This document shows positions 1-64,000 of a DNA stretch of 64,000 nucleotides, piece after piece (within the stretch, counting starts at the first letter, position 1; each line of letters begins with the position of its first letter). The position numbers were made by a program, and so were the translations under genes. Source of the DNA: an uncultured Holophagaceae bacterium (GTDB lineage Bacteria > Acidobacteriota > Holophagae > Holophagales > Holophagaceae); NCBI GenBank assembly GCA_903937385.1, contig CAIZZF010000019.1:20993-84992 (forward strand), read 5' to 3'. The notes beneath the pieces are model-generated. The model was not told the origin of the DNA. It saw only the letters and a list, made by a program, of their open reading frames with translations, and ran no database searches.

Positions 1-78
1 GGAAGCCTTGCCATGAATCACCTGGAAGCCCCCGGATTCAAGGGTGGTGTTTCAGTTTCAAGTCATGCTTGGACCTGG

Positions 79-888
79 CTATGGGGCGCTCGCCGCCATG
101 GCGGCCTTGCCCCGCTTGCTGTACTCCAGCAGGGTGACGTTCTTCCTCACGAAGTTAAGGAACTGAGGCTTCCACTGCTTCCCAGGTTCAGGCCAAACAG
201 GAACATCCTTGACACAATAGAACATGGCTTCGTAATGGCCCCATAAGTCAGGGATATCACGCTCTTGCTTCTCAAGGATGGCCTGATCAGCAGTTTCAAG
301 AACCCACTTCTTGCCAAGATTGCTGTGCTTCTCACAGCACTTTGACCACTCCTGTAACAGCCAAGTTATGCGCCCAGCAAGAGAGAGCTTAGCTTTTGAG
401 TCTAAAGAGGTGAGTGGGGGATCGTTTATAGCCTCTTTTATAAGAGATCCCCCACTCTCCTCATTCATCTTTATTTCCTTATCTTTCTTATCTGTCGGCG
501 GTGGATCTGCAATGGTTGAAGTTAAGGTGGCACCGTTACCACTCCGTACCTCCTCGTCCCCCACCGTTGCGCCATCGTTACCAGACCGTACCTCCTCGTT
601 ACCACTTTTACGTGGCTCCTGCAGGAAGCTGAAATCTAGGCTAATGGTCCATAGACCATCCTGCAGATTGAACAGTTTGGCTTCTTGGATCTCCTGCCAC
701 CACCGGGTCATTTCACGGGTATTCCCGTGGTGGCAGATGTACTTGATGTGATCAAGCCTGTCTTTGAAACCCCCCTGTTCAACACAATGGAAATACAGCT
801 TGGCGTAAGACCACCCAGCCCCTGGGCTAAGGTGCTCAAGCTCGACAGCCTTGAAGAACTCGTTGTGCTTGAACATGCTGTACTTCAC
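79..888 (-). CDS. Putative phage replication initiator / replisome organiser
   Basis: 269 aa ORF with repeated EEVRSGN segments and a KKDKEIK linker, typical of phage O-like initiators; 4-bp ATGA overlap with the upstream DnaC-like gene. Confidence 0.6.
   Translation of the reverse strand: MKYSMFKHNEFFKAVELEHLSPGAGWSYAKLYFHCVEQGGFKDRLDHIKYICHHGNTREMTRWWQEIQEAKLFNLQDGLWTISLDFSFLQEPRKSGNEEVRSGNDGATVGDEEVRSGNGATLTSTIADPPPTDKKDKEIKMNEESGGSLIKEAINDPPLTSLDSKAKLSLAGRITWLLQEWSKCCEKHSNLGKKWVLETADQAILEKQERDIPDLWGHYEAMFYCVKDVPVWPEPGKQWKPQFLNFVRKNVTLLEYSKRGKAAMAASAP
420..605. repeat. Iteron-like direct repeats plus AT-rich tract (candidate replication origin)
   Basis: cgttaccactccgtacctcctcgt (534-557) vs cgttaccagaccgtacctcctcgt (576-599), 22/24 identical; third cgttacca at 597; AT-rich, pyrimidine-skewed tract at about 420-490. 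Confidence 0.6.
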
Positions 889-1487
889 TGCGGCTCCTGA
901 GACTCTCCGGTGTCCTCATCAACGAGCACCCGTTCGCCCTCAGGTTTGTAGGTGGGCCATTGCGCCAGGATGGATGCCACGGAGTGATCCACGACTACCC
1001 CTGGGCACGACTGCAGGACCCAGGTGGGCTTCTCAATTCGGTATCGATCCATGAGGTAGCCATGGAGCATGGAGTTGTAAGCCTCAGACTTCACCACGGA
1101 GTCCAGAGACACAATGAGGAGGGGGCAGTTACGGATCTTGGCGTCCATGTTGCCAAGGGGATCATCCTCCTTACTAGCATGGTTAAAGGCGTCCCCTAGA
1201 TCCTTAACTGTGCAGTGAATGACCGACAAACCCTCCTCTAAATGGAGGAGCAGCAGACCCCGGATGAGCCCCCAACCATCCCTGATGCTGGCTGATATGT
1301 GGATGCTGTTCTTCAAGGGCTCCAGGTCCTGGAACCCTTGGGTTACGTAGGGGACACCCCTGGGGAACGTTTCCAGAAGTTGCCGACACTGCCTCACCCT
1401 ACGGCACTCACACTTGATCAGGGCTTGCAAAGCCGCATGGAAGATCAATCCCGTGTCCTCGCACTTCTCACATTTATATGTGGTCAT
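885..1487 (-). CDS. DnaC/IstB-like helicase-loader homologue with degenerate ATPase motifs
   Basis: Strong RBS (AAAGGAG) before ATG 1487; N-terminal CEKCEDTG...CEC Zn motif; C-terminal LLIVSLD and DRYRIEKPTW match the DnaC Walker B region and the RY-x3-KPT motif; no Walker A. Confidence 0.6.
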   Translation of the reverse strand: MTTYKCEKCEDTGLIFHAALQALIKCECRRVRQCRQLLETFPRGVPYVTQGFQDLEPLKNSIHISASIRDGWGLIRGLLLLHLEEGLSVIHCTVKDLGDAFNHASKEDDPLGNMDAKIRNCPLLIVSLDSVVKSEAYNSMLHGYLMDRYRIEKPTWVLQSCPGVVVDHSVASILAQWPTYKPEGERVLVDEDTGESQEPQ

Positions 1488-1489
1488 AG

Positions 1490-1585
1490 TTACTCCTTTC
1501 TCCCTCGATCGCAGGCGGCTTTGGCAGCGGGACCCAGGTGGGCAGGATTTGGAGGTATGAGTTGCTTCTTGGGTGACTTGGCCAT
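1490..1585 (-). CDS. 31-aa small ORF MAKSPKKQLIPPNPAHLGPAAKAACDRGRKE
   Basis: AGGAG RBS upstream; its TAA lies within the RBS region of the DnaC-like gene, 2 nt before that ATG; not in the ORF track. Confidence 0.5.
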   Translation of the reverse strand: MAKSPKKQLIPPNPAHLGPAAKAACDRGRKE

Positions 1586-1680
1586 GAATGGCTCCTTTGG
1601 TTGCGGCTAGCACATTGCAGCCTTGGTCGAGATACGAAGGGTTCAGAACAAAGATTCAGAAGTTCAGAAAATATTTTTAT
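1566..1680 (-). promoter_or_regulatory. Copy 1 of a duplicated promoter/operator-RBS module (three TTCAGA boxes)
   Basis: TTCAGA at 1642, 1655 and 1663; whole block aligns with 1917-2032. Confidence 0.55.
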
Positions 1681-1906
1681 GGTGCGTCAACTCGAATTCA
1701 GGCATGACGTCTCTGCTCTCGGTTGAGAGGTTGGTTGAATACGGGTTAACACTCCCTAGGCGAGTGGGTGAATCCTGCGATCCATCACCCACTCCATGCC
1801 TGTACGCCTCCCACTTCATCTCCTCCGATACTCTGGTTACGCGGTGTGATCGCCAACCTTCATCAGGTGGGAATCCTGCTGGGTCCAAGTGGGCAAACCC
1901 AGCAGG

Positions 1907-1936
1907 TCAGTGTTTCTTCTTAGGTGACTTGGCCAT
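1907..1936 (-). other. 9-aa leader-like ORF MAKSPKKKH followed immediately by a hairpin
   Basis: AGGAG RBS; ATG GCC AAG TCA CCT AAG AAG AAA CAC TGA; 10-bp inverted repeat at 1875-1884/1897-1906 directly after the stop. Confidence 0.45.
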
Positions 1937-2032
1937 GTGTGGCTCCTCTTTTCGGAGGGGGCGGGATGCCACCCTCTAGGACTACATACGAGAGGTTCAG
2001 AAAAACATTCAGAGGTTCAGAACATTTTTTTT
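1917..2032 (-). promoter_or_regulatory. Copy 2 of the duplicated promoter/operator-RBS module (three TTCAGA boxes)
   Basis: TTCAGA at 1996, 2008 and 2016; ttcttaggtgacttggccatgtgtggctcct matches ttcttgggtgacttggccatgaatggctcct of copy 1. Confidence 0.55.
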
Positions 2033-2048
2033 GGGGGGGGGGTGCGGA

Positions 2049-2459
2049 CTACTCCTTGGACCCTGGTGGTTCGCCTCCATCCACCTGGTCAAGCAGGTTG
2101 CTGAGGGAGTTTAGTAGTTCGTCTACACCACCGAGCATTTCAAGCTGGACCTCTACTTGCCGGATGAACTCAAGCTCAGAGGTTGGCCTAGGACGTATTC
2201 CCAGCGCCTTCAAGTAGTCAAGGAGTCCATCGAGCAGGTCCTTATCCAAGCCCCACTCATTCTTGGCATCGGCCAGCCGCCCAATGTGGTCGATATACAT
2301 CGGCCTCAGTTTTGTCTGAATGCTTGGATCAACCAGGTCCACGTGCTTGTGGTCTAGAACGGCTCCAAGGCGGTCAAGGGTCGCTCTCTCCTGGAGGACC
2401 TCCAGCGCAGACTGAAGCAGATGGATGCAGGGACCTGGTGGCACCCCGTAGAGGGTCAT
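2049..2459 (-). CDS. Hypothetical phage protein (136 aa)
   Basis: ORF co-oriented with the element; ATGA overlap with the upstream gene. Confidence 0.6.
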   Translation of the reverse strand: MTLYGVPPGPCIHLLQSALEVLQERATLDRLGAVLDHKHVDLVDPSIQTKLRPMYIDHIGRLADAKNEWGLDKDLLDGLLDYLKALGIRPRPTSELEFIRQVEVQLEMLGGVDELLNSLSNLLDQVDGGEPPGSKE

Positions 2460-2881
2460 TGCCAGATCCCCTCAGCACGGAGGTAGGCCTCGATGGAGCC
2501 GACAATGGGATTCACGATCCAGTAGTTCTCGCCCACCTGAATCACCGCCCATCCCTCAGCAGGGCTGAGGCTGGACAGCCGTCCCAGGAACTCGTTATCA
2601 ATGCCTAGACGGTCTAGGATGGGCTGCTGGTCTGACATCAAGAGCTTGGTAGCAATGTACTCACCAGGCCGTGGCCAGATGGCAGGGTCCACATGGCCAC
2701 CTCGTAGCACCAGGATTGAGGCCATCCACTGCGCATTGGTGAGGATGGGACGGCTCTGCTCGATGATGGAGAGATAGCGTTCCTCGGACTGGCTGCTGAA
2801 TGACACAGGAAGCTCCGTAGCTCGGAGGCAGGGGTATCCTGTTCTCCATGTCTGATACGAGTCAGGTCTGAATGATTTCAA
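2456..2881 (-). CDS. Hypothetical phage protein (about 141 aa, start uncertain)
   Basis: ORF co-oriented with the element; TTG start from the ORF track. Confidence 0.55.
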   Translation of the reverse strand: MKSFRPDSYQTWRTGYPCLRATELPVSFSSQSEERYLSIIEQSRPILTNAQWMASILVLRGGHVDPAIWPRPGEYIATKLLMSDQQPILDRLGIDNEFLGRLSSLSPAEGWAVIQVGENYWIVNPIVGSIEAYLRAEGIWQ

Positions 2882-2939
2882 AAATCATTTCAAGAAACCC
2901 GTTGAGTCGCAGGGGGATAGCTTGAACTGGTTGAGCCAG

Positions 2940-3293
2940 CTACTTGAGACGGGCCAGTCCCGTGAGTTCGGAAGAGGTCAGTTCAAACTTCTCCTGTAAC
3001 GTTGCACCGGGCTTCAAATCTGTTCCGGGCTTGAACCTGAAAGTGGTTCGTGCCTCCACATCCTTGAAAGCACCAGGTCCACTTGCGATTCGGGGGTTCC
3101 TGACCCTACCCGCATCCTTGTGCTGAGCCTTGAAAGAGCCGAATCCAGTCAGGGTGACTGCAACACCGTTATGAAGGTCGTTCTTCACCATGTCGAGAAA
3201 GCACTTCAGTACCACCCGAGTGGCTTTGGGGTCGAGGTTGAGTTCCAGGGCGAGGGACTGAGCTACCTGGCTCAGGTTTTTCTTGTTCGTCAT
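2940..3293 (-). CDS. HU/IHF-family DNA-binding protein (element-encoded)
   Basis: VTLTGFGSF, RVRNPR and FRFKPGTDLK motifs; GGAG RBS before ATG 3293. Confidence 0.85.
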   Translation of the reverse strand: MTNKKNLSQVAQSLALELNLDPKATRVVLKCFLDMVKNDLHNGVAVTLTGFGSFKAQHKDAGRVRNPRIASGPGAFKDVEARTTFRFKPGTDLKPGATLQEKFELTSSELTGLARLK

Positions 3294-3390
3294 CGGGCTC
3301 TCCAATGAGCGTTCTGCTCATGCCCGATACGAGTTCATTCCTCCGAATTTCAAATTTGTCTTCAGGGAAGCCTGAAAACTCAACTATGGT

Positions 3391-4545
3391 TCACTTCCCC
3401 TTCTTCTGGGTGAGGGCAGGCAGCTTCATCAGCCTCCAGAGGTGCTTGCTGACCTTGTCGTTGGTCTCCTGAAGGGGCTGCCAGTCTGCGACTAGATACG
3501 TCTCTACTATCCTCCCGAGGGAGTGACCTATCAGAAGCTCTACATGAAGGTGATTGACCTTAATGTCCGCCCCTACGCTCTTAAAAGTTCTGCGGAAGTC
3601 ATGCCTCCTGAAGTCGTTTCCAAACCCAGCGGCCACCCTGATCTCTTCCCAAGCTTCCCGGATCAGGGATGCTGACACCCTCGGGAGTTGTTCCCAGCAC
3701 CACAAAGCCTCGGGTGATAGATGAAGAGTCTTGAGGTTCTTCACACCTTCAACCCCATTAAATTCCACCAGCCGCTTCTTCTTGTCGAAATGGCCCATGC
3801 CGATCTGTTCAAGGGCCCCGATCCTACCCCCACAGAGCAATGGCACGATGACGCCCCAGCGATAGAGATGTTTGGATCTCTTCACGGCATCACCGAGCGC
3901 TTTCAACTCCTCAGCGTAGAGCCTCACCTGGCGGGGTTTTAGTGGGACATACTCAATGCCGTGGCATGGGTTGATCTCTGGGCAACCCTCATAGCGGTCC
4001 TGACCATACTCGAACAGGCGGCTCAGGGTTCTTTGGCAGGAGTTCCTGGTTGCCGAGTGCCCTTCATCAACGATGTCGTCTAGGAACCCTTTGACCACCT
4101 TTCGGGTTATCTGGTCGAGCGGCAGACTTCCGAGAGCCTTGACGATCCTCTTCAGGTTCACGCCCTTGTTCCGTGCCTCGGCCTTGCTCTGGTGTGGATA
4201 CTTCCTGAGGAAGTCCTCCGCCGCAGCCTTCAGGAACATCACCTTGGAACCAGGAGGCTCCTTCTCCCTAGACAACGGCTTAGACAATGGAGTGCCCTTG
4301 ACCCGAATCTCATCAGCCATGTCCCTGGCCTGGGATGGGGTGATCCCCGAAATGGAAAGGGCTGTGGACTTGCAACGGCCCAGGGTAACGATCTTCTGCT
4401 TGCCATCCTTGCTGTAACGCAGCACCCATGAGGCGATGCCCTTGGGAGTCACTTGGCAGAACAATCCCCTGCAGGTATCATCAGGTATCCGCACGGTTAT
4501 GGCCTGCGGCTGGATGGTTTTCCAATCATCGTCTTTGAACTTCAT
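3391..4545 (-). CDS. int: Tyrosine recombinase/integrase with arm-binding N-terminal domain
   Basis: N-terminal SWVLRYSKDGKQKIVTLG arm-binding motif; catalytic R (GGRIG), HxxR (HDFRR), LIGH and Tyr (ETY). Confidence 0.93.
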   Translation of the reverse strand: MKFKDDDWKTIQPQAITVRIPDDTCRGLFCQVTPKGIASWVLRYSKDGKQKIVTLGRCKSTALSISGITPSQARDMADEIRVKGTPLSKPLSREKEPPGSKVMFLKAAAEDFLRKYPHQSKAEARNKGVNLKRIVKALGSLPLDQITRKVVKGFLDDIVDEGHSATRNSCQRTLSRLFEYGQDRYEGCPEINPCHGIEYVPLKPRQVRLYAEELKALGDAVKRSKHLYRWGVIVPLLCGGRIGALEQIGMGHFDKKKRLVEFNGVEGVKNLKTLHLSPEALWCWEQLPRVSASLIREAWEEIRVAAGFGNDFRRHDFRRTFKSVGADIKVNHLHVELLIGHSLGRIVETYLVADWQPLQETNDKVSKHLWRLMKLPALTQKKGK

Positions 4546-4561
4546 GGCCCCCCCAGGCGTC

Positions 4562-4596
4562 AGACAACGATCCCCCCGTTGTCTGTCTGTTGTCTA
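4562..4596. promoter_or_regulatory. Candidate integrase arm-type binding sites
   Basis: gttgtctg (4578-4585) and gttgtcta (4589-4596) as direct repeats, plus inverted agacaac (4562-4568), just upstream of int. Confidence 0.4.
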
Positions 4597-4685
4597 GTGC
4601 ATTTCCTGAACCCCGGTTCAAGATTTCATGACCATGGAGGCTAAGTCCTTTAACCAAAAAGGAATTAGTGAAGCAGGCTTACAAG

Positions 4686-4761
4686 GCCAACTTAGCTCAG
4701 TTGGTAGAGCAGCTGATTCGTAATCAGCAGGTCGCAGGTTCGAATCCTGTAGTTGGCTCCA
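4686..4761 (+). tRNA. tRNA-Thr (anticodon CGT)
   Basis: 76-nt cloverleaf: GCCAACT/AGTTGGC acceptor stem, GCTGA-TTCGTAA-TCAGC anticodon arm, GGTTCGAATCC T-arm, encoded CCA. Confidence 0.97.
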
Positions 4762-4800
4762 GTGAAAAGGCCCCCGCGTGCGGGGGCCTTTTCACTGGAG
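4757..4800 (+). terminator. Perfect 21-bp inverted repeat overlapping the tRNA 3' end (terminator-like)
   Basis: ctccagtgaaaaggcccccgc-gt-gcgggggccttttcactggag. Confidence 0.7.
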
Positions 4801-4807
4801 AAAGATG

Positions 4808-4990
4808 GGGATTCGAACCTGCGAGTGGACTGCCCGAGGCGTGCCTAGATGGCACGCCGAAGCAGGCCGGCACACGGCGAAGCCGGGTGCGGTTCGAATC
4901 CCGCCCGAGTGCGTCGAGCCCTTCTCTAACCCAGCAACTGGCGAAGCCAGGAGCGGCGTCGCTGCCGTAGGAGTGTGTCGAGGCTCTTCC
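4808..4990. repeat. Multi-hairpin palindromic element bounded by tRNA T-arm-like inverted repeats
   Basis: gggattcgaacc (4808-4819) / ggttcgaatccc (4891-4902); internal ggcgtgcc/ggcacgcc stem and GAA-triloop hairpins. Confidence 0.55.
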
Positions 4991-5024
4991 CCGACCTGGC
5001 CATGAGCGAACCCCTGGAACGCCC

Positions 5025-5405
5025 TCAGATCCGCCTCGAGCCTCCCTGCTGTTTGCGCGCGGCCTCGGCGCTGTCCAGCTCGAGGGCCTCGTCCTCGAGG
5101 ACCGACAGGGTGGTGGTGCGGCCGTTCAGGTCCAGAGGCTGCCCTTCGTCTGGGATGAACAGGACGTGCTCCTCATCCCAGCGCCCGCGGTGGCGCTCGC
5201 CATCTGCGAAGAACTGGGACTCGCCCTCGCCCGGCAGGACGGCCACCCACCGGGCGTTGCCTGCGCCACTGGAGAAGGCCAGGAGGACCCACCAGGGCTC
5301 GCCCCGGGCCTCGACCTCCTCGAGGAGCTCGACCAGCGCAAGGGGCGCCTGAAAGGTCTGCCTGCGCAGCTCATCCAAGTCTCGGATCCGCTTGACGTGC
5401 AGCAT
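5025..5405 (-). CDS. Hypothetical protein (126 aa)
   Basis: ORF with host-like codon usage; GGAGG upstream of ATG 5405. Confidence 0.6.
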   Translation of the reverse strand: MLHVKRIRDLDELRRQTFQAPLALVELLEEVEARGEPWWVLLAFSSGAGNARWVAVLPGEGESQFFADGERHRGRWDEEHVLFIPDEGQPLDLNGRTTTLSVLEDEALELDSAEAARKQQGGSRRI

Positions 5406-5661
5406 GGGGCCCTCCTGTGAGTCCACCTGTCCCGGCAGGGGTAGAAAGCGCATCGAGGCAGTCGCTATAAAAGAATACCTATATTGATATTGTCGTGCCT
5501 CTATTTAACAATAACGCGTCCGCTTGGATGCGGTTGGAGCGGATTGAAGGGAGACCCTTGCCGAGTGCCTTCAGCCTCTCCGTTTCAGAGCTAATTCTTC
5601 TGACCCGACTGTCCGATGGAATCGGTACCTGGCGAGGTATACCTCCCCAACCAAGCAGAGA

Positions 5662-8394
5662 GTGCGCCCCGTGAACCAGCAAGGCCAGCGGACTGGGTTC
5701 GACCCCGAGGGGTCGCCGGTGGCTGCCCAGGAGCGGGAGCGGGTGCTCTTCGAGGCCGCCCCCCACGGGATCGTGTTCCAGGATGCGCAGAGCCGGATTC
5801 TGAGTGCCAACCCGGCGGCCGAGCGCATCCTGGGCCTCAGCCTGGCGCAGATGCAGGGGCGCACCTCCCTGGACCCCGGCTGGCAGGCCATCCACGAGGA
5901 CGGCACGCCCTTTCCGGGGGAGACCCACCCGGCCATGGAGACCCTGCGCACCGGCCGGGTTATCGAGAACACGATCATGGGCATCCTCAGCCAGGCCCAG
6001 GCGGCGGCGACCTGGATCAGCATCAACACGACGCCCCTCTTCCTGCCGGGCCAGGAGAGCCCTTTCCAGGTGTGCGCCACCTTTGTGGACATCACTCAGC
6101 GCAAGCAGGCCGAGGGGCGCCTCAAGCGCACGCTGGAGCACCTGCAGCTCGCGCATCAGGCCGCCAAGGCCGGGGCCTGGGAGTGGGACCTGAAGACCGG
6201 GGAGAACCACTGGTTCGACACCCTCTGGGAGCTCTACGGGCTGGAGCCGGGCCAGGTGACGCCCAGCTACGGGGCCTGGGCCAAGCTCCTCCACCCCGCG
6301 GACCGCGAAGCTGTGCAGGCCTATGTCAAGGAAGGCGTCGCGGAGGGGGCCGACCTGGAGTTCGAGTGGCGGGCGGTGCACCCCAGTGGCGAGGTGCGGT
6401 GGCTCCTGTCCCGGGGCCAACCCCTGCACGCGGCCGATGGCAGCGTCACCCGCTACCTGGGCATCGTCCTGGACATCACGGAGCGGAAACAGGCCGAGGC
6501 CCGCGCCCGGGCCAGCCGCGCCCAGCTGGACGCGGCGCTGGAGAGCATGACCGACGCGGTCTTCATCTCGGACACCCAGGGGCGGTTCATCGAGTTCAAC
6601 GAGGCCTTCGCGACCTTCCACCGGTTCCCGGACAAGGCGGCCTGCTCCCTCACCTTCGCGGACTACCCGGACCTGCTGGAGACCTACGGCCGTGACGGGC
6701 GGCCCCGGCCGCTCGACCAGTGGGTAACCCTCCGGGCTTTGCGGGGCGAGTCCGGCTCCGACGCGGAATACACCTTGCGCCGCAAAGATACCGGCGAGAC
6801 CTGGGTGGGTAGCTTCAGCTTCGGCCCCATCCGGGACCCGGAAGGCCACATCGTCGGGGCCGTGGTCACGGCCCGGGACGTCACGGCCAGCAAGGCGGCG
6901 GAGCAGGCACTGAAGGAGAGCGAGGAACGCTTCCGGACCGTCTTCGAGGCTTCGCCGGATGCAGTCCTGATCCGGGAACTCCACGGCTGCTTCCTGGAGG
7001 CCAACGCCGTTGCCCTGGCCCGCTACGGCTACACCCGCGACGAGTTTCGGCGGATGACCCCCGAGGACCTGGTTCCACCATCTCTGCGCGACCAGGTGCC
7101 CCTGCGTGTGGCGGAATCCCTGCGGACGGGACTGCCCGCCGAGTGGGTCCACCAGGCCAAGGACGGGAGGCTGATTCCCGTGGAGCTCCAGCTGAGCAAG
7201 TTCAGCCTGCGGGGCAAGCCCTGCATTTATGCCTGCGCCCGGGACATCTCGGAGCGCAAGCGGGCCGAGGAGGAACAGGCGAAGCTGCAGGCCCAGCTTC
7301 AGCAGGCCCAGAAGCTTGAGAGCCTGGGCATTCTGGCGGGGGGCGTGGCCCACGACATGAACAATGTGCTCGGGGCCATCCTGGCCATGGCCACCGTGCA
7401 CCAGCAGAAGGCGGCAGAGGAGAGCGCGCTGCACCGGGACATGGGCACCATCATCCAGGCCTGCCAGCGCGGGGGCAGCCTGGCCAAGGGGTTGCTGGGC
7501 TTTGCCCGGAAGAACCTCAGCGAGGAGTGCGAGGTGGACCTGAACACCGTGGTCCGGGAGGGGGTCTCGCTGCTGTCGCAGACCACGCTCCAGCATGTGC
7601 AGCTGGTGACTGACCTGGAAGCTTCACCCTGCTGCGTGAAGGGCGATCCGGCCTCCCTGAGCCACGCCCTCATGAACCTCTGCGTGAATGCCGTGGATGC
7701 CATGCCGGATGCCGGCACGCTGCTCCTCCGGACCCGGCGCGAGGGCGCCAAGGCGGTGCTGGAGGTGGCCGACACGGGCGTCGGGATGCCCCGGGAGGTC
7801 CTCGAGAAGGCCCTGGATCCCTTCTTCACCACCAAGCCCCAGGGGAAGGGGACGGGGCTGGGTCTGCCGATCGTCTACGGCACCGTCAAGGCCCACCAAG
7901 GCCGGATCGAGATCCAGAGTGCGCCGGGGGAGGGGACCACCGTCCGCATTGAGCTCCCGGCCTGCGAAGGCTCGACGCTGCCCTCGCCGCCCGCCCCGGA
8001 GACTCCGCCGAAGCCAGGCCAGCCCTCGCTGAACCTGCTGCTGGTGGACGATGACGAGCTGATCCAGATGGCCATCCAGGGCCTGCTGGAGATCCTGGGC
8101 CACACTGTCACCACTGTCTCCAGCGGCGAGGAAGCCCTGGGGCGCCTGGAGGCCGGCCTCCGGCCGGACCTCATCATCCTCGACATGAACATGCCGGGCC
8201 TCGGCGGCGCGGGCACGCTGCCCGAAATCCGCCGACTGCTGCCCGAGGTGCCCGTGCTGCTGGCCACGGGCCGCTCCAACCAGGGCGCCGAGGACCTGGT
8301 CGCCTCGCAACCCGGAGTCACCCTGCTTGCCAAGCCCTTCACCCTCGAAGAGCTGCGCCGCCAGCTGGACCCGGCCACGCGGGGGAGAGCCTGA
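5662..8394 (+). CDS. Soluble hybrid sensor histidine kinase (4 PAS/PAC, HisKA, HATPase, REC)
   Basis: PAS/PAC repeats ending in DITERK-type motifs; H-box GGVAHDMNN; G-boxes DTGVGM and GTGLGL; receiver LLLVDDD...LDMNMP. Confidence 0.95.
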
Positions 8395-8509
8395 CCCACC
8401 CGTTCCTGGTGTCCGCCCGCGTATTGGCTTCGCCGATACGCGAGGCAGGCTGATTTCGGAAGGTCGCGAGCTCTCGGGTACCCTGGGACGGTCCCTGACC
8501 TGGAGGCTC

Positions 8510-9667
8510 ATGCACACGGCGGCGCGCACGCACGGCTTCACCGAGTCGGTCATCCGGGGGATGACGCGGCTCGCCAACGAGCATGGCGCCATCAACCTGG
8601 CCCAGGGCTTCCCCAACTTCCCGGCCCCGGAGGCGCTCAAGGAAGCCGCCATCGCCGCCATCCGGGCGGACGTGAACCAGTACGCCATCACCTGGGGCGC
8701 CAAGCGGCTGCGCGAGGCCCTGGCCCGCAAGATGTTCGATTTCTACGGCCTGGCCGTGGATCCGGAGACCGAGATCACGGTCACCTGCGGCGCCACAGAG
8801 GCCATGGCGGCAGTGCTGCTGGCGCTGGTGGACCCGGGCGAGGAAGTGATCGTCTTCGAGCCCTGGTATGAGAACTACGGCCCTGACGCGGGACTCTGCG
8901 GCGCGCGGCCCGTGACCGTGCCACTGCCCGTGGGCCAGCCCCTGGACCTGGACCGGCTGGCCAAAGCCTTCGGACCGCGGACCCGGGCCATCATCCTGAA
9001 CACCCCCAACAACCCCACGGGCAAGGTCTTCAGCGCCGACGAGCTGGCGGGCATCGCCGCCCTCTGCCAGCGGCACGGGGCCTACGCCATCACCGACGAG
9101 ATCTACGAGCACATCGTCTACGAGGGTCGGCACATACCATTGGCCACCCTGCCGGGCATGGCCGAGCGCACGGTGACCATCTCCGGGGCCTCGAAGACCT
9201 ACGCCATCACCGGCTGGCGCATCGGCACCATCCTGGCCCCGGCAGAGCTGACGGCCGCCATCCGCAAGGTCCACGACTTCCTCACCGTGGGCGCCCCCGC
9301 ACCCCTGCAGGAGGCGGTCGCCTTCGCCATGGAGACGCTGCCCCGGGCCTACTACACCGACATGGCCGAGGCCTACCGCCACCGGCGCGACCTGCTCTGC
9401 GGTGCGCTCATCCGGGCGGGCTTCTCCCTGCAGCCGCCCCAGGGCGCCTACTACGTGCTGGCGGACTACTCGGCTCTGGCCACCGAGCCCGACACCGCCT
9501 TCGCCGCGCGCCTGGTGAAGGAGGCTGGCGTGGCCACGGTGTCCCTGTCGAGCTTCACCACGGACCCCCACCCGCCGCGCATGGTGCGCTTCGCCTTCTG
9601 CAAGACCGACGAGGTGCTGGAGGAGGCCGCCGGGCGGCTGCAGGCTTTTGCGGAGAAGCTCCGCTAG
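8510..9667 (+). CDS. PLP-dependent aminotransferase class I/II (YbdL/AspC-like)
   Basis: AINLAQGFPNF, NTPNNPTGKV, DEIY, SKTYAITGWRIG; GGAGG RBS before ATG 8510. Confidence 0.93.
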   Translation: MHTAARTHGFTESVIRGMTRLANEHGAINLAQGFPNFPAPEALKEAAIAAIRADVNQYAITWGAKRLREALARKMFDFYGLAVDPETEITVTCGATEAMAAVLLALVDPGEEVIVFEPWYENYGPDAGLCGARPVTVPLPVGQPLDLDRLAKAFGPRTRAIILNTPNNPTGKVFSADELAGIAALCQRHGAYAITDEIYEHIVYEGRHIPLATLPGMAERTVTISGASKTYAITGWRIGTILAPAELTAAIRKVHDFLTVGAPAPLQEAVAFAMETLPRAYYTDMAEAYRHRRDLLCGALIRAGFSLQPPQGAYYVLADYSALATEPDTAFAARLVKEAGVATVSLSSFTTDPHPPRMVRFAFCKTDEVLEEAAGRLQAFAEKLR

Positions 9668-9671
9668 GTCC

Positions 9672-9971
9672 TCAGGCCAGGAACTGGAGGCCGCTGGCGA
9701 AGCCGCCAACAATTTCATGCGTCCAGCGGACCTCAGCTGTAACGGTTAGGCTGGAGTCTCCCCCTAGCAGAGGGAGGTGGAGCCGCAACACTTCGCCCAC
9801 CCGCAGAGCCACTGCGGTCACGAGGTTCAGGCCGCCTTCGCTTAGGTCGTGGCACTGGCCCTGGGTGGGCTCCTGTCCCGCGGCAAAGTCCACCCCAGTG
9901 ATGCGATCGAAGCACATCGGCTGGTTCATGGGCGTTCGAGAGTGACCTCGCGAATTGAGGTAAGTATTCAT
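9672..9971 (-). CDS. Stand-alone PilZ domain protein
   Basis: RxxxR (RGHSR) and DxSxGG (DLSEGG) c-di-GMP-binding motifs. Confidence 0.85.
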   Translation of the reverse strand: MNTYLNSRGHSRTPMNQPMCFDRITGVDFAAGQEPTQGQCHDLSEGGLNLVTAVALRVGEVLRLHLPLLGGDSSLTVTAEVRWTHEIVGGFASGLQFLA

Positions 9972-10094
9972 ACGTATTGAAGCCTAGCATGCGGTCCAAA
10001 TCCCGGCAGGCCGGGGAGGGGGCAACTCTGGTCTATTTCGCCATGCGCAGATGGGCGCCGTGAACGGACGGCAGGCCTCGCTTGCGCCAACCGA

Positions 10095-10382
10095 TCACGC
10101 CAGGAACTGGAGGCCGCTGGAGAAGCCGCCTTCTTCTTCTTTGGTCCAGAGCACTTCGGAGGAAACGGGCACGCTGGTGGGCCCGCCCGGCAGGGGGACA
10201 TGGAGCCGCAGGACCTCCCCCCGGCGCAGCGGCGTGGTGGTCCGCAGGCTCAGGCCCCCTTCGCTGATGTTGCGGGCCACGCCCTGGGTCGGGGCGCTGG
10301 TCCCCGCCAAGGCCGACTCGTAGCGCACCACCTGGCTCATGGGCTTCCGAGGGCTGGTTCGTTTTTCATGGGTGATCAGCAT
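10095..10382 (-). CDS. Stand-alone PilZ domain protein (paralogue of 9672-9971)
   Basis: RTSPR and NISEGG motifs; 3' end nearly identical in DNA to the adjacent copy. Confidence 0.88.
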   Translation of the reverse strand: MLITHEKRTSPRKPMSQVVRYESALAGTSAPTQGVARNISEGGLSLRTTTPLRRGEVLRLHVPLPGGPTSVPVSSEVLWTKEEEGGFSSGLQFLA

Positions 10383-10450
10383 ACGTAATTTTACCTATCT
10401 ATTGACTCTAGCATCCTCAATGTCCCTCGGGGTGGGAGTTGGCTACGGTC

Positions 10451-12205
10451 TCAGCGGGAGAGGACCCCGCCCGAGAGGCTGCCAGCCTCGATGGGGGCCA
10501 CCTCCTCGCGAAGGTAGCCCGGGTGCCACATCGCCTGGGCGATGGCTGCGGGAATGTCCTCGTCGGCGATGGACCTCCCGGCCACGCCAGCGTTTCGCGC
10601 CTCCTTCACCACGGCCTCGGCCACGGAGGCGGTGACCTCCCGGATCCGGGCGGTGGGCGGGAAGAGGCTGCCGACTTCCAGCTCGCCGGGGTGCACGTTC
10701 TCGGCGAGGCGCCGTGCTGCCGCCGTGAACATGCCCGCGGTCACCTCCATCGCTTCCGCGACCAGGATGCCCAGGCCCATGCCGGGGAAGATGAAGACGT
10801 TGTTGCTCTGGCCGATGACGTGCACCCGGCCGCCAAAGTGCACGGGCTCGAAGGGGCTGCCCGTGGCCACCAGGGCCCGGCCCTCGGTCCAGCGCAGGAT
10901 GTCCTCGGGCTTCGCCTCGCACTTGCTGGTGGGGTTGGACATCGGGAAGACCAGGGGGCGCTCCACGTGCCTGGCCATCTCGCGGATGGCCTCTTCCGTG
11001 AAGGTGCCGGGATCGCCGGAGGTGCCGATGAGCAGGGTGGGGTGGTAGGCCCGCACCACCGCGAGCAGGTCCCGGGGCCGACCCAGGCTCAGGCCGAACT
11101 GCTCCGCCAGCGCAGGGGACCAGGCGAAGTCCCGGGCGTGCGGCTCGAGGTTGGGATCGTCCAGAGTCAGCAGGCCGTTGATGTCGAGGTTGGCCGTGGC
11201 CGCGAGCAGCGGCTCGCCCTCGAGCCCCGCCTGCTGCAGGGTGGCCCGCACCAGCCGCGCGATGCCGATGCCGGCGGCACCAGAGCCGAAGAACAGCACC
11301 CGCTGCTCCTGGAGGGGGATGCCCGTCGCCCGGCTGCCGGCGAGCAGGCCCGCCACGACCACGGCGGCCGTGCCCTGGATGTCGTCGTTGAAGCTGGTGA
11401 GGACCTTCTGATAGCGGTCCAGGAGGCGGAAGGCGTTGGCCTTCTTGAAGTCCTCCCACTGCAGCAGCACCCGGGGGAAGCGCCGCTTCACCGCGTAGAC
11501 GAACTCTTCCACCAGGGAGTCGTATTCAGGCCCCCGGAGCCGCGGCGCCCGCCAGCCCAGGTAGAGCTCATCCGCCAGGAGGTCCTGGTTGTCGGTGCCC
11601 ACATCCAGGCTGATGGGCAGGGTCTGCCAGGGCGGGATGCCCGCCGCGGCGGTGTAGAGGGCGAGCTTGCCGATGGGGATGCCCATGCCGCCGGCGCCCT
11701 GGTCGCCCAGGCCCAGGATGCGCTCGTTGTCGGTGACGACGATGAGGCGCACATCGTCGAAGGGCGCGTTGCCAAGCACCTCGAAGATCCGGCCCCGGTG
11801 CTCCGGAGTGATCCAGATGCCCCGGGCGCGCCGGAAGATGTGGCTGAACTCCTGGCAGGCCTGACCCACCGTGGGCGTGTAGACGATGGGCAGGAACTCC
11901 TGGATGTGGTCCAGGAGCACCCGGTAGAAGAGGTGCTCATTCCGATCCTGCAGGGCCGCCAGCCCGATGTATTTCTCCAGGGGATCCTGCTTGCGGCTGA
12001 TGTTGGCGTAGGCCCGGGCGCATTGCTGGTCCTGGGTGCTCACGGTGTGGGGCAGCAGGCCCTCCAGCCCGAAGGCGACGCGCTCTTCCTGGGTGAAGGC
12101 GGTGCCCTTGGTGTACATGGGGTGCCTCAGCAGCCGCGTGCCGCGGTAGGGGACCGCCAGATGGGGATTTCCGTGCTTGTCGAACTTCAGGCCGAAGCGT
12201 TCCAT
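10451..12205 (-). CDS. maeA: NAD-dependent malic enzyme
   Basis: YTPTVGQAC, TDNERILGLGDQG, LQWEDF, FNDDIQGT and GSGAAG signatures. Confidence 0.95.
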   Translation of the reverse strand: MERFGLKFDKHGNPHLAVPYRGTRLLRHPMYTKGTAFTQEERVAFGLEGLLPHTVSTQDQQCARAYANISRKQDPLEKYIGLAALQDRNEHLFYRVLLDHIQEFLPIVYTPTVGQACQEFSHIFRRARGIWITPEHRGRIFEVLGNAPFDDVRLIVVTDNERILGLGDQGAGGMGIPIGKLALYTAAAGIPPWQTLPISLDVGTDNQDLLADELYLGWRAPRLRGPEYDSLVEEFVYAVKRRFPRVLLQWEDFKKANAFRLLDRYQKVLTSFNDDIQGTAAVVVAGLLAGSRATGIPLQEQRVLFFGSGAAGIGIARLVRATLQQAGLEGEPLLAATANLDINGLLTLDDPNLEPHARDFAWSPALAEQFGLSLGRPRDLLAVVRAYHPTLLIGTSGDPGTFTEEAIREMARHVERPLVFPMSNPTSKCEAKPEDILRWTEGRALVATGSPFEPVHFGGRVHVIGQSNNVFIFPGMGLGILVAEAMEVTAGMFTAAARRLAENVHPGELEVGSLFPPTARIREVTASVAEAVVKEARNAGVAGRSIADEDIPAAIAQAMWHPGYLREEVAPIEAGSLSGGVLSR

Positions 12206-12521
12206 GTCAACTCCTTCCCAAGGCGGTGGGCGTCGCCCTGCACCCACGGGCACAAGTCACCAACCGCCTGCCCAGGCGCAGCCAGTCAGGGGCACTCAGC
12301 TGCAGAGCCATACACCACCTCTCGGGAAACGGCCTCAGGCCGAACCCAGACAGCAACCCCGAGATGAACGCCCCCAATATGTGGTCCGGCCCAGGGAAAG
12401 TCGAGACCTCGGGGCACTTCCACTCCTCTCCGTGGGCTGGATTTTTGTCACGGATTTGTCTGATGCCAAGTTTCAAGATCAGTCGGTGGGGTATCCTCTC
12501 CTCGACCCCAGGAGATTGTCG

Positions 12522-12935
12522 GTGCCCATCGCAAGCTGGAATTCCCGCTTTCTGACCGGTATCGAGATCATCGATATCCAGCATGAGGCGCTCTTCGAGA
12601 CCGTGAACACCCTTGCCGATGCGGTCAAGGTGAACAACGCGTCTCCGCGGGTGGGCGGCTACCTGGAGATGCTGGCCACCCAGACGCAGGAACACTTCAC
12701 CACGGAGGAGCGCTTCCTCACCGAGTCCCGCAATCGACAGCTCCGCTCCCACCTGGAGGAGCACCGCGCCCTCAACACCAAGCTGCAGGAACTCCAGACC
12801 AGGCACAACCATGGTGGCCTGGTGTCCGCCGACGTGGCGCTGTTTTTCGCCGAGTGGTTCGCCCACCACCTCGCCGAAGTGGACATGGCCAACGGTGGGT
12901 CGAATGGGAAGCCCGAGCCGGCTCCTGGGGCCTGA
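12522..12935 (+). CDS. Bacteriohemerythrin
   Basis: TGIEIIDIQHEALF, HFTTEE, HLEEH and HLAEVD di-iron ligand pattern; AGGAG RBS before GTG 12522. Confidence 0.88.
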   Translation: MPIASWNSRFLTGIEIIDIQHEALFETVNTLADAVKVNNASPRVGGYLEMLATQTQEHFTTEERFLTESRNRQLRSHLEEHRALNTKLQELQTRHNHGGLVSADVALFFAEWFAHHLAEVDMANGGSNGKPEPAPGA

Positions 12936-12954
12936 TGTCTGCCTAGGCGACGGC

Positions 12955-13137
12955 TCAGCTGCGGAGCAGCTCGCGACGGATGGACTCGGCCACCTGGCGG
13001 ACCGCCTCGGAGCCAGAGTCGTCGCCGGAGAGCTGGTGGGCCTGCTGAATGCGGCGGGCGATGGCGAGGCAGGCCTCGGCGGTGGTCTTTTCGATGACCT
13101 TGACGGGGGGCTTGGACAGGACGTTTCCCGGTGGCAT
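12955..13137 (-). CDS. Small hypothetical protein (60 aa)
   Basis: GGAGG RBS before ATG 13137; helical-looking sequence. Confidence 0.5.
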   Translation of the reverse strand: MPPGNVLSKPPVKVIEKTTAEACLAIARRIQQAHQLSGDDSGSEAVRQVAESIRRELLRS

Positions 13138-13335
13138 GGATCCTCCAATGCGGTTCCGGCGGGTGGAAGAAGGTGTTTGAACTGGCTTCCTCCTAGGATG
13201 CCCATAACAGGACGTTCGTTCCTGGATTTTTCCGGCACTTGTGCTGACAGGAGCCGGCACCTCGCAGCATCCTAGTTCCTTCGCTGTACCCACCGGTCGG
13301 TTCGCTGCATCCAACTTCCATTAAGGAGGCTCGGC

Positions 13336-14394
13336 ATGAGACCACGTACCATCCTGGGCGTCCTTGTCCTGGCCGCAGCCCTGACGGGCTTCGGCTTTGC
13401 CGTATCAACCCCCCGGAGCGCCCCCGCGGCGGCTCCGGCCCCTCGCGAGGATCTGAAGGTGAGTGACCCCAAGAAGCCATCCGCTGCGGAGCTGAAGCAG
13501 AAGCTCACCCCCATGCAGTACCACGTGACCCAGGAGGCGGGCACGGAGCCGCCCTTCCGCAATGAGTTCTGGAACGAACACCGGGAGGGCATCTACGTCG
13601 ATGTCGTGAGTGGGAAACCCCTCTTCAGTTCGAAGGACAAGTTCGACTCGGGCTGTGGGTGGCCGAGCTTCACCAAGCCCCTGGAGGGGCAGGATGTGGT
13701 CGAGAAGCGCGACATCTCCCTTGGCATGATCCGGACCGAGGTACGTTCCGGCGCCGTGGACAGCCACCTGGGCCACGTCTTCGAGGACGGCCCCGCAGAT
13801 CGCGGTGGCCTTCGCTACTGCATCAACAGCGCCGCCCTGCGCTTCGTGCCCGTGGCTGACCTGGAGAAGGAAGGGCTGGGCAGCTTCCTGCCCCTCTTCG
13901 GCAAGGCTGCCGCGGCCCCGAAGGAAGAGCTGGCCACCCTGGCCGGCGGCTGCTTCTGGGGCATGGAGGACCTGCTGCGCAAGCAGCTGGGCGTGCTGGG
14001 CACTGAGGTGGGCTACACCGGCGGCACCGTGGCCAAGGCCACCTACGAGCACCACGAGGGCCACGCAGAAGCCGTGCAGATCCGCTTCGACCCCTCGAAA
14101 ACCACCTATGCGGCACTGCTGCGCTTCTTCTTCCGCATGCACGACCCCACCACCCTGAACCGCCAGGGCAATGACACGGGCAGCTCCTACCGCAGCGCGA
14201 TCTTCTTCCACTCCGAAGCGCAGCGCCAGACCGCCGAGAAGGTGAAGGCCGAGGTGGACGCCAGCGGCAAGTGGAAGCGTCCGATTGTCACCGAGATCAC
14301 CGCCGTTGGCCCCTGGTGGCGCGCAGAGGACTACCACCAGGACTACCTCATCAAGCACCCCGGCGGCTACACCTGCCACTGGGTGCGGGAGTAA
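13336..14394 (+). CDS. msrAB: Exported bifunctional methionine sulfoxide reductase (MsrB-MsrA order)
   Basis: Signal peptide; MsrB motifs [21 protein letters not shown]; MsrA motif GGCFWG. Confidence 0.95.
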
Positions 14395-14427
14395 GCACTC
14401 GGCGGTAATGTCTTAACCGATTCACCG

Positions 14428-14482
14428 CGAAGACACGAAGAAAGAAAATTGCAGTTTTCTTCTGCACGTCTTCGTGTCTTCG
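14428..14482. repeat. REP-like palindrome between convergent genes
   Basis: Perfect 14-bp inverted repeat cgaagacacgaaga / tcttcgtgtcttcg. Confidence 0.75.
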
Positions 14483-14507
14483 GGGTAGATCCGTTTTCTT
14501 TTATTCC

Positions 14508-14939
14508 TCACACCCTGAACGTATCTGGGCGCCAGGTCTGGATGCGCTTCTTGATGGCTTCGCCGTCCAGCTTCTGGTCGAGGGCTTCGCGGACGCGGTC
14601 GGCGAGCTCGGCGTCGGCGGCGAAGCGCAGGCCCACGAACTGCTTGGGTGTCAGCTCGGCGATGCGGCCCTGGAGGTCGGCGGGCAGCACCCGCTGCATG
14701 CGCAGGGTCTCCTCCAGGCGGATCAGTCGGTCCTGCACCTTGAGGGCTGAGCCCCGCGTCACCAGGGCCAGGAGCACCAGGATCAGGCAGAGCACCATGG
14801 CCCAGGCCGCGTGGAGGCTCGGGTACTTGACGACGTGCCAGATGCTGGTGAACCAGCTGACCAGCAGCACCGGCATCACGACGAAGTGCATCAGGGGGTC
14901 GAAGCGGCGGTGGTTCGCGTAGGACTGGGACTCAGACAT
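14508..14939 (-). CDS. DUF6526-like membrane protein
   Basis: QSYANHRRFDPLMHF start, two hydrophobic segments, QDRLIRLEETLR and LRFAADAEL. Confidence 0.7.
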   Translation of the reverse strand: MSESQSYANHRRFDPLMHFVVMPVLLVSWFTSIWHVVKYPSLHAAWAMVLCLILVLLALVTRGSALKVQDRLIRLEETLRMQRVLPADLQGRIAELTPKQFVGLRFAADAELADRVREALDQKLDGEAIKKRIQTWRPDTFRV

Positions 14940-15070
14940 GGCGGTTCCTCGGAAAGGCTCAAGCGTAGCGCAAGGGAGGCTCTGGCAGGGCTGTTGAAAT
15001 GAAAATACAGGCAATGATCAAAAAAATTGAATCAATAAGTTTTCCGAAATGTCGGAGGGTTCGCCAGCCG

Positions 15071-15200
15071 GTTGTTTTCAAGCAAAAGAGAAATTAGCCA
15101 CCGATGAACACCGATAAAGGCATGATAAAAACAAAAAAATGCTTTTTTTAGCTCTTTCTTTATCAGCTTTTAATCGGTGTTCATCGGTGGCTAAAAAAGC
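15071..15200. repeat. Dispersed palindromic element, family A (GAACACCGAT 10-mer arms)
   Basis: Perfect 22-bp inverted repeat at 15094-15115/15173-15194; inner spacer nearly identical to the copies at 38247 and 55759. Confidence 0.85.
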
Positions 15201-15208
15201 TTTTTCCA

Positions 15209-15634
15209 CTAGTCCAGCGGTCCGCTGCGCCTTCGCTTCAGGTCGGAGGCTTTCTTCTTGGCGTCCAGGCGGCGCTCCTTGGAAGCCCGGGTGGGGCGGG
15301 TGGCCCGGCGGGGAATGGGGCGCACCAGGGCGGCCCGGATGCCCTCGGCAACCTTCTCCCGGGCATCCTCGAGGTTCTTGAGCTGGTCCCGGGTGCGGTC
15401 GCTGACCACCATCCACAGGCCCTCGGCATCGAGCCGGTTGCGCTGGGCCGCGCGCAGCCGCAGCAGGGCGTCCTCGGGGAGGCCTTCGATGGCCGTGAGG
15501 TCGATGCGCAGCTCCACCTTGGAGGACACCTTGTTGACGTTCTGGCCCCCGGCGCCGCCAGCGCGGACCGCCTTGAAGCGGATGGCCTCGCCGGGGACCC
15601 GGACGGAGGCGGTGACTTGGATGGGATCGGCCAT
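15209..15634 (-). CDS. arfB: Alternative ribosome rescue aminoacyl-tRNA hydrolase ArfB
   Basis: GAGGQNVNKV (GGQ motif), RTRDQLKNLEDA and a basic C-terminal tail. Confidence 0.93.
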   Translation of the reverse strand: MADPIQVTASVRVPGEAIRFKAVRAGGAGGQNVNKVSSKVELRIDLTAIEGLPEDALLRLRAAQRNRLDAEGLWMVVSDRTRDQLKNLEDAREKVAEGIRAALVRPIPRRATRPTRASKERRLDAKKKASDLKRRRSGPLD

Positions 15635-15643
15635 GGAAACAGC

Positions 15644-16909
15644 CTAGCGCATCGCCTCCATGGGGCTGAGCCGCATGGCCCGGAAGGCAGGATAGAGCCC
15701 GAACAGCAGGGCGAGGGTCAGGGCCACGATCCAGGCCGTGATCAGGCCCACGGGGTTCACCACAAGGCCGTAGGGGAAGTTGGAGGAGAGGGCCTGGCAG
15801 AGCAGGGCGCCGGACAGGGTGCCGAGTAGCGCCCCCAGGGCCGCCAGTACCAGCGCCTCAAGCAGGAACTGGATGAAGATCTCCTCATCCGAGGCCCCCA
15901 ATGCCTTCCGGAGGCCGATCTCGAAGCGGCGGTCGCTGAAGCTGATGAGCATCACTGACAGCACCCCCACGCCGCCCACCAGCAGCACGGTCCCGGCCAG
16001 GCTCAGCAGCACGACCTTCCAGCCGTGCATCTGCTCCAGGAAGTTCCGGTAGCCCTTGGCGGCCTCGGCGTCGAGGTCCATCACCTCGGCATCCTCGATG
16101 CCGTGGTGGGCCTGGCGCACGCGGCCCAGCAGCATGGCCGAGATCTCGCCTGCCTCCTGGGGATTCCGCAGCTTGACCGTGACCTGGGCCAGCCGGTGGC
16201 TCGGGTCCATGCGGTCCATGTAGGTCTCCAGGGGGATGAGGATCCCGTTGGCGTCGTAGTAGTTCTCGTCGTTGAAGATCTGGCCCGGCTCCTGCACGCC
16301 CACCAGGCGGAAGGGCACGCCGTCCACCACCAGGTCGCGGCCCACGGGATCAGCGCCGCCGAAGAGCTTCGCCGCCAGGCTGGCGCCCACCACGGCCACG
16401 GTGGAGCGGCGGCGCTGGTCGTCCTCCGTGAGGCCGCGGCCGAGGGCGATGGGGCGGTTCATCCACTGGGCGTAGTCGGGGCTCACGCCCATCACGTACA
16501 TACGCTCGGCGCCGCCGGGGGTCCGCACCGTGCTGGACTTCTGGGCCCGGGGCAGGAAGGCCAGCACCTTGGCGTTGGGCGCGTTCAGGCGGCTGAGGTC
16601 CTCGTAGCGGAGCCCGGGGCTCATGGCGAAGCGCTTGCGGTCCTCACCGGTCTCGGGGGTCTTGGGGGCGATGCGGACGGTGCCATCCCAGCTCATGCCG
16701 GCGAAGCCCGTGCTGATCTTGTCCATGAGGCCGTCCAGCACCGAGGTCATGACCACCAGCGCGAAGACGCCGAGCATGAGCAGGGTGAGGGTCAGGAGGC
16801 TGCGCAGCTTGTGGGCCCAGAGCTCCACCAAGCCGGTGCGGATCACCTCCCAGAACATGCCCAGGCTGAAGCCGCGGGCCGCGGGGCGGAGGAGGGCGCT
16901 CCTACTCAT
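15644..16909 (-). CDS. ABC transporter permease (MacB/FtsX family)
   Basis: HKLRSLLTLTLL, GGVGVLSVMLIS, RRFEIGLRKALGA, LSPMEAMR. Confidence 0.92.
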   Translation of the reverse strand: MSRSALLRPAARGFSLGMFWEVIRTGLVELWAHKLRSLLTLTLLMLGVFALVVMTSVLDGLMDKISTGFAGMSWDGTVRIAPKTPETGEDRKRFAMSPGLRYEDLSRLNAPNAKVLAFLPRAQKSSTVRTPGGAERMYVMGVSPDYAQWMNRPIALGRGLTEDDQRRRSTVAVVGASLAAKLFGGADPVGRDLVVDGVPFRLVGVQEPGQIFNDENYYDANGILIPLETYMDRMDPSHRLAQVTVKLRNPQEAGEISAMLLGRVRQAHHGIEDAEVMDLDAEAAKGYRNFLEQMHGWKVVLLSLAGTVLLVGGVGVLSVMLISFSDRRFEIGLRKALGASDEEIFIQFLLEALVLAALGALLGTLSGALLCQALSSNFPYGLVVNPVGLITAWIVALTLALLFGLYPAFRAMRLSPMEAMR

Positions 16910-18152
16910 AGCGCAGAGCCTCCATGGGGGAGAGCCTGCTGGCCTTCCAGGCTGGATAGAGGGCGAACAGGAACCCGAAGGCCCCAGCCATGCCATAGGC
17001 CCAGAAGAAACTGGCGAGGGTCATGTGCAGTGGCACGCCGATGCTGTGGGTGATGCCCCAGGAGAAGCCCACGCCGAGCACCAGGCCCGCCGCCCCGCCC
17101 AGGGCCGTGATGAGCAGGGCCTCGGTCATGAAGCCCTTGAAGATCTCCCGGCCGGAGGCGCCGATGGCCATCTTCACGCCCACCTCCCGGACCCGCTCCT
17201 TGAGGCTGGCCATCTGGATGTTGACGTTGACAATGCCGCCGCCCACCAGGGCCAGCACGCCGGACAGCAGGAAGACGATGTCGTAGACGCTGCCCTGGCT
17301 CTGGCGGCGGCGCATGCGGGCGGCCACGTCATCCAGGCGGAAGTCGTCCTGGAGCCGGTGGTTGGCGGAGACGAGGCTCTTCAGCTGCTGCGCGAACCCG
17401 CTCATGGCGGACATGTCGGGGATGCGGAAGGTGACGCGGTCCACCCGCCGGTAGGCGTCCCCGTTCATGCGGCGCTGCACCAGGTTGGCGGGCACGGCGA
17501 TGATGCGGTTGCGCCACCAGAACTGGTTGCCTCCCCCTTCGCGGAAGTGGAACACGCGTTCCTGGAAGGTTCCGATGACCGTGACGGGAATGTCGCCGAT
17601 GCGCAGGGACTGGCCGAGGGCATCGCCCTTCGGGAAGAAGGTGGCGGCGGCTTCGGTGCCGAGGATGACCACGGGCGCGCCGCCTTCCATTTCCGACAGG
17701 GAGAAGCCGCGGCCCTCGGCGAGACCGTAGCCGTTGGCCGGGATGTAGTCGCCGCCGATGCCGCTGACCGACCGGTCCTGGTCTGCGAAGGCCGAGACGA
17801 TGCGGGCCCGGGCGCCCTTCTGGCGGCTGACCCCCTGGATGGCGTCGGCCTTGAGGGCCTCGCCGCCGAGGGCGTCCGCATCGCGGAGGCCCAGGTTGGC
17901 CTGCTGCAGCGCCGTCGGCTGGCCGTCCTTCATGGCGGTCCGGGGCATGACGTTGAGCTTGTCGAGGCCGCCCATCTTGATGAACATCTCGTCGGCGCGC
18001 TTGCGCTGGCTGTCGGAGATGGAGAAGCCGCCCAGTACCGACGCCACGCCGAGCAGCACCCCGAGGGCCTGGAGGACCGAGCGGCCGAGGTTCTCCCGCA
18101 GCTCAGTCCAGGCCCCCAGCAGCCGCTCGCGGAAGGCGCCGGAGGCCTTCAT
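16902..18152 (-). CDS. ABC transporter permease (MacB/FtsX family)
   Basis: GRSVLQALGV, ERVREVGVKMAIGA, LSPMEALRYE. Confidence 0.92.
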   Translation of the reverse strand: MKASGAFRERLLGAWTELRENLGRSVLQALGVLLGVASVLGGFSISDSQRKRADEMFIKMGGLDKLNVMPRTAMKDGQPTALQQANLGLRDADALGGEALKADAIQGVSRQKGARARIVSAFADQDRSVSGIGGDYIPANGYGLAEGRGFSLSEMEGGAPVVILGTEAAATFFPKGDALGQSLRIGDIPVTVIGTFQERVFHFREGGGNQFWWRNRIIAVPANLVQRRMNGDAYRRVDRVTFRIPDMSAMSGFAQQLKSLVSANHRLQDDFRLDDVAARMRRRQSQGSVYDIVFLLSGVLALVGGGIVNVNIQMASLKERVREVGVKMAIGASGREIFKGFMTEALLITALGGAAGLVLGVGFSWGITHSIGVPLHMTLASFFWAYGMAGAFGFLFALYPAWKASRLSPMEALRYE

Positions 18153-18895
18153 GGCGCCGTCCGGGATCCGGCTTCGGTGTGGGATGCCTCAGACTCGCCC
18201 TCGCAGGGGGCCACCACTCCATCTCTAATCTCGACCCGGCGCTCGGCCAGGGCGGCGATGTGGGGGTCGTGGGTGACCAGCAGCAGGGTGTTGCCCTGGC
18301 GATGCAGCTCCTGGAAGAGCTCCAGGACCTCGGCGCCGGTCTTGGAGTCCAAGGCGCCCGTGGGCTCGTCCGCCAGCAGGAGGGCAGGGGCATTGGCCAA
18401 GGCCCGGGCCACGGCCACCCGCTGCTTCTGGCCTCCGGAGAGGGTCGCGGGCAGCTTGTCGGCCTTGTCGGCGATGCCCACCTTCTCGAGCAGGGCGAGG
18501 GCGCGCTCGCGTCGTTCTTTGCGCCCCACGCCGGCATAGAGCATGGGGAGCTCCACGTTCCGGACGATGCTCGCCTTGGGCAGCAGGTTGTAGCTCTGGA
18601 ACACGAAGCCGACCTTCTCGTTGCGGATGCGGGCCAGCTCACCGCCGCTGAGGCCCTGGACCGCGTGCCCGTCCAGGGTGTAGGTACCCGCCGTGGGCAG
18701 GTCCAGGCAGCCCAGGATGGCCATGAGCGTGGACTTGCCGGAGCCCGAGGGGCCTACCAGGGCCACGAACTCGCCCTGCTGGACGCTGAGGTCCACGCCC
18801 CGCAGCGCGTGGACGGCCGCGCCGTTGGCGCCATAGACCTTCGTCAGGCCCAGGGTCTCGATGATGGGGGAACCCGAGTCCCTAGTTGTTCTCAT
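18149..18895 (-). CDS. ABC transporter ATP-binding protein (LolD/MacB-like)
   Basis: Walker A GPSGSGKST, LSGGQKQR signature, LLLADEPTG. Confidence 0.95.
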   Translation of the reverse strand: MRTTRDSGSPIIETLGLTKVYGANGAAVHALRGVDLSVQQGEFVALVGPSGSGKSTLMAILGCLDLPTAGTYTLDGHAVQGLSGGELARIRNEKVGFVFQSYNLLPKASIVRNVELPMLYAGVGRKERRERALALLEKVGIADKADKLPATLSGGQKQRVAVARALANAPALLLADEPTGALDSKTGAEVLELFQELHRQGNTLLLVTHDPHIAALAERRVEIRDGVVAPCEGESEASHTEAGSRTAP

Positions 18896-20102
18896 CGTCC
18901 TTCTCGACCTTCTTCTTGCTGGGATCCTCGAGGCTCACCTGCTCGCCGGCCTTGAGTCCGGCGAGGATCTCCACCCGCTCCAGGGTGGCGATGCCCGCCG
19001 AGACCTGGACCACGTCGAAGTATTCCTGCCAGTGGTCCGCCAGCCAGATGAACTTGCCCCGGCCCGTGAGGCCCTCCTTGGCCTTGGCCAGCTCCTTGGG
19101 CGGCAGGTCCGCCTTCAACCGGTAGACCACCGTCTGGCCGTTGCGGCGCTGCAGGGCCTCCAGGGGCACGCTCACGGCCTTGTCCCGCTTCTCGCCCAGG
19201 ATCTCCACGTTGGCGCTCATGCCCGTGCGGAAGGACTCCGTGAGCTCGTCCAGGGCCACCTCCACCTTGAACACCTTGATCTTCTCGACCAGGTCGGCCG
19301 CGGGAGCGACGAAGCGCACCTTGCCGGTGAAGGCCCGCTGGGGATAGGCATCCAAGCTGATGCGCACGGGCTGGCCGACGCGGACTTTGGCGATGTCCAC
19401 CTCGTTGAGGTTCACCCGGACGATGAGCGAGGCCAGGTCCGCGACGGTGAAGACCACGGTGCCGGCGCTGAAGGAGCTGACGCCGGAGGTGATGGTGTCG
19501 CCCAGTTCCACACCCTTCTTGATGACCACGCCGTTCAGCGGGGCCGTGACCCGGGCCAGCTGGGTGGAGGCGTTGCCGCTGATGGGAATGCCGCGGTCCT
19601 CGACGATCTGGTAGCGCGTCTGGGCGCTCTTGTAGGACTCCTCGGCCAGGTCCCGCGTGGTCCGGGCGGCACGGTAGACCTGGTCCGAGATGAGGCCCAG
19701 GCGGAAGAGCTCGGCCTGCTGGGCAAAGTCCCGCTCGGCGTTCTTGAAGCTCACCTTGGCCTGGGACACGCTGCCCTTCACATCGGAGAGGGTCTGGGCT
19801 TGGTTCACGTCGGGTTCCACCTCAGCCAGGACCTCGCCGGCCCGGACTGTGGCGCCCTCCCGGACCTTCAGCCCGACGATGCGCCCGGACACCGTGGACT
19901 TCACATCCACCTTGGTGAGGGGGTCCACCACGCCCACCTCGCGGACGCTCACCTGGAGGTCTTCGGCCTGCACCTTCCCGAGCCGGAAGGGCGTGCTGGC
20001 CTCGGCCTTCTTGCCCTTGCCGTCGCTCCCCTTCAGGGTGAGGAACATGCCCGCAGCCAGGGCCACCCCGGCGACCGATGCGATGATCCATCGCTTCTTC
20101 AT
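18882..20102 (-). CDS. Efflux periplasmic adaptor subunit (MacA-like)
   Basis: N-terminal TM anchor, VDVKSTVSGRI, APLNGVV, VNLNEVDIAKV; start MKKRWII at 20102. Confidence 0.92.
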   Translation of the reverse strand: MKKRWIIASVAGVALAAGMFLTLKGSDGKGKKAEASTPFRLGKVQAEDLQVSVREVGVVDPLTKVDVKSTVSGRIVGLKVREGATVRAGEVLAEVEPDVNQAQTLSDVKGSVSQAKVSFKNAERDFAQQAELFRLGLISDQVYRAARTTRDLAEESYKSAQTRYQIVEDRGIPISGNASTQLARVTAPLNGVVIKKGVELGDTITSGVSSFSAGTVVFTVADLASLIVRVNLNEVDIAKVRVGQPVRISLDAYPQRAFTGKVRFVAPAADLVEKIKVFKVEVALDELTESFRTGMSANVEILGEKRDKAVSVPLEALQRRNGQTVVYRLKADLPPKELAKAKEGLTGRGKFIWLADHWQEYFDVVQVSAGIATLERVEILAGLKAGEQVSLEDPSKKKVEKDDENN

Positions 20103-20343
20103 GAAACCCCCTGATGGAAAAGATGCCGGGCGAGCCGGGATGCTGCATGAACTACGAGGCAGAGTCTGGGGTCGTTTAGCGGGCGGGTGAGCGGGCATTC
20201 GGCCAGCGGAGGCCCCGGGTCGGCGAGTGCCTTTGGGGGCCGGCAAAGGCCGCCGTTGCAACTCACCTCACCTGTGTGGCGACAATCCTCGTATCGGACC
20301 CTTAAACCTTTTCCATAAGCAGGAATGGCTTGGGTAACAGAAC

Positions 20344-20359
20344 TGGCACAGCCCGCGCT
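20344..20359 (+). promoter_or_regulatory. Candidate sigma-54 promoter
   Basis: TGGCACAGCCCGCGCT has GG-N10-GC spacing, about 55 nt upstream of ATG 20413. Confidence 0.4.
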
Positions 20360-20412
20360 ATCTGTGCTGCGGGACGATTCCCCTTCGCGGCGAGGCCGCA
20401 CCAGGAGCAACC

Positions 20413-20853
20413 ATGTTCAACCTCTCGCAGCGTGTGGCCCTCATCGTGGCGGCCGGGCTCATCGGCGCCTCCCTCATGGCCCAGGCCCCCACCGGCCAGC
20501 AGGTGGAGAAGAAGGGCGAGCGCCTCGAGCAGCGCGGCGCGGCCCAGGAGAAGAAGGGCGAGCGCCAGGAGGCCCGCGGCACGAAAAACGTCGCCAGAGG
20601 CGAGGCCAAGGTGCAGAAGGGCGCCCGCATGGAGAAGCGCGGCGAGGCCCTGGAGGCCCAGGGCAAGGTGAAGCAGGGCGAGGCCCTCGAGAAGAAGGGC
20701 GAGCACAAGGAGAAGGTGGGCGCGGCCCAGGAGCGCAAGGGCGTGCGGCAGGAAGTCCGCGGCGCCCGGAACGAGCGGAAGGGCGAGAAGAAGGAGGCCC
20801 ACGGCGAGCACCTGGAGAAGAAGGGCGCGGCCATGGAGAAGAAGGGTCTGTAG
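20413..20853 (+). CDS. Secreted low-complexity Lys/Glu/Gly heptad-repeat protein
   Basis: Signal peptide (LMA-QA) followed by about 16 heptads of the xxEKKGE type. Confidence 0.8.
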   Translation: MFNLSQRVALIVAAGLIGASLMAQAPTGQQVEKKGERLEQRGAAQEKKGERQEARGTKNVARGEAKVQKGARMEKRGEALEAQGKVKQGEALEKKGEHKEKVGAAQERKGVRQEVRGARNERKGEKKEAHGEHLEKKGAAMEKKGL

Positions 20854-21038
20854 GCCTTCCCCGAGCAAGCATACGGCCCCCACCCGGGGGCCCTATGCTT
20901 GCGGGAAGGACTGCCGATCTTCGGGCCTTTCCTCAAAGATGCCCTGTGCCTGATATTTCTCATTGGATTCAACTTGGCAGAGGGGAAACCCGATAGAGGA
21001 ACCAAGGACCCATCGGTCCGATGAGCCAGGGAGCCCCC

Positions 21039-22187
21039 ATGGTGTTTGACGTCGGTTCCACGCGGGTCGGGCCGCTGAGCACGTTCTTCGCCCCCCCGGA
21101 GCGGAGCTCTGAGCTGGAGCTGCGCCTGGAGGCCGAACTTTGTCTATCCAATCCCGTGGTCTGTTTCCTCCTGGAATCCATGGACGGCCTGGTCCTGATC
21201 CTGGATGGCAACCGGCAGGTGCTCGCCACCAATGACCGGGTCCGGGACGTGGTCGGCAGTGCCGTGGAGCCCTTGGGCCATCGGCCTGGAGAGCTCTTCG
21301 GCTGCATCCACCACGATCAGGGTCCCAGCGGCTGCGGCACCAGCTCAGCCTGTGCCCACTGCGGAGCCGTGGCGACCATCCTCGAGGTCCAGCGGACTGG
21401 GCGGGCCGTGGAGGGCGAGTGCCTGCTCACCCTGCGCAGCGGCGAGCTGACCCAGAGCGCGGAGTTCGAGCTGGCGGCCAGCCCCCTTCAGGTGGGGCTC
21501 CACACCTTCATCGTGGTGGTGCTGCACGACCAGAGCGCTCTGAAACGACGCGAGGCCCTGGAGCGGCTGTTCTTCCATGACGTGGCCAATCTCATGCAGG
21601 GGATTCGGTCCTGGGCGGAGCTGCTGGCCTCGGATTCCACCACCACGCCGGGTGCCGCCCAGAAGGTGGCGCACCTCACGGACCTGCTGGACCGGGAGCT
21701 GCGCTCCCACCGGGCCATGGCCATGGCTGAGCAGGGTGGACTCCAGCCCCAGACGCGGGCCATCCTGCCGCTGGAGATCCTCCGGGACGTGGCGGACCTG
21801 GTGGCCCGCCACACGTCGGCCGGGGACCGGAAAGTGCGGCTGCTCCCAGCACCGGAGCTGCTCATCCACACCGATCCGGAGCTGCTCTCAAGGGTCGTGC
21901 TGAACATGGCGGTCAACGCCGTCGAGGCCTCTGCCCCGGGGGAAACCGTCAGCTTGTCTGCGGTGCTTGAGGAGCAGGCGATTCGGTTCCAGGTCCACAA
22001 CCCGGGAGAGCTCCCCGAGGCGCATCGCAGCCGGATCTTCCAGCGCTCCTTCAGCACCAAGGGCAGCGCCGGCAGGGGCCTGGGCACCTACGCCATGAAG
22101 CTCTTCGGCGAGAACGTCCTGGGGGGCCGGGTCGGTTTCGAGACCGGCGCCGAAGGCACCACGTTCTGGGTTCGCCTGACCCGCTAG
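21039..22187 (+). CDS. Orphan sensor histidine kinase with Cys-rich PAS-like input domain
   Basis: C-x9-C-x5-C-x2-C motif; H-box FFHDVAN; N-box NMAVNAVEAS; FSTKGSAGRGLG. Confidence 0.88.
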   Translation: MVFDVGSTRVGPLSTFFAPPERSSELELRLEAELCLSNPVVCFLLESMDGLVLILDGNRQVLATNDRVRDVVGSAVEPLGHRPGELFGCIHHDQGPSGCGTSSACAHCGAVATILEVQRTGRAVEGECLLTLRSGELTQSAEFELAASPLQVGLHTFIVVVLHDQSALKRREALERLFFHDVANLMQGIRSWAELLASDSTTTPGAAQKVAHLTDLLDRELRSHRAMAMAEQGGLQPQTRAILPLEILRDVADLVARHTSAGDRKVRLLPAPELLIHTDPELLSRVVLNMAVNAVEASAPGETVSLSAVLEEQAIRFQVHNPGELPEAHRSRIFQRSFSTKGSAGRGLGTYAMKLFGENVLGGRVGFETGAEGTTFWVRLTR

Positions 22188-22249
22188 GGGCATGCACCAG
22201 AACGTGAAGGGCCTGTAGGCGGGTTCTCCGCGCTTGCTGGGCGGGGGGA

Positions 22250-23431
22250 CTAGCGGATGGTCTCCCGGGCGATCATGAGCTCTTCGTTGGTGGGTACCAC
22301 GGTGACAACCACGCGAGAGCCGGGGGTGGTGATGATGCGCTCGCCCGTGCCCTGCTCGTTGGCCTCGTGGTCCAACTCCACGCCGAGGAAGCTCAGCTTG
22401 CTGCAGACCTTGGACCGGACGTAGGTGCTGTGGGTGCCGATGCCCGCCGTGAAGGTGATGGCATCCACGCCGTTGAGGACCGTGGCGTAGGCGCCGATGT
22501 ACTGCCGGACGTTGTAGGTCAGGAGGTCCCGGGCCAGGCGGGCCCGGTCATTGCCGGCGTCCGCGGCCAGCTCGATCTCGCGGAAGTCCGAAGACACGCC
22601 GGAGATGCCCAGGAGGCCGGACTTCTTGTTCAGCAGGTCCGTGATGGCGTTGTAGTCCAGGTGCTCGTATTCCATGAGCATCTCCACCACGCTGGGATCG
22701 ATGGTGCCGCAGCGGGTGCCCATGATCACGCCCTGAAGCGGGGTCATGCCCATGCTGGTGTCCACGCTCTTGCCGTGGTCCACGGCGCAGATGCTGGTGC
22801 CGTTCCCGATGTGGCAGGTGACGACGCGCAGGGAGCGCAGGGGGCGGCAGAGCAGGATGGCCGTGCGGGCGGCCACGTAGGCGTGGCTGGTGCCGTGGAA
22901 GCCGTAGCGCCGGATGCCGTATTTCTGGCTGAGCTCGTAGGGGATGCCGTAGGTCCGGGCATGATCCGGGATGTTGTGGTGGAAAGCCGTGTCGAAGACC
23001 GCCACGTGGGGCACGTCCGGGAAGGCGGCGAGGGCGGTGCGGATGCCCATGGCGTTGGCGGGATTGTGCAGGGGCGCATACATGGCGAAGTGCTCCACGT
23101 CGCGGATGACCTCTTCGGTGATCAGCACGCTGTCGCCGTATTTCGGCCCACCGTGCACCACCCGGTGGCCCACGGCGTGAATCGGCGTGTCGTGCAGCAC
23201 GGTGGCCCGGAGGCGGTCCAGGATGGCCTCCAGGGCTTCCCGGTGGGTCGGCAGGGGCATGGCCTCCTTCCGCTTCTCGCCGTCGATGGTGCAGGCCAGG
23301 TTGGCCTCACCCAGGCCGATGCGCTCGGCATTGCCCTCGGCGATGGAGGTTTCCTTCCCCATGTCGAAAAGATTGAACTTCAGGCTCGATGAGCCGGCAT
23401 TCAGGACGAGTACAAGCACGGTTTCCCCCAT
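22250..23431 (-). CDS. ackA: Acetate kinase
   Basis: VLNAGSSSLK, GHRVVHGG, APLHNPAN, YGFHGTSH, TNEELMIA. Confidence 0.96.
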   Translation of the reverse strand: MGETVLVLVLNAGSSSLKFNLFDMGKETSIAEGNAERIGLGEANLACTIDGEKRKEAMPLPTHREALEAILDRLRATVLHDTPIHAVGHRVVHGGPKYGDSVLITEEVIRDVEHFAMYAPLHNPANAMGIRTALAAFPDVPHVAVFDTAFHHNIPDHARTYGIPYELSQKYGIRRYGFHGTSHAYVAARTAILLCRPLRSLRVVTCHIGNGTSICAVDHGKSVDTSMGMTPLQGVIMGTRCGTIDPSVVEMLMEYEHLDYNAITDLLNKKSGLLGISGVSSDFREIELAADAGNDRARLARDLLTYNVRQYIGAYATVLNGVDAITFTAGIGTHSTYVRSKVCSKLSFLGVELDHEANEQGTGERIITTPGSRVVVTVVPTNEELMIARETIR

Positions 23432-23512
23432 GACAGGGATCAGTCTAGCCTCGCCGGGCAGTGACCAAGGCCGCATTCTTTACTGCAGGGTCATCATCCG
23501 GGAAAGACGCCC

Positions 23513-24451
23513 CTACGCGGTGAAGACGCCCTGGGTGAGGGTTGCCGGGTCCGGCCAGGGGGCTTCGAGGGCGGCCTCGGCGGCGGCTTCGAGCTCGGCC
23601 TCCAGCCGGGGGGCGAGGCCCGGGGCCGGGGTCCAGCCCCGCAGGGCCAGCCAGGCCTCGAAGCGGGGCAGGGGGTCCTTGGCGGCCCACTGGGCCAGCA
23701 GGTCCTTGTCCACGTAGCGCTGGTTGTCGTGCTCGGCGTGGCCCTTCATGCGGAAGGTCTCGCAGACCAGGAACACCGGGCCCTTGCCGTCGAGGCAGTG
23801 CTGCCGGGCCTGGGTGGCGGCGGCGTAGACAGCCGCGGCATCGTTGCCATCCACGGTGAGGGTGAAGGCCCCCTGGGAGCGCAGGGCCATGGAGCCCACC
23901 ATCTGGCGCTCGGGTGGCGTGGAGAAGGCGAAGCCGTTGGCTTCGCCCACCAGGATCAGGGGCAGCTTCTGGACCACGGCGAAGTTGAGGCCTTCGTAGA
24001 AGGCGCCCGTGGAGCTGCCACCGTCGCCGATCCAGGTCATGGCCACCCGGCGCTCGCCCTTCTGCCGGAACGACAGGGCCACGCCCGCCATGACGGGGAT
24101 GAGGGCGCCCAGCATGGAGGTGGGCGCGATGATGCCCCGGGCGACAGAGCCGAAGTGGTTGTTGTGCTCCCGACCGCCGCTGGGGCCCGTGGCCCGGCCG
24201 AGATACTGGAGGAAGACCTCCGTGGGAGTCGCCCCGCGCACCAGCATGGCGCCCAGGTCGCGGATCAGGGGGCCGATCACATCGTCAGGGCCCAGGGCCA
24301 GGGCCGTGCCGCAGGCGGTGGCCTCCTGGCCCAGGCTGCGGTAGACGCTGCCCAGCGTCTTCCCCTGCCGGAACAGCTTCACGATCCGCTCCTCCGTGAG
24401 CCGGGTGAGCAACATCGCCTCGTGAAGGCGGAGGGCGGTGGCCTGATCCAT
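23513..24451 (-). CDS. 2-oxoacid dehydrogenase E1 alpha subunit (TPP-dependent), no adjacent beta subunit
   Basis: GQEATACG, IGDGGSS...N TPP-binding motif, TFRMKGHAEHD. Confidence 0.9.
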   Translation of the reverse strand: MDQATALRLHEAMLLTRLTEERIVKLFRQGKTLGSVYRSLGQEATACGTALALGPDDVIGPLIRDLGAMLVRGATPTEVFLQYLGRATGPSGGREHNNHFGSVARGIIAPTSMLGALIPVMAGVALSFRQKGERRVAMTWIGDGGSSTGAFYEGLNFAVVQKLPLILVGEANGFAFSTPPERQMVGSMALRSQGAFTLTVDGNDAAAVYAAATQARQHCLDGKGPVFLVCETFRMKGHAEHDNQRYVDKDLLAQWAAKDPLPRFEAWLALRGWTPAPGLAPRLEAELEAAAEAALEAPWPDPATLTQGVFTA

Positions 24452-24468
24452 CCGGTTAGCATAGACGA
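24452..24468. promoter_or_regulatory. Overlapping divergent -10 hexamers (bidirectional leaderless promoter candidate)
   Basis: + strand TAGCAT-N6-ATG; - strand TATGCT-N6-ATG; both within a 17-bp gap. Confidence 0.55.
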
Positions 24469-24951
24469 ATGCTGACCCTTCGCCCCGCCGTTCCTGCCGA
24501 TGCGCCCCTCATCCTCCAGTTCATCCGGGACCTGGCGGAGTACGAGCGCGAGCCCCAGGCCGCTGTCGCCACCGAGGCCGACCTCCTGCGCTACGCCTTC
24601 TCGGAGCATCCCCTGGTGCACGTGACCATGGCCGACTGGGACGGCCAGCCCGCGGGCTTCGCCCTGTGGTTCCTCAACTTCAGCACCTGGGAGGGCAAGC
24701 CCGGCATCTACCTCGAGGACCTCTTCGTGCGACCGGCCCTCCGGGGCAAGGGCATTGGCAAGGCGCTGCTGCAGGACCTGGCGGCCACCGCCGTGAAGGA
24801 GGGCTGGACCCGCTTCGTCTGGCAGGTGCTGGACTGGAACACGCCCGCCATCGAGTTCTACGAGGCCCACGGGGCCAAGGTCCTGCGCGAGTGGCTGACC
24901 TGCCGGGTGAGCGGAGCGGCCCTTGAGCGGCTGGCCGGGGCGGACGATTGA
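24469..24951 (+). CDS. GNAT family N-acetyltransferase (SSAT-like)
   Basis: NFSTWEGKPGIYLEDLFVRPALRGKGIG, VLDWNTPAIEFY. Confidence 0.92.
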   Translation: MLTLRPAVPADAPLILQFIRDLAEYEREPQAAVATEADLLRYAFSEHPLVHVTMADWDGQPAGFALWFLNFSTWEGKPGIYLEDLFVRPALRGKGIGKALLQDLAATAVKEGWTRFVWQVLDWNTPAIEFYEAHGAKVLREWLTCRVSGAALERLAGADD

Positions 24952-26318
24952 CCTGGGCGCCGCTGCTCCGCCTGAAGGAGGCCCTGGGCCCCGGCGCGGA
25001 ACTGGCGGTGGTGGGCGGCGCGGTGCGCGATGAGCTGCTGGGCCGGCCGCATGCGGACTGGGACCTGGCCACGCGGCTGCTGCCCGAGGTGGTGATGGCG
25101 AAAGCCCGGGCCGCGGGCCTGAAGGTCATTCCCACGGGCCTGCAGCACGGCACCGTGACGGTGCTCCTGGAGGGCCGGCCCGTGGAGGTGACCACCTTCC
25201 GCAGCGACGGCGACTACCGGGATGGACGGCACCCGGATTCCGTCAAGCTGGGCGTGGACCTGCACGAGGACCTCTCCCGCCGGGACTTCACCATCAACGC
25301 CATGGCCCTGCCCGTGGGCGGCGGCGACCTGGTGGATCCCTTCGGCGGCCAAGCCGACCTGACCCTCCGCCTGATCCGCGCCGTGGGCGATCCGCTCCAG
25401 CGGTTTGGCGAGGACGGTCTGCGCACCCTGCGCGCCTGCCGCTTCGCCGCCCAGCTGGGCTTCGAGGTGGAGGCCGCCACCCTGGCGGCCATTCTCCAGC
25501 GCCTGGAGGTGGCCCGCAAGGTCTCGGTGGAGCGGGTCTTCACGGAGCTCGACAAGCTGCTGCGCGGCGCTGAGCCTGCCAAGGGCCTGAACCTGCTGGT
25601 CGAGAGTGGTCTGCTGGACCTCTTCCTGCCTGAGCTGCGGCCCCTGCTAGGCTGCGGCCAGAACCGGCACCACCGGTACGACGTCTGGGTGCATACCCTG
25701 GAGGTGGTAGGTCTGACGCCTGCCGAGCCGGGCCTCCGCTGGGCGGCGCTGCTGCACGACCTGGGCAAGCCGGATACCCGCTCCACGGGGCCCGATGGCC
25801 AAGTCCACTTCTACGGTCACGAGGCGCGGTCGCTGGAGCTGGGTGAGGCCATCCTTGCACGACTCAAGGCCAGCCATGCCCTGCGCCAGGAGGTGGCCGC
25901 CCTCATCCGCCACCACGGGACCCATCCCTCGGCGGCCTGGGGCGACGCCGCCTGCCGCCGCTTCCTGCGGCACCTCCAGGAGGATGGCTTGCCGCTGGCG
26001 CAGTGGGGCGCCTTGCGCCGGGCGGACAACCTGGGGAAGGGGCTCGAGGCCGAGCGCTGCGAAGACGAGCACCAGGCCCTGCTGGCGCGCCTGGAGGCCC
26101 TGGCCGCCGCCGCGCCGCCCTTGTCCGTGCGGGCCCTGGCCCTGGATGGCGCCGCCCTGATGCAGCTGGCCGGACGGCGCGGAGGCCCCTGGCTGGGGAA
26201 CCTCCAGCGCCACCTCCTCGAGGCCGTCCTGGATGACCCCGAAGCCAACACCCCCGAGCGGATCGCGGAGCTAGTCGTGGCGTATCTCGCCGGAGAATCT
26301 GAGAAAAGCGGTAGGTAA
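24948..26318 (+). CDS. cca: CCA tRNA nucleotidyltransferase / poly(A) polymerase family with HD domain
   Basis: VGGAVRDELLG..DWDLAT, RRDFTINAMA, EDGLRTLRACRF, LLHDLGKP. Confidence 0.9.
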   Translation: MTWAPLLRLKEALGPGAELAVVGGAVRDELLGRPHADWDLATRLLPEVVMAKARAAGLKVIPTGLQHGTVTVLLEGRPVEVTTFRSDGDYRDGRHPDSVKLGVDLHEDLSRRDFTINAMALPVGGGDLVDPFGGQADLTLRLIRAVGDPLQRFGEDGLRTLRACRFAAQLGFEVEAATLAAILQRLEVARKVSVERVFTELDKLLRGAEPAKGLNLLVESGLLDLFLPELRPLLGCGQNRHHRYDVWVHTLEVVGLTPAEPGLRWAALLHDLGKPDTRSTGPDGQVHFYGHEARSLELGEAILARLKASHALRQEVAALIRHHGTHPSAAWGDAACRRFLRHLQEDGLPLAQWGALRRADNLGKGLEAERCEDEHQALLARLEALAAAAPPLSVRALALDGAALMQLAGRRGGPWLGNLQRHLLEAVLDDPEANTPERIAELVVAYLAGESEKSGR

Positions 26319-26368
26319 GCGGAGGACTGCCGCCGCGTTCAAAAGCCCATTCGTTTGCAGCTCTCAAC

Positions 26369-26402
26369 AAGAAAACGCCCGGCGGCTGCCGGGCGTTTTC
26401 TT
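26369..26402. terminator. Bidirectional intrinsic terminator
   Basis: aagaaaacgcccggc-ggct-gccgggcgttttctt between convergent genes. Confidence 0.85.
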
Positions 26403-26416
26403 GGGTGCGTGATCGC

Positions 26417-27202
26417 TCAGCCGGCGCCGCCGCCAACAACAGCGGGACGGTAGGTGAGGCTGGCCTTGAGGAAGTCGCGGTTCATGCGGGCGATGTTTTC
26501 CATCTTGATGCCCTTGGGGCAGGCGATCTCGCACTCGCCGTGGTTGGTGCAGGTGCCGAACTCCTCGGCGTCCATCTGGGCGATCATGTCGCGGACACGG
26601 CTGTAGCGCTCGGGCTGGCCCTGGGGCAGCTGGCCCAGGTGATTGATCTTCGCGGAGACGAAGAGCATGGCGCTGGCGTTGGGGCAGGCGGCCACGCAGG
26701 CGCCGCAGCCGATGCAGGCGGCGGCATCCATGGCGAGCTCAGCATTCTCCTTGGGGATCGGCAGGGCGTTGGCGTCCTGGGGGGAGCCCGTGGGCACGCT
26801 GATGAAGCCGCCGGCCGCGATGATGCGGTCGAAGGCGGTCCGGTCCACCATCAGATCCCTCAGCACGGGGAAGGCTTCCGCGCGCCAGGGCTCGAGGGTG
26901 ATGCTCTCGCCGTCCTGGAAGCTGCGCATGTGCAGCTGGCAGGTGGTAGTGCGCTCCTTGGGGCCGTGGGGGCGGCCGTTGATGACCATGCTGCAGGTGC
27001 CGCAGATGCCTTCGCGACAGTCGTGGTCGAAGGTGATGGGGTCCTCGCCCTTGCGGATGAGGCCTTCGTTGACGACGTCCAGCATCTCCAGGAAGGACAT
27101 GTCAGGACTGACGTTCTCGGCGGGATACTCCACGAACTTGCCATCGCAGCTCGTGTTCTTCTGACGCCATACGTGGAGGGTGAGATTGAGGTGCTTCGAC
27201 AT
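26417..27202 (-). CDS. sdhB: Succinate dehydrogenase/fumarate reductase Fe-S subunit
   Basis: [33 protein letters not shown]. Confidence 0.95.
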
Positions 27203-27213
27203 GGCTCAGTTCC

Positions 27214-29133
27214 TCACTTGTAGTTGCGAGTGGCAAGGTGGAGGCTCTCGAAGGCGAGCTGCTCGGTGTGTCGGACCGGTGCGCTCCCTTCACCCTTGTA
27301 TTCCCATGCGGCGACGTGGCAGAAGCTCTCGTCATCGCGCATGGCCTCTCCCTCGCCCGTCTGCCACTCTTCGCGGAAGTGGGCGCCACAGGACTCCCGG
27401 CGGTTGAGGGCGTCGAGACAGAGCAGCTCGCCCAGCTCCAGGAAGTCCGCGACGCGGCCCGCCATCTCGAGGGACTGGTTGACCTCCTCGCCGGTACCGG
27501 GAATGCACAGGTTGTTCCAGAACTCCTCGCGGATCTGCGGGATCAGCTCCAAGGCCTTCTTGAGGCCGGCCTCATTGCGGCCCATGCCGGAGTATTCCCA
27601 CATGACCTTGCCCAGCTCCCGGTGGAAGTGGTCCGGCGTCTGCTTGCCCTTGATGGCGAAGAGGCGGCTGATCTGGTCGGACACGGTCTGTTCCGTGGCC
27701 TTGACGGCCGGGTCGTCCACCTTGATGCGGCTGCCGGGCTTGATGCCGGCCAGGTAGCCCCCGATGGTGTAGGGAATCACGAAATAGCCGTCGGCCAGAC
27801 CCTGCATGAGGGCGGAGGCCCCCAGGCGGTTGGCGCCGTGATCTGAGAAGTTGGCCTCACCCAGCACGAAGAGGCCGGGGATGGTGCTCTGCAGGTTGTA
27901 GTCCACCCACAGGCCGCCCATGGTGTAGTGCGAAGCGGGGTAGATGCGCATGGGCGTCTTGTAGGGATTCTCATCGGTGATGCGCTCATACATCTCAAAG
28001 AGGTTTCCGTAGCGCTCTTCGATCTTGGGCTGCCCAAGGCGCTTGATGGAGTCATCAAAGTCGAGGTAGACGCCCCGGCCCGTGGCGCCGATGCCACGGC
28101 CCTCGTCGCAGGCCTGCTTGGCGGCGCGGCTGGAGATGTCGCGGGGGGCCAGGTTGCCGAAGGAGGGGTACTTCCGCTCCAGGTAGTAGTCGCGGTCGTC
28201 CTCGGGGATCTGGCTGGCGGGCTTGCCGCAGTCCTCCTTGCGCTTCGGTACCCAGATGCGGCCGTCGTTGCGCAGGGACTCGGACATCAGCGTGAGCTTG
28301 CTCTGGTGGTCGCCGGTGACCGGGATGCAGGTGGGGTGGATCTGCGTGAAGCAGGGGTTGGCGAAGGCTGCGCCCTTCTTGTAGGCGCGCCAGATGGCGG
28401 TGCCGTTGCAGCCCTTGGCGTTGGTGGACAGGTAGAAGACGTTGCCGTAGCCGCCGGTGGCCAGGCAGACCGCATCGGCCACGTGGGATTCAATCTTCCC
28501 CGTCACCATGTTGCGGGTCACGATGCCCTTGGCCACGCCGTCCACCACGATGACTTCCAGCATCTCGTGCCGGGAGAACATCTTGACGGCGCCCAGGCCG
28601 ATCTGCCGCTCCAGGGCCTGGTAGGCACCCAGCAGCAGCTGCTGGCCGGTCTGCCCGCGGGCGTAGAAGGTGCGGCTCACCTGGGCCCCGCCGAAGGAGC
28701 GGTTGTCGAGCAGGCCGCCGTACTCGCGGGCGAAGGGCACGCCCTGACCCACGCACTGATCGATGATGTTGTTGCTGACCTCGGCCAGGCGGTGCACGTT
28801 GGCCTCGCGGGCGCGGAAGTCGCCGCCCTTGACCGTGTCATAGAAGAGGCGGCGGACGCTGTCGCCGTCGCCGTGGTAGTTCTTGGCGCCGTTGATGCCA
28901 CCCTGGGCGGCGATGGAGTGGGCGCGGCGCGGGCTGTCCTGGTAGCAGTAGCACTCGACCTCATAGCCAAGCTCGGCCAGGGAGGCCGCGGCGGCGCCGC
29001 CGGCCAGGCCGGAGCCCACGACGATCACCTTGTACTTGCGCTTGTTGGCCGGGTTCACGAGCTTGAGGTCAAACTTGTGCTTGTCCCACTTCTTCTCGAT
29101 CGGGCCGTCTGGGATTTGGGATTTGAGTTCCAT
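27214..29133 (-). CDS. sdhA: Succinate dehydrogenase/fumarate reductase flavoprotein
   Basis: [43 protein letters not shown]; start MELKSQ at 29133. Confidence 0.95.
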
Positions 29134-29149
29134 GGTTGGCTCCCTGGGA

Positions 29150-29860
29150 TCAGTGAATGAAGCCGGTGATGACGGCGACGGGATACGAGATGTTGACGCC
29201 GACCACCAGGAGCGTGAGGCCCGTGGCGAAGTTCCGGCGGAGGCCCTCGTAGCGGGGGTGGGACAGGCCCAGGGTCTGGGTGAAGCTCCACACGCCATGC
29301 CACATGTGCAGACCCAGGCAGAGCTGGGCCACGATGTAGAAGGCGGCCACAGCGGGGACCTTGAAGCCGCTCACGAAGTTGTCGTAGGCGAAGTATTCGT
29401 GGCCCTGGGGGGCCTTGAAGGCGGGGTGCAACTGGCCGGTAGTCAGGTGCAGCAGGTGGAAGACGATGAAGACGGCCAGGATGACGCCGCTCCAGCGCAT
29501 GGTGCGGGAGGCCCATGTGGAGGCGACGCTCTGCTGGGCCCGGTAGCCCACGGGGCGGGCCGCCAGGTTGTCCAGGGTGAGGGTGGTGGCGGACCAGACG
29601 TGGAGGCCCGTGGCCGTCAGCAGGACCGCGCGGAAGATCCAGATGCCACCGCCGTGCAGCATGCCGTGCAGGAACTCGGCATAGGCGTTCAGGGACTTGG
29701 CGCCCATGTAGGCCTGGGTGTTCCCGATCATGTGGACCGTGACGAACCCGAAGAGGACGATGCCGGAGGCGGCCATGACGATCTTGCGGCCGACCGACGA
29801 GGCCAGGAAACCGTGGCCGCGTGCTTCCGCGCCCGCGATGCTCTGCTCAGCAACAGACAT
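29150..29860 (-). CDS. sdhC: Succinate dehydrogenase cytochrome b subunit
   Basis: [29 protein letters not shown] haem-ligand His pattern. Confidence 0.93.
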
Positions 29861-30244
29861 AGATGGACTCCTTGAAAAGAACGAATGAGTGGCACAGGGG
29901 TCCCGAGGGGGAGGGACCGGGTTCATAGAGCGGGGCCATATATGACCTGATTATCTTCCTGGGGGAAGGGAATCCCAAGCCCTAGGTGGCGGACCCCGGT
30001 CACAGTGTGTCCAGCCCCTCTCGGGAGGGGGCTGCCAGTGTTGTGTCTCCCAAGACCCGGCCTTGCGCGGGAAGGCCTTTTCACGCTAAAGTCGCCTCAG
30101 AGCCATGCTTGATCTTTGGTGGAAATCCCCTGCGCGGGCCTCCTGCGCTGTGCACGCAGACCGCCTGGAATCCTGAGACTGCTTCCCCATCATCTTCTAC
30201 CCCCCTGAGTCCCCCTTTTTTTGGAACCATCCGGAGGAAAAACC

Positions 30245-32701
<2,457 letters not shown>

Positions 32702-32731
32702 ACTTCTCGCGATCAAGTGCTTTACGACTGC

Positions 32732-32757
32732 AAGAGGGGCCCTTCGGGGCCCTTCTT
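32732..32757 (+). terminator. Intrinsic terminator after hppA
   Basis: aagaggggccc-ttcg-gggcccttctt. Confidence 0.65.
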
Positions 32758-32788
32758 CGTGTGCTACCTTGGGTGCCGCGAGGTCCCC

Positions 32789-34915
32789 ATGCTGCATCGT
32801 TTCTTTTCCGTCTCAGCCGCCCTTCTTGCCTGCGTGAGTCTCATGGCCACCGATCCTGCCCCCCCTCCTCCTGTCGCTCCTCAGCGTCCCCATGTGAGCT
32901 TGTGGCACGGCGAGCAGGTGAACGATCCCTGGTTCTGGCTCCGGGAGAAGAGCAGCCCCGAGGTGGTGGCCTACCTCAACGCGGAGAACGCCTACACCGA
33001 GGCCCTGACCAAGGACCTCAAGCCCTTCTCCGAAGCGCTCTACAAGGAGATGCTGGGGCGCATCAAGCAGACGGACCTGAGCGTCCCGGTCCGGCGCGGC
33101 GCCTACTTCTACTACTCGCGCACCGAGGAGGGGAAGCAGTATCCTATCCAGTGCCGCCGGAAGGCCGCCAAGAACGGCGCCGACGACCCCAAGGCCGCCG
33201 AGGAGCTCCTGCTGGATCAGAACGAGCTGGCCAAGGGCCTGAAGTTCCTGAGCCTCGGCGGGATGGCGGTCAGCGATGACGACCGCACCCTGCTCTACAG
33301 CACTGATGACACCGGCTTCCGCCAGTACCGCCTCTTCACCAAGGACCTGGCCACGGGCAAGGTGAGCGCCCCCCTGGCGGAGCGCGTGACCTCCTTCTCC
33401 TGGGCTGCGGATGCTCGGCACGTCTTCTTCGTCACCGAGGATGACCTCACCAAGCGCTCGAATCAGCTCTGGCGCCTGGATCTCAAGGCCGGCAAGCCCG
33501 TTTTGGTCTTTGAGGAGAAGGATGAGCTCTACCGGATGAGCCTCGGGCGCACCCGGGACCGCCAGTACCTGCAGGTGGAGGTCCAGTCCACGGACACCTG
33601 GGAGTCGCGCTACCTCGCGGCCGCCAAGCCCCTCGGTGCCTTCAAGGTGCTGCTGCCCCGGCAGAAGGGCCACAAGTATGACTTCGACCACCGCGCCGGC
33701 ACCTTCTACATCCGCACCAACCGCGACGCCAAGAACTTCCGTCTGGTCACCACCCCCGCGGCGACGCCGGATCCCTCCCACTGGAAGCCCTTCGTGGCGC
33801 ATCGCCCAGACGTGCTGATCGAAGGGGTCGATCTCTTCCGCGACTTCCTGGTGGTGGTGCAGCAGCGCGAGGGCCTGGCCCAGTTCCGCATCCAGGACCT
33901 CAAGACGGGCAAGTGGCGCGACGTGGCCTTCCCCGAGGCTGTCTACGCGGCCTTCCCCGGCGGGACGCCCGAATACACCTCCAAGGCCTATCGCCTGAAC
34001 TACCAGTCCCTGGTGACCCCTCAGAGCATCTACGACTGTGACCTGGCCACGGGCAAACAGACGCTGCTGAAGGAGACTGAGGTCCTGGGCGGCTACGACA
34101 GGTCCCATTACACCACCGAGCGCCTCTGGGCCACGGCCCGGGACGGCGTGAAGGTGCCGCTCTCGGTGGTCTACCGCAAGGGCGTCAAGCGCGATGGCAG
34201 TGCACCGCTCTTCCTCTACGCCTATGGCTCCTACGGCTACGGGACGCCCGCCGCCTTCTCCAGCACCCGCCTGAGCCTGCTGGACCGCGGCATGGTCTAC
34301 GCCATCGCCCACATCCGCGGCGGCAACGAGCTGGGCGAGGCCTGGCACGACGACGGCATGCTCCTGAAGAAGATGAACACCTTCACGGACTTCATCGACG
34401 CTGCGGAGTTCCTGGTGAAGGAGCAGTGGACTGCCAAGGACCGCCTCGTCATCGAGGGCGGCAGCGCCGGGGGCCTGCTCATGGGTGCCGTCACGAACCT
34501 GCGCCCGGACCTCTTCAAGGCCGTGCACAGCGCCGTGCCCTTCGTGGACGTCCTGAACACCATGATGGACGCCAGCCTGCCGCTCACGGTGGGCGAGTAC
34601 CTGGAGTGGGGCAACCCCAACGAGAAGCCCGCCTTCGACGCCATGCGGGCCTACAGCCCCTACGACAACCTGGCGAAGAAGGCCTACCCGGCCATCCTGG
34701 TCACCAGCAGCTTCAACGACAGCCAGGTGATGTACTGGGAGCCCGCGAAATACGTGGCGAAGCTGCGCACCCTCAAGGCCGACGCGACTCCCCTGCTGCT
34801 GAAGATGAAGATGGAGCCCGCCGGGCACGGCGGCGCCTCCGGCCGCTACGACGCTCTCAGGGACAAAGCCTTCGAGACCGCCTGGATGCTCCAGCAGGTT
34901 GGCATTACCAAGTAG
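32789..34915 (+). CDS. ptrB: Oligopeptidase B / S9A prolyl oligopeptidase, exported
   Basis: Signal peptide; DPWFWLR; GGSAGG (Ser), NDSQV (Asp) and AGHGG (His). Confidence 0.92.
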   Translation: MLHRFFSVSAALLACVSLMATDPAPPPPVAPQRPHVSLWHGEQVNDPWFWLREKSSPEVVAYLNAENAYTEALTKDLKPFSEALYKEMLGRIKQTDLSVPVRRGAYFYYSRTEEGKQYPIQCRRKAAKNGADDPKAAEELLLDQNELAKGLKFLSLGGMAVSDDDRTLLYSTDDTGFRQYRLFTKDLATGKVSAPLAERVTSFSWAADARHVFFVTEDDLTKRSNQLWRLDLKAGKPVLVFEEKDELYRMSLGRTRDRQYLQVEVQSTDTWESRYLAAAKPLGAFKVLLPRQKGHKYDFDHRAGTFYIRTNRDAKNFRLVTTPAATPDPSHWKPFVAHRPDVLIEGVDLFRDFLVVVQQREGLAQFRIQDLKTGKWRDVAFPEAVYAAFPGGTPEYTSKAYRLNYQSLVTPQSIYDCDLATGKQTLLKETEVLGGYDRSHYTTERLWATARDGVKVPLSVVYRKGVKRDGSAPLFLYAYGSYGYGTPAAFSSTRLSLLDRGMVYAIAHIRGGNELGEAWHDDGMLLKKMNTFTDFIDAAEFLVKEQWTAKDRLVIEGGSAGGLLMGAVTNLRPDLFKAVHSAVPFVDVLNTMMDASLPLTVGEYLEWGNPNEKPAFDAMRAYSPYDNLAKKAYPAILVTSSFNDSQVMYWEPAKYVAKLRTLKADATPLLLKMKMEPAGHGGASGRYDALRDKAFETAWMLQQVGITK

Positions 34916-34974
34916 CCGTTCTCAGCTCCAAAAGGGCGCGAAGGCGCCCTTTTGGAGATAGAAAAGGAGAAAAG

Positions 34975-35403
34975 ATGGTGCAACCCATTCCCGCTGGCTA
35001 CCACACGGTCACGCCCTATCTGGTCGTAGTCAATGCTCTGGCCTTCGTGGCCTTTGTGGAGAAGGCCTTCGGCGCCGTGGAGCGGAGCCGGGTCCTTCGT
35101 CCGGACGGGACCATCGCCCATGCGGAGGTGCAGATCGGCGACTCCAGGGTCCGGGTGGCCCAGGCGAAGGAACCCTGGACGCCTATGCCCACGGGGCTGT
35201 ACCTCTATGTGCCGGATACCGACGCCACCTACGAGGCGGCGCTGGAGGCCGGGGGCCTGAGCCTCCTGGAGCCCGCTGACCAGTTCTACGGTGACCGCAA
35301 CGCCGGGGTGCAGGATCCCTGGGGCAACAACTGGTGGATCGCCACCCATGTCGAGGATGTGGACGCGGCCGAGATCCAGCGCCGACTGACAGCCCGGGGT
35401 TGA
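34975..35403 (+). CDS. VOC/glyoxalase (PhnB-like) family protein
   Basis: PAGYHTVTPYL, HAEVQIGDS, DQFYGDR..GVQDPWGNNWWIATH. Confidence 0.9.
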   Translation: MVQPIPAGYHTVTPYLVVVNALAFVAFVEKAFGAVERSRVLRPDGTIAHAEVQIGDSRVRVAQAKEPWTPMPTGLYLYVPDTDATYEAALEAGGLSLLEPADQFYGDRNAGVQDPWGNNWWIATHVEDVDAAEIQRRLTARG

Positions 35404-35473
35404 GTCTTGGGGCTACAACCCTGACAATGGAATAGCGCGGCCTCAGCCGCGCCTTTCTTGTCTATGGAACCCC

Positions 35474-37042
35474 ATGTCCCTTGTTGAAGAAATCCAGCGC
35501 CGGCGCACCTTTGCCATCATCAGCCACCCCGACGCCGGCAAGACCACGCTGACCGAGAAGCTGCTGCTCTACGGCGGGGCCATCGACCGGGCCGGTTCCG
35601 TGAAGGCCCGGGAGGGCGGCGCGGCGGCCCACTCGGACTGGATGACCATCGAGCAGGAGCGCGGCATCAGCGTCACCTCCGCCGCCATGCAGTTCGAATA
35701 CCTGGGCAAGGCCATCAACCTGCTGGACACCCCGGGCCACCAGGACTTCAGCGAGGACACCTACCGGGCCCTCACGGCCGCGGACGCGGTGGTGATGCTG
35801 CTGGACTGCGCCAAGGGCGTGGAAGAGCAGACCAAGAAGTTGTTCCGGGTGGCCAGCGAGCGGAAGCTCCCCATCTTCACCTTCGTGAACAAGCTGGACC
35901 GGCCGGGCCGCGATCCCATCGAGCTCATCGACGAGGTGGAGGAGCTGTTCGGCCTCCACGCGGTGCCCATGACCTGGCCCATCGGCTCCGGCACGGACTT
36001 CAAGGGTGTCTATGTCCGCGCCACGGGCCAGATCCAGGTCTTCGAGCGCATGAAGGCCGGGCGGAAGGCCCGGGTGGCGGGGCAGGGCGGCCTGGATGAT
36101 CCGGAGATCGCGGCGCTGCTGACCCCCGCGGAGCTGCAGCAGCTCAAGGATGACGTGGATCTCATGGTCCACGTGCTGCCGCCCTTCGACCGCGAGGCCT
36201 TCCTGCGGGGCGAGCAGTCCCCCATGTTCTTCGGCTCGGCCGTGAACAACTTCGGCGTGGCGGAGTTCCTGGAGGAGTTCCTGGCGCTGGCGCCCTCGCC
36301 GGGGCCGCGGCCCCTCATGAACGGCGGCATGGTGGACCCCGAGCAACCCTTCACGGCCTTCGTGTTCAAGGTGCAGGCCAACATGAACAAGGCCCACCGG
36401 GACCGCGTGGCCTTCGCCCGCATCGTGTCGGGCCGCTTCCAGCGGGGCATGGACGCTCTCCACGTGCGGGAGAAGAAGTCCATCAAGCTGAACTACCCCC
36501 ACATGTTCTTCGGCCGTGAGCGGCAGATCGTGGATGAGGCCTACCCGGGCGACATCCTGGGCCTTATCAACCCCGGGCTGTTCCGCATCGGCGATGTGCT
36601 GAGCTCCGCGGGTCCCCTGGAGTTCCACGCGGTCCCGCGCTTCTCACCCGAGCAGTTCGTGTCCGTGCGCCTGGCGGACCCCGGCGCTCGCAAGGGCTTC
36701 CTCAAGGGCCTGTCCCAGATCGCTGAGGAGGGCGTGGTGCAGGTCTTCTGGCCCAAGGGGGGCGCGCCGCTGCCCATTCTCGGCGCCATCGGCCGCCTGC
36801 AGTTCGAGGTGCTGCAGCACCGCCTCAAAGAGGAATACGCCTGTCCCGTGCTGCTGGAGCCCCGGGGCTTCCAGATGGCCCGCTGGCTGCAGGGCGGCTG
36901 GCCCGAGCCCAGCCGCTACTGGGGCGAGCTGGTGGAGGACGTCGAGGGCAACCCCGCCATCCTCTTCGAGAACGACTGGCAGCGCCGCACCACCGCCGAG
37001 AAGTGCCCAGGGCTGACGTTCCTGGAACATCCGGCGAAGTAG
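35474..37042 (+). CDS. prfC: Peptide chain release factor 3
   Basis: RRRTFAIISHPDAGKTT, DTPGHQDFSEDTYR, NKLD. Confidence 0.96.
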   Translation: MSLVEEIQRRRTFAIISHPDAGKTTLTEKLLLYGGAIDRAGSVKAREGGAAAHSDWMTIEQERGISVTSAAMQFEYLGKAINLLDTPGHQDFSEDTYRALTAADAVVMLLDCAKGVEEQTKKLFRVASERKLPIFTFVNKLDRPGRDPIELIDEVEELFGLHAVPMTWPIGSGTDFKGVYVRATGQIQVFERMKAGRKARVAGQGGLDDPEIAALLTPAELQQLKDDVDLMVHVLPPFDREAFLRGEQSPMFFGSAVNNFGVAEFLEEFLALAPSPGPRPLMNGGMVDPEQPFTAFVFKVQANMNKAHRDRVAFARIVSGRFQRGMDALHVREKKSIKLNYPHMFFGRERQIVDEAYPGDILGLINPGLFRIGDVLSSAGPLEFHAVPRFSPEQFVSVRLADPGARKGFLKGLSQIAEEGVVQVFWPKGGAPLPILGAIGRLQFEVLQHRLKEEYACPVLLEPRGFQMARWLQGGWPEPSRYWGELVEDVEGNPAILFENDWQRRTTAEKCPGLTFLEHPAK

Positions 37043-37140
37043 GCGGGGGCTCGGAAGGCTGCGCCTTCCGAGATAAAAAAAACGGCGCGAATGCGCCGTT
37101 TTCTAGCCCGGAATGCGCAGCATTCCGGGCAGCCCGGTCC

Positions 37141-38166
<1,026 letters not shown>

Positions 38167-38246
38167 GAGTGCTCCTGGGCATGAAACCCCAGCCTAGCGA
38201 TTCCGGGCCCGCTATGCAATTAAGGTTCCCTGCGAGACAGAATGCG

Positions 38247-38366
38247 GAACCGCAGATGACACCGATGAACACTAAAAAAGGCATGATAAAAACCAATACG
38301 GAAATCTTTTCAGCTCTTTCTTTATCAGCTTTTAATCGGTGTTCATCGGTGTTCATCGGTGGTTAA
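38247..38366. repeat. Dispersed palindromic element, family A copy
   Basis: gaaccgcagatgacaccgatgaacac ... atcggtgttcatcggtgttcatcggtggtt; spacer matches the 15094 copy. Confidence 0.85.
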
Positions 38367-38442
38367 AAAATCTTTTTGGTGGAGCTGGAGATCAGCCTGG
38401 TTGGCCACCGAATGGGAAAGATGAAAAGGGCAAAATCTTTTT

Positions 38443-38564
38443 TTAAACCACCGATGAACACCGATAAACACCGATAAACACCGATAAAAACATGATAAAA
38501 CAACTGACAAAATCTTATATATGTCTTTTATTATCATATTTTAATCGATATTCATCGATGATAA
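38443..38564. repeat. Dispersed palindromic element, family A copy (degenerate right arm)
   Basis: ccaccgatgaaca followed by ccgataaaca 10-mers; right arm atcgatattcatcgatg. Confidence 0.8.
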
Positions 38565-38590
38565 ATAAGCACTCACTCTGCTCTTTGCGG

Positions 38591-39511
38591 CTAGGCCTTG
38601 GCGTAGATATCCATGACCGCGTGCAGGAGCTCGATGGCTTCGGCCTTGGGGCGCTGGAAGGCATTGCGGCCCATGATGGAGCCGAAGGCGCCGCCGGCGG
38701 CGATCTGGGTCACTTCCTGGAGCACGGCCTCGGTGCTCTTGGCCTCGCCACCGCTGAAGATCACGATGCGGCGGCCTCCGAAGGCGCTGCGCACCACTTC
38801 CTGGACCCGCTCAGCCAGGGTGCTGGTGGGGATGGCGTATTTCTCGAAGACCTTCTTGGCCTCGCCCTGCTCCAGGTGAGCCGTGGGCGGCTTCACCTTG
38901 ATGACGTGGGCGCCCAGCTGGGCGGCGATCTGGGCGGCGTAGCCCGCCACGTCCACGGCGGTCTCGCCCTCTTTGGAGAGGCCGGTGCCACGGGGATAGG
39001 ACCAGACGATGCTGGGCAGGCCCACGGCCTTGGCCTCGAGGATCAGCTCGCGCAGGGCCTCGTACTGCTCATTGCGGGCACCGCTGCCGGGGTAGATGGT
39101 GTAGCCGATGGCCGCGCAACCCAGGCGCAGGGCATCCTCCACGCTGCCGGTGATGGCGCTGCAGGGCTCGATGCCCTTGGCGAGGCCGTCGCTGTTGTTG
39201 AGCTTGAGGATCAGGGGGAGGTCCCCAGCATAGTCGGAGGCCACAGCCTCGATGAAGCCGAGGGGCGCAGCGTAGGCGTTGCAACCGGCCTCGATGGCCA
39301 GCTCCACGTGGTAGCGGGGATCGTAGCCGCCGGGGTTGGGCGCGAAGCTGCGGGCGGGCCCGTGCTCGAAACCCTGATCGACGGGAAGGATGACGAACTT
39401 GCCGGTGCCGGCCAGGCGCCCCGTGTTCATGATGCGGGCCAGGTTGGCCTTCACGCCTGGATTCTCGGAGCTGTACCAGGACAGGATTTCACGAACCTTT
39501 GCGGTGGCCAT
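38591..39511 (-). CDS. fbaB: Class I fructose-bisphosphate aldolase (DhnA/FbaB type)
   Basis: LPVDQGFEHGP, VWSYPRG, AHVIKVK, FSGGEAK, GRNAFQR. Confidence 0.93.
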   Translation of the reverse strand: MATAKVREILSWYSSENPGVKANLARIMNTGRLAGTGKFVILPVDQGFEHGPARSFAPNPGGYDPRYHVELAIEAGCNAYAAPLGFIEAVASDYAGDLPLILKLNNSDGLAKGIEPCSAITGSVEDALRLGCAAIGYTIYPGSGARNEQYEALRELILEAKAVGLPSIVWSYPRGTGLSKEGETAVDVAGYAAQIAAQLGAHVIKVKPPTAHLEQGEAKKVFEKYAIPTSTLAERVQEVVRSAFGGRRIVIFSGGEAKSTEAVLQEVTQIAAGGAFGSIMGRNAFQRPKAEAIELLHAVMDIYAKA

Positions 39512-39556
39512 ATCAATCCTCCATCTTGGAAAGGGGGTGTTGCTGCCTGGAAGGGA

Positions 39557-40414
39557 TCAAGCCTTGGCGTAGTTATAGAACCCGCGGCCGCTCTTCTTGC
39601 CCAGCCAGCCGGCGTCCACGTACTTGATGAGCAGGGGGCAGGGGCGGTACTTGGGATCCCCGAGGCCATCGCAGAGCACGTTCAGGATGGCGAGGCAGGT
39701 GTCCAGGCCGATGAAGTCCGCCAGGGTCAGGGGGCCCATGGGGTGGTTCATGCCCAGCTTCATGATCCCGTCGATGCTCTCCACGGTGGCCACGCCCTCG
39801 AATAGGGTGTAGATGGCCTCGTTGATCATGGGCATCAGGATGCGGTTGGCCACGAAGCCCGGGAAGTCGTTGCAGGAGATGGGGGTCTTGCCCAGGCGCA
39901 CGGCGAGGTCCATCACCGCCTGGTAGATGGCGTCGGAGGTGGCCAGGCCGCGGATGACCTCGATGAGCTGCATGACGGGCACGGGGTTCATGAAGTGCAT
40001 GCCGATGACCGCCTCGGGGCGCTTGGTGACGGCGGCCAGCTTGGTGATGGAGATGCTGCTGGTGTTGGAGGCCAGGATGGCCCCGGCCTTGCAGACTTTG
40101 TCGAGAGTCTCGAAGATCTGCTTCTTGATGACCCAGTTCTCGGTGGCGGCCTCGACCACGATGTCGCAGTCGGCCAGGTCCTCGAGCTTGGTGGTGGTGC
40201 GGATGCGGCCCAGGATGGCGGCCTTCTCCTCGGCGGTCATCTTGCCCTTGTCCACGCCGCGCTGCAGGTTCTTGTCGATGTTGGCCACGCCCTTGGCGGC
40301 GAAGGCCTCGCTGATGTCCTGCATCACCACGGTCAGGCCCGCCTGGGCGGAGACGTGGGCGATGCCGTTGCCCATCTGGCCTGCGCCGATGACGCCGATG
40401 CTCTGGATGCTCAT
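39557..40414 (-). CDS. hbd: 3-hydroxybutyryl-CoA dehydrogenase
   Basis: [43 protein letters not shown]. Confidence 0.95.
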
Positions 40415-40583
40415 GGAGGACTCTCCTTGGGTGGGGTGGGGGCAGATCCTGTGAAGCTGATGCTGAGGTGGTTAACTCCCTCAATCTTAGCGTCCCGCCC
40501 CCGCTAAATTCTTCCGCTTTTCTCCGCTTCCCCCGCGATCCCTGCGAGTGTAGGTTCTCCCTGTCCCTGCCTGGAGTCCCCCC

Positions 40584-41402
40584 ATGCTGCGCCCGCCCCA
40601 CCACCAGATCTTCGCCTTCGACGCCGAGTGGGTGCCGGATCCCGCCACGGGCCGCCGGGTGCTGGGCCTGCCCCGGGATCTGCCGGACGAGGACGTGATC
40701 ACCCGGATGTGGGCCTACGGCGGCGCCACGGAGGCCGAGCCGCGGCCCTACCTGAAGACCATCCTCTGTCGCGTGGTGTCCATCGCCGCGGTGATCCGCA
40801 CCGTGAAAGGGGGCGAGGTCTCCCACCGCCTCTACGCCCTGCCGGACGGGCCGGAGGCGCTGCCCGAGGATGAGCTGCTGCGCCGCTTCCTGCTGGCCAT
40901 CGGGGACAAGAAGCCGCAGCTGGTGGGCTTCAACTCCCGGGATGCGGACCTGCCCATCCTGGTGCAGCGGGCCATGGTGCACCGGCTCTCCATCCCGGGT
41001 CTGGGCCGCAGCGCCGAGAAGTGGGCGAAGGACGACTTCTTCGACCGCTACGGCAGCCAGCACATCGACCTCCGGGAGGCCCTGGGCAGCTGGGGCAAGG
41101 CCTCCTCCACCCTGCACGAGCTGGCCACGGCCTGCGGGATTCCCGGCAAGCTGGGCACCGATGGGAAGAGCGTCATCGACCTCTGGCGGGCCGGGGATGT
41201 GGCGGGCATCGTCCGCTACAACCAGTTCGACGCCCTGACCACCTTCCTGGTCTGGCTGCGGGGCATGACCCTGTCGGGGCACCTCACTCCGGAGCAGCTG
41301 GAGGCCGAGGAGACCCAGATCCGGGCCCTGGTGCGCCAGAAGGCCGCGACGGACCCCTGTTTCGAGCTGTTTCTGGACGGGTGGAGCGAGCTGGCTTCCT
41401 GA
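40584..41402 (+). CDS. Stand-alone PolB-like 3'-5' exonuclease (DEDDy)
   Basis: FDAEW (ExoI), GFNSRDADLP (ExoII), YNQFD (ExoIII). Confidence 0.85.
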   Translation: MLRPPHHQIFAFDAEWVPDPATGRRVLGLPRDLPDEDVITRMWAYGGATEAEPRPYLKTILCRVVSIAAVIRTVKGGEVSHRLYALPDGPEALPEDELLRRFLLAIGDKKPQLVGFNSRDADLPILVQRAMVHRLSIPGLGRSAEKWAKDDFFDRYGSQHIDLREALGSWGKASSTLHELATACGIPGKLGTDGKSVIDLWRAGDVAGIVRYNQFDALTTFLVWLRGMTLSGHLTPEQLEAEETQIRALVRQKAATDPCFELFLDGWSELAS

Positions 41403-41435
41403 AACAGGGAAGGTTGGCGGGCAACGGGATAAAAC

Positions 41436-41451
41436 TGGCATAGATTGAGCA
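41436..41451 (+). promoter_or_regulatory. Candidate sigma-54 promoter
   Basis: TGGCATAGATTGAGCA has GG-N10-GC spacing, about 45 nt upstream of ATG 41495. Confidence 0.4.
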
Positions 41452-41494
41452 AACCCAAGTTTGGGCCGATAGACTGTTGACCCTAGGAGTCGCC

Positions 41495-41797
41495 ATGAAC
41501 CAGGAGATCCGCCCCGAGGACCTCATCGTCACCGAGCAGGATGGCACCCGCCGGATCAACCACGACGTCATCGAGAGCTACGGCCTGTTCAACCTGCCCA
41601 AGGCGACCATGCGCCAGGCCCTGATGGTCTACTACGACAACGCCAGCCGGCAGGGCCGGGGCGCGGCCCAGACCGTGCGCACCTTCATCACCCTGGCCAG
41701 CGCCATCACCCGCTTCCCCCGCCAGGTCGCCATCAACTTCACCCGCGGCACCGCCTACCGGCGGAACATGCGGATGCTCAGGCGGTACAGCCGCTAG
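41495..41797 (+). CDS. Hypothetical protein (100 aa, Arg-rich C-terminus)
   Basis: AGGAG RBS; strong host-like codon usage. Confidence 0.8.
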   Translation: MNQEIRPEDLIVTEQDGTRRINHDVIESYGLFNLPKATMRQALMVYYDNASRQGRGAAQTVRTFITLASAITRFPRQVAINFTRGTAYRRNMRMLRRYSR

Positions 41798-41808
41798 CAC
41801 TGAAGACT

Positions 41809-41904
41809 CTCGGAGAGGGACGCGGAGAAAGCGGAGGGGCGCAGAGCAAGGCGGGCCTGTCCTTCTCTGCGAACCTCTGCCCTCTCTGCTGTCCTCTGCG
41901 TGAG
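41809..41904. repeat. Imperfect palindrome with GCAGAG/GCGGAG-type repeated arms (family C)
   Basis: Left arm cggagagggacgcggagaaagcggaggggcgcagag, right arm ctctgcgaacctctgccctctctgctgtcctctgcg; between convergent genes. Confidence 0.65.
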
Positions 41905-41908
41905 TTGT

Positions 41909-42691
41909 TCAGAGCGTCCTGAGAATTCGCTCAATGGATACCGCCTGGCGGCCGTCGGTGGTGACGAGGACGGCGTGGAGCTGGGCGTCGCCGGTGGCGA
42001 CCTCGTAGCGGGGCCGCTGGACGTTGAGGAAACGGCCCAGGCTGCATTCCTTCTTCATGCCGATGACGCCGTCGTAGGGTCCGGTCATGCCGATGTCCGT
42101 CACGTAGGCGGTGCCGCCAGGCAGCACCTTGGCATCCAGGGTGGGCACGTGGGTGTGGGTGCCCAGCACCGCCGCTGCGCGGCCGGCCAGGTGATAGCCC
42201 ATGGCCTGGGCCTCGCTGGTGGCCTCGGCGTGCATGTCCACGAGCACCAAGTCGGCGCGCTCCTTCTGGAGGATGCCGTCCACGCAGCGGAAGGGGCAGT
42301 CGCAGGGCGACATGTGCACCCGCCCCATGAGGTTGATGACCAGCACCTCGGCGCCGGAAGGCGTGTGCAGCTTGACCCAGCCGTTGCCGGGGGTGGCGGG
42401 CGGGTGATTGGCGGGCCGGATCAGGCGCGGCTCCTGGCGGAAGTAGCTCTCGATGCCCTTCACGTCGAAGGCGTGGTTGCCGGTGGTGATGACATCGACG
42501 CCCAGGTTGTCGAACCACTGCCGGGCGATGGCCTCCGTGATGCCGTGGCCGTGCGCGGCGTTCTCGCCGTTGATCACCACCAAGTCCGCGCCGGTCTCCC
42601 GGCGGAGGCCGGGAATGAACTCCTCCACCAGCCGCCGGCCGGCTTCCCCTACGACATCGCCCAAGGCGAGGATCTTAAGCTGTGTGCCCAT
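41909..42691 (-). CDS. ymdB: YmdB-like metallophosphoesterase (TIGR00282 type)
   Basis: GDVVG, NGENAAHG, TGNH, DMHAEATSE, GTHTHV, TDIGMTG. Confidence 0.93.
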   Translation of the reverse strand: MGTQLKILALGDVVGEAGRRLVEEFIPGLRRETGADLVVINGENAAHGHGITEAIARQWFDNLGVDVITTGNHAFDVKGIESYFRQEPRLIRPANHPPATPGNGWVKLHTPSGAEVLVINLMGRVHMSPCDCPFRCVDGILQKERADLVLVDMHAEATSEAQAMGYHLAGRAAAVLGTHTHVPTLDAKVLPGGTAYVTDIGMTGPYDGVIGMKKECSLGRFLNVQRPRYEVATGDAQLHAVLVTTDGRQAVSIERILRTL

Positions 42692-42710
42692 GCTTCCAGC
42701 CTAGCAAAGA

Positions 42711-42738
42711 AAAGGGCGGCGCTGAGGCGCCGCCCTTT
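42711..42738 (-). terminator. Intrinsic terminator after the TonB-dependent receptor
   Basis: aaagggcggcgc-tgag-gcgccgcccttt. Confidence 0.7.
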
Positions 42739-42754
42739 CCTAGAGGAGTTGGAA

Positions 42755-45724
42755 CTAGAACGCGAAGCGGGCACCGACCTGGATCTGGCGGGCGGAGCCC
42801 AGCCAGTTCTGCTGCTGCTGCAGGTTGGCGGCAGAGTTCGCGTCCACCGTGGCCGGGGTAACCGGGGAGCTGTAGGAAACCCGGGTGGAGAGGTAGGTGT
42901 CCTGGCGGTTGAGGACGTTGAAGATATCCGCGGACAGGGTCATCTTCGCCCGCTTGGTGATGGCGAAGTCACGGCGGAGGCCCAGATCCATGTAGAGGAC
43001 GGAACCCGCGCGCCGGGTGTTGCGGCCGGTATCCACGCCATTGGCATAGTAGCGGTCGTTGGAGCTGTTGCCGTCGCCGTTCACGTCGGCCGTGTAGTTA
43101 AGCGTGTAGGGCGTGCCGGTCTGGTAGCGCACGGATAAGGAGGTGCGGATGCCGCTGACCTGGCTGTCGAGGTAGCTCATGTAGCCGGTCAGGACCTGAC
43201 GGCGATCCGTGTCGGCGAAGCCCCACTGGGAGCCCAGGTTGCTGACGTCCTGGATGCTGACGCCCGAGTAGTTGCGCTCGTTGGAGTCACTGTCCTTGTT
43301 GATGGCGTAGGTGTAGAACATCTGCGCGTCGAAGTCGCTGCCTTCCTTGTGGTACTTCACGCTGAAGGTGTAGGCGTGGTAGATGCTGGTGGCATCCGAC
43401 AGATACATGCCCATGGTGCCGTAGCTGGCATTGGGGCGGACCGGCGTGTAGCTGCCGCCGACGGCGGTGCTGGGATAGATCAGGCGGCCGTAGGCGTTGG
43501 CCACGGGGGTGCCGAGGTTCACGTCAGCGGTGCGCTCGAGCTGGTTGCCTTTGGCGTAGGTGGCGGACAGGCCGACCACCACGTCATGGATGGGCCGCTC
43601 GAAGCCGAGGTTGAAGCGATCCGTGTAGGGGTTCTTGAAGTCCGGGCTGAACGTCCAGATGTTGAAGGCGGGCAGGGACACACCGGCGGGGAAGGAAGCG
43701 ACCCAGTAGGGGTTGCTGGCGTTGAAGGCCGCGCCAATGGGGATCCCGTAGGTAGCGGCTTCGGCGGGGGTGAAGTCCTTGGAACCCGTCCGGCGACCAT
43801 TGGCGGCGAAGACCTGGTAGAGGAACACCGCCGGGGTGGTGCTGACGTAGCGGCCCAGGCTGCCACGGACGACCGTCTTGCCCTGGTCGGCGGCGGGGGT
43901 CCAGGTGAAGGAGAGACGGGGGGAGAACTGGCTGTCGTTGGGGATCTTGGCGGTCACGGGCATGGAGGTAGCCAGCCGGTTGCTCATGTCCAGGATCGGG
44001 TAGTCCGGATTCTGCTGCTTGTCCCAGCGGAGGCCGAGCCCGACTTTGAGGGTGTCGGTGGCGCGCCAGTCGGCCTGGATGAAGGCGGCTTCCTGCTTCA
44101 TGGTGGCGCTGAAGAGGCCAGCCTCGGAGACGGGGCCGCTGAGGCCGAAGTTCTGCCTGTAGTAGGACCAGGCACCGGAACGGAAGTTGGCGATGTTGCT
44201 GAAGGAGTAGACGCCGCGCCAGTTGCCGGCGAAGAACTCGGAGACGTCCATGGTGTTGTAGTCGAGACCCGCCTTCACCTGCAGGGTGGGCGTGACGTAG
44301 CTGAGGTTCTCCTGGAACTGGGTCCGCTTGGTGTTGTAGGTGCGGTCGAAGGGGTAGGCGCCGTAGTAGCCGACGTTGCTGATGCTCACTTCGGGGGTGG
44401 TGGAGTAGGGCGCCCGGGGCATGTCGTCCTTCGTGTAGTTCACGCGGGCTTCATTCATCCAGTTGGCGTTGATCACCCAGTTCCACTGCATCACGAAGGC
44501 GTCGGTGGTGACGACATCCGTGGCGAGGTTCTCGTAGGCGGCGGTGGTGCCGGCGCCGACATCGCCGTTGAACTTGGAGTGGTTCACGCGGAGCTGCAAG
44601 GTCTGGTCCGTGGTGATGTTCCAGTCGATGCGGGCAAACATGGTGTCGGAGTCGGCCTTGCTGGAGTAGGCACCGGCCTTGGCGATGAGGGCCGCGTCGT
44701 TGGCGTGGCCGGCGAGGGTCGTGTCCAGGGGGTAGAGACCGGTCGGGGGGTTGGTGCCGCCCCAAGCCATGTTGTAGGGGGTCTTCTGGCGCTGGGCGTC
44801 ATAGGCCACGAAGTAGAAGAGCTTGTCCTTGACCAGGGGGCCGCCGACGCTGAAGCCGAACTGCTCCTGGCTGAAGTCGCCCACGGGATAGACGGATACG
44901 GAGCCCGAGGGCTGGCGCAGGGTCGGACCCGGCTCGACCCACAGCTTGGGCCGGGTGTAGTAGAAGAGGCTGCCGCTGGTCTCGTTGGTGCCGTTCTTCG
45001 TGATGGCGTTCACATAGCCACCGCCCATGCGGCCGAACTCAGCGCTGGCGCCGTCGGTGACCACCTGGTACTCGCGGATGGCTTCGATGGAGATCGTGAA
45101 CGGGGTCTTGCCTTCCGCCGCACCGATGGCGCCGCCGAAGAAGGGCTCGTTGTTGTCGCCGCCGTCGATGTTGATGGAGGTGTTCACACCGCGCTGGCCG
45201 GCGATGGCGAGGTTGCCGCGGCTGCTGTCCACGACCACCTGGGGAGCCAGGGTGGCGAGGTTGGTGAAGGAGCGGTTGAAGACGGGCAGGCTGGACAGGT
45301 TGTCCGTGGAGATGATGGCGGCGGCGCTGGCGCGCTCGCTGTCCACCTGGGCGGCGGAGGCGGCGACGACTTCCACCACGGCGCCGGTCTCGGGCGCGAG
45401 CTTGACGGTCAGGGGGGCGGCATCACCGAGGTTCAGGTTCAGCTTGATGTTGCCCGCAGTCTGGAAGCCAGCCTTGGTGACGGTCACGACGTAGGGGCCC
45501 ACGGGCAGCAGGGTGGCCATGTAGCGGCCTTCGGCGCTGGTCTGCAGGGTGCGGGTCAGGCCGGTCTCCTGGTTGCGGATGACCACCGTGGCGCCGGCCA
45601 CAGGGCCGCCTTTGGCATCCAGCACGCGGCCACCGAGCTGAGTGGAGACGCCCTGGGCCATGAGGGGGGCTGCGGCGACGAGCAGGGCTGCAAGGGATGA
45701 AGTGCTCAGGTGCCTTGAACGCAT
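42755..45724 (-). CDS. Oar-like TonB-dependent receptor with N-terminal carboxypeptidase-regulatory-like domain
   Basis: Signal peptide; GRVLDAKGGPVAGATV; IDGGDNN, AEFGRMGGG, AITKNGTN plug motifs; C-terminal Phe. Confidence 0.9.
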   Translation of the reverse strand: MRSRHLSTSSLAALLVAAAPLMAQGVSTQLGGRVLDAKGGPVAGATVVIRNQETGLTRTLQTSAEGRYMATLLPVGPYVVTVTKAGFQTAGNIKLNLNLGDAAPLTVKLAPETGAVVEVVAASAAQVDSERASAAAIISTDNLSSLPVFNRSFTNLATLAPQVVVDSSRGNLAIAGQRGVNTSINIDGGDNNEPFFGGAIGAAEGKTPFTISIEAIREYQVVTDGASAEFGRMGGGYVNAITKNGTNETSGSLFYYTRPKLWVEPGPTLRQPSGSVSVYPVGDFSQEQFGFSVGGPLVKDKLFYFVAYDAQRQKTPYNMAWGGTNPPTGLYPLDTTLAGHANDAALIAKAGAYSSKADSDTMFARIDWNITTDQTLQLRVNHSKFNGDVGAGTTAAYENLATDVVTTDAFVMQWNWVINANWMNEARVNYTKDDMPRAPYSTTPEVSISNVGYYGAYPFDRTYNTKRTQFQENLSYVTPTLQVKAGLDYNTMDVSEFFAGNWRGVYSFSNIANFRSGAWSYYRQNFGLSGPVSEAGLFSATMKQEAAFIQADWRATDTLKVGLGLRWDKQQNPDYPILDMSNRLATSMPVTAKIPNDSQFSPRLSFTWTPAADQGKTVVRGSLGRYVSTTPAVFLYQVFAANGRRTGSKDFTPAEAATYGIPIGAAFNASNPYWVASFPAGVSLPAFNIWTFSPDFKNPYTDRFNLGFERPIHDVVVGLSATYAKGNQLERTADVNLGTPVANAYGRLIYPSTAVGGSYTPVRPNASYGTMGMYLSDATSIYHAYTFSVKYHKEGSDFDAQMFYTYAINKDSDSNERNYSGVSIQDVSNLGSQWGFADTDRRQVLTGYMSYLDSQVSGIRTSLSVRYQTGTPYTLNYTADVNGDGNSSNDRYYANGVDTGRNTRRAGSVLYMDLGLRRDFAITKRAKMTLSADIFNVLNRQDTYLSTRVSYSSPVTPATVDANSAANLQQQQNWLGSARQIQVGARFAF

Positions 45725-45987
45725 AGGAAGTTCCTCCACTTTTGAGGGTAGCGGCCCCAGGGGGGCATTGAAAGGGGACCCGGGGGTTAAGCAACCGAAG
45801 TCACACTCCCGGTACGGGGCCGTCTTGATAGGGGGCGGAAGGGTCCACCCAGGCCCGATGGCTGGACCCGGGTCTGGAACCCGTCAGATTCCGAAGGATT
45901 TCTTGAAGGTGCATCAATCAAATCAGTTAGATATGCAGCCAGCCAAGGAAAATATGGCAAACATGATCTTTGAGTCGCAATAACGAA

Positions 45988-46018
45988 AAGCCGCGGCTCC
46001 GAGTGGGAGCCGCGGCTT
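45988..46018 (-). terminator. Intrinsic terminator between the two receptor genes
   Basis: aagccgcggctcc-gagtg-ggagccgcggctt with an adjacent A-run on the + strand. Confidence 0.8.
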
Positions 46019-46064
46019 GAGCGGGCGGTCAGGGAACCCTTGACGCCACCCGGTGCGCAGAGGG

Positions 46065-49000
46065 TCAGAACTTGAGGCGCAGGCCCAGCTGGACTTCCCG
46101 GGTCTTGGTCTTGTCGACGTTGCCCAGCTGGCCGAAGGCGGCCGCGGGTGCCGTGGCGGTGTTCGTGCCCAACTTGTAGTTGGAGGTGGGCACGAAGTAG
46201 TCCGCCTTGTTGAGAATGTTGTAAATATCAAGAATGCCGTCCACCTGGAACCGCTTGGCCAGCTTGAACGCGCGGCTGATGCGCAGGTCGAACTGGCTGT
46301 AGCCGGGCTGGCGCAGGTCGTTCCGGGTGTGCCCTGCGAGGACATGGTTGGCCATGTTGTCCCCGTTCAGGTCATTGGAGTAGTAGGCCGTGTAGGGCAG
46401 GCCCGACTGGTAGAGAGCGCGCAGAGCGACATCCACGCTATCGCCGATGGGGAAATAGAACACCGCGTTGACCACCCAGCGCCGGTCGTTGTCGCTGTAG
46501 CCGAAGTTGGAGGCGGGACCCTGGGGATCGGAGGTCTGGGAGGCGCCCAGCTCGCTGGTGAAGTCCGTGCTGGCGGAGGTGTAGGTGCCGCGCTCGAAGG
46601 AGCCGGTGTCCTGGGACTTCGACCAGGTGGCGTTGGCGATGAGGCCGGTGCGGTCATCCCAGGACTTCTTGGCGGTGATGCTGACACCCCGGTAGTATCC
46701 CCAGCCATCGGTCTTCACCAGATAGACATCGCTGAAGCCGCCGACGGGGTTCCCGGGCACGGTGGCCTGGGGACCGAAGCTGACTTGGCGGCCCGCGACG
46801 ATCGCCTGACCCGGGCGGCTGGCAGTGCTCCAGGAGTTGCTGCCGGAGGCATAGCCGTCGTTGTAGAGACCGCCCGCGATGAGGGCCCCCGAGGCGTCGT
46901 TCTGGCCCAGGTTGATGTTCTCGAAGCGCTGCAGGTGCTCGTATTTCACGTAGGTGCCGCTGAGGCCCACCACGAACCGGTTGCCCAGGTCGTGCTCGAT
47001 CCCGAGGTTGACCTTCTTGGACTGGGAGAGCTTGTTGTTGGGATCCCACAGCGAGGTGGGAGAGGCCCCGGCCGTGAAGAGCCCGCTGCTGGCGATGGCG
47101 GCCAGCTCGCCATCGTTGGCCTTCCGGAGGCTGGTGCCGCTGAGCAGGTTCGCGGCGCTGAGGAGTCCGGAGTTGAACAGGGCCAGGTTGCCGGCGCTGG
47201 TCTTGTTAAGGGCGAAGGAGTAGTTGGTGATGATCTGGCCGTTGCCGGTCATGGTGTTCGAGTGCAGGAGCAGGGGGGTCGGGCTGGTGAAGACGCCGTA
47301 GCCGCCGCGGATCACGGTCTTGCCATGACCGTCGAGGTCGAAGCTGAAGGCCAGGCGCGGATCCGTGGTGCTGCCGCCGTAGCCCTGGTCGAGCCCCTTG
47401 AAGTTCGGGTTTGGATGGGGGTTGTCGGAGAAGGTCTGCTTGTTGCTGCGCAGGCCGGCCGTGAGGGTCAGGCGCTTGTCGAAGAGCCCCGAGTACTGGA
47501 TCTGGCCGAAGAAGCCGTCTGTGTGGGTCCACATCGGGATGCGGCCGAAGTAGGGGCTGACGCCGCCCGCGTAGACGATGCTGCCGGGCGTCCCCGCCGC
47601 GACCGTGCCCCCCGCCCAGGCGGTGGCTCCGGCGTAAGTGTCGAAGCGCCAGGAGCCAGCGTTGTTCTGGAAGAACTGGTTGTCCTCATCCACCCGGAGC
47701 AGGTCCACGCCACCCTTCACCTGCAGGTCCCCGTGGGTCCAGGTGGTGGCGCTGAAGAACTGGGTGGTGATCTCGTTGCTCTCCCGGGGCGTCGAGGTCT
47801 TCGTGCCGAAGGACATGTTGGTCGCCGAGGTCGGAATCGCGATGGCGGGCACGCCGGGCGCCGCGTTGTTCCGCATGGGCCGGGCTTCCCGGGCCAGCTG
47901 CAGGCGGCTCTCGGTGAAGAGCTCATTCGACCAGATGTCGTTGGCCTCGAGCACCCAGCTGATGGACTGCACCTTCGTGGGGATGTTGTTGCTCTCGGCG
48001 TTGTTGGGGCTGGCGCTGGTGTTCTGCAGGGTGTCCGTCATGTCCTGGAAGTTGCCGCGCAGGACGAAGCGGTGGTTGGGGCTGGCCACCCAGTCGAGGC
48101 GCCCGAAGTAGACCGTGTTGGTGTTCTCCATGGGGTAGGAGCTGGCGGGGATGCCCGCGCCGGGGTTACCGAACTCCTGTGCCAGGGTGAGGCCGGAGCG
48201 GTTGGTGACGATGCCGCCCAGGGACGAGGCCAGGAAGGTCGTCAGGTCCGTCGCGGTCATGCCCGCGCTGGTGCTCACCGTGGTGGGGCTGGGCGTGGCC
48301 GTGATCTTCCGGTTGTAGCGCTCCACCCCGAAGAAGTAGAAGAGCTTCTCCTTGATGATCGGGCCGCTGATGTTGAAGTTCACGTTGGTGGAGTCGTTGA
48401 AGCGGCTGAGGTTCGCAGGGGTGTTGAAGGACCCGGTGGGATCATAGGGCACCCGCTGGGCCGACTCGGTCCAGGCGGTCTTGCGGAACTGGTAGAGGGC
48501 GCTGCCGCCGACCTCGTTGGTGCCACCCCGGGTGATGGCGTTGATGGTGGCGCCGGCCTGGGCGTACTGGACATCGAAGCCGTTGGTGATGACCTGCAGC
48601 TCCTTGATGGTGTCCGCGCCGAAGATGAAGGGGGTGTAGACTCCGCCGCGCTGCTCGTTGAAGAAGGCGGAGTTGTTGCTGGCGCCGTCGATCTGGATCG
48701 CATTGAAGATCTGGCGGCCGCCCTCCACCACCAGCCGGGCCGGGCTGCCGGAGCCGGCGGTCACGCCCGGGGCCAGCTTGGCGATGTCCGTGAAGTTGCG
48801 GGTGACCAGGGGGATGGACTCCACCAGGCTCTGGTCGATGGTGGCCACGGTGTTCACCTGCTGGGTGTCAATGGCCCCGGTGGAGCCCGTGACTTCCACG
48901 GTGGCGCCGACCTCCGTGGCCTCCAGGGTCGGGCTGAGCGTGGTGGTGTTGCCCAGGGTGACCCGGACGCCCGCGGTCTTGGTGGGGAGGTAGCCCACGG

Positions 49001-49253
49001 CGGTGACACTCACGTCGTAGGCGCCCGAGGGCAGCAGGGGGAAGGAGAACTCTCCGGTGGCACCGCTTCGGGTGCTCCGGCTCACCCCGGTCTCCTGGTT
49101 CTGGACGCGGATGGAAGCCCCAGCGACGGCGCGGCCGGCGCGGTCCCGGACAGCGCCTCGGACGGCGCCCGAGGTCTGGCTGCTCTGGGCGTGGGCGACG
49201 ACGGAAAAGGCGAGGGCCGTCAGGGTGAGGGCGGGTAGGCGGCGGTGGAACAT
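46065..49253 (-). CDS. Oar-like TonB-dependent receptor (paralogue)
   Basis: Signal peptide; GAVRDRAGRAVAGASI; IDGASNN, NAITRGGTN; C-terminal Phe. Confidence 0.9.
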   Translation of the reverse strand: MFHRRLPALTLTALAFSVVAHAQSSQTSGAVRGAVRDRAGRAVAGASIRVQNQETGVSRSTRSGATGEFSFPLLPSGAYDVSVTAVGYLPTKTAGVRVTLGNTTTLSPTLEATEVGATVEVTGSTGAIDTQQVNTVATIDQSLVESIPLVTRNFTDIAKLAPGVTAGSGSPARLVVEGGRQIFNAIQIDGASNNSAFFNEQRGGVYTPFIFGADTIKELQVITNGFDVQYAQAGATINAITRGGTNEVGGSALYQFRKTAWTESAQRVPYDPTGSFNTPANLSRFNDSTNVNFNISGPIIKEKLFYFFGVERYNRKITATPSPTTVSTSAGMTATDLTTFLASSLGGIVTNRSGLTLAQEFGNPGAGIPASSYPMENTNTVYFGRLDWVASPNHRFVLRGNFQDMTDTLQNTSASPNNAESNNIPTKVQSISWVLEANDIWSNELFTESRLQLAREARPMRNNAAPGVPAIAIPTSATNMSFGTKTSTPRESNEITTQFFSATTWTHGDLQVKGGVDLLRVDEDNQFFQNNAGSWRFDTYAGATAWAGGTVAAGTPGSIVYAGGVSPYFGRIPMWTHTDGFFGQIQYSGLFDKRLTLTAGLRSNKQTFSDNPHPNPNFKGLDQGYGGSTTDPRLAFSFDLDGHGKTVIRGGYGVFTSPTPLLLHSNTMTGNGQIITNYSFALNKTSAGNLALFNSGLLSAANLLSGTSLRKANDGELAAIASSGLFTAGASPTSLWDPNNKLSQSKKVNLGIEHDLGNRFVVGLSGTYVKYEHLQRFENINLGQNDASGALIAGGLYNDGYASGSNSWSTASRPGQAIVAGRQVSFGPQATVPGNPVGGFSDVYLVKTDGWGYYRGVSITAKKSWDDRTGLIANATWSKSQDTGSFERGTYTSASTDFTSELGASQTSDPQGPASNFGYSDNDRRWVVNAVFYFPIGDSVDVALRALYQSGLPYTAYYSNDLNGDNMANHVLAGHTRNDLRQPGYSQFDLRISRAFKLAKRFQVDGILDIYNILNKADYFVPTSNYKLGTNTATAPAAAFGQLGNVDKTKTREVQLGLRLKF

Positions 49254-49474
49254 GAAGTCCTCCAGGGGGCTCAGGGCCGGTTAGCGGGAAGGGCTAGCAA
49301 TGTCGTGACACCCAAACAAGCTACACGATAAAAATAAAAATGGGAACCTTTCTGGAATTGTAAAAATAAGGTGAATTTGGGGGAACTGGAACGTATGCCA
49401 CCCGCAAGGCATTGAATGGTCACAGGGAGGTCCGAGGGGGCCGTCTGTTAGGCTCAATCTTTCCCGGGAAACCC

Positions 49475-51211
49475 ATGAAACTGGCCTCTGTCATCGTCCT
49501 GCTGTCCGTGGCGCCGTTGCTGGCCCAGGCGCCTGCCACGCTTGGTGTGGCCGAGATCCGCGCCGGCATGAAGGGCCAGGGCCGCACGGTGTTCCAGGGG
49601 GGGAAGATCGAGCGCTTCGACTTCGAGGTGCTGGGCGTGCAGAAGAACGCCGCGCCCGGCCGCAGCCGCATCATGGTCAAGGCCGCCGGGGGACCCCTGG
49701 CGGACACCGGCATCCTGGCGGGCATGAGCGGCAGCCCCTGCTACATCGACGGCAAGCTCATCGGCGCCCTGAGCACGGGCATCGTGTTCGAGAAGGACGC
49801 CATCGGCGGCATCACGCCCATCGCCGAGATGCTCGACCAGCTGCGGGACATCCCCGAACTGGCCCCCAGCCGCACTCCGCTGATCCTGCCCAAGCTGGAG
49901 CCGCCCCGGGTGCTGAAGGCCGCCCTCCAGGGCCAGATGCTGGACTTCCAGAGCCTGCTGGGCGAGACCGACCCCCAGGCCCTCCCCATGACCCTGGTGG
50001 GCAGCCCCCTGGGCGCTGAGGCCCAGCGGCTCTTCGCGGGCTGGCCCGTGACCTTCGCCGCGGTGCCGACCCTGTCCGGCGGCCGGGAGGAGGCCAGTCC
50101 GCTGGAACCCGGGGGCATGGCCGCCATCATGCTGATGCAGGGGGACCTCGACCTGGCCGCCTCCGGCACCATCACCTATGTGTCAGGCAAGCGCGTCCTG
50201 CTGTTCGGCCACCAGCTGTTCAACCTGGGGGCCGTGGACCTGCCGCTCTGGTCCGCCACGGTGGCCACCACGGTGGCCAGCTATCAGAACTCTTTCAAGC
50301 TGGCCATGCCCGTGGCGCCCGTGGGCGCCCTGCGGCTGGATCGCAACTCCGGCGTGGCGGGCATCCTCGGGGCTGAGGCCCACATGGTCCCCCTGCGCAT
50401 CGGCCTGAACCTGGGCGGCAAGCGCACGCTCAACTTCCGCTTCGAGATCATGGACCATCCGGTGGCAACGGCGTCCCTGGCGGCCCTGGCCGTGGCCCAG
50501 ACGCTGGAGGCCCACACCCGGGGCTTCGGCCTTCAGAGCCTGTCCATGCAGGGCAACATCAAGCTCACGGGCCACCCGGCCATCCAGATCGAGAACGTCA
50601 TCGCCGACCTGAACGCCAGCCGAATGGCCCAGTACGTGGGGGGCATGCTGCAGGCGGTCTGCCTGAATCCCTTCGAGAAGCCGGTCTTCGAGGGCATCTC
50701 GCTCACCATCAAGGCCGAGGAGCGGCTGGACCTCACCGCCATCGCCGCGGTCCGCCTGCTGAAGGCTCGGGCCAAGCGGGGCGAGGTGCTGCCGGTGCTG
50801 GTCACCCTCCAGAACATCCAGGGCGTCCGGGAGACGGCCACCTTCAACATCCAGGTGCCCTCGTCGGCGGCCAAGGGGAAGGCCACCCTCATGGTCGGGG
50901 ACGGCTACAGCCTGACCGCGGCGGATCCTGACGAGCGGGTGATCGAGATCGCCTCCCTGGGCGACATCGTGCGGATCCTGAACGGCGCCCTGCGCAACAA
51001 CCACGCCTACGCCCTGCTGGTGCAGTCCCAGCCCGGCGCGGGCCTGCGGGGCAGCCGCATCGAGGGGATTCCCCCCACCGTGGCCAGCCTCGTCGGGGGT
51101 GATGGTGCCAGCAGCGACAACCGGCTGCAGCGGCGCATCGTCGGGCGCGCCGTGCTGCCGCTGGAGCGCGAGGTGCGCGGTCTGGCCCAGCTGGAAGTGG
51201 AGATCGAGTAG
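49475..51211 (+). CDS. Exported SpoIVB-like (S55) serine protease, circularly permuted, no PDZ domain
   Basis: Signal peptide; GILAGMSGSPCYIDGKLIGA (Ser85) precedes GTITY...FGHQ (His246). Confidence 0.85.
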   Translation: MKLASVIVLLSVAPLLAQAPATLGVAEIRAGMKGQGRTVFQGGKIERFDFEVLGVQKNAAPGRSRIMVKAAGGPLADTGILAGMSGSPCYIDGKLIGALSTGIVFEKDAIGGITPIAEMLDQLRDIPELAPSRTPLILPKLEPPRVLKAALQGQMLDFQSLLGETDPQALPMTLVGSPLGAEAQRLFAGWPVTFAAVPTLSGGREEASPLEPGGMAAIMLMQGDLDLAASGTITYVSGKRVLLFGHQLFNLGAVDLPLWSATVATTVASYQNSFKLAMPVAPVGALRLDRNSGVAGILGAEAHMVPLRIGLNLGGKRTLNFRFEIMDHPVATASLAALAVAQTLEAHTRGFGLQSLSMQGNIKLTGHPAIQIENVIADLNASRMAQYVGGMLQAVCLNPFEKPVFEGISLTIKAEERLDLTAIAAVRLLKARAKRGEVLPVLVTLQNIQGVRETATFNIQVPSSAAKGKATLMVGDGYSLTAADPDERVIEIASLGDIVRILNGALRNNHAYALLVQSQPGAGLRGSRIEGIPPTVASLVGGDGASSDNRLQRRIVGRAVLPLEREVRGLAQLEVEIE

Positions 51212-51235
51212 ATGCTTTCCCGAGGAAGAGGTTCT

Positions 51236-53341
51236 ATGCGCTGGATGACCTTGCTGCTTGCCGCCGCCCTGGGAGTGACCGCCCTGGCGGACCAACCCTC
51301 GGCCACTTTCTCGGGCTTCAACGACTGGCTGGGCTCGGAGACCCGCGGTGTGCGGATCGGCGCCGACGGTCGGCTGCGCCTGGCGCCGAACCTCCGGCGC
51401 GTGGGCCAGCTGCCTGAAGGGGTCATCTGGGCCGCGGTGCCCGATGGCTCCGGGGGCGCCTACCTCTCCGCGGGCACCGACGGCAAGCTGTTCCATTACG
51501 TCGGCGGCCAGATGAAGCCCCTGGGCCAGGTGAAGGGCGGCATCGTCTTCGCCCTGGCCAAGCTCGGCCAGGATCTGATCGTCGCGCCCACCGGGGAGGG
51601 CAAGCTGCTCCGGGTGACGCCCACAGGCGAGGTCAAGCCCTTCGCCGACATCGACGCCCGCATCGTCTGGGCCATGGCTGTGGAAGGAGACGCCGTCCTC
51701 GTGGCAGGCGGCGCCGAGAAGGGCGCCGTGCTGGTCCAGGCGCGGGAAGGCGCCAGCCGCCGCCTGACGGAGCTGGCCGACGAGACGGCCTTCACTGCGA
51801 TGGCCTCGGACGGGCAGGGCGGCTGGTATCTGGGCAGTCACGGCCGCGGCCTGGTGCTGCGCTACAGCCGCCAGGGGGACCGCCTGGAGACCCTGATGGA
51901 CACCCCCTTCGAGGAGGTCCGTGCCCTGGCCGTCGCCGAGGGTCAGCTCTACATCGGCGCCGACAACGGCCTCACCCCCAAGTTCAGCACCGGCCTGCTC
52001 GAGCGCCGCGAGGGCTACCTGCAGGCGGACACCAGCACCGCCACGCGCTCGGCCGTGATCCGGCTGGACAAGGACCGCGTCCCCGAGGTGCTCTGGCAGA
52101 GCACCCAGAGCCAGGTCTACGCGCTGACCGTCTGGAAGGGCCAGCTCGTGGTGGGTACGGGCAACCGCTCCCGTCTGTTTGCCCTGCCCCTGGGCAAGGC
52201 CCGCGATGCCGATCCCTTCGCCGTGGTTCAGGAGCTGGGCACCGCCCAGGCCACCGCGTTCCTGCCCTCGGGTGGCGACCTGCTGGTGGTGGGCTCTAAC
52301 CCCGCCGAGCTGCACCTGCTGTCCGAAGCCCAGGCCACGGAAGGCACGCTGGAGTCCCGCATCCTGAAGGGCGCCCCCATCGCCGACTGGGGCCGGGCCT
52401 ACCTGGACGCCGAGACGCCCACGGGCACTGGCGTCGAGCTGCAGTTCCGCATCGGCAGCACTGAGACCCCCGACGCCACCTGGAGTCCCTGGACCCCGCC
52501 CCTGCGCAGCGGGGAGCGACCGACCCTGCCAGCAGCGCGCTTCGCCCAGTTCCGCCTGCGCCTCAGTAGCACCCGGGGCGGCGCCACGCCCATCGTCGAG
52601 TCCGTGAGCCTCTACTGGGCCCATCGCAACCTGGCCCCGGTCTGGGAGGGCGTGGACCTCATGCCCCCGGGCCTGGTCATCACCCGCACCGCACCGCCGG
52701 ATGACATCGGCATCGAGCGGGTCCCCCTGGAGACCCAGAAGCTCATCCCCGCCCTGGGCTACATGGGCGCTGAAAAACGCAGCTTCCGCCGGGGCAGCCA
52801 GAGCTTCGTGTTCCGGGTGAACGACCCCAATGGCGACACCCTCCAGTTCGGCCTCCGCCTGGTGCCCGACCGGGGTGCGCCGATCCTGGTCGAGAAGGCC
52901 TGGAAGGAGAAGTTCTTCAGCTTCGACACCCTGCCGGTGCCCGACGGCCGCTACCGGCTGGAGGTGACCGCCTCGGACGCCCCCAGCGCGCCCTTCAACG
53001 CGGCGCTCACCAGCACCTGGCGCACGGCCCCCTTCCTGGTGGACCACACGCCGCCGGTGATCCTGGACCTGAGCGCCGTGGCCGAGGGCGAGGGCATCCG
53101 CGTGAAGTTCCTGGCCCGGGACGAGACATCCATCCTCCGGGAAGCCGCGGTCAGCGCCGACGGCGAGCGCTGGCTCCAGCTGGTGCCGGAGGACCGCGTC
53201 TTCGACCAGAAGGAGGAGCGCTTCGACGTGCTGCTCCCCCGGGACGTTGTCCGCGGCGACCGCGTCCTCGTCAAGGTCGTGGATCAGCACCTCAACGAGC
53301 AGACGGCGGCGGTGTCGGTGGGGGTGGTTCCTAAGAAGTAG
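51236..53341 (+). CDS. Exported beta-propeller plus Ig/FN3-like protein of unknown function
   Basis: Signal peptide; repeated beta-blade motifs; GSTETPDATWSPW; DGRYRLEVTASD; operonic with the protease. Confidence 0.8.
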   Translation: MRWMTLLLAAALGVTALADQPSATFSGFNDWLGSETRGVRIGADGRLRLAPNLRRVGQLPEGVIWAAVPDGSGGAYLSAGTDGKLFHYVGGQMKPLGQVKGGIVFALAKLGQDLIVAPTGEGKLLRVTPTGEVKPFADIDARIVWAMAVEGDAVLVAGGAEKGAVLVQAREGASRRLTELADETAFTAMASDGQGGWYLGSHGRGLVLRYSRQGDRLETLMDTPFEEVRALAVAEGQLYIGADNGLTPKFSTGLLERREGYLQADTSTATRSAVIRLDKDRVPEVLWQSTQSQVYALTVWKGQLVVGTGNRSRLFALPLGKARDADPFAVVQELGTAQATAFLPSGGDLLVVGSNPAELHLLSEAQATEGTLESRILKGAPIADWGRAYLDAETPTGTGVELQFRIGSTETPDATWSPWTPPLRSGERPTLPAARFAQFRLRLSSTRGGATPIVESVSLYWAHRNLAPVWEGVDLMPPGLVITRTAPPDDIGIERVPLETQKLIPALGYMGAEKRSFRRGSQSFVFRVNDPNGDTLQFGLRLVPDRGAPILVEKAWKEKFFSFDTLPVPDGRYRLEVTASDAPSAPFNAALTSTWRTAPFLVDHTPPVILDLSAVAEGEGIRVKFLARDETSILREAAVSADGERWLQLVPEDRVFDQKEERFDVLLPRDVVRGDRVLVKVVDQHLNEQTAAVSVGVVPKK

Positions 53342-53355
53342 CCGTGTTCGGCTCC

Positions 53356-53389
53356 AAAAAAGGCGGGTCACTTGGCCCGCCTTTTTTTT
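53356..53389. terminator. Bidirectional intrinsic terminator
   Basis: aaaaaaggcgggtc-acttg-gcccgcctttttt between convergent genes. Confidence 0.8.
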
Positions 53390-53413
53390 GACCTGGGAAA
53401 AGACTTCTGGGGG

Positions 53414-53863
53414 TCAGTCTTCGCAGGCCGCCCGCTCGACGCGGGCGCGGAGGATGCGGCAGGTCATGGCCAGCAGCAGGCTGTAGAAGGGGGCCACCAG
53501 GCTGGCGGCCAGCTTCGGGCCCAGCAGGGGCCGGTCGCTGTTGAGGAAGGTGAAGGTGATGATCAGCCCCGTGAGGAACGCGATGCCCCCGCCGAAGTAG
53601 AGGCAGGCCTCCAGCAGCCGCCAGACCTGTAGCGAGGTGCCTCGCGGGCGGGAGGGCGCCGGGGACTGGAGGGCGTCCGCGAAGGCCTGGCGCAGCTCCT
53701 GGAGGGAGTGGGCCGAGAGCACGGCCAGCAGCGGCACCACGAGCACGAAGACCAGGGCCATGGTGGCGGGATGCAGCCAGGTCACCATCCGGCCGCCGAT
53801 CAGGGTGATGCCCAGGATCACCGCCAGGATGAGCAGGGCTTGGCCAACAAGGAATCGGGTCAT
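53414..53863 (-). CDS. Miniature MotA/PomA-like (MotA/TolQ/ExbB family) membrane protein
   Basis: Four hydrophobic segments; GGGIAFLTGLI...D..LLGPKLAASLVAPFYS resembles MotA/PomA TM3-TM4. Confidence 0.65.
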   Translation of the reverse strand: MTRFLVGQALLILAVILGITLIGGRMVTWLHPATMALVFVLVVPLLAVLSAHSLQELRQAFADALQSPAPSRPRGTSLQVWRLLEACLYFGGGIAFLTGLIITFTFLNSDRPLLGPKLAASLVAPFYSLLLAMTCRILRARVERAACED

Positions 53864-53931
53864 GGAGGACCTCCCCCTCACCCATCGGCCACCGGTCGGT
53901 TCGGCTTGAACCAGCCCAACTCTTCTTCTAT

Positions 53932-53976
53932 CTCCAGAACAAAGGCGGGCCGGATGGCCCGCCTTTGTTCTGGAGC
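53932..53976 (-). terminator. Perfect 20-bp inverted repeat after the enoyl-CoA hydratase
   Basis: ctccagaacaaaggcgggcc-cggat-ggcccgcctttgttctggag. Confidence 0.7.
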
Positions 53977-53989
53977 GGGGGAACGGCCC

Positions 53990-54766
53990 CTAGAGTCCCT
54001 TGAAAACCGCCGGCCGCTTCTCGAGGAAGGCACCCGTCCCCTCCTGCATGTCCTGGGTGGCGGCGAGCAGGCCGAACAGGGCGGCTTCGTACTGGAGGCC
54101 CTGGTCCTGGGGCATCTCGATGCCTTCGTTCACGCAGGCCAGGGCGCTGCGCAGGGCCAGGGGGCCCCGGGAGAGGATGGTCTTGGCGAGCTTGGTGGCA
54201 GCGGCCTTGAGGTCCGCGGCGGGGACCACACGGCTCACCAGGCCCATGCGCAGGGCGTCGGCGGCGGGCACCATGTCGCCGCTGAGGATCATGTCCAGGG
54301 CCACGCCCTTGCCTACCAAGCGGGGCAGGCGCTGGGTGCCGCCGTAGCCGGGGATGAGGCCGAGGCTTACCTCGGGCAGGCCGAAGCGGGCGGTCTCGCT
54401 GGCGATGCGGATGTGGCAGGCCAGGGCCAGCTCGCAGCCGCCGCCCAGGGCGAAGCCGTTCACGGCGGCGATGACGGGCTTGGGCAGGGACTCGATGCGC
54501 TGGTAGACGGCTTGGCCGCGCAGGGCCTGGACCCGGGCGCCAGCGGTGTCGAGGGTGCGCAGCTCGGCGATGTCGGCACCGGCCACGAAGGCCTTCTCGC
54601 CGGCGCCGGTGAGCACCACGACGCCCACTTTGGCATCCTGCTCCAGGTCCGCGAAGATCTGCTCGAGCTCCTCCAGCACCTCATTGTTGAGGGCGTTGAG
54701 CTTTTCCGGGCGGTTGAGGGTGACCCAGGCGATGCGGTCAGCTTTCTCGACGAGGGTGAAGGTCAT
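53990..54766 (-). CDS. crt: Enoyl-CoA hydratase / crotonase
   Basis: LNRPEKLNAL, AFVAGADI, GFALGGGCEL, GLPEVSLGLIPGYGGTQRL. Confidence 0.93.
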   Translation of the reverse strand: MTFTLVEKADRIAWVTLNRPEKLNALNNEVLEELEQIFADLEQDAKVGVVVLTGAGEKAFVAGADIAELRTLDTAGARVQALRGQAVYQRIESLPKPVIAAVNGFALGGGCELALACHIRIASETARFGLPEVSLGLIPGYGGTQRLPRLVGKGVALDMILSGDMVPAADALRMGLVSRVVPAADLKAAATKLAKTILSRGPLALRSALACVNEGIEMPQDQGLQYEAALFGLLAATQDMQEGTGAFLEKRPAVFKGL

Positions 54767-54813
54767 GGGGGCTCCTGGTTTCCGATCATTGTACGCTGAA
54801 GGCGGAGTGACTG

Positions 54814-55662
54814 ATGCACCAACCCCCGCACCCCGAGACCTACCGCGACGCCCTCCGCGCCTTCCTGCGCGAAGACTGGGGCACCCAGGACTGGACCACG
54901 GCCGCCGTGCCGGACCGGCCCATGACCGCCCGGGTGGTGGCCAAGGCCGACCTGGTGCTGGCCGGACTTCCCATGGCGCTGGAGGTCTTCCGCATCTCAG
55001 AGCCCGCGCTGGTCATCAGAGCCACGGCCCGGGACGGACAGCGGGTGTCCAGAGGCACCGAGCTGTTCTGCATCGAGGGCTCGAGCCACGGCATCCTGCT
55101 GGCCGAGCGGGTGATGCTGAACCTGCTCCAGCGCCTGTCGGGCACGGCCACCCTCACCCGCCAGTTCGTGGACGCGGTCGAGGGCACCGGCGCCCGGATC
55201 CTCGACACCCGCAAGACCACCCCGGGCCTGAAGCTGCTGGAGAAGTACGCGGTGCGCTGCGGCGGCGGCGTGAACCACCGGCTCACCCTGGGGGATGGCG
55301 TGCTGCTGAAGGAGAACCACCTGGCCGCGGCGGGCGGGGTGCGCGCGGCGGTGGAGGCGGCCCGGCGCGTGGCGCCCAACCTCGTGAAGATCGAAGTGGA
55401 GGCCGAGACCCTGGGCCAGCTCAAGGCCTGCCTGGAGCTGCCCGAGGTGGACGGCGTGCTGCTGGACAACATGAGCCTCGAGCAGCTGCGCGAAGCCGTG
55501 GCCCTGCGCGACCGCAGCGGGCGGCGCCTCTTCCTGGAGGCCAGCGGCAACCTGACCCTGGACCGCGCGCGGGCCGTGGCCGAGACCGGCGTGGACTTCC
55601 TCAGCGTCGGCGCCCTCACCCACAGCGCCCCCGCCGCCGACATCAGCCTTCGGTTCGACTGA
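54814..55662 (+). CDS. nadC: Nicotinate-nucleotide diphosphorylase (quinolinate phosphoribosyltransferase)
   Basis: ERVMLNLLQRLSG, DTRKTTPG, LLDNM, EASGN, SVGALTHS. Confidence 0.96.
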   Translation: MHQPPHPETYRDALRAFLREDWGTQDWTTAAVPDRPMTARVVAKADLVLAGLPMALEVFRISEPALVIRATARDGQRVSRGTELFCIEGSSHGILLAERVMLNLLQRLSGTATLTRQFVDAVEGTGARILDTRKTTPGLKLLEKYAVRCGGGVNHRLTLGDGVLLKENHLAAAGGVRAAVEAARRVAPNLVKIEVEAETLGQLKACLELPEVDGVLLDNMSLEQLREAVALRDRSGRRLFLEASGNLTLDRARAVAETGVDFLSVGALTHSAPAADISLRFD

Positions 55663-55685
55663 AGCGGCTTCCGGGAAGGACAGGG

Positions 55686-56207
55686 GAACCGCAGATGGCG
55701 CAGATGACACCGATGAACGCGGCGAGTCGTCGCCGTGGCAGAGGCGGGGAAAGGCTTGTTAGCCACCGATGAACACCGATGAACACCGATTAAAAGCTGA
55801 TAAAGAAACGGCTGAAAATTCATCCCCCCCGAACAGAACTGATCACCGCCAAGGCGCCAAGAGCGCCAAGAAAGGCATGGCCCCTTGGGCGGGGCCACCA
55901 AGCCCGCACCAACTGGGGCAGCCACGCTGACTGCACGGGTTGGATCCCGGCGGACCCGTGCGGAGTGTGACGGCGCCTCTTGGCGTCCTTGGCGTCTTGG
56001 CGGTGTGCTTTTCATCCCAACCCGCCCGCCGACAGGCCGACATGAGATCTTCCTGGTGATTCTTGGAAGCCCAAAGGGGCGGAGCAAGCCAGCCAAGCTG
56101 GTTGTTTTTCATCCTGCTTTCATCGGTGTTTATCGGTGTTCATCGGTGGCTGATTTGTCCTTTGCTTGAAAAGCACAACTGATGACCATCTGCGTCATCT
56201 GCGGTTC
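55686..56207. repeat. Three-layer nested palindromic repeat element
   Basis: Outer IR 55686-55706/56187-56207 (20/21), middle IR 55761-55790/56122-56151 (29/30), inner IR 55844-55871/55978-56005 (25/28). Confidence 0.88.
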
Positions 56208-56260
56208 TGATCTTGCTCTTGAACGGATGGCGCTGAGTATCGCAATAATCAGAGAACGGC

Positions 56261-58492
56261 TTGCGAAACTTTGGAGGTTCTGTGCGCGGACTTGGATGGG
56301 GAATCGCCCTAGCGGCGCTGGTAGGGGCGGGTCCGGCAGTGGCCCAGGCGCCGCGGCCCATGACGTTCATGGACGTGATGGAGATGCGCAGCGTCGGTGG
56401 TGGGCAGCTCTCTCCGGACGGGGCGCGGGTGGTCTACACCGTCAGCATCCCCCACTGGAAGACCGGGAAGGCCTACACCGATCTCTTCATGGCGGATGCG
56501 GTCACGGGCGCCAGCCGCCAGCTGACCTTCACCCGGGAGAAGAGCGAGACCAGCCCCCAGTGGTCACCGGACGGCCGGCGCTTCGGCTTCCTCAGTGACC
56601 GGGAGGGCAGCCAGCAGGTCTACCTGATGGCCGTGGATGGCGGTGAGGCCCGGAAACTCACGGAGGCCAAGGACGGGGTCCACGCCTTCGCCTTCAGCAG
56701 GGATGGCAAGGTCCTGATCTTCAGCGCGGGCAAGCCCGAGGAGCGGCAGCTCTCGCTGGTTGACCTGCGCTCTGAGGAGCTGACCGTCACGGCCCTGCCC
56801 AAGCACGCCACCTCGGTGCGCGACTTCGCCCTCGCCGAGGACGGCGGCCGCGTCTTCTACACCAGCCCGGACCGCCAGGACAAGGATGACCTGAAGCGCA
56901 AGGAGAAGAAGTTCGACGTGCGCATCGCCGATCCCGAGCAGTCACCCGTGCACCTCTGGTCCCTGGACCTGAAGACCCACGCGGAGCGGCGCTGGACCGA
57001 GGGCGCGGGCTTCACCGTGGCTGCCTTCCAGCTCGCCAAGAATGGCGGCTGGGCCTCCTTCCGGGCGCTGCCCTCGGCCCGCCAGCGGGGCGACATCACC
57101 CAGGAGGAGGCCAGCCTGCACCTGCTGGACCTGGGCAGCGGCAAGGAGCGGCTCGTGCTGGAGAAGAACGCCCGCTTCGCGGCCTTCTCGCCGGATGGCC
57201 AGTGGCTGGCCTACGCTGCGCCGGAGCGCTTCGAGCGCCTGCGCAATGACAAGCTGTGGGTGGTGGCCACTGCCGGAGGCGAGCCGAGGAACCTCCTCGC
57301 TGGCAAGGACCTGAACGTCAGCAGCGCGACCTGGAGCGAGGACGCGAAGACCCTCTACTTCCCCATGGCCGCCGGGGTGGACCAGCAGCTCTATGCCCTG
57401 TCCACTGCAGACGGCACCCTGACCCAGCTCACACGTGAACCGGGCGTGGTCGCCGGCGGCTACAGCGCCGAGGCCAAGGCTTTCCTGCTGAGCTTCAGCC
57501 AGCCGCGGAAGCCCCTGGACTACTACGTCGCCCGGCCCGGCACCGTGGGGCAGGCGGCCAGCTGGGTGAAGGTCTCCGACGGCAATCCCCAGGTGGCGAA
57601 GCTGGCCCTGGGTGAGACCGAGGCCGTCCACTGGAAGGCCAAGGACGGCACGACCATCGAGGGCCTGCTCATCAAGCCCCTGGGCTACGAGCAGGGCAAG
57701 CGCTATCCGCTCATCGTGCAGCTGCACGGGGGCCCCGCCGCCGCGGACATGCGGGGCTTCCAGGGCCGCTATGTCACCTACCCGCACCTCTACGCCGCTG
57801 CAGGCTACGCGGTGCTGCAGCCCAACTACCGGGGTTCGACCAACTACGGCGAGGCCTTCACCCGGCAGATCGGCGGCAACTTCATGCGGCTCTCCTACGG
57901 CGACATCCTGAGCGGTGTGGACCACCTCATCGCCGCAGGCCTCGCCGATCCGGACCGCCTGGGCATGATGGGCTGGAGCGCCGGCGGCCACCTGTCCAGC
58001 TGGACCCTCACCCAGACCGACCGCTTCAAGGCCATCAGCACCGGTGCCGGCGCCGTGAACTGGATCTCGATGTACGCGGAGTCCGATGTCCAGAGCGTCC
58101 GCGAGTTCTACCTGGGCGGGCGGCCCTACGACGCCTGGGAGAACTTCATGAACGAGTCGGCCCTGAGGTTCGTCAAGAACGCCAAGACCCCCACCCTCAT
58201 CCACGTGGGCGAGGCGGACCAGCGCGTGCCCAAGCCCCAGAGTGACGAGCTCTACATGGCCCTCAAGAAGCTCGGCGTGCCCGTGGAGTACATCGTCTAT
58301 CCCGGCATGCCCCACGGCCTCACAGAGCCGCGCTATCAGCTGGTGAAGATGGTCGCCGAGTTCAACTGGTTCGAGAAGTGGATCAAGGGCAAGCAGGACT
58401 GGTTCGACTGGAAGACCCTGCTCGATACCCTGCCCGCCGATCCCGACGCCAAGCCCGAGACCACCGCCGCCGCCGCGACCAAGGGCCGCTGA
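56261..58492 (+). CDS. Exported S9 family peptidase (acylaminoacyl-peptidase/DPP-like) with beta-propeller
   Basis: Signal peptide; SPQWSPDG repeats; LHGGP, PNYRGS, GWSAGG, DQRVP, GMPHG; start uncertain. Confidence 0.92.
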   Translation: MRNFGGSVRGLGWGIALAALVGAGPAVAQAPRPMTFMDVMEMRSVGGGQLSPDGARVVYTVSIPHWKTGKAYTDLFMADAVTGASRQLTFTREKSETSPQWSPDGRRFGFLSDREGSQQVYLMAVDGGEARKLTEAKDGVHAFAFSRDGKVLIFSAGKPEERQLSLVDLRSEELTVTALPKHATSVRDFALAEDGGRVFYTSPDRQDKDDLKRKEKKFDVRIADPEQSPVHLWSLDLKTHAERRWTEGAGFTVAAFQLAKNGGWASFRALPSARQRGDITQEEASLHLLDLGSGKERLVLEKNARFAAFSPDGQWLAYAAPERFERLRNDKLWVVATAGGEPRNLLAGKDLNVSSATWSEDAKTLYFPMAAGVDQQLYALSTADGTLTQLTREPGVVAGGYSAEAKAFLLSFSQPRKPLDYYVARPGTVGQAASWVKVSDGNPQVAKLALGETEAVHWKAKDGTTIEGLLIKPLGYEQGKRYPLIVQLHGGPAAADMRGFQGRYVTYPHLYAAAGYAVLQPNYRGSTNYGEAFTRQIGGNFMRLSYGDILSGVDHLIAAGLADPDRLGMMGWSAGGHLSSWTLTQTDRFKAISTGAGAVNWISMYAESDVQSVREFYLGGRPYDAWENFMNESALRFVKNAKTPTLIHVGEADQRVPKPQSDELYMALKKLGVPVEYIVYPGMPHGLTEPRYQLVKMVAEFNWFEKWIKGKQDWFDWKTLLDTLPADPDAKPETTAAAATKGR

Positions 58493-58511
58493 GACCAAAC
58501 CGGAGAGACCG

Positions 58512-58574
58512 ATCACCGCCGCTGCGCGGCGGTGATATCTGAATAACGGGCCCCATGCGGGGCCCGTTATTCAG
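58512..58574. terminator. Two tandem hairpins between convergent genes
   Basis: atcaccgccgc/gcggcggtgat, then ctgaataacgggcccc-atgc-ggggcccgttattcag. Confidence 0.7.
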
Positions 58575-58587
58575 TAAAGAACGATAA

Positions 58588-60093
58588 TTATTTTACTTCG
58601 AGCTTGCGGGCTTCGAGGAGGTGGCCCAGGGACTTCTCCAGGGCGGTGACTGCCTTGGCGTAGGTGATCTGGGACTGCAGCTCTGCGCTCTTGGAGGTGT
58701 CGAGGTCGTTCTGCTTGGACAGCACCAGGAAGTTGGTGCTCATGCCGTTCTCGAACTTCTTCTGCTCGGCCTCGAGGTCCTTCTCGCGGAAGTAGCGGGT
58801 CTTCTCGGCGGCGGCCACGCCCTTGGCGGAGGCCTCGACGTTCCGGTAGGACTGGCGCACTTCTAGAGTGATGCCCAGCTCCAGGTCGCGCAGGCTCAGC
58901 TCGCTGGAGCGGCGGTTGGCGCGGGCCTGGGCCTGGTTGCCCTTGGCGGCGCGGTTCTGGATGGGCAGGGCGAACTGGATGCCCACGCTGTAGCCGGGAT
59001 AGGCACTCTTGGTGAGGTCCTTGTTCACGGCAGCCAGGCCCTCAGAGGGGATCTGGGAGGCGGCATTGCCGGTGTAAGTGGCATAGGCGTCCAGCTGGGG
59101 CAGCAGCCGGTTGCTGGCGGCCGTCTCCAGGACCTGCTTGGACTCCAGGTCCAGGCGGGCGCTCTTCAATTCCAGGCGGTTGGCCAGGGCCTGCTTCTCG
59201 GCGGTGGCCTCGTTGAGCTCCAGGGGCTTGACGCTGGGCGCATCGGCCAGCTCTAGGCCCGCCGGGCGCTCCGTAGAGGGGTAGAGGGCGCGGATGAGGG
59301 CGTCCTTGGCGTTCAGTAGCTGGGCGTCGGCCGCGATGATGTCCTGCTCGCGCTGGGCCACGGAGGCCTCGGACGAGGTCACCTCGATGGGCGCCAGGGT
59401 GCCGACCTGCACGCGGATCTGGTTCTCCCGCAGCTGCTTCTGGGCCAGGTCCAGGGCCTGCCGCTTGTTCTCCAGGTTGCGCTGGGCGAAGACCATGTCC
59501 CAGTAGAGGGACTCGGTGCTGGCCACGAGGTCGATGATGGCCTTGGTGAAGCCGAGGTCCGCGGCCTGGGCGCTCTTGCGGGCGACGATGAGCCGGCTCT
59601 CCGTGACGTCCCGGCCGAAGTTCCGGAGCAGGCTCTGGGTGTAGGTGGCCGAGAGGCTGCCGTCGTAGGGGGTCGTGGTGGCGGTGCTCCCATAGAGGGC
59701 GCCGCTGGCGGAGGAGTACTTGGGCGCATAGCTGAGGCTGAGGTTGCCGCCCCAGCCGAAGGCCTTGGTGGAGCCTACGGTGAGGCTGCGAGACTGGACG
59801 GTGCCGTCCAGAGTGGTGAAGCTGCCACCGAGACCCTGGAAGCGGGAGGCATCCTGGGCCTTGCTGAGGTTGAGCCCGGCCGTGAGGTTCCAGTCGAAGG
59901 CGCCCTCTTCCACGGTGAGGCCCGCCCGGGTGAAGTCCCGGGACTCGATGGCGATCTGCACCTGCAGGTTGTTCTTGAGCGAGGTCTCGATGGCGCTCTG
60001 GAGGGTCAGCTTCGTGGCGGCGGGCTTGGGCGCCTGCTGCCCGACCAGGGAGAACGCCACAAGCATGGCCGGAAAGATCAGGGGACGCATCAT
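58588..60093 (-). CDS. TolC-family outer membrane efflux protein
   Basis: Signal peptide; LTLQSAIETSLKNN, RLLPQLD, EQKKFENGMST coiled-coil OEP repeats. Confidence 0.9.
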   Translation of the reverse strand: MMRPLIFPAMLVAFSLVGQQAPKPAATKLTLQSAIETSLKNNLQVQIAIESRDFTRAGLTVEEGAFDWNLTAGLNLSKAQDASRFQGLGGSFTTLDGTVQSRSLTVGSTKAFGWGGNLSLSYAPKYSSASGALYGSTATTTPYDGSLSATYTQSLLRNFGRDVTESRLIVARKSAQAADLGFTKAIIDLVASTESLYWDMVFAQRNLENKRQALDLAQKQLRENQIRVQVGTLAPIEVTSSEASVAQREQDIIAADAQLLNAKDALIRALYPSTERPAGLELADAPSVKPLELNEATAEKQALANRLELKSARLDLESKQVLETAASNRLLPQLDAYATYTGNAASQIPSEGLAAVNKDLTKSAYPGYSVGIQFALPIQNRAAKGNQAQARANRRSSELSLRDLELGITLEVRQSYRNVEASAKGVAAAEKTRYFREKDLEAEQKKFENGMSTNFLVLSKQNDLDTSKSAELQSQITYAKAVTALEKSLGHLLEARKLEVK

Positions 60094-60239
60094 CACCACT
60101 CCTTGGAGATCAAAAAGAGCCGCCGCACGGACAGACTGCCTACGGGTGGCACGAGTCCTTGGTTTAGACCCGGATCCTCTGCAGGATGCCTCCCTCGTAT
60201 GATGAGGGCAAGGGCTAATTCATCAAGCGTTGAAAACAT

Positions 60240-61379
<1,140 letters not shown>

Positions 61380-61492
61380 GGGGGCTCCAGGGTTGGTCTT
61401 AGCTTAACAAGCGGCCGGGGCCCCCCTGCCAGGGAGGACCTGGACGGACGTCACAAGCTGCGGGTGTGGTCTTCGGTCGAAGCTCCAGGCAA

Positions 61493-62620
61493 TCAGGCGC
61501 CCAGAACGCTGCGGAGGCGGGCCAGGGCGGCTTTGGAGCCTTCCCACCTCATGCGCTCGTGGGCTTCGTCCAGGCTGCACCAGAGGAACTCGGTGTGCTC
61601 ATCGGGGGCCAGGACAACCTCGGCGTCCCTGGAGACTTCCATGGCGAAGCAGATCTCGGTGTTGAACCGGGGCTCGCCCTCGGGGAAGCCGAGGATGGCG
61701 GGGTCCACCCAGAAGGTGTGGGCGAAGTCCAGGGAGCGCAGGCTGCCCCGGAGGCCCGTCTCCTCCTGCAGCTCGCGGTGGGCCGTCTCCTCGGGCGTCT
61801 CGCCGGGCTCCATCATGCCGGTGACACTCTGCCACCAGAAGCCGTGCTCGGGCACCCGCAGCATCATGAGGATCTCGGGGCCCGCGACGCCCCGGCGCCA
61901 GGTGAGGGCGGACACGCTGCGGGTGGGGGGCTGGACGGGCTGGAGGTCCAGGGCGAGGTAATGGATCAGATGGCCCTGCAGGAAGTCCGCGGCCTCCTCC
62001 AAGGTGGGGGCGCCGTCCCCCAGCAGGGAGGCGAGGCTGCAGACGCCCTTGTCCGTGAAGCCGCAGGGCGTGATCCAGCGGAAGTGGTCAAGGTTCGGGC
62101 GGACGTTGAAGGCGATGCCGTGGGTGCTGATCCAGCGGCTAAGGTGGAGGCCGATGGCGCCCAGCTTCTCGGGGCCGCGGGGCGTGTCCACCCAGATGCC
62201 AGGTGCGCCGGGCAGCCGGTCTGCCACGACGCCGAAATCCGCGGCCGTGCGGATCATGGCCTCCTCCAGGCCACGAACCAGGCGCCCCACATCCTGGCGG
62301 CCGCCGCGCAGGTTGCAGATGGGGTAGGCCACGATCTGGCCGGGGCCGTGGTAGGTGACCTCGCCACCGCGGTCCGTGCGGTGGACGCTGACCCCCTGGG
62401 AGGCGAGGAAGTCTTCGCTCATGTGGATGTCCGCCGGGGTCGCGTTGCGGCCCAGGGTGAAGACGGGGTCGTGCTCCAGCATGATCAGCTGATCCGGCAG
62501 GTCCTTCTCACCCACTTCCCGGGCCAGGGCGTGCTGCATGCGCAGCCCCGCCGGGTAGAGCACCATCCCGAAGCGGCGGAGCTGGGCGGGGCGGGGGAGG
62601 GTGAAGCCGGTCTCGGACAT
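61493..62620 (-). CDS. lipB: Lipoyl(octanoyl) transferase LipB fused to a C-terminal NudB-like NUDIX hydrolase
   Basis: EHDPVFTLGR, RGGEVTYHGPGQ, KLGAIG, PCG (LipB); WQSVTGMMEPGETPEETAHRELQEETG (Nudix box). Confidence 0.88.
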   Translation of the reverse strand: MSETGFTLPRPAQLRRFGMVLYPAGLRMQHALAREVGEKDLPDQLIMLEHDPVFTLGRNATPADIHMSEDFLASQGVSVHRTDRGGEVTYHGPGQIVAYPICNLRGGRQDVGRLVRGLEEAMIRTAADFGVVADRLPGAPGIWVDTPRGPEKLGAIGLHLSRWISTHGIAFNVRPNLDHFRWITPCGFTDKGVCSLASLLGDGAPTLEEAADFLQGHLIHYLALDLQPVQPPTRSVSALTWRRGVAGPEILMMLRVPEHGFWWQSVTGMMEPGETPEETAHRELQEETGLRGSLRSLDFAHTFWVDPAILGFPEGEPRFNTEICFAMEVSRDAEVVLAPDEHTEFLWCSLDEAHERMRWEGSKAALARLRSVLGA

Positions 62621-62661
62621 GGCTTGAGTGTAGCTGGGGCAGGGCGGGGGGAGTGGGCTGG

Positions 62662-62797
62662 GCTATCAGCTGTCAGCTCTCAGCTCTCAGCCTCCATTCG
62701 GGCCATCGGCGCCTTCTTTCACTGACAGCAGACAGCCGACAGCCAAGAAACCCGGCGCCTTCTTTCACTGAAAGCTGATAGCTGATAGCCGACAGCG
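62662..62797. repeat. Heptamer tandem-repeat palindrome (TNTCAGC / CTGANAG) with a duplicated right arm
   Basis: Four TNTCAGC units at 62664-62691; CTGACAG-type units at 62722 and 62768; 18-bp direct repeat at 62708 and 62754. Confidence 0.8.
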
Positions 62798-62800
62798 CCC

Positions 62801-63292
62801 TCAGGGCAGCTGATCATTCAGCAGCACATTCCGGGTCTGGGCCTCGCGGTAGGCCTGGAGGCGGGCGGCCAGGGCTCTATCGGTGCCTGCGAGGATGGCC
62901 GCGGCGAAGAGGGCTGCGTTCACAGCCCCGGCCTTGCCGATGGCCATGGTGCCCACGGGGATGCCAGCGGGCATCTGCACGATGGACAGCAGGGAGTCCA
63001 TGCCGCTCAGTGCCTTGCTCTGGACGGGTACACCCAGCACGGGCAGGGGCGTCTTGGCGGCGGCCATGCCTGGCAGGTGGGCTGCCCCTCCGGCCCCGGC
63101 GATGATCACGCGCAGCCCCCGGCTCTCGGCCTGCTCGCAGTAGCGGAAGAGCTTGTCCGGCGTGCGGTGGGCGCTGACCACCTCGGCCTCGAAGGGAATG
63201 CCGAGCTCCTCCAGCGTCGCCGCCGTGTGCTCCATGGTCTCCCAGTCCGAGCGGGAACCCATAATGAGGCCGACCTGCGGTGAGGAACTCAT
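62801..63292 (-). CDS. purE: N5-CAIR mutase (class I PurE)
   Basis: [45 protein letters not shown]. Confidence 0.96.
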
Positions 63293-63393
63293 GAGCGGCC
63301 CACTTGAGGGGCGTTCGAACGGAAGCTGGGGCAGCGGTCTGAGCCAGCGCAGTCGGCGAAGAAGATCAGGCCAACGAGCGGTGCAGTGGACAT
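63289..63393 (-). other. 34-aa upstream ORF resembling the PurE N-terminus
   Basis: GGGAG RBS; [34 protein letters not shown]; stop overlaps the purE ATG (ATGA). Confidence 0.45.
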
Positions 63394-63522
63394 GGAGGAC
63401 TCCCGTCTAGATGGTGGCAGAACCACAGGATATCCCTTTTTATCTCAGGTTCGGCGCACCCGAACCTGAGCAAAGCGTAGGCAAGGTAGGGCCCTTCGCC
63501 CACCTTGGGCCATGATGGTTCC

Positions 63523-64000
63523 ATGGCGAACGTGGTGGTGGTGGGTGGCGGCGCGGCGGGGCTGGTGGCGGCCTGGCGGGCGGCCACGCTGGGCCACCGG
63601 GTGCGGCTGCTGGAGGCCAACGGGCGGCTGGGCGTGAAGCTCCGCATCAGCGGCGGCGGGAAGTGCAACCTCACCCACGACGGCCCGGCCCAGAGCCTGC
63701 TTGCGGCTTTCACGCGGGACCAGGGCCGGTTCCTGCGGCCCAGCCTGCACGCCTTCGACAACCAGGCGGTGCTGGAGCTGCTGCGCCGGGAGGGCGTGGC
63801 GACCTACACCCGGGAGAACGGCCGCGTCTTCCCCCTGGACCGGCCGGGCAGCGCCGCCGCCGTGGTGGAGGCCTTCGAGACCCTGGTGGCCCGCGCGGGC
63901 GTCCAGGTGCAGACCGGCGCCCGCGTGCTGGGTGTGGAGGGGCAGGTGCCCCGGCTGACGGCCGTGTGCCTAGAGCAGGAGCGCCTGGTCGCGGACGTCT
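63523..64000 (+). CDS. HI0933/BaiN-family NAD(P)/FAD-dependent oxidoreductase (partial, runs off the window)
   Basis: Manually translated: MANVVVVGGGAAGL...EAN...GVKLRISGGGKCNLT...ENGRVFP; not in the ORF track. Confidence 0.9.
   Translation, partial: MANVVVVGGGAAGLVAAWRAATLGHRVRLLEANGRLGVKLRISGGGKCNLTHDGPAQSLLAAFTRDQGRFLRPSLHAFDNQAVLELLRREGVATYTRENGRVFPLDRPGSAAAVVEAFETLVARAGVQVQTGARVLGVEGQVPRLTAVCLEQERLVADV

Follow-up and report, generated by a model that had tools for sequence, protein, structure and literature searches.

Two look-alike blocks of DNA on the minus strand of a small integrative element can be read as paralogous tandem promoters of an element-specific class, with regulator sites in their boxes, a structured leader behind the upstream promoter (P_B) and an operon that would start from the downstream one (P_A). 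We give this reading a probability of about 0.55. It builds on a promoter motif, on the enrichment of that motif in the element's family, and on the conservation of the promoter, the leader frame and the hairpin in relatives, all of which can be seen directly in the DNA. The outcome is a regulatory map for a family of small integrative elements, comprising a promoter motif at the starts of operons, a candidate operator on the replication side, and a conserved leader with a very short reading frame and a hairpin. What is new here is the assignment of the middle box of each block to the -35 position of a promoter class, TGAAW-N14-17-CGTAT. The blocks themselves appear to vary a theme already familiar from phage control regions and do not amount to a new type of system, and nothing in the known principles of phage and satellite gene control is overturned.

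The element and its two blocks

The window, that is, the whole 64-kb stretch of DNA that was analysed, corresponds to positions 20993-84992 of contig C19 in a 3.7-Mb genome with 67% G+C. The first 4.7 kb of the window, at only 53-58% G+C, make up a small element next to a tRNA-Thr(CGT) gene, with all genes of the element encoded on the minus strand (Table 1). Just outside the window, on its left, are a 37-codon lysine-rich ORF and a copy of IS21. The earlier note on this DNA had spoken of a prophage, which is too strong a term because no virion genes are in view in the element; it is better described as a small, satellite-like integrative element. The integrase has an arm-binding N-terminal domain (Pfam Arm-DNA-bind_3), and we take it to be P4-like. 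The same locus is found in five other lake-metagenome assemblies at 99.96-100% identity, with both blocks present in all five and zero polymorphism inside them; the hosts of the element family are lake bacteria.

Table 1. Features of the element and of its two blocks, in window coordinates
Feature	Position	Strand	Remarks
Copy A (downstream block)	1527-1683	-	
Copy B (upstream block)	1875-2035	-	
Repeat pair	1527-1596/1878-1947		74% identity
Repeat pair	1622-1651/1976-2005		77% identity
Repeat pair	1650-1678/2003-2031		86% identity
Boxes of copy A, as read on the plus strand	1642, 1655, 1663	+	TTCAGAA at each
Boxes of copy B, as read on the plus strand	1996, 2008, 2016	+	TTCAGAA at 1996 and 2016; TTCAGAG at 2008
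C10-A8 homopolymer run	2025-2042	-	Directly upstream of the copy B distal box; same in the 5 other assemblies
Candidate promoter P_B	1986-2022	-	Distal box TTCTGAA 2016-2022; middle box 2008-2014; -35 TGAAT 2007-2011; proximal box TTCTGAA 1996-2002 in 16-nt spacer; CGTAT (-10-like) 1986-1990
Candidate promoter P_A	1632-1669	-	Distal box 1663-1669; middle box 1655-1661; -35 TGAAT 1654-1658; proximal box 1642-1648 in 17-nt spacer; CGTAT 1632-1636
Candidate promoter of orf116-orf136 operon	2855-2880	-	TGAAA-N16-CGTAT; orthologues in L056 and L057
Candidate promoter of IHF/HU-like gene	3327-3352	-	TGAAA-N16-CGTAT
P_B 5'UTR	1937-1985	-	5' stem-loop GAGGG..CCCUC; AGGAG 1944-1948
9-codon leader frame	1907-1936	-	MAKSPKKKH + TGA
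Hairpin HP1	1875-1906	-	Starts 1 nt after leader stop; -20.5 kcal/mol; no U tract
Conserved non-coding stretch between promoters	1691-1790	-	86-97% identical to L056
Second translation-start block	1490-1596	-	AGGAG 1592-1596; ATG 1585; 31-aa ORF 1585-1490
tRNA-Thr(CGT)	4686-4761	+	Integration landmark; L055 element has same tRNA and same arrangement
Tyrosine integrase	3391-4545	-	Arm-DNA-bind_3 domain (Pfam)
IHF/HU-like DNA-binding protein gene	2940-3293	-	
orf116	2456-2806	-	GTG start; orf116-orf136 pair spans 2049-2806
orf136	2049-2459	-	
orf200	885-1487	-	N-terminal CxxC...CxC zinc ribbon; no P-loop; rare family
orf269	79-888	-	Start overlaps orf200 end; no family match

The duplication described in the earlier note is real. 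Three co-linear repeat pairs at an offset of 351-354 nt join copies A and B, and each copy holds three TTCTGAA-type boxes with the start-to-start spacings that had been claimed, 13/8 in one copy and 12/8 in the other. The exact heptamer TTCAGAA occurs five times in the window, every time within one of the two clusters. The likeness between the copies is confined to two separate sub-blocks, one at the promoter and one at the translation start. For the promoter sub-block (about 1632-1683 vs 1986-2035) the alignment score is 64, against a mean of 13.8 and a maximum of 23 for shuffled sequence; for the translation-start sub-block (about 1533-1597 vs 1885-1948) it is 66, against a mean of 15.2 and a maximum of 28, and in neither case is the observed score equalled in 500 shuffles. 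The central 33-35 nt of the two 5'UTRs resemble each other no better than shuffled sequence does, and the likeness downstream of a shared TGCCCACyTGG is likewise not significant against shuffles.

The translation-start sub-blocks have an AGGAG 6 nt upstream of the ATG and share ATG GCC AAG TCA CCy AAG AAG, again as had been described. The upstream copy encodes nothing beyond a nine-residue peptide (ATG GCC AAG TCA CCT AAG AAG AAA CAC TGA), and a hairpin follows one base later. In the downstream copy the frame runs on as a 31-aa ORF whose TAA (1492-1490) sits 2 nt before the ATG of orf200 (1487), so that the AGGAG of orf200 is located inside this ORF.

The gene reached in this way had been called DnaC-like. 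This is not established, since orf200, like orf269, has no Pfam or PHROG match, and a Walker A motif (GxxGxGK[ST]) is absent from an alignment of six orf200 family members. Residues 3-40 of the orf200 product, its zinc ribbon, match two DnaC-like NCBIfam models (PRK06835 and PRK06921) far below their cut-off, and one relative with 25% identity lies directly before genes for a DnaB-type helicase and a primase. A role for orf200 beside a replicative helicase is plausible; membership of the DnaC family is not. The single-sequence structure model of orf200 is unusable (pLDDT 34). Over its N-terminal 90 aa, the orf269 product is 52% identical to that of the gene following the orf200 homologue in a related element, L050. 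The structure model of orf116 (pLDDT 78) resembles the anti-CRISPR protein AcrIE10, only weakly, and neither this model nor PDB profile searches gave a DNA-binding fold for orf116 or orf136.

A probable promoter class and its boxes

In the 4.7-kb element, the hexamer TCGTAT occurs four times on the minus strand and not at all on the plus strand. All four copies are upstream of operons (those of the IHF/HU-like gene, orf116, copy B and copy A), each with TGAA(A/T) placed 16-17 nt before it. A strict form of the motif, T[CT]TGAA-N15/16-TCGTAT, has three matches in the 3.7-Mb genome, counting both strands, all of them in the element, where an estimated 0.15 or so would be expected by chance. The looser form [TC]GAAW-N14-17-CGTAT occurs 20 times in the 37 kb of family DNA, where shuffled sequence gives 0.92 +/- 0.98 sites and never more than 4. 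This DNA is that of the element and of seven related contigs, and given their kinship the counts cannot be treated as independent of one another. Across the 20 sites the CGTAT follows TGAAW by 14-17 nt, most often by 16, and, when the family set is read by eye, every site with a visible downstream gene is oriented toward that gene. Outside the element, the looser motif has only two other intergenic sites in the host, C1:3440 and C3:38504, and the first of these precedes a serine recombinase in another low-GC island. Elsewhere in the host, then, the class is found almost exclusively in mobile DNA. The notion of tandem promoters was thus well founded, because TGAAW-N16/17-CGTAT is present in both blocks and the motif recurs at every operon start of the element and its relatives. 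We infer promoter activity for P_A and P_B from these patterns, and propose that the class may drive every operon of the element family.

The form of these promoters is not of the housekeeping type. A consensus scan finds no sigma-70 type promoter at either block, and the base at the position equivalent to -7 of TATAAT is never T across the family sites. The Bacillus subtilis sigma-W promoter, which has TGAAAC at -35 and CGTA at -10 (PMC5758882), offers a closer comparison. Here, too, there are two short elements, TGAA(A/T) and CGTA(T), about 16 nt apart, and the downstream one starts with an invariant CG; a -10 element that begins with CGT at this distance is a trait of promoters read by extracytoplasmic function (ECF) sigma factors, and the missing T at the -7 equivalent is a further likeness. 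However, the AAC core of an ECF -35 is absent, the -35 reading TGAAAT, TGAATG, TGAATC or TGAATT, and no ECF sigma or anti-sigma gene is found beside any site. There is no sigma domain in the proteins of the element or in the Pfam annotations of its relatives, and no sigma gene downstream of any motif site in the host. Because the host copies are nearly all in mobile DNA, the motif does not mark a host stress regulon, in contrast to ECF promoters of that kind. An ECF-like promoter form so nearly restricted to mobile DNA raises the question of which sigma factor serves these promoters.

Since the TGAAW-CGTAT class recurs before operons, the middle box of each block would be its -35 element, so that a block does not amount to three equivalent operators. 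The proximal box is a TTC-N1-2-GAA palindrome inside the spacer between -35 and -10. Such a palindrome is present in the spacer of all five promoters that follow orf136 (P_B, P_A and those of L056, L055 and L058; four elements in total); the spacers of the other 15 family promoters all lack it. Because it is limited to this type of promoter and occurs in every copy of it, the proximal box looks operator-like and is a probable regulator-binding site. The distal box behaves differently, being absent from its place in L055 and replaced in L056 by the opposite-strand form, TTCAGAA. Of the suggestion that the promoters are repressor-controlled, the part that stands is the operator-like spacer palindrome kept in four elements; the boxes are unequal, however, and no regulator gene, and hence no repressor, is recognisable in any family member, the IHF/HU-like protein being the only recognisable DNA-binding protein here. 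Arm sites for the integrase were considered as another role for the boxes and set aside: the boxes are 2.6 kb away from the tRNA, and the gap between integrase and tRNA has, on reading the sequence, other repeats.

The leader and its conservation in relatives

The comparative set consists of about seven mutually related elements, on contigs of orf200 and orf116 relatives and in one congeneric genome. An exhaustive HMMER search gave seven relatives of orf200, and a profile search with orf116 gave six further relatives. Other searches returned nothing of use. No homologue of orf200 or orf269 came up in a word-indexed protein search, in 401 genomes of the phylum or in GenBank phages. The whole module had no genuine BLAST match in 133 genomes from the family of the host. 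When one genome per species and IMG/VR were scanned for the exact pattern of the three boxes, the only matches were chance ones in unrelated, mostly low-GC DNA, and a metagenome scan with a 20-mer of the conserved stretch gave two chance matches in repeat-protein genes.

In all related elements, the orf116/orf136 pair is directly upstream of a P_B-type promoter. L055, which belongs to the same genus, has TGAATTTCTTTCTGAACCCCCGTATTTAG after its orf136 homologue, and from -35 to -10 the core matches P_B at 25 of 30 bases, with 0 of 300 shuffles as good. L058 has TGAATTTTCCGGAAGAGGTCCCGTAT at the position after orf136. In the closest relative, L056 (orf116 74% identical), the promoter consists of A8, then GTTCAGAA TT TCTGAAT TTTA TTCTGGAAC ACA CGTAT, so that of the C10-A8 run the A8 part is retained and the C10 part is not. 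The boxes are thus conserved in related elements in part: L055, L058 and L056 all retain the -35 and -10 elements and the TTC-N1-2-GAA of the spacer, but the distal box is unstable and the P_A motif is lost in L056.

Conservation in L056 extends into the leader. The first 20 nt of the 5'UTR are kept, as are the stem-loop (with one G-C to G-U change) and the Shine-Dalgarno sequence. The frame in L056 encodes MAKPIKKIY and ends in TAA, with the nine codons and the stop position of copy B, where the stop is TGA. HP1, which has 10 Watson-Crick and two G-U pairs, is matched by a weaker hairpin of -9.5 kcal/mol, with one compensatory change from G-C to U-A and one lost pair. Nowhere in the locus is conservation higher than in the non-coding stretch after copy B; the neighbouring genes are 64-76% identical to those of L056. 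Because L056 keeps the frame, its stop, the hairpin and the non-coding stretch, copy B is probably a maintained leader and not a product of decay. Residues 4, 5, 8 and 9 of the nine-codon frame are not conserved, and so its role, if any, would lie in being translated and not in the peptide. In L050 and L058 the equivalent promoter is followed by a hairpin, a Shine-Dalgarno sequence and a seven-codon frame (MNHANAP and MNQAHAP), with five of the six nucleotide differences between these two frames at third codon positions; a very short frame in the leader would therefore seem to be a recurring feature of the family.

The picture for copy A differs. L056 can be aligned through the copy A promoter and the start of its 5'UTR, with TGAAT and CGTAT both lost there, and diverges completely to the left of about 1600. 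Since it has no second translation-start block, and the 31-aa ORF is absent from all relatives, this ORF would be peculiar to the present element; it has the look of a B cassette copied into place downstream of an older second promoter. The leader peptides proposed in the earlier note are supported in part: the nine-codon frame keeps its Shine-Dalgarno sequence, length and stop in L056, but the 31-aa ORF has no counterpart in any relative. The genes downstream in L056 are unrelated to orf200 and orf269, so that the module keeps company with the orf116/orf136 pair, not with orf200/orf269; in L050, the homologues of orf200 and orf269 are preceded by a different palindrome and no boxes.

Longer reading frames between the two modules (a 52-aa ORF on the minus strand and a 91/118-aa ORF on the plus strand) were rejected as genes because a 1-nt indel in L056 shifts both frames and the ATG of the minus-strand ORF is lost there; neither strand of the conserved stretch retains a reading frame. 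Apart from the tRNA, positions 1-5300 of the window have no Rfam match.

A proposed mechanism and its alternatives

In the mechanism that we propose, P_B and P_A would be paralogous promoters that face the replication-side genes, with one copy of the translation-start cassette downstream of each. The spacer box and the distal box, the latter just upstream of the -35 element, would be sites for a candidate regulator, and their occupancy would compete with RNA polymerase. Each promoter has a candidate operator within its spacer and another copy of it upstream, so that a single regulator could control P_A and P_B and switch them together. Transcription from P_B would give a structured leader consisting of the 5' stem-loop, the Shine-Dalgarno sequence, the nine-codon frame, the hairpin and a conserved stretch of 90 nt, and would continue into P_A. 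P_A and the second cassette would start the orf31-orf200-orf269 operon. Since the stop codon is at the foot of the hairpin, a terminating ribosome might open the hairpin and so modulate read-through from P_B; a translation-dependent switch at this point is conceivable, and we offer it as conjecture.

The features of P_B can also be put together differently, along the lines of the attenuation or sRNA/peptide pair suggested in the earlier note. Leader-peptide attenuators of the trp and erm types, and leaders made of a short upstream ORF and a hairpin, are a known type of control, and P_B might mainly give an RNA of about 105 nt that ends at HP1, with translation of the nine-codon frame to its stop deciding read-through into the replication genes. 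The Shine-Dalgarno sequence and very short frame that end 1 nt from the foot of a strong hairpin do recall such systems, L056 retains this geometry, with a frame of equal length, a stop at the same position and a hairpin that shows one compensatory pair, and the element with the strong hairpin is also one that has a second promoter downstream of it. The missing U tract is not disqualifying, because most strong hairpins after genes in the host lack T tracts, about 69% having at most two T in the next 8 nt. Set against this, HP1 differs from classical attenuators in having neither a U tract nor, in the predicted folds of the leader, an alternative (antiterminator) pairing, the poorly conserved peptide has no informative codons by which regulation could work, and in L056, whose P_A counterpart is without its motif, the downstream genes can be reached only by transcription through the -9.5 kcal/mol hairpin. 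We therefore regard an attenuator or small RNA as a possible but doubtful account. Somewhat less likely still is that all three boxes are recognition elements for polymerase and sigma factor, that is, repeated -35-like TGAAC/TGAAT motifs with an UP-like A tract, and that no separate repressor or activator exists. The TGAA(C/T) of the boxes is indeed the core of the family -35, and the search of the element and its relatives gave no regulator gene; but the other family promoters have a single TGAAW and no spacer box, what is kept in the spacer is the palindromic form (TTCTGAA, TTCTGGAA, TTCCGGAA), not TGAAC, and CGTAT is absent at promoter distance from either the distal or the proximal box.

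That the blocks are the neutral relic of a tandem duplication, with copy B a decaying duplicate that has no function and a frame truncated by a nonsense mutation, is improbable. The copies are co-linear at a constant offset, and the copy B frame aligns with the first nine codons of the copy A ORF, with TGA in place of ATA. Yet it is the copy B version (the nine-codon length, hairpin and 5'UTR) that L056 keeps, not the copy A ORF; the likeness is limited to two functional-looking sub-blocks separated by an unrelated 5'UTR middle; and decay does not agree with the high conservation after copy B. The idea that copy B is left over from the start of orf200 was also rejected, since 75 of 500 shuffles score as high beyond the TGCCCACyTGG. 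We consider it more improbable again that the box clusters are iterons of a replication origin, bound by the element's initiator and flanking a melting region, with the resemblance to promoters secondary. There are two sets of three direct repeats, each beside an A/T run, and they bracket a structured, conserved stretch of about 300 nt near replication-type genes. However, the boxes are only 7-8 nt long, spaced by 8 and 12-13 nt, and overlap a promoter motif that is also found before non-replication genes; moreover, L056 has boxes and conserved stretch without orf200 and orf269 and L050 has homologues of these genes without boxes, so the boxes do not co-inherit with the putative replication proteins. 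A bolder version of our own reading would give the element family its own transcription code, with the CGTAT promoters read by an element-carried specificity factor (for which orf116/orf136 are the only candidate) and with the nine-codon frame at the hairpin as a switch that senses translation and, jointly with the TTC-N-GAA operator, sets the timing of replication in the satellite-like element; we think this a long shot.

Tandem promoters with regulator sites, as we prefer to read the blocks, may be compared with two known systems. The lambdoid operators OR1-3 and OL1-3 are tripartite and overlap early promoters, with sites that are palindromes of about 17 bp. Here, similarly, three related sites are clustered on a promoter, one of them located between or on top of the polymerase contacts, and there are two promoter-operator sets per element. 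In contrast to the lambdoid case, the sites are 7-8 nt long, both sets point in the same direction, 350 nt apart and before the same genes, and no cI- or cro-like gene is adjacent.

In the leader immunity of satellite phage P4, transcription starts at the promoter P_LE, and the CI RNA pairs with seqA and seqC. Pairing of this type between the conserved stretch and the duplicated blocks was tried and rejected, the duplex energies being no better than those of shuffles. The leader here differs from that of P4 in lacking a stretch complementary to the blocks (no complementary run of at least 9 nt to either block was found, apart from the hairpin itself), and its repeats are direct copies of a translation start rather than partners for RNA pairing. 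Nevertheless, both are small integrative elements with a tyrosine integrase and have a long structured leader with a repeated block before the replication genes, and the large protein of L055 is primase-helicase-like, as judged from reading its sequence without a family search.

Conserved DNA ahead of the orf200-position gene and features of related elements

In three of the relatives (the elements on contigs L050, L055 and L059), a palindrome, (G)TTTGAC-N2-4-GTCA(A/G)AC, has been conserved ahead of the gene in the position of orf200, a replication-side gene, and is set within TGAATACCG...TATTCA. Ahead of the palindrome is an 'ORF' of roughly 30 codons, M[PF]F[AT]LHPATPVPMVA... The 3' half of this 'ORF' is frame-shifted between relatives; what is conserved is therefore the DNA or RNA and not a protein.

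Some relatives carry an additional CGAAA-N15/16-CGTAT site within the end of the orf116 homologue, immediately ahead of the start of the orf136 homologue; its sequence and placement suggest an internal promoter there. In the closest relative, L056, a reverse-transcriptase gene lies on the opposite strand directly past the gene that comes after the promoter-leader region, and may represent the insertion of a group II intron or a retron.

Positions of the features described in this part
Feature	Position	Remarks
Region left of the window, with the IS21 copy	C19:18226-20992	IstA 485-501 aa, IstB 258 aa
Repeats in orf269	window 404-465 and 531-599
T8-G10 run	window 2025-2042	coding strand: C10-A8
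orf116	window 2456-2806
tRNA-Thr terminator hairpin	window 4757-4800
Inverted T-arm copy	window 4809-4824	complementary 16/16 to 4732-4747
Second T-arm-like motif	window 4891-4906	GGTTCGAATCC
Palindrome region	L050 900-1010, L055 3540-3640, L059 3600-3705
Additional CGAAA-N15/16-CGTAT	L055 2214, L058 1103
Reverse-transcriptase gene	L056 2163-3428	RVT_1, 421 aa
Second low-G+C island	C1:1-9000	56% G+C
Motif before serine recombinase	C1:3440	TGAATCGCGTTGACGTCAACTCGTAT
LexA-like gene	C19:8725-9663

Predicted structure of orf116 and the run upstream of P_B

For orf116, the first gene of the pair upstream of promoter P_B, an AlphaFold model was built on an alignment of eight sequences. The model is all-helical (pLDDT 78), and its top PDB match, a weak one, is the anti-CRISPR AcrIE10 (TM 0.54-0.56, E 0.29). 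The match gives a hint that this early gene, which is always present among the relatives, acts in anti-defence. P_B itself is directly preceded by a T8-G10 run, a possible slipped-strand site, which shows no difference among the six available assemblies.

Edges of the element

The IS21 copy lies just left of the window, about 570 nt past the end of the replication-side gene orf269, and the element may be truncated by it. Between the two is a lysine-rich ORF of 37 codons on the opposite strand; near the HU-like gene of L059 and L060 there is also an opposite-strand ORF of 37 codons, the likeness being one of length and strand. In the orf269 coding sequence a 27-nt stretch recurs in inverted orientation (85% complementary), and one of 42 nt is duplicated in tandem, which yields a repeated ...EEVRSGN(D)GAT...; one other assembly breaks exactly at the repeat within this gene.

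At the other edge, an inverted copy of the tRNA-Thr T-arm directly follows the terminator hairpin, and a second T-arm-like motif lies further on. Neither ARAGORN nor Rfam called a gene at these motifs (window 4800-4910), which could be tRNA fragments, remnants of integration events.

A second low-G+C island in the host genome

Another contig of the same genome, C1, carries a second low-G+C island, with a serine recombinase. The motif preceding the recombinase belongs to the promoter class of the element, and its sequence nearly matches a site that lies at the end of L056. The island also has an IHF/HU-like gene, and its LexA-like gene is nearly identical to the one on the window's own contig, C19.

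Follow-up and report, generated by a model that had tools for sequence, protein, structure and literature searches.

The spacer between nadC and a downstream S9 peptidase gene in this Geothrix genome (G000, 3.68 Mb on 30 contigs) is occupied by a nest of gene-less shells, composed of three families of tandem-unit arms, the remnant of a MITE and a structured core. The three families, here called A, B and C, are dispersed, and the same arms enclose GxxExxY genes elsewhere. A single spacer holds three arm families that each have a gene-bearing counterpart. The best overall explanation, and one that we consider probable, is that these are nested gene-less shells that would have been spread by a cognate predicted nuclease. 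The locus and the genus tie the PDDEXK_3 protein family to paired tandem-repeat arrays that genome papers have left unexplained since 2009 or earlier (PMC2700814). The stretch of DNA analyzed, referred to as the window, is 64,000 nucleotides long (C19:20993-84992), and positions without a contig name are counted from its first letter.

Layers of the nadC-S9 spacer

A repeat search of the window found three concentric inverted repeats in the spacer, where the original prediction had placed them. The outer arms (55686-55706 and 56187-56207) are 21 nt long and 95% identical (20/21), and the inner arms (55844-55871 and 55978-56005) are 28 nt long and 89% identical (25/28); both match counts reproduce the predicted ones. 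The middle arms (55761-55807 and 56105-56151) are also present, at 83% over 47 nt, but their 10-mer core matches at 28/30, not at the 29/30 claimed. Every arm is built from tandem 8-10-nt units, which read CGCAGATGR in family C (outer), CACCGATGAA in family A (middle) and CRCVAAGR in family B (inner), the B units at this locus being CGCCAAGR. Two layers exist beyond these three, a degenerate IS1595-type MITE end and a GC-rich structured core. From the outside in, the order is a C hairpin (9-nt units), an A hairpin (10-nt units), the decayed MITE end, a B hairpin (8-9-nt units) and the core.

The upstream flank is nadC, encoding quinolinate phosphoribosyltransferase (ORF at 54814-55662, plus strand; Pfam QRPTase_C/N, E 7e-59), with its stop codon at 55660-55662. 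The inserted block begins with a leader (55663-55685) that carries the small palindrome CTTCCGGGAAG and is absent from G004, the closest genome. The left C arm, recognized by the repeat search and from family copies, consists of GAACC and two CGCAGATGR units. The spacer between the C and A arms (55707-55758) is homologous to a copy at C15:123839-123964 and includes an orphan A unit (55707-55718) and the mini-hairpin GGCGAGTCGTCGCC (55721-55734). The left A arm, annotated at 55759-55807, is TAGC followed by three CACCGATGAA-type units and TAAAAGCTGATAAAGAA. Next is the left leader of the inner unit, CGGCTGAAAATTCATCC..CAGAACTGATCAC (55808-55843), which is common to the G004 copies and is possibly the remnant of the MITE left end. 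The two inner arms, both from the repeat search, hold three CGCCAAGR units on the left and three YCTTGGCG units on the right, and enclose the core (55872-55977). To the right of the inner arms is a tail (56006-56075) with TGCTTTTCATCCCAACCC.. and then ATCTTCCTGGTGATTC, a decayed B-type right arm; homologues of the tail occur on C21 and C15 and in G004 (L031, L059-L062). The degenerate right end of the IS1595-type MITE, GGGGCGGAGCAAGCCAGCCAAGCTGG, was placed at 56076-56101 by alignment and precedes the right A arm, which the repeat search delimited. A short module, CTTGAAAAGCACAACTGATGAC (56165-56186), bears a resemblance, and only that, to the left end of the genome's IS1595-family IS (CTTGATTACC..CTCAGCC), and similar modules recur adjoining A hairpins. 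The right C arm, also from the repeat search, is made of two CATCTGCGY units and GGTTC. It is followed by the trailer of the block (56208-56245), with homology to the G004 spacer resuming near 56246. The downstream flank is the S9 prolyl-oligopeptidase-family gene (56282-58492, plus strand; Pfam Peptidase_S9, E 1e-45), which likely starts at the GTG at 56282, after a GGAGG at 56273-56277. The edges of the block are AT-rich, at a GC fraction of 0.45-0.47 versus 0.67 for the genome.

The middle layer had been described as a second copy of the element at 15071-15200 of the window, split by about 300 bp. This is the case: the two share 93% identity over 45 and 44 nt on both sides, and the halves in the spacer are parted by 297 nt. 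Both of the small hairpins described in the inner loop are also present, GGCCCC..GGGGCC at 55879-55898 and GCACGGGT..ACCCGTGC at 55934-55962. The core that contains them, core Q, is a copy of about 105 nt of a GC-rich, multi-hairpin core of about 190 nt, from which an internal deletion has removed about 80 nt (alignment and consensus fold of eight copies). Its distribution is patchy and multi-copy, with seven copies in G000 and 14 in G079, and its covariation is modest. The core is non-coding. We found no conserved ORF in the loop or core, where the frames are open only from high GC and copies differ by indels of lengths not divisible by three. In Rfam, the full-length core copies searched (four) had only chance hairpin matches, far below the gathering scores. 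We agree that the window holds no mobilizing gene.

Arm families and their GxxExxY genes

The arms of all three layers recur elsewhere, with families A, B and C each being multi-copy in the genome and in the genus and each also standing alone. Family A is found at about 35 loci in G000, mostly as hairpins of about 100 bp with a conserved interior, and the number of units can be unequal between its arms (1 versus 8; 6 versus 1). A 17-mer of family A, CACCGATGAACACCGAT, has 66 matches in G000 and its reversed control has 0; thus, the inverted-repeat pattern is not due to chance. The same 17-mer has 0-6 matches in 40 other genomes of the family, a strong expansion of A in G000. A 27-mer of family A was found on at least 120 metagenome contigs, and public contigs with a family A end are labeled as Geothrix or Holophagaceae. 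An exact 25-nt family A end was also seen on one contig of an Opitutia MAG (L028, JBAXWQ010000253.1), which could be a binning error or a transfer. Family B has at least 26 paired hairpins in G000, with a minimal form of about 90 bp (GATCAC-(CRCVAAGR)2-3, a loop of 17-29 nt and the complement), and family C has about 12 loci, the smallest of which are 60-bp hairpins. G000 also carries other families built in this way from 7-10-nt units, and eight or more unit families coexist. Among 48 elements considered for gene context, the flanking genes are convergent for 18, in tandem for 28 and divergent for two. Pairs of A arms 0.7-3 kb apart with an IS or gene between them were not found in G000, and a self-BLAST of the genome gave few long multi-copy repeats.

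Several related repeats were seen along the way. In addition to the copy at 15071-15200, family A hairpins in the window are found at 38247-38366 and 38443-38564; the latter two lie next to each other and are oppositely oriented, and one of them has a lone C-type unit, GAACCGCAGATG, immediately before it. Two paralogous 2.2-kb segments carry hairpins of different arm families, with CGCCAAG versus CGCAGAG units, at the same intergenic position (C30:637-752 versus C27:2186-2331). A 330-bp repeat occurs in five copies at 91-97% identity (C1:159725-160057, C3:59367-59710, C4:126956-127296, C20:90683-91024 and C26:298158-298493) and holds a hairpin with ACCGGTGAGGA 10-mer arms; one copy is beside two A elements. 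A four-helix-bundle gene (Pfam 23S_rRNA_IVP, PF05635) was found between inverted heptamer arrays (GCTGTCA, GGCAGTT, GTCTTCA and others) at L063-L072. G000 has no PF05635 gene, but it does have about ten gene-less hairpins with GCTGTCA arms, e.g., at C27:16646-16891, C5:216882-216995 and C8:162846-163021. Clusters of A units were seen in G050 and G042. The G050 cluster, considered as possible element ends, proved to be hairpins between genes of the rml operon. In that cluster (L051, C1:26500-30800 of G050), A-type hairpins lie in the rfbA, rfbC, rfbD and rfbB spacers, together with a small toxin-antitoxin-like insert.

RAYTs (TnpA-REP) are Y1 HUH transposases that partner REP/REPIN elements. 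A search for them (Pfam Y1_Tnp, PF01797) gave no matches in G000, and the positive controls were matched. PF01797 is present in 4 of 41 Geothrix genomes, none of which are the repeat-rich genomes G000, G004, G013 and G018. The RAYT put forward in the original prediction is therefore absent, both from G000 and from 37/41 congeners. Its other candidate, a GxxExxY gene flanked by the same arms, was found for families A, B and C alike.

The first example is a metagenome contig on which A arms enclose a 127-aa ORF, whose start codon is within an A unit. The ORF matches TIGR04256 (GxxExxY; E 7e-42) and PF13366 (PDDEXK_3; E 6e-41). Among the arm-associated genes, PF13366 was also matched at E 1e-38. 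In G000 there is a single PDDEXK_3 gene, outside of the window at C8:225022-225402. It begins with ATGGGCACCGAT, its start is also inside an A unit, and an A hairpin is located 66 nt past the stop; gene and hairpin are conserved at the orthologous site of G013, the one case checked. Loci at which A arms enclose the gene are L168 and L218, and such arms were found in G084; the link to family A spans G000, another Geothrix genome and metagenome contigs. In G006 (L207), the gene is surrounded by B arms (AACTGATCACCACCAAG.., 35 nt, 94%, 395 nt apart) that carry the AACTGATCAC leader seen in the window. B-type arms also surround the gene at L195 and L202 and were found in G001. C arms surround the gene in G077 (L206; AACCGCAGATGACGCAGATG.., 28 nt, 93%, 369 nt apart), with a further C-type cassette at L208. 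The start codon lies inside an arm unit in both A- and C-type cassettes. A complete cassette is about 0.5 kb, with tandem-unit arms around a GxxExxY gene of about 127 aa.

The GxxExxY gene is found in 37 of 41 Geothrix genomes, in 1-10 copies each, and tandem-unit arms accompany every one of the 43 genes sampled. The proteins group by arm type: identity is 0.65 for proteins that share a type versus 0.47 across types, a difference reached in 0 of 2000 permutations, and for 35 of 43 proteins the nearest neighbor shares the arm type; this test is inflated by orthologous copies. GFxExVY, D74 and E84-x-K86 are invariant in 13 sequences, with the catalytic residues intact. A structure model (pLDDT 90.3) has Cas4, RecB-type and restriction-like nucleases as its nearest folds, with weak Foldseek matches (best E 1e-3). 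A PDB sequence search, PHROGs and PADLOC gave no match for the nuclease. PDDEXK_3, a widespread family, has been listed with unknown function (PMC3424549). We did not find a link between GxxExxY proteins and palindromes in the literature searched, and the nuclease-plus-palindrome cassette apparently has no published description. B- and C-type genes were not found in G000. The B and C copies in G000 are probably orphans, because the genome keeps only an A-type nuclease gene, and the sole gene being of the A type fits with A being the largest and most uniform family. The G004 assembly, which is 85% complete, has A copies, and the only gene found in it is of the G type.

Nesting, IS1595 insertion and turnover

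Nests similar to the one in the nadC-S9 spacer are found throughout these genomes. At six loci or more, an A hairpin has C arms around it; inner hairpins occupy A shells at no fewer than six loci, and B is found inside B in two nests. A strict genome-wide count of nests, made with very stringent seeds, was not informative. The inner cargo is found either way round, and within arms of different types, in G000, G004 and metagenome contigs; in relatives, A shells enclose different arm types. Because orientation and arm type of the cargo vary, many of the nesting events are independent. The junction between the MITE right end and the A right arm is identical in the window, C21, C15, C26 and a G004 locus. 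Since four to five copies carry the same junction, this composite was also copied as a unit, not layer by layer. The proposal that several REPIN/MITE-like families insert into each other is supported, with refinements: nesting does recur, some composites were copied whole, and the REPIN identity falls with the absence of a RAYT.

The MITE layer belongs to the IS1595 type. An intact MITE is located at C26:170932-171166, and the 14 terminal nt of its terminal inverted repeat (TIR), CCTGGTTATCGGCC, are identical to the TIR of an intact IS1595-family IS in G004. The latter encodes Pfam DDE_Tnp_IS1595 and Zn_ribbon_IS1595 domains and has an 8-bp target-site duplication (TSD), AAAAGCTT. G000 has its own IS1595-family IS, 51% identical to the G004 IS, in at least three copies; one is complete (C4:6409-7509), and IS ends are found at four contig termini (C3:1-134, the end of C9, C19:90463-90600 and C27:25382-25519). 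Within the locus, only the inner MITE remnant matches the TIR of an autonomous IS. The ends of the A, B and C layers do not match the IS1595-family TIRs of G000 or G004. A similarity of the B arms to the IS TIR (10 of 16 positions) was weak and was dropped, and loose motif scans for MITE ends returned mostly noise from coding sequence.

Of four IS1595 insertions examined, three (two G000 copies and the G004 copy) are 10-12 nt from an A hairpin. Two 8-bp TSDs were read, AAAGCTTA, which the C19 end and the C3 start share, and AAAAGCTT. The flanks of A hairpins carry AAAAGCTTTT-like sites, and IS1595 targets an AAAGCTT in the flank of the A hairpin. Insertion at such sites is one concrete way for one element to attract the next. 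The IS copy shared by the end of C19 and the start of C3 lies 12 nt from an A hairpin, and the two contigs are probably joined through it. Draft assemblies break at these sites, owing to the repeats together with the IS1595 copies directed at them. Two extra segments in G004 were examined and rejected. One of 1.9 kb beside an A hairpin is an unrelated IS1595 insertion, and the second, of 1.6 kb, consists of ordinary genes.

The nadC and S9 genes adjoin in ten other Geothrix species, where the spacer is far shorter and lacks the block. In G004, in which nadC is 95% identical, the distance from the nadC stop to the GTG start is about 40 nt. Because the spacer is empty in these ten congeners, the block of about 580 bp is a gain in the G000 lineage. 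The empty alleles that the prediction called for thus exist. A partially filled one was not found in the Geothrix genomes or metagenome contigs, and a search for strain-level alleles of the spacer in metagenomes returned 0 matches.

Gains and losses were also seen in a comparison of 36 loci between G000 and G004. Some elements are orthologous and of equal size, and elsewhere the spacer sizes differ. Presence or absence is clean in five cases, in which the genes almost abut in G004; no target-site duplication or defined end could be read in these five filled/empty pairs, whose spacers have diverged. At C17:28740, one A shell holds different cargo in G000 and G004, and at one further locus G004 retains a solo arm only. 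Orthologous A copies decay without compensation. In one orthologous B hairpin, CAC has changed to CGC in several units, in both arms together. A B arm in G004 contains a 42-nt REP-like palindrome that is found in G004 only.

Two sites illustrate the turnover. At C23:7614-7688, a B hairpin block of about 140 bp parts two genes that overlap (ATGA) on C175 of G004, and the start and N-terminus of the downstream gene are new relative to G004; this looks like an insertion inside an operon. A REP-like palindrome of 29-33 nt, TCTCGGTATCGGCGCAGCCGATACCGAGA, has about 15 copies in G000 (e.g., at C15:9779, C25:18789 and C17:36465). The 42-nt palindrome in G004 (L048) is a copy of this type and sits exactly between two B-arm units, where the arm is unbroken in G000.

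Proposed mechanism, alternatives and known systems

We propose that the shells are non-autonomous relatives of the GxxExxY cassettes. The cognate nuclease, linked to them by association, may spread or homogenize them in trans, by cutting the arm arrays or an extruded hairpin, after which copying or gene conversion would follow. The nesting would be explained if hairpin loops and AT-rich flanks were preferred or safe places to land. For one step in such a scheme the type of agent is known, since IS1595-family elements insert at the AAAGCTT found in A flanks. G000 has one nuclease gene and some 35 matching shells, and close species differ by gains, losses and cargo swaps. Any effect on the host would probably be exerted at gene 3′ ends, by an RNA hairpin, processing or termination. 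A broader reading, which we hold only tentatively and lean slightly against, is that tandem-unit palindromes have GxxExxY PD-(D/E)XK proteins as their partners in trans, in a second, nuclease-based partnership of the REPIN-RAYT type. Each protein lineage would read its own 7-10-nt array, and cleavage with copying or conversion would spread and homogenize the shells and swap their cargo, with extruded loops serving as landing sites. If true, landing in extruded loops would yield Russian-doll loci. The PDDEXK_3 family gains a concrete candidate substrate, and annotators have reason to treat AT-rich hairpin islands as selfish repeats, not as regulatory sites.

The main rival reverses the roles, with the hairpins being primary and spread by host replication, repair or recombination, and the nuclease and four-helix-bundle genes, the core and the MITEs being passengers in their loops. 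Loop cargo is indeed varied. Core Q is found inside B-, F-, H- and C-type arms, the IS1595-type MITE is loop cargo as well, and PF05635 genes are found inside heptamer arms in 10/21 congeners, so that the nuclease gene, too, could be a passenger. Families B and C persist as gene-less copies in G000, which lacks their genes, and unequal numbers of arm units are as expected from replication slippage. However, a start codon placed within the arm unit (A- and C-type cassettes), arms on every sampled gene and proteins that cluster by arm type are unexpected for genes that landed at random. We consider this explanation unlikely.

Less probable still is that the nested hairpin was selected for a host role at the RNA level, as a stem-loop at the nadC 3′ end that terminates, insulates or stabilizes the transcript, or as an RNase III site, with the families being convergent or co-opted modules. 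Folding, which had been suggested as a check, did find that the 536-nt stretch is far more stable than its shuffles (−295.9 versus −199 ± 7 kcal/mol for 100 shuffles, z = −13.7). The elements are nearly always at gene ends, with the convergent arrangement far exceeding the divergent one, and the two paralogous spacers carry hairpins of different families at the same position. Small terminator-like sites number four versus 0.9 expected, and one on the plus strand is a small stem followed by a T-run (56087-56103), but the large stems have no long T-run directly after them. Ten congeners also do without the block at this locus, orthologous A copies lose pairing without compensatory change, and hairpins lie inside one operon, the rml genes of G050, where a strong terminator would be polar. 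We found no match in Rfam 15 up to E = 10 in the region, and nothing real in the whole window.

Alternatively, a global regulator or a nucleoid protein could bind the tandem arrays as paired sites on the DNA, as has been proposed in Geobacter metallireducens. Classes 1-3 of its paired "global regulator binding sites" (Aklujkar et al., 2009; PMC2700814) consist of 4-5 tandem octa-, nona- or heptanucleotide units, paired on the other strand at a variable distance (PMC2700814). They number 8-24 pairs per genome, are all intergenic, and have transposons near class 1 (PMC2700814). They were read as regulator or IHF/HU sites, and neither a nuclease gene nor nesting was reported (PMC2700814). By the paper's description, their architecture agrees with that of the Geothrix arrays, with tandem runs of 7-9-nt units on the two strands, a distance between them that varies, many copies and IS inserted nearby; their unit sequences differ. 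The 10-bp period of the A units would also place sites on one face of the helix. However, many regulators would be needed for the eight or more coexisting unit families, whose periods are 7-10 nt, the loci come and go between close species, and the elements are at gene 3′ ends, not at promoters. We regard a binding-site function as very improbable.

The least credible explanation, that every layer is an ordinary MITE mobilized by the DDE transposase of the G000 IS1595-family IS, or that the palindrome grew by local inverted duplication, has in its favor the three or more copies of that IS and the one inner layer whose TIR matches such an IS, but it is largely refuted for the A, B and C layers, whose arm ends are unlike the IS TIRs, which have no flanking 8-bp TSDs (in diverged spacers), and whose arms are dispersed, multi-locus family sequences, not copies of local flanks.

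Among known systems, IS1595-derived MITEs thus account for one inner layer of the locus, of which the window keeps the decayed right end only, and differ from the A, B and C layers in their ends. Homing-endonuclease genes are nuclease genes that promote their own copying into related sites, and the intervening sequences of 23S rRNA can hold a small ORF within a long stem. A cassette nuclease gene that promoted its own copying in this way would behave like a homing gene, and the Geothrix PF05635 gene between inverted heptamer arrays resembles the small gene in the long-stem loop of the intervening sequences. The Geothrix cassettes differ in lying between protein-coding genes, not in rRNA. In its behavior, the locus is closest to REP/REPIN-RAYT systems and the BIME mosaics of E. 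coli (PMC3116915; PMC2817692). These share short, multi-copy, intergenic hairpin palindromes at gene 3′ ends that form mosaics, and a single- or low-copy gene between or beside the same repeats. It is not a REPIN system, because a RAYT is absent: there is no Y1 transposase, and the associated gene is instead a GxxExxY gene of the PD-(D/E)XK fold. The arms also differ, being tandem 7-10-nt units in variable number, whereas REPs are 20-40 nt with a conserved head, and many arm families are found in one genus, each with its own protein lineage.
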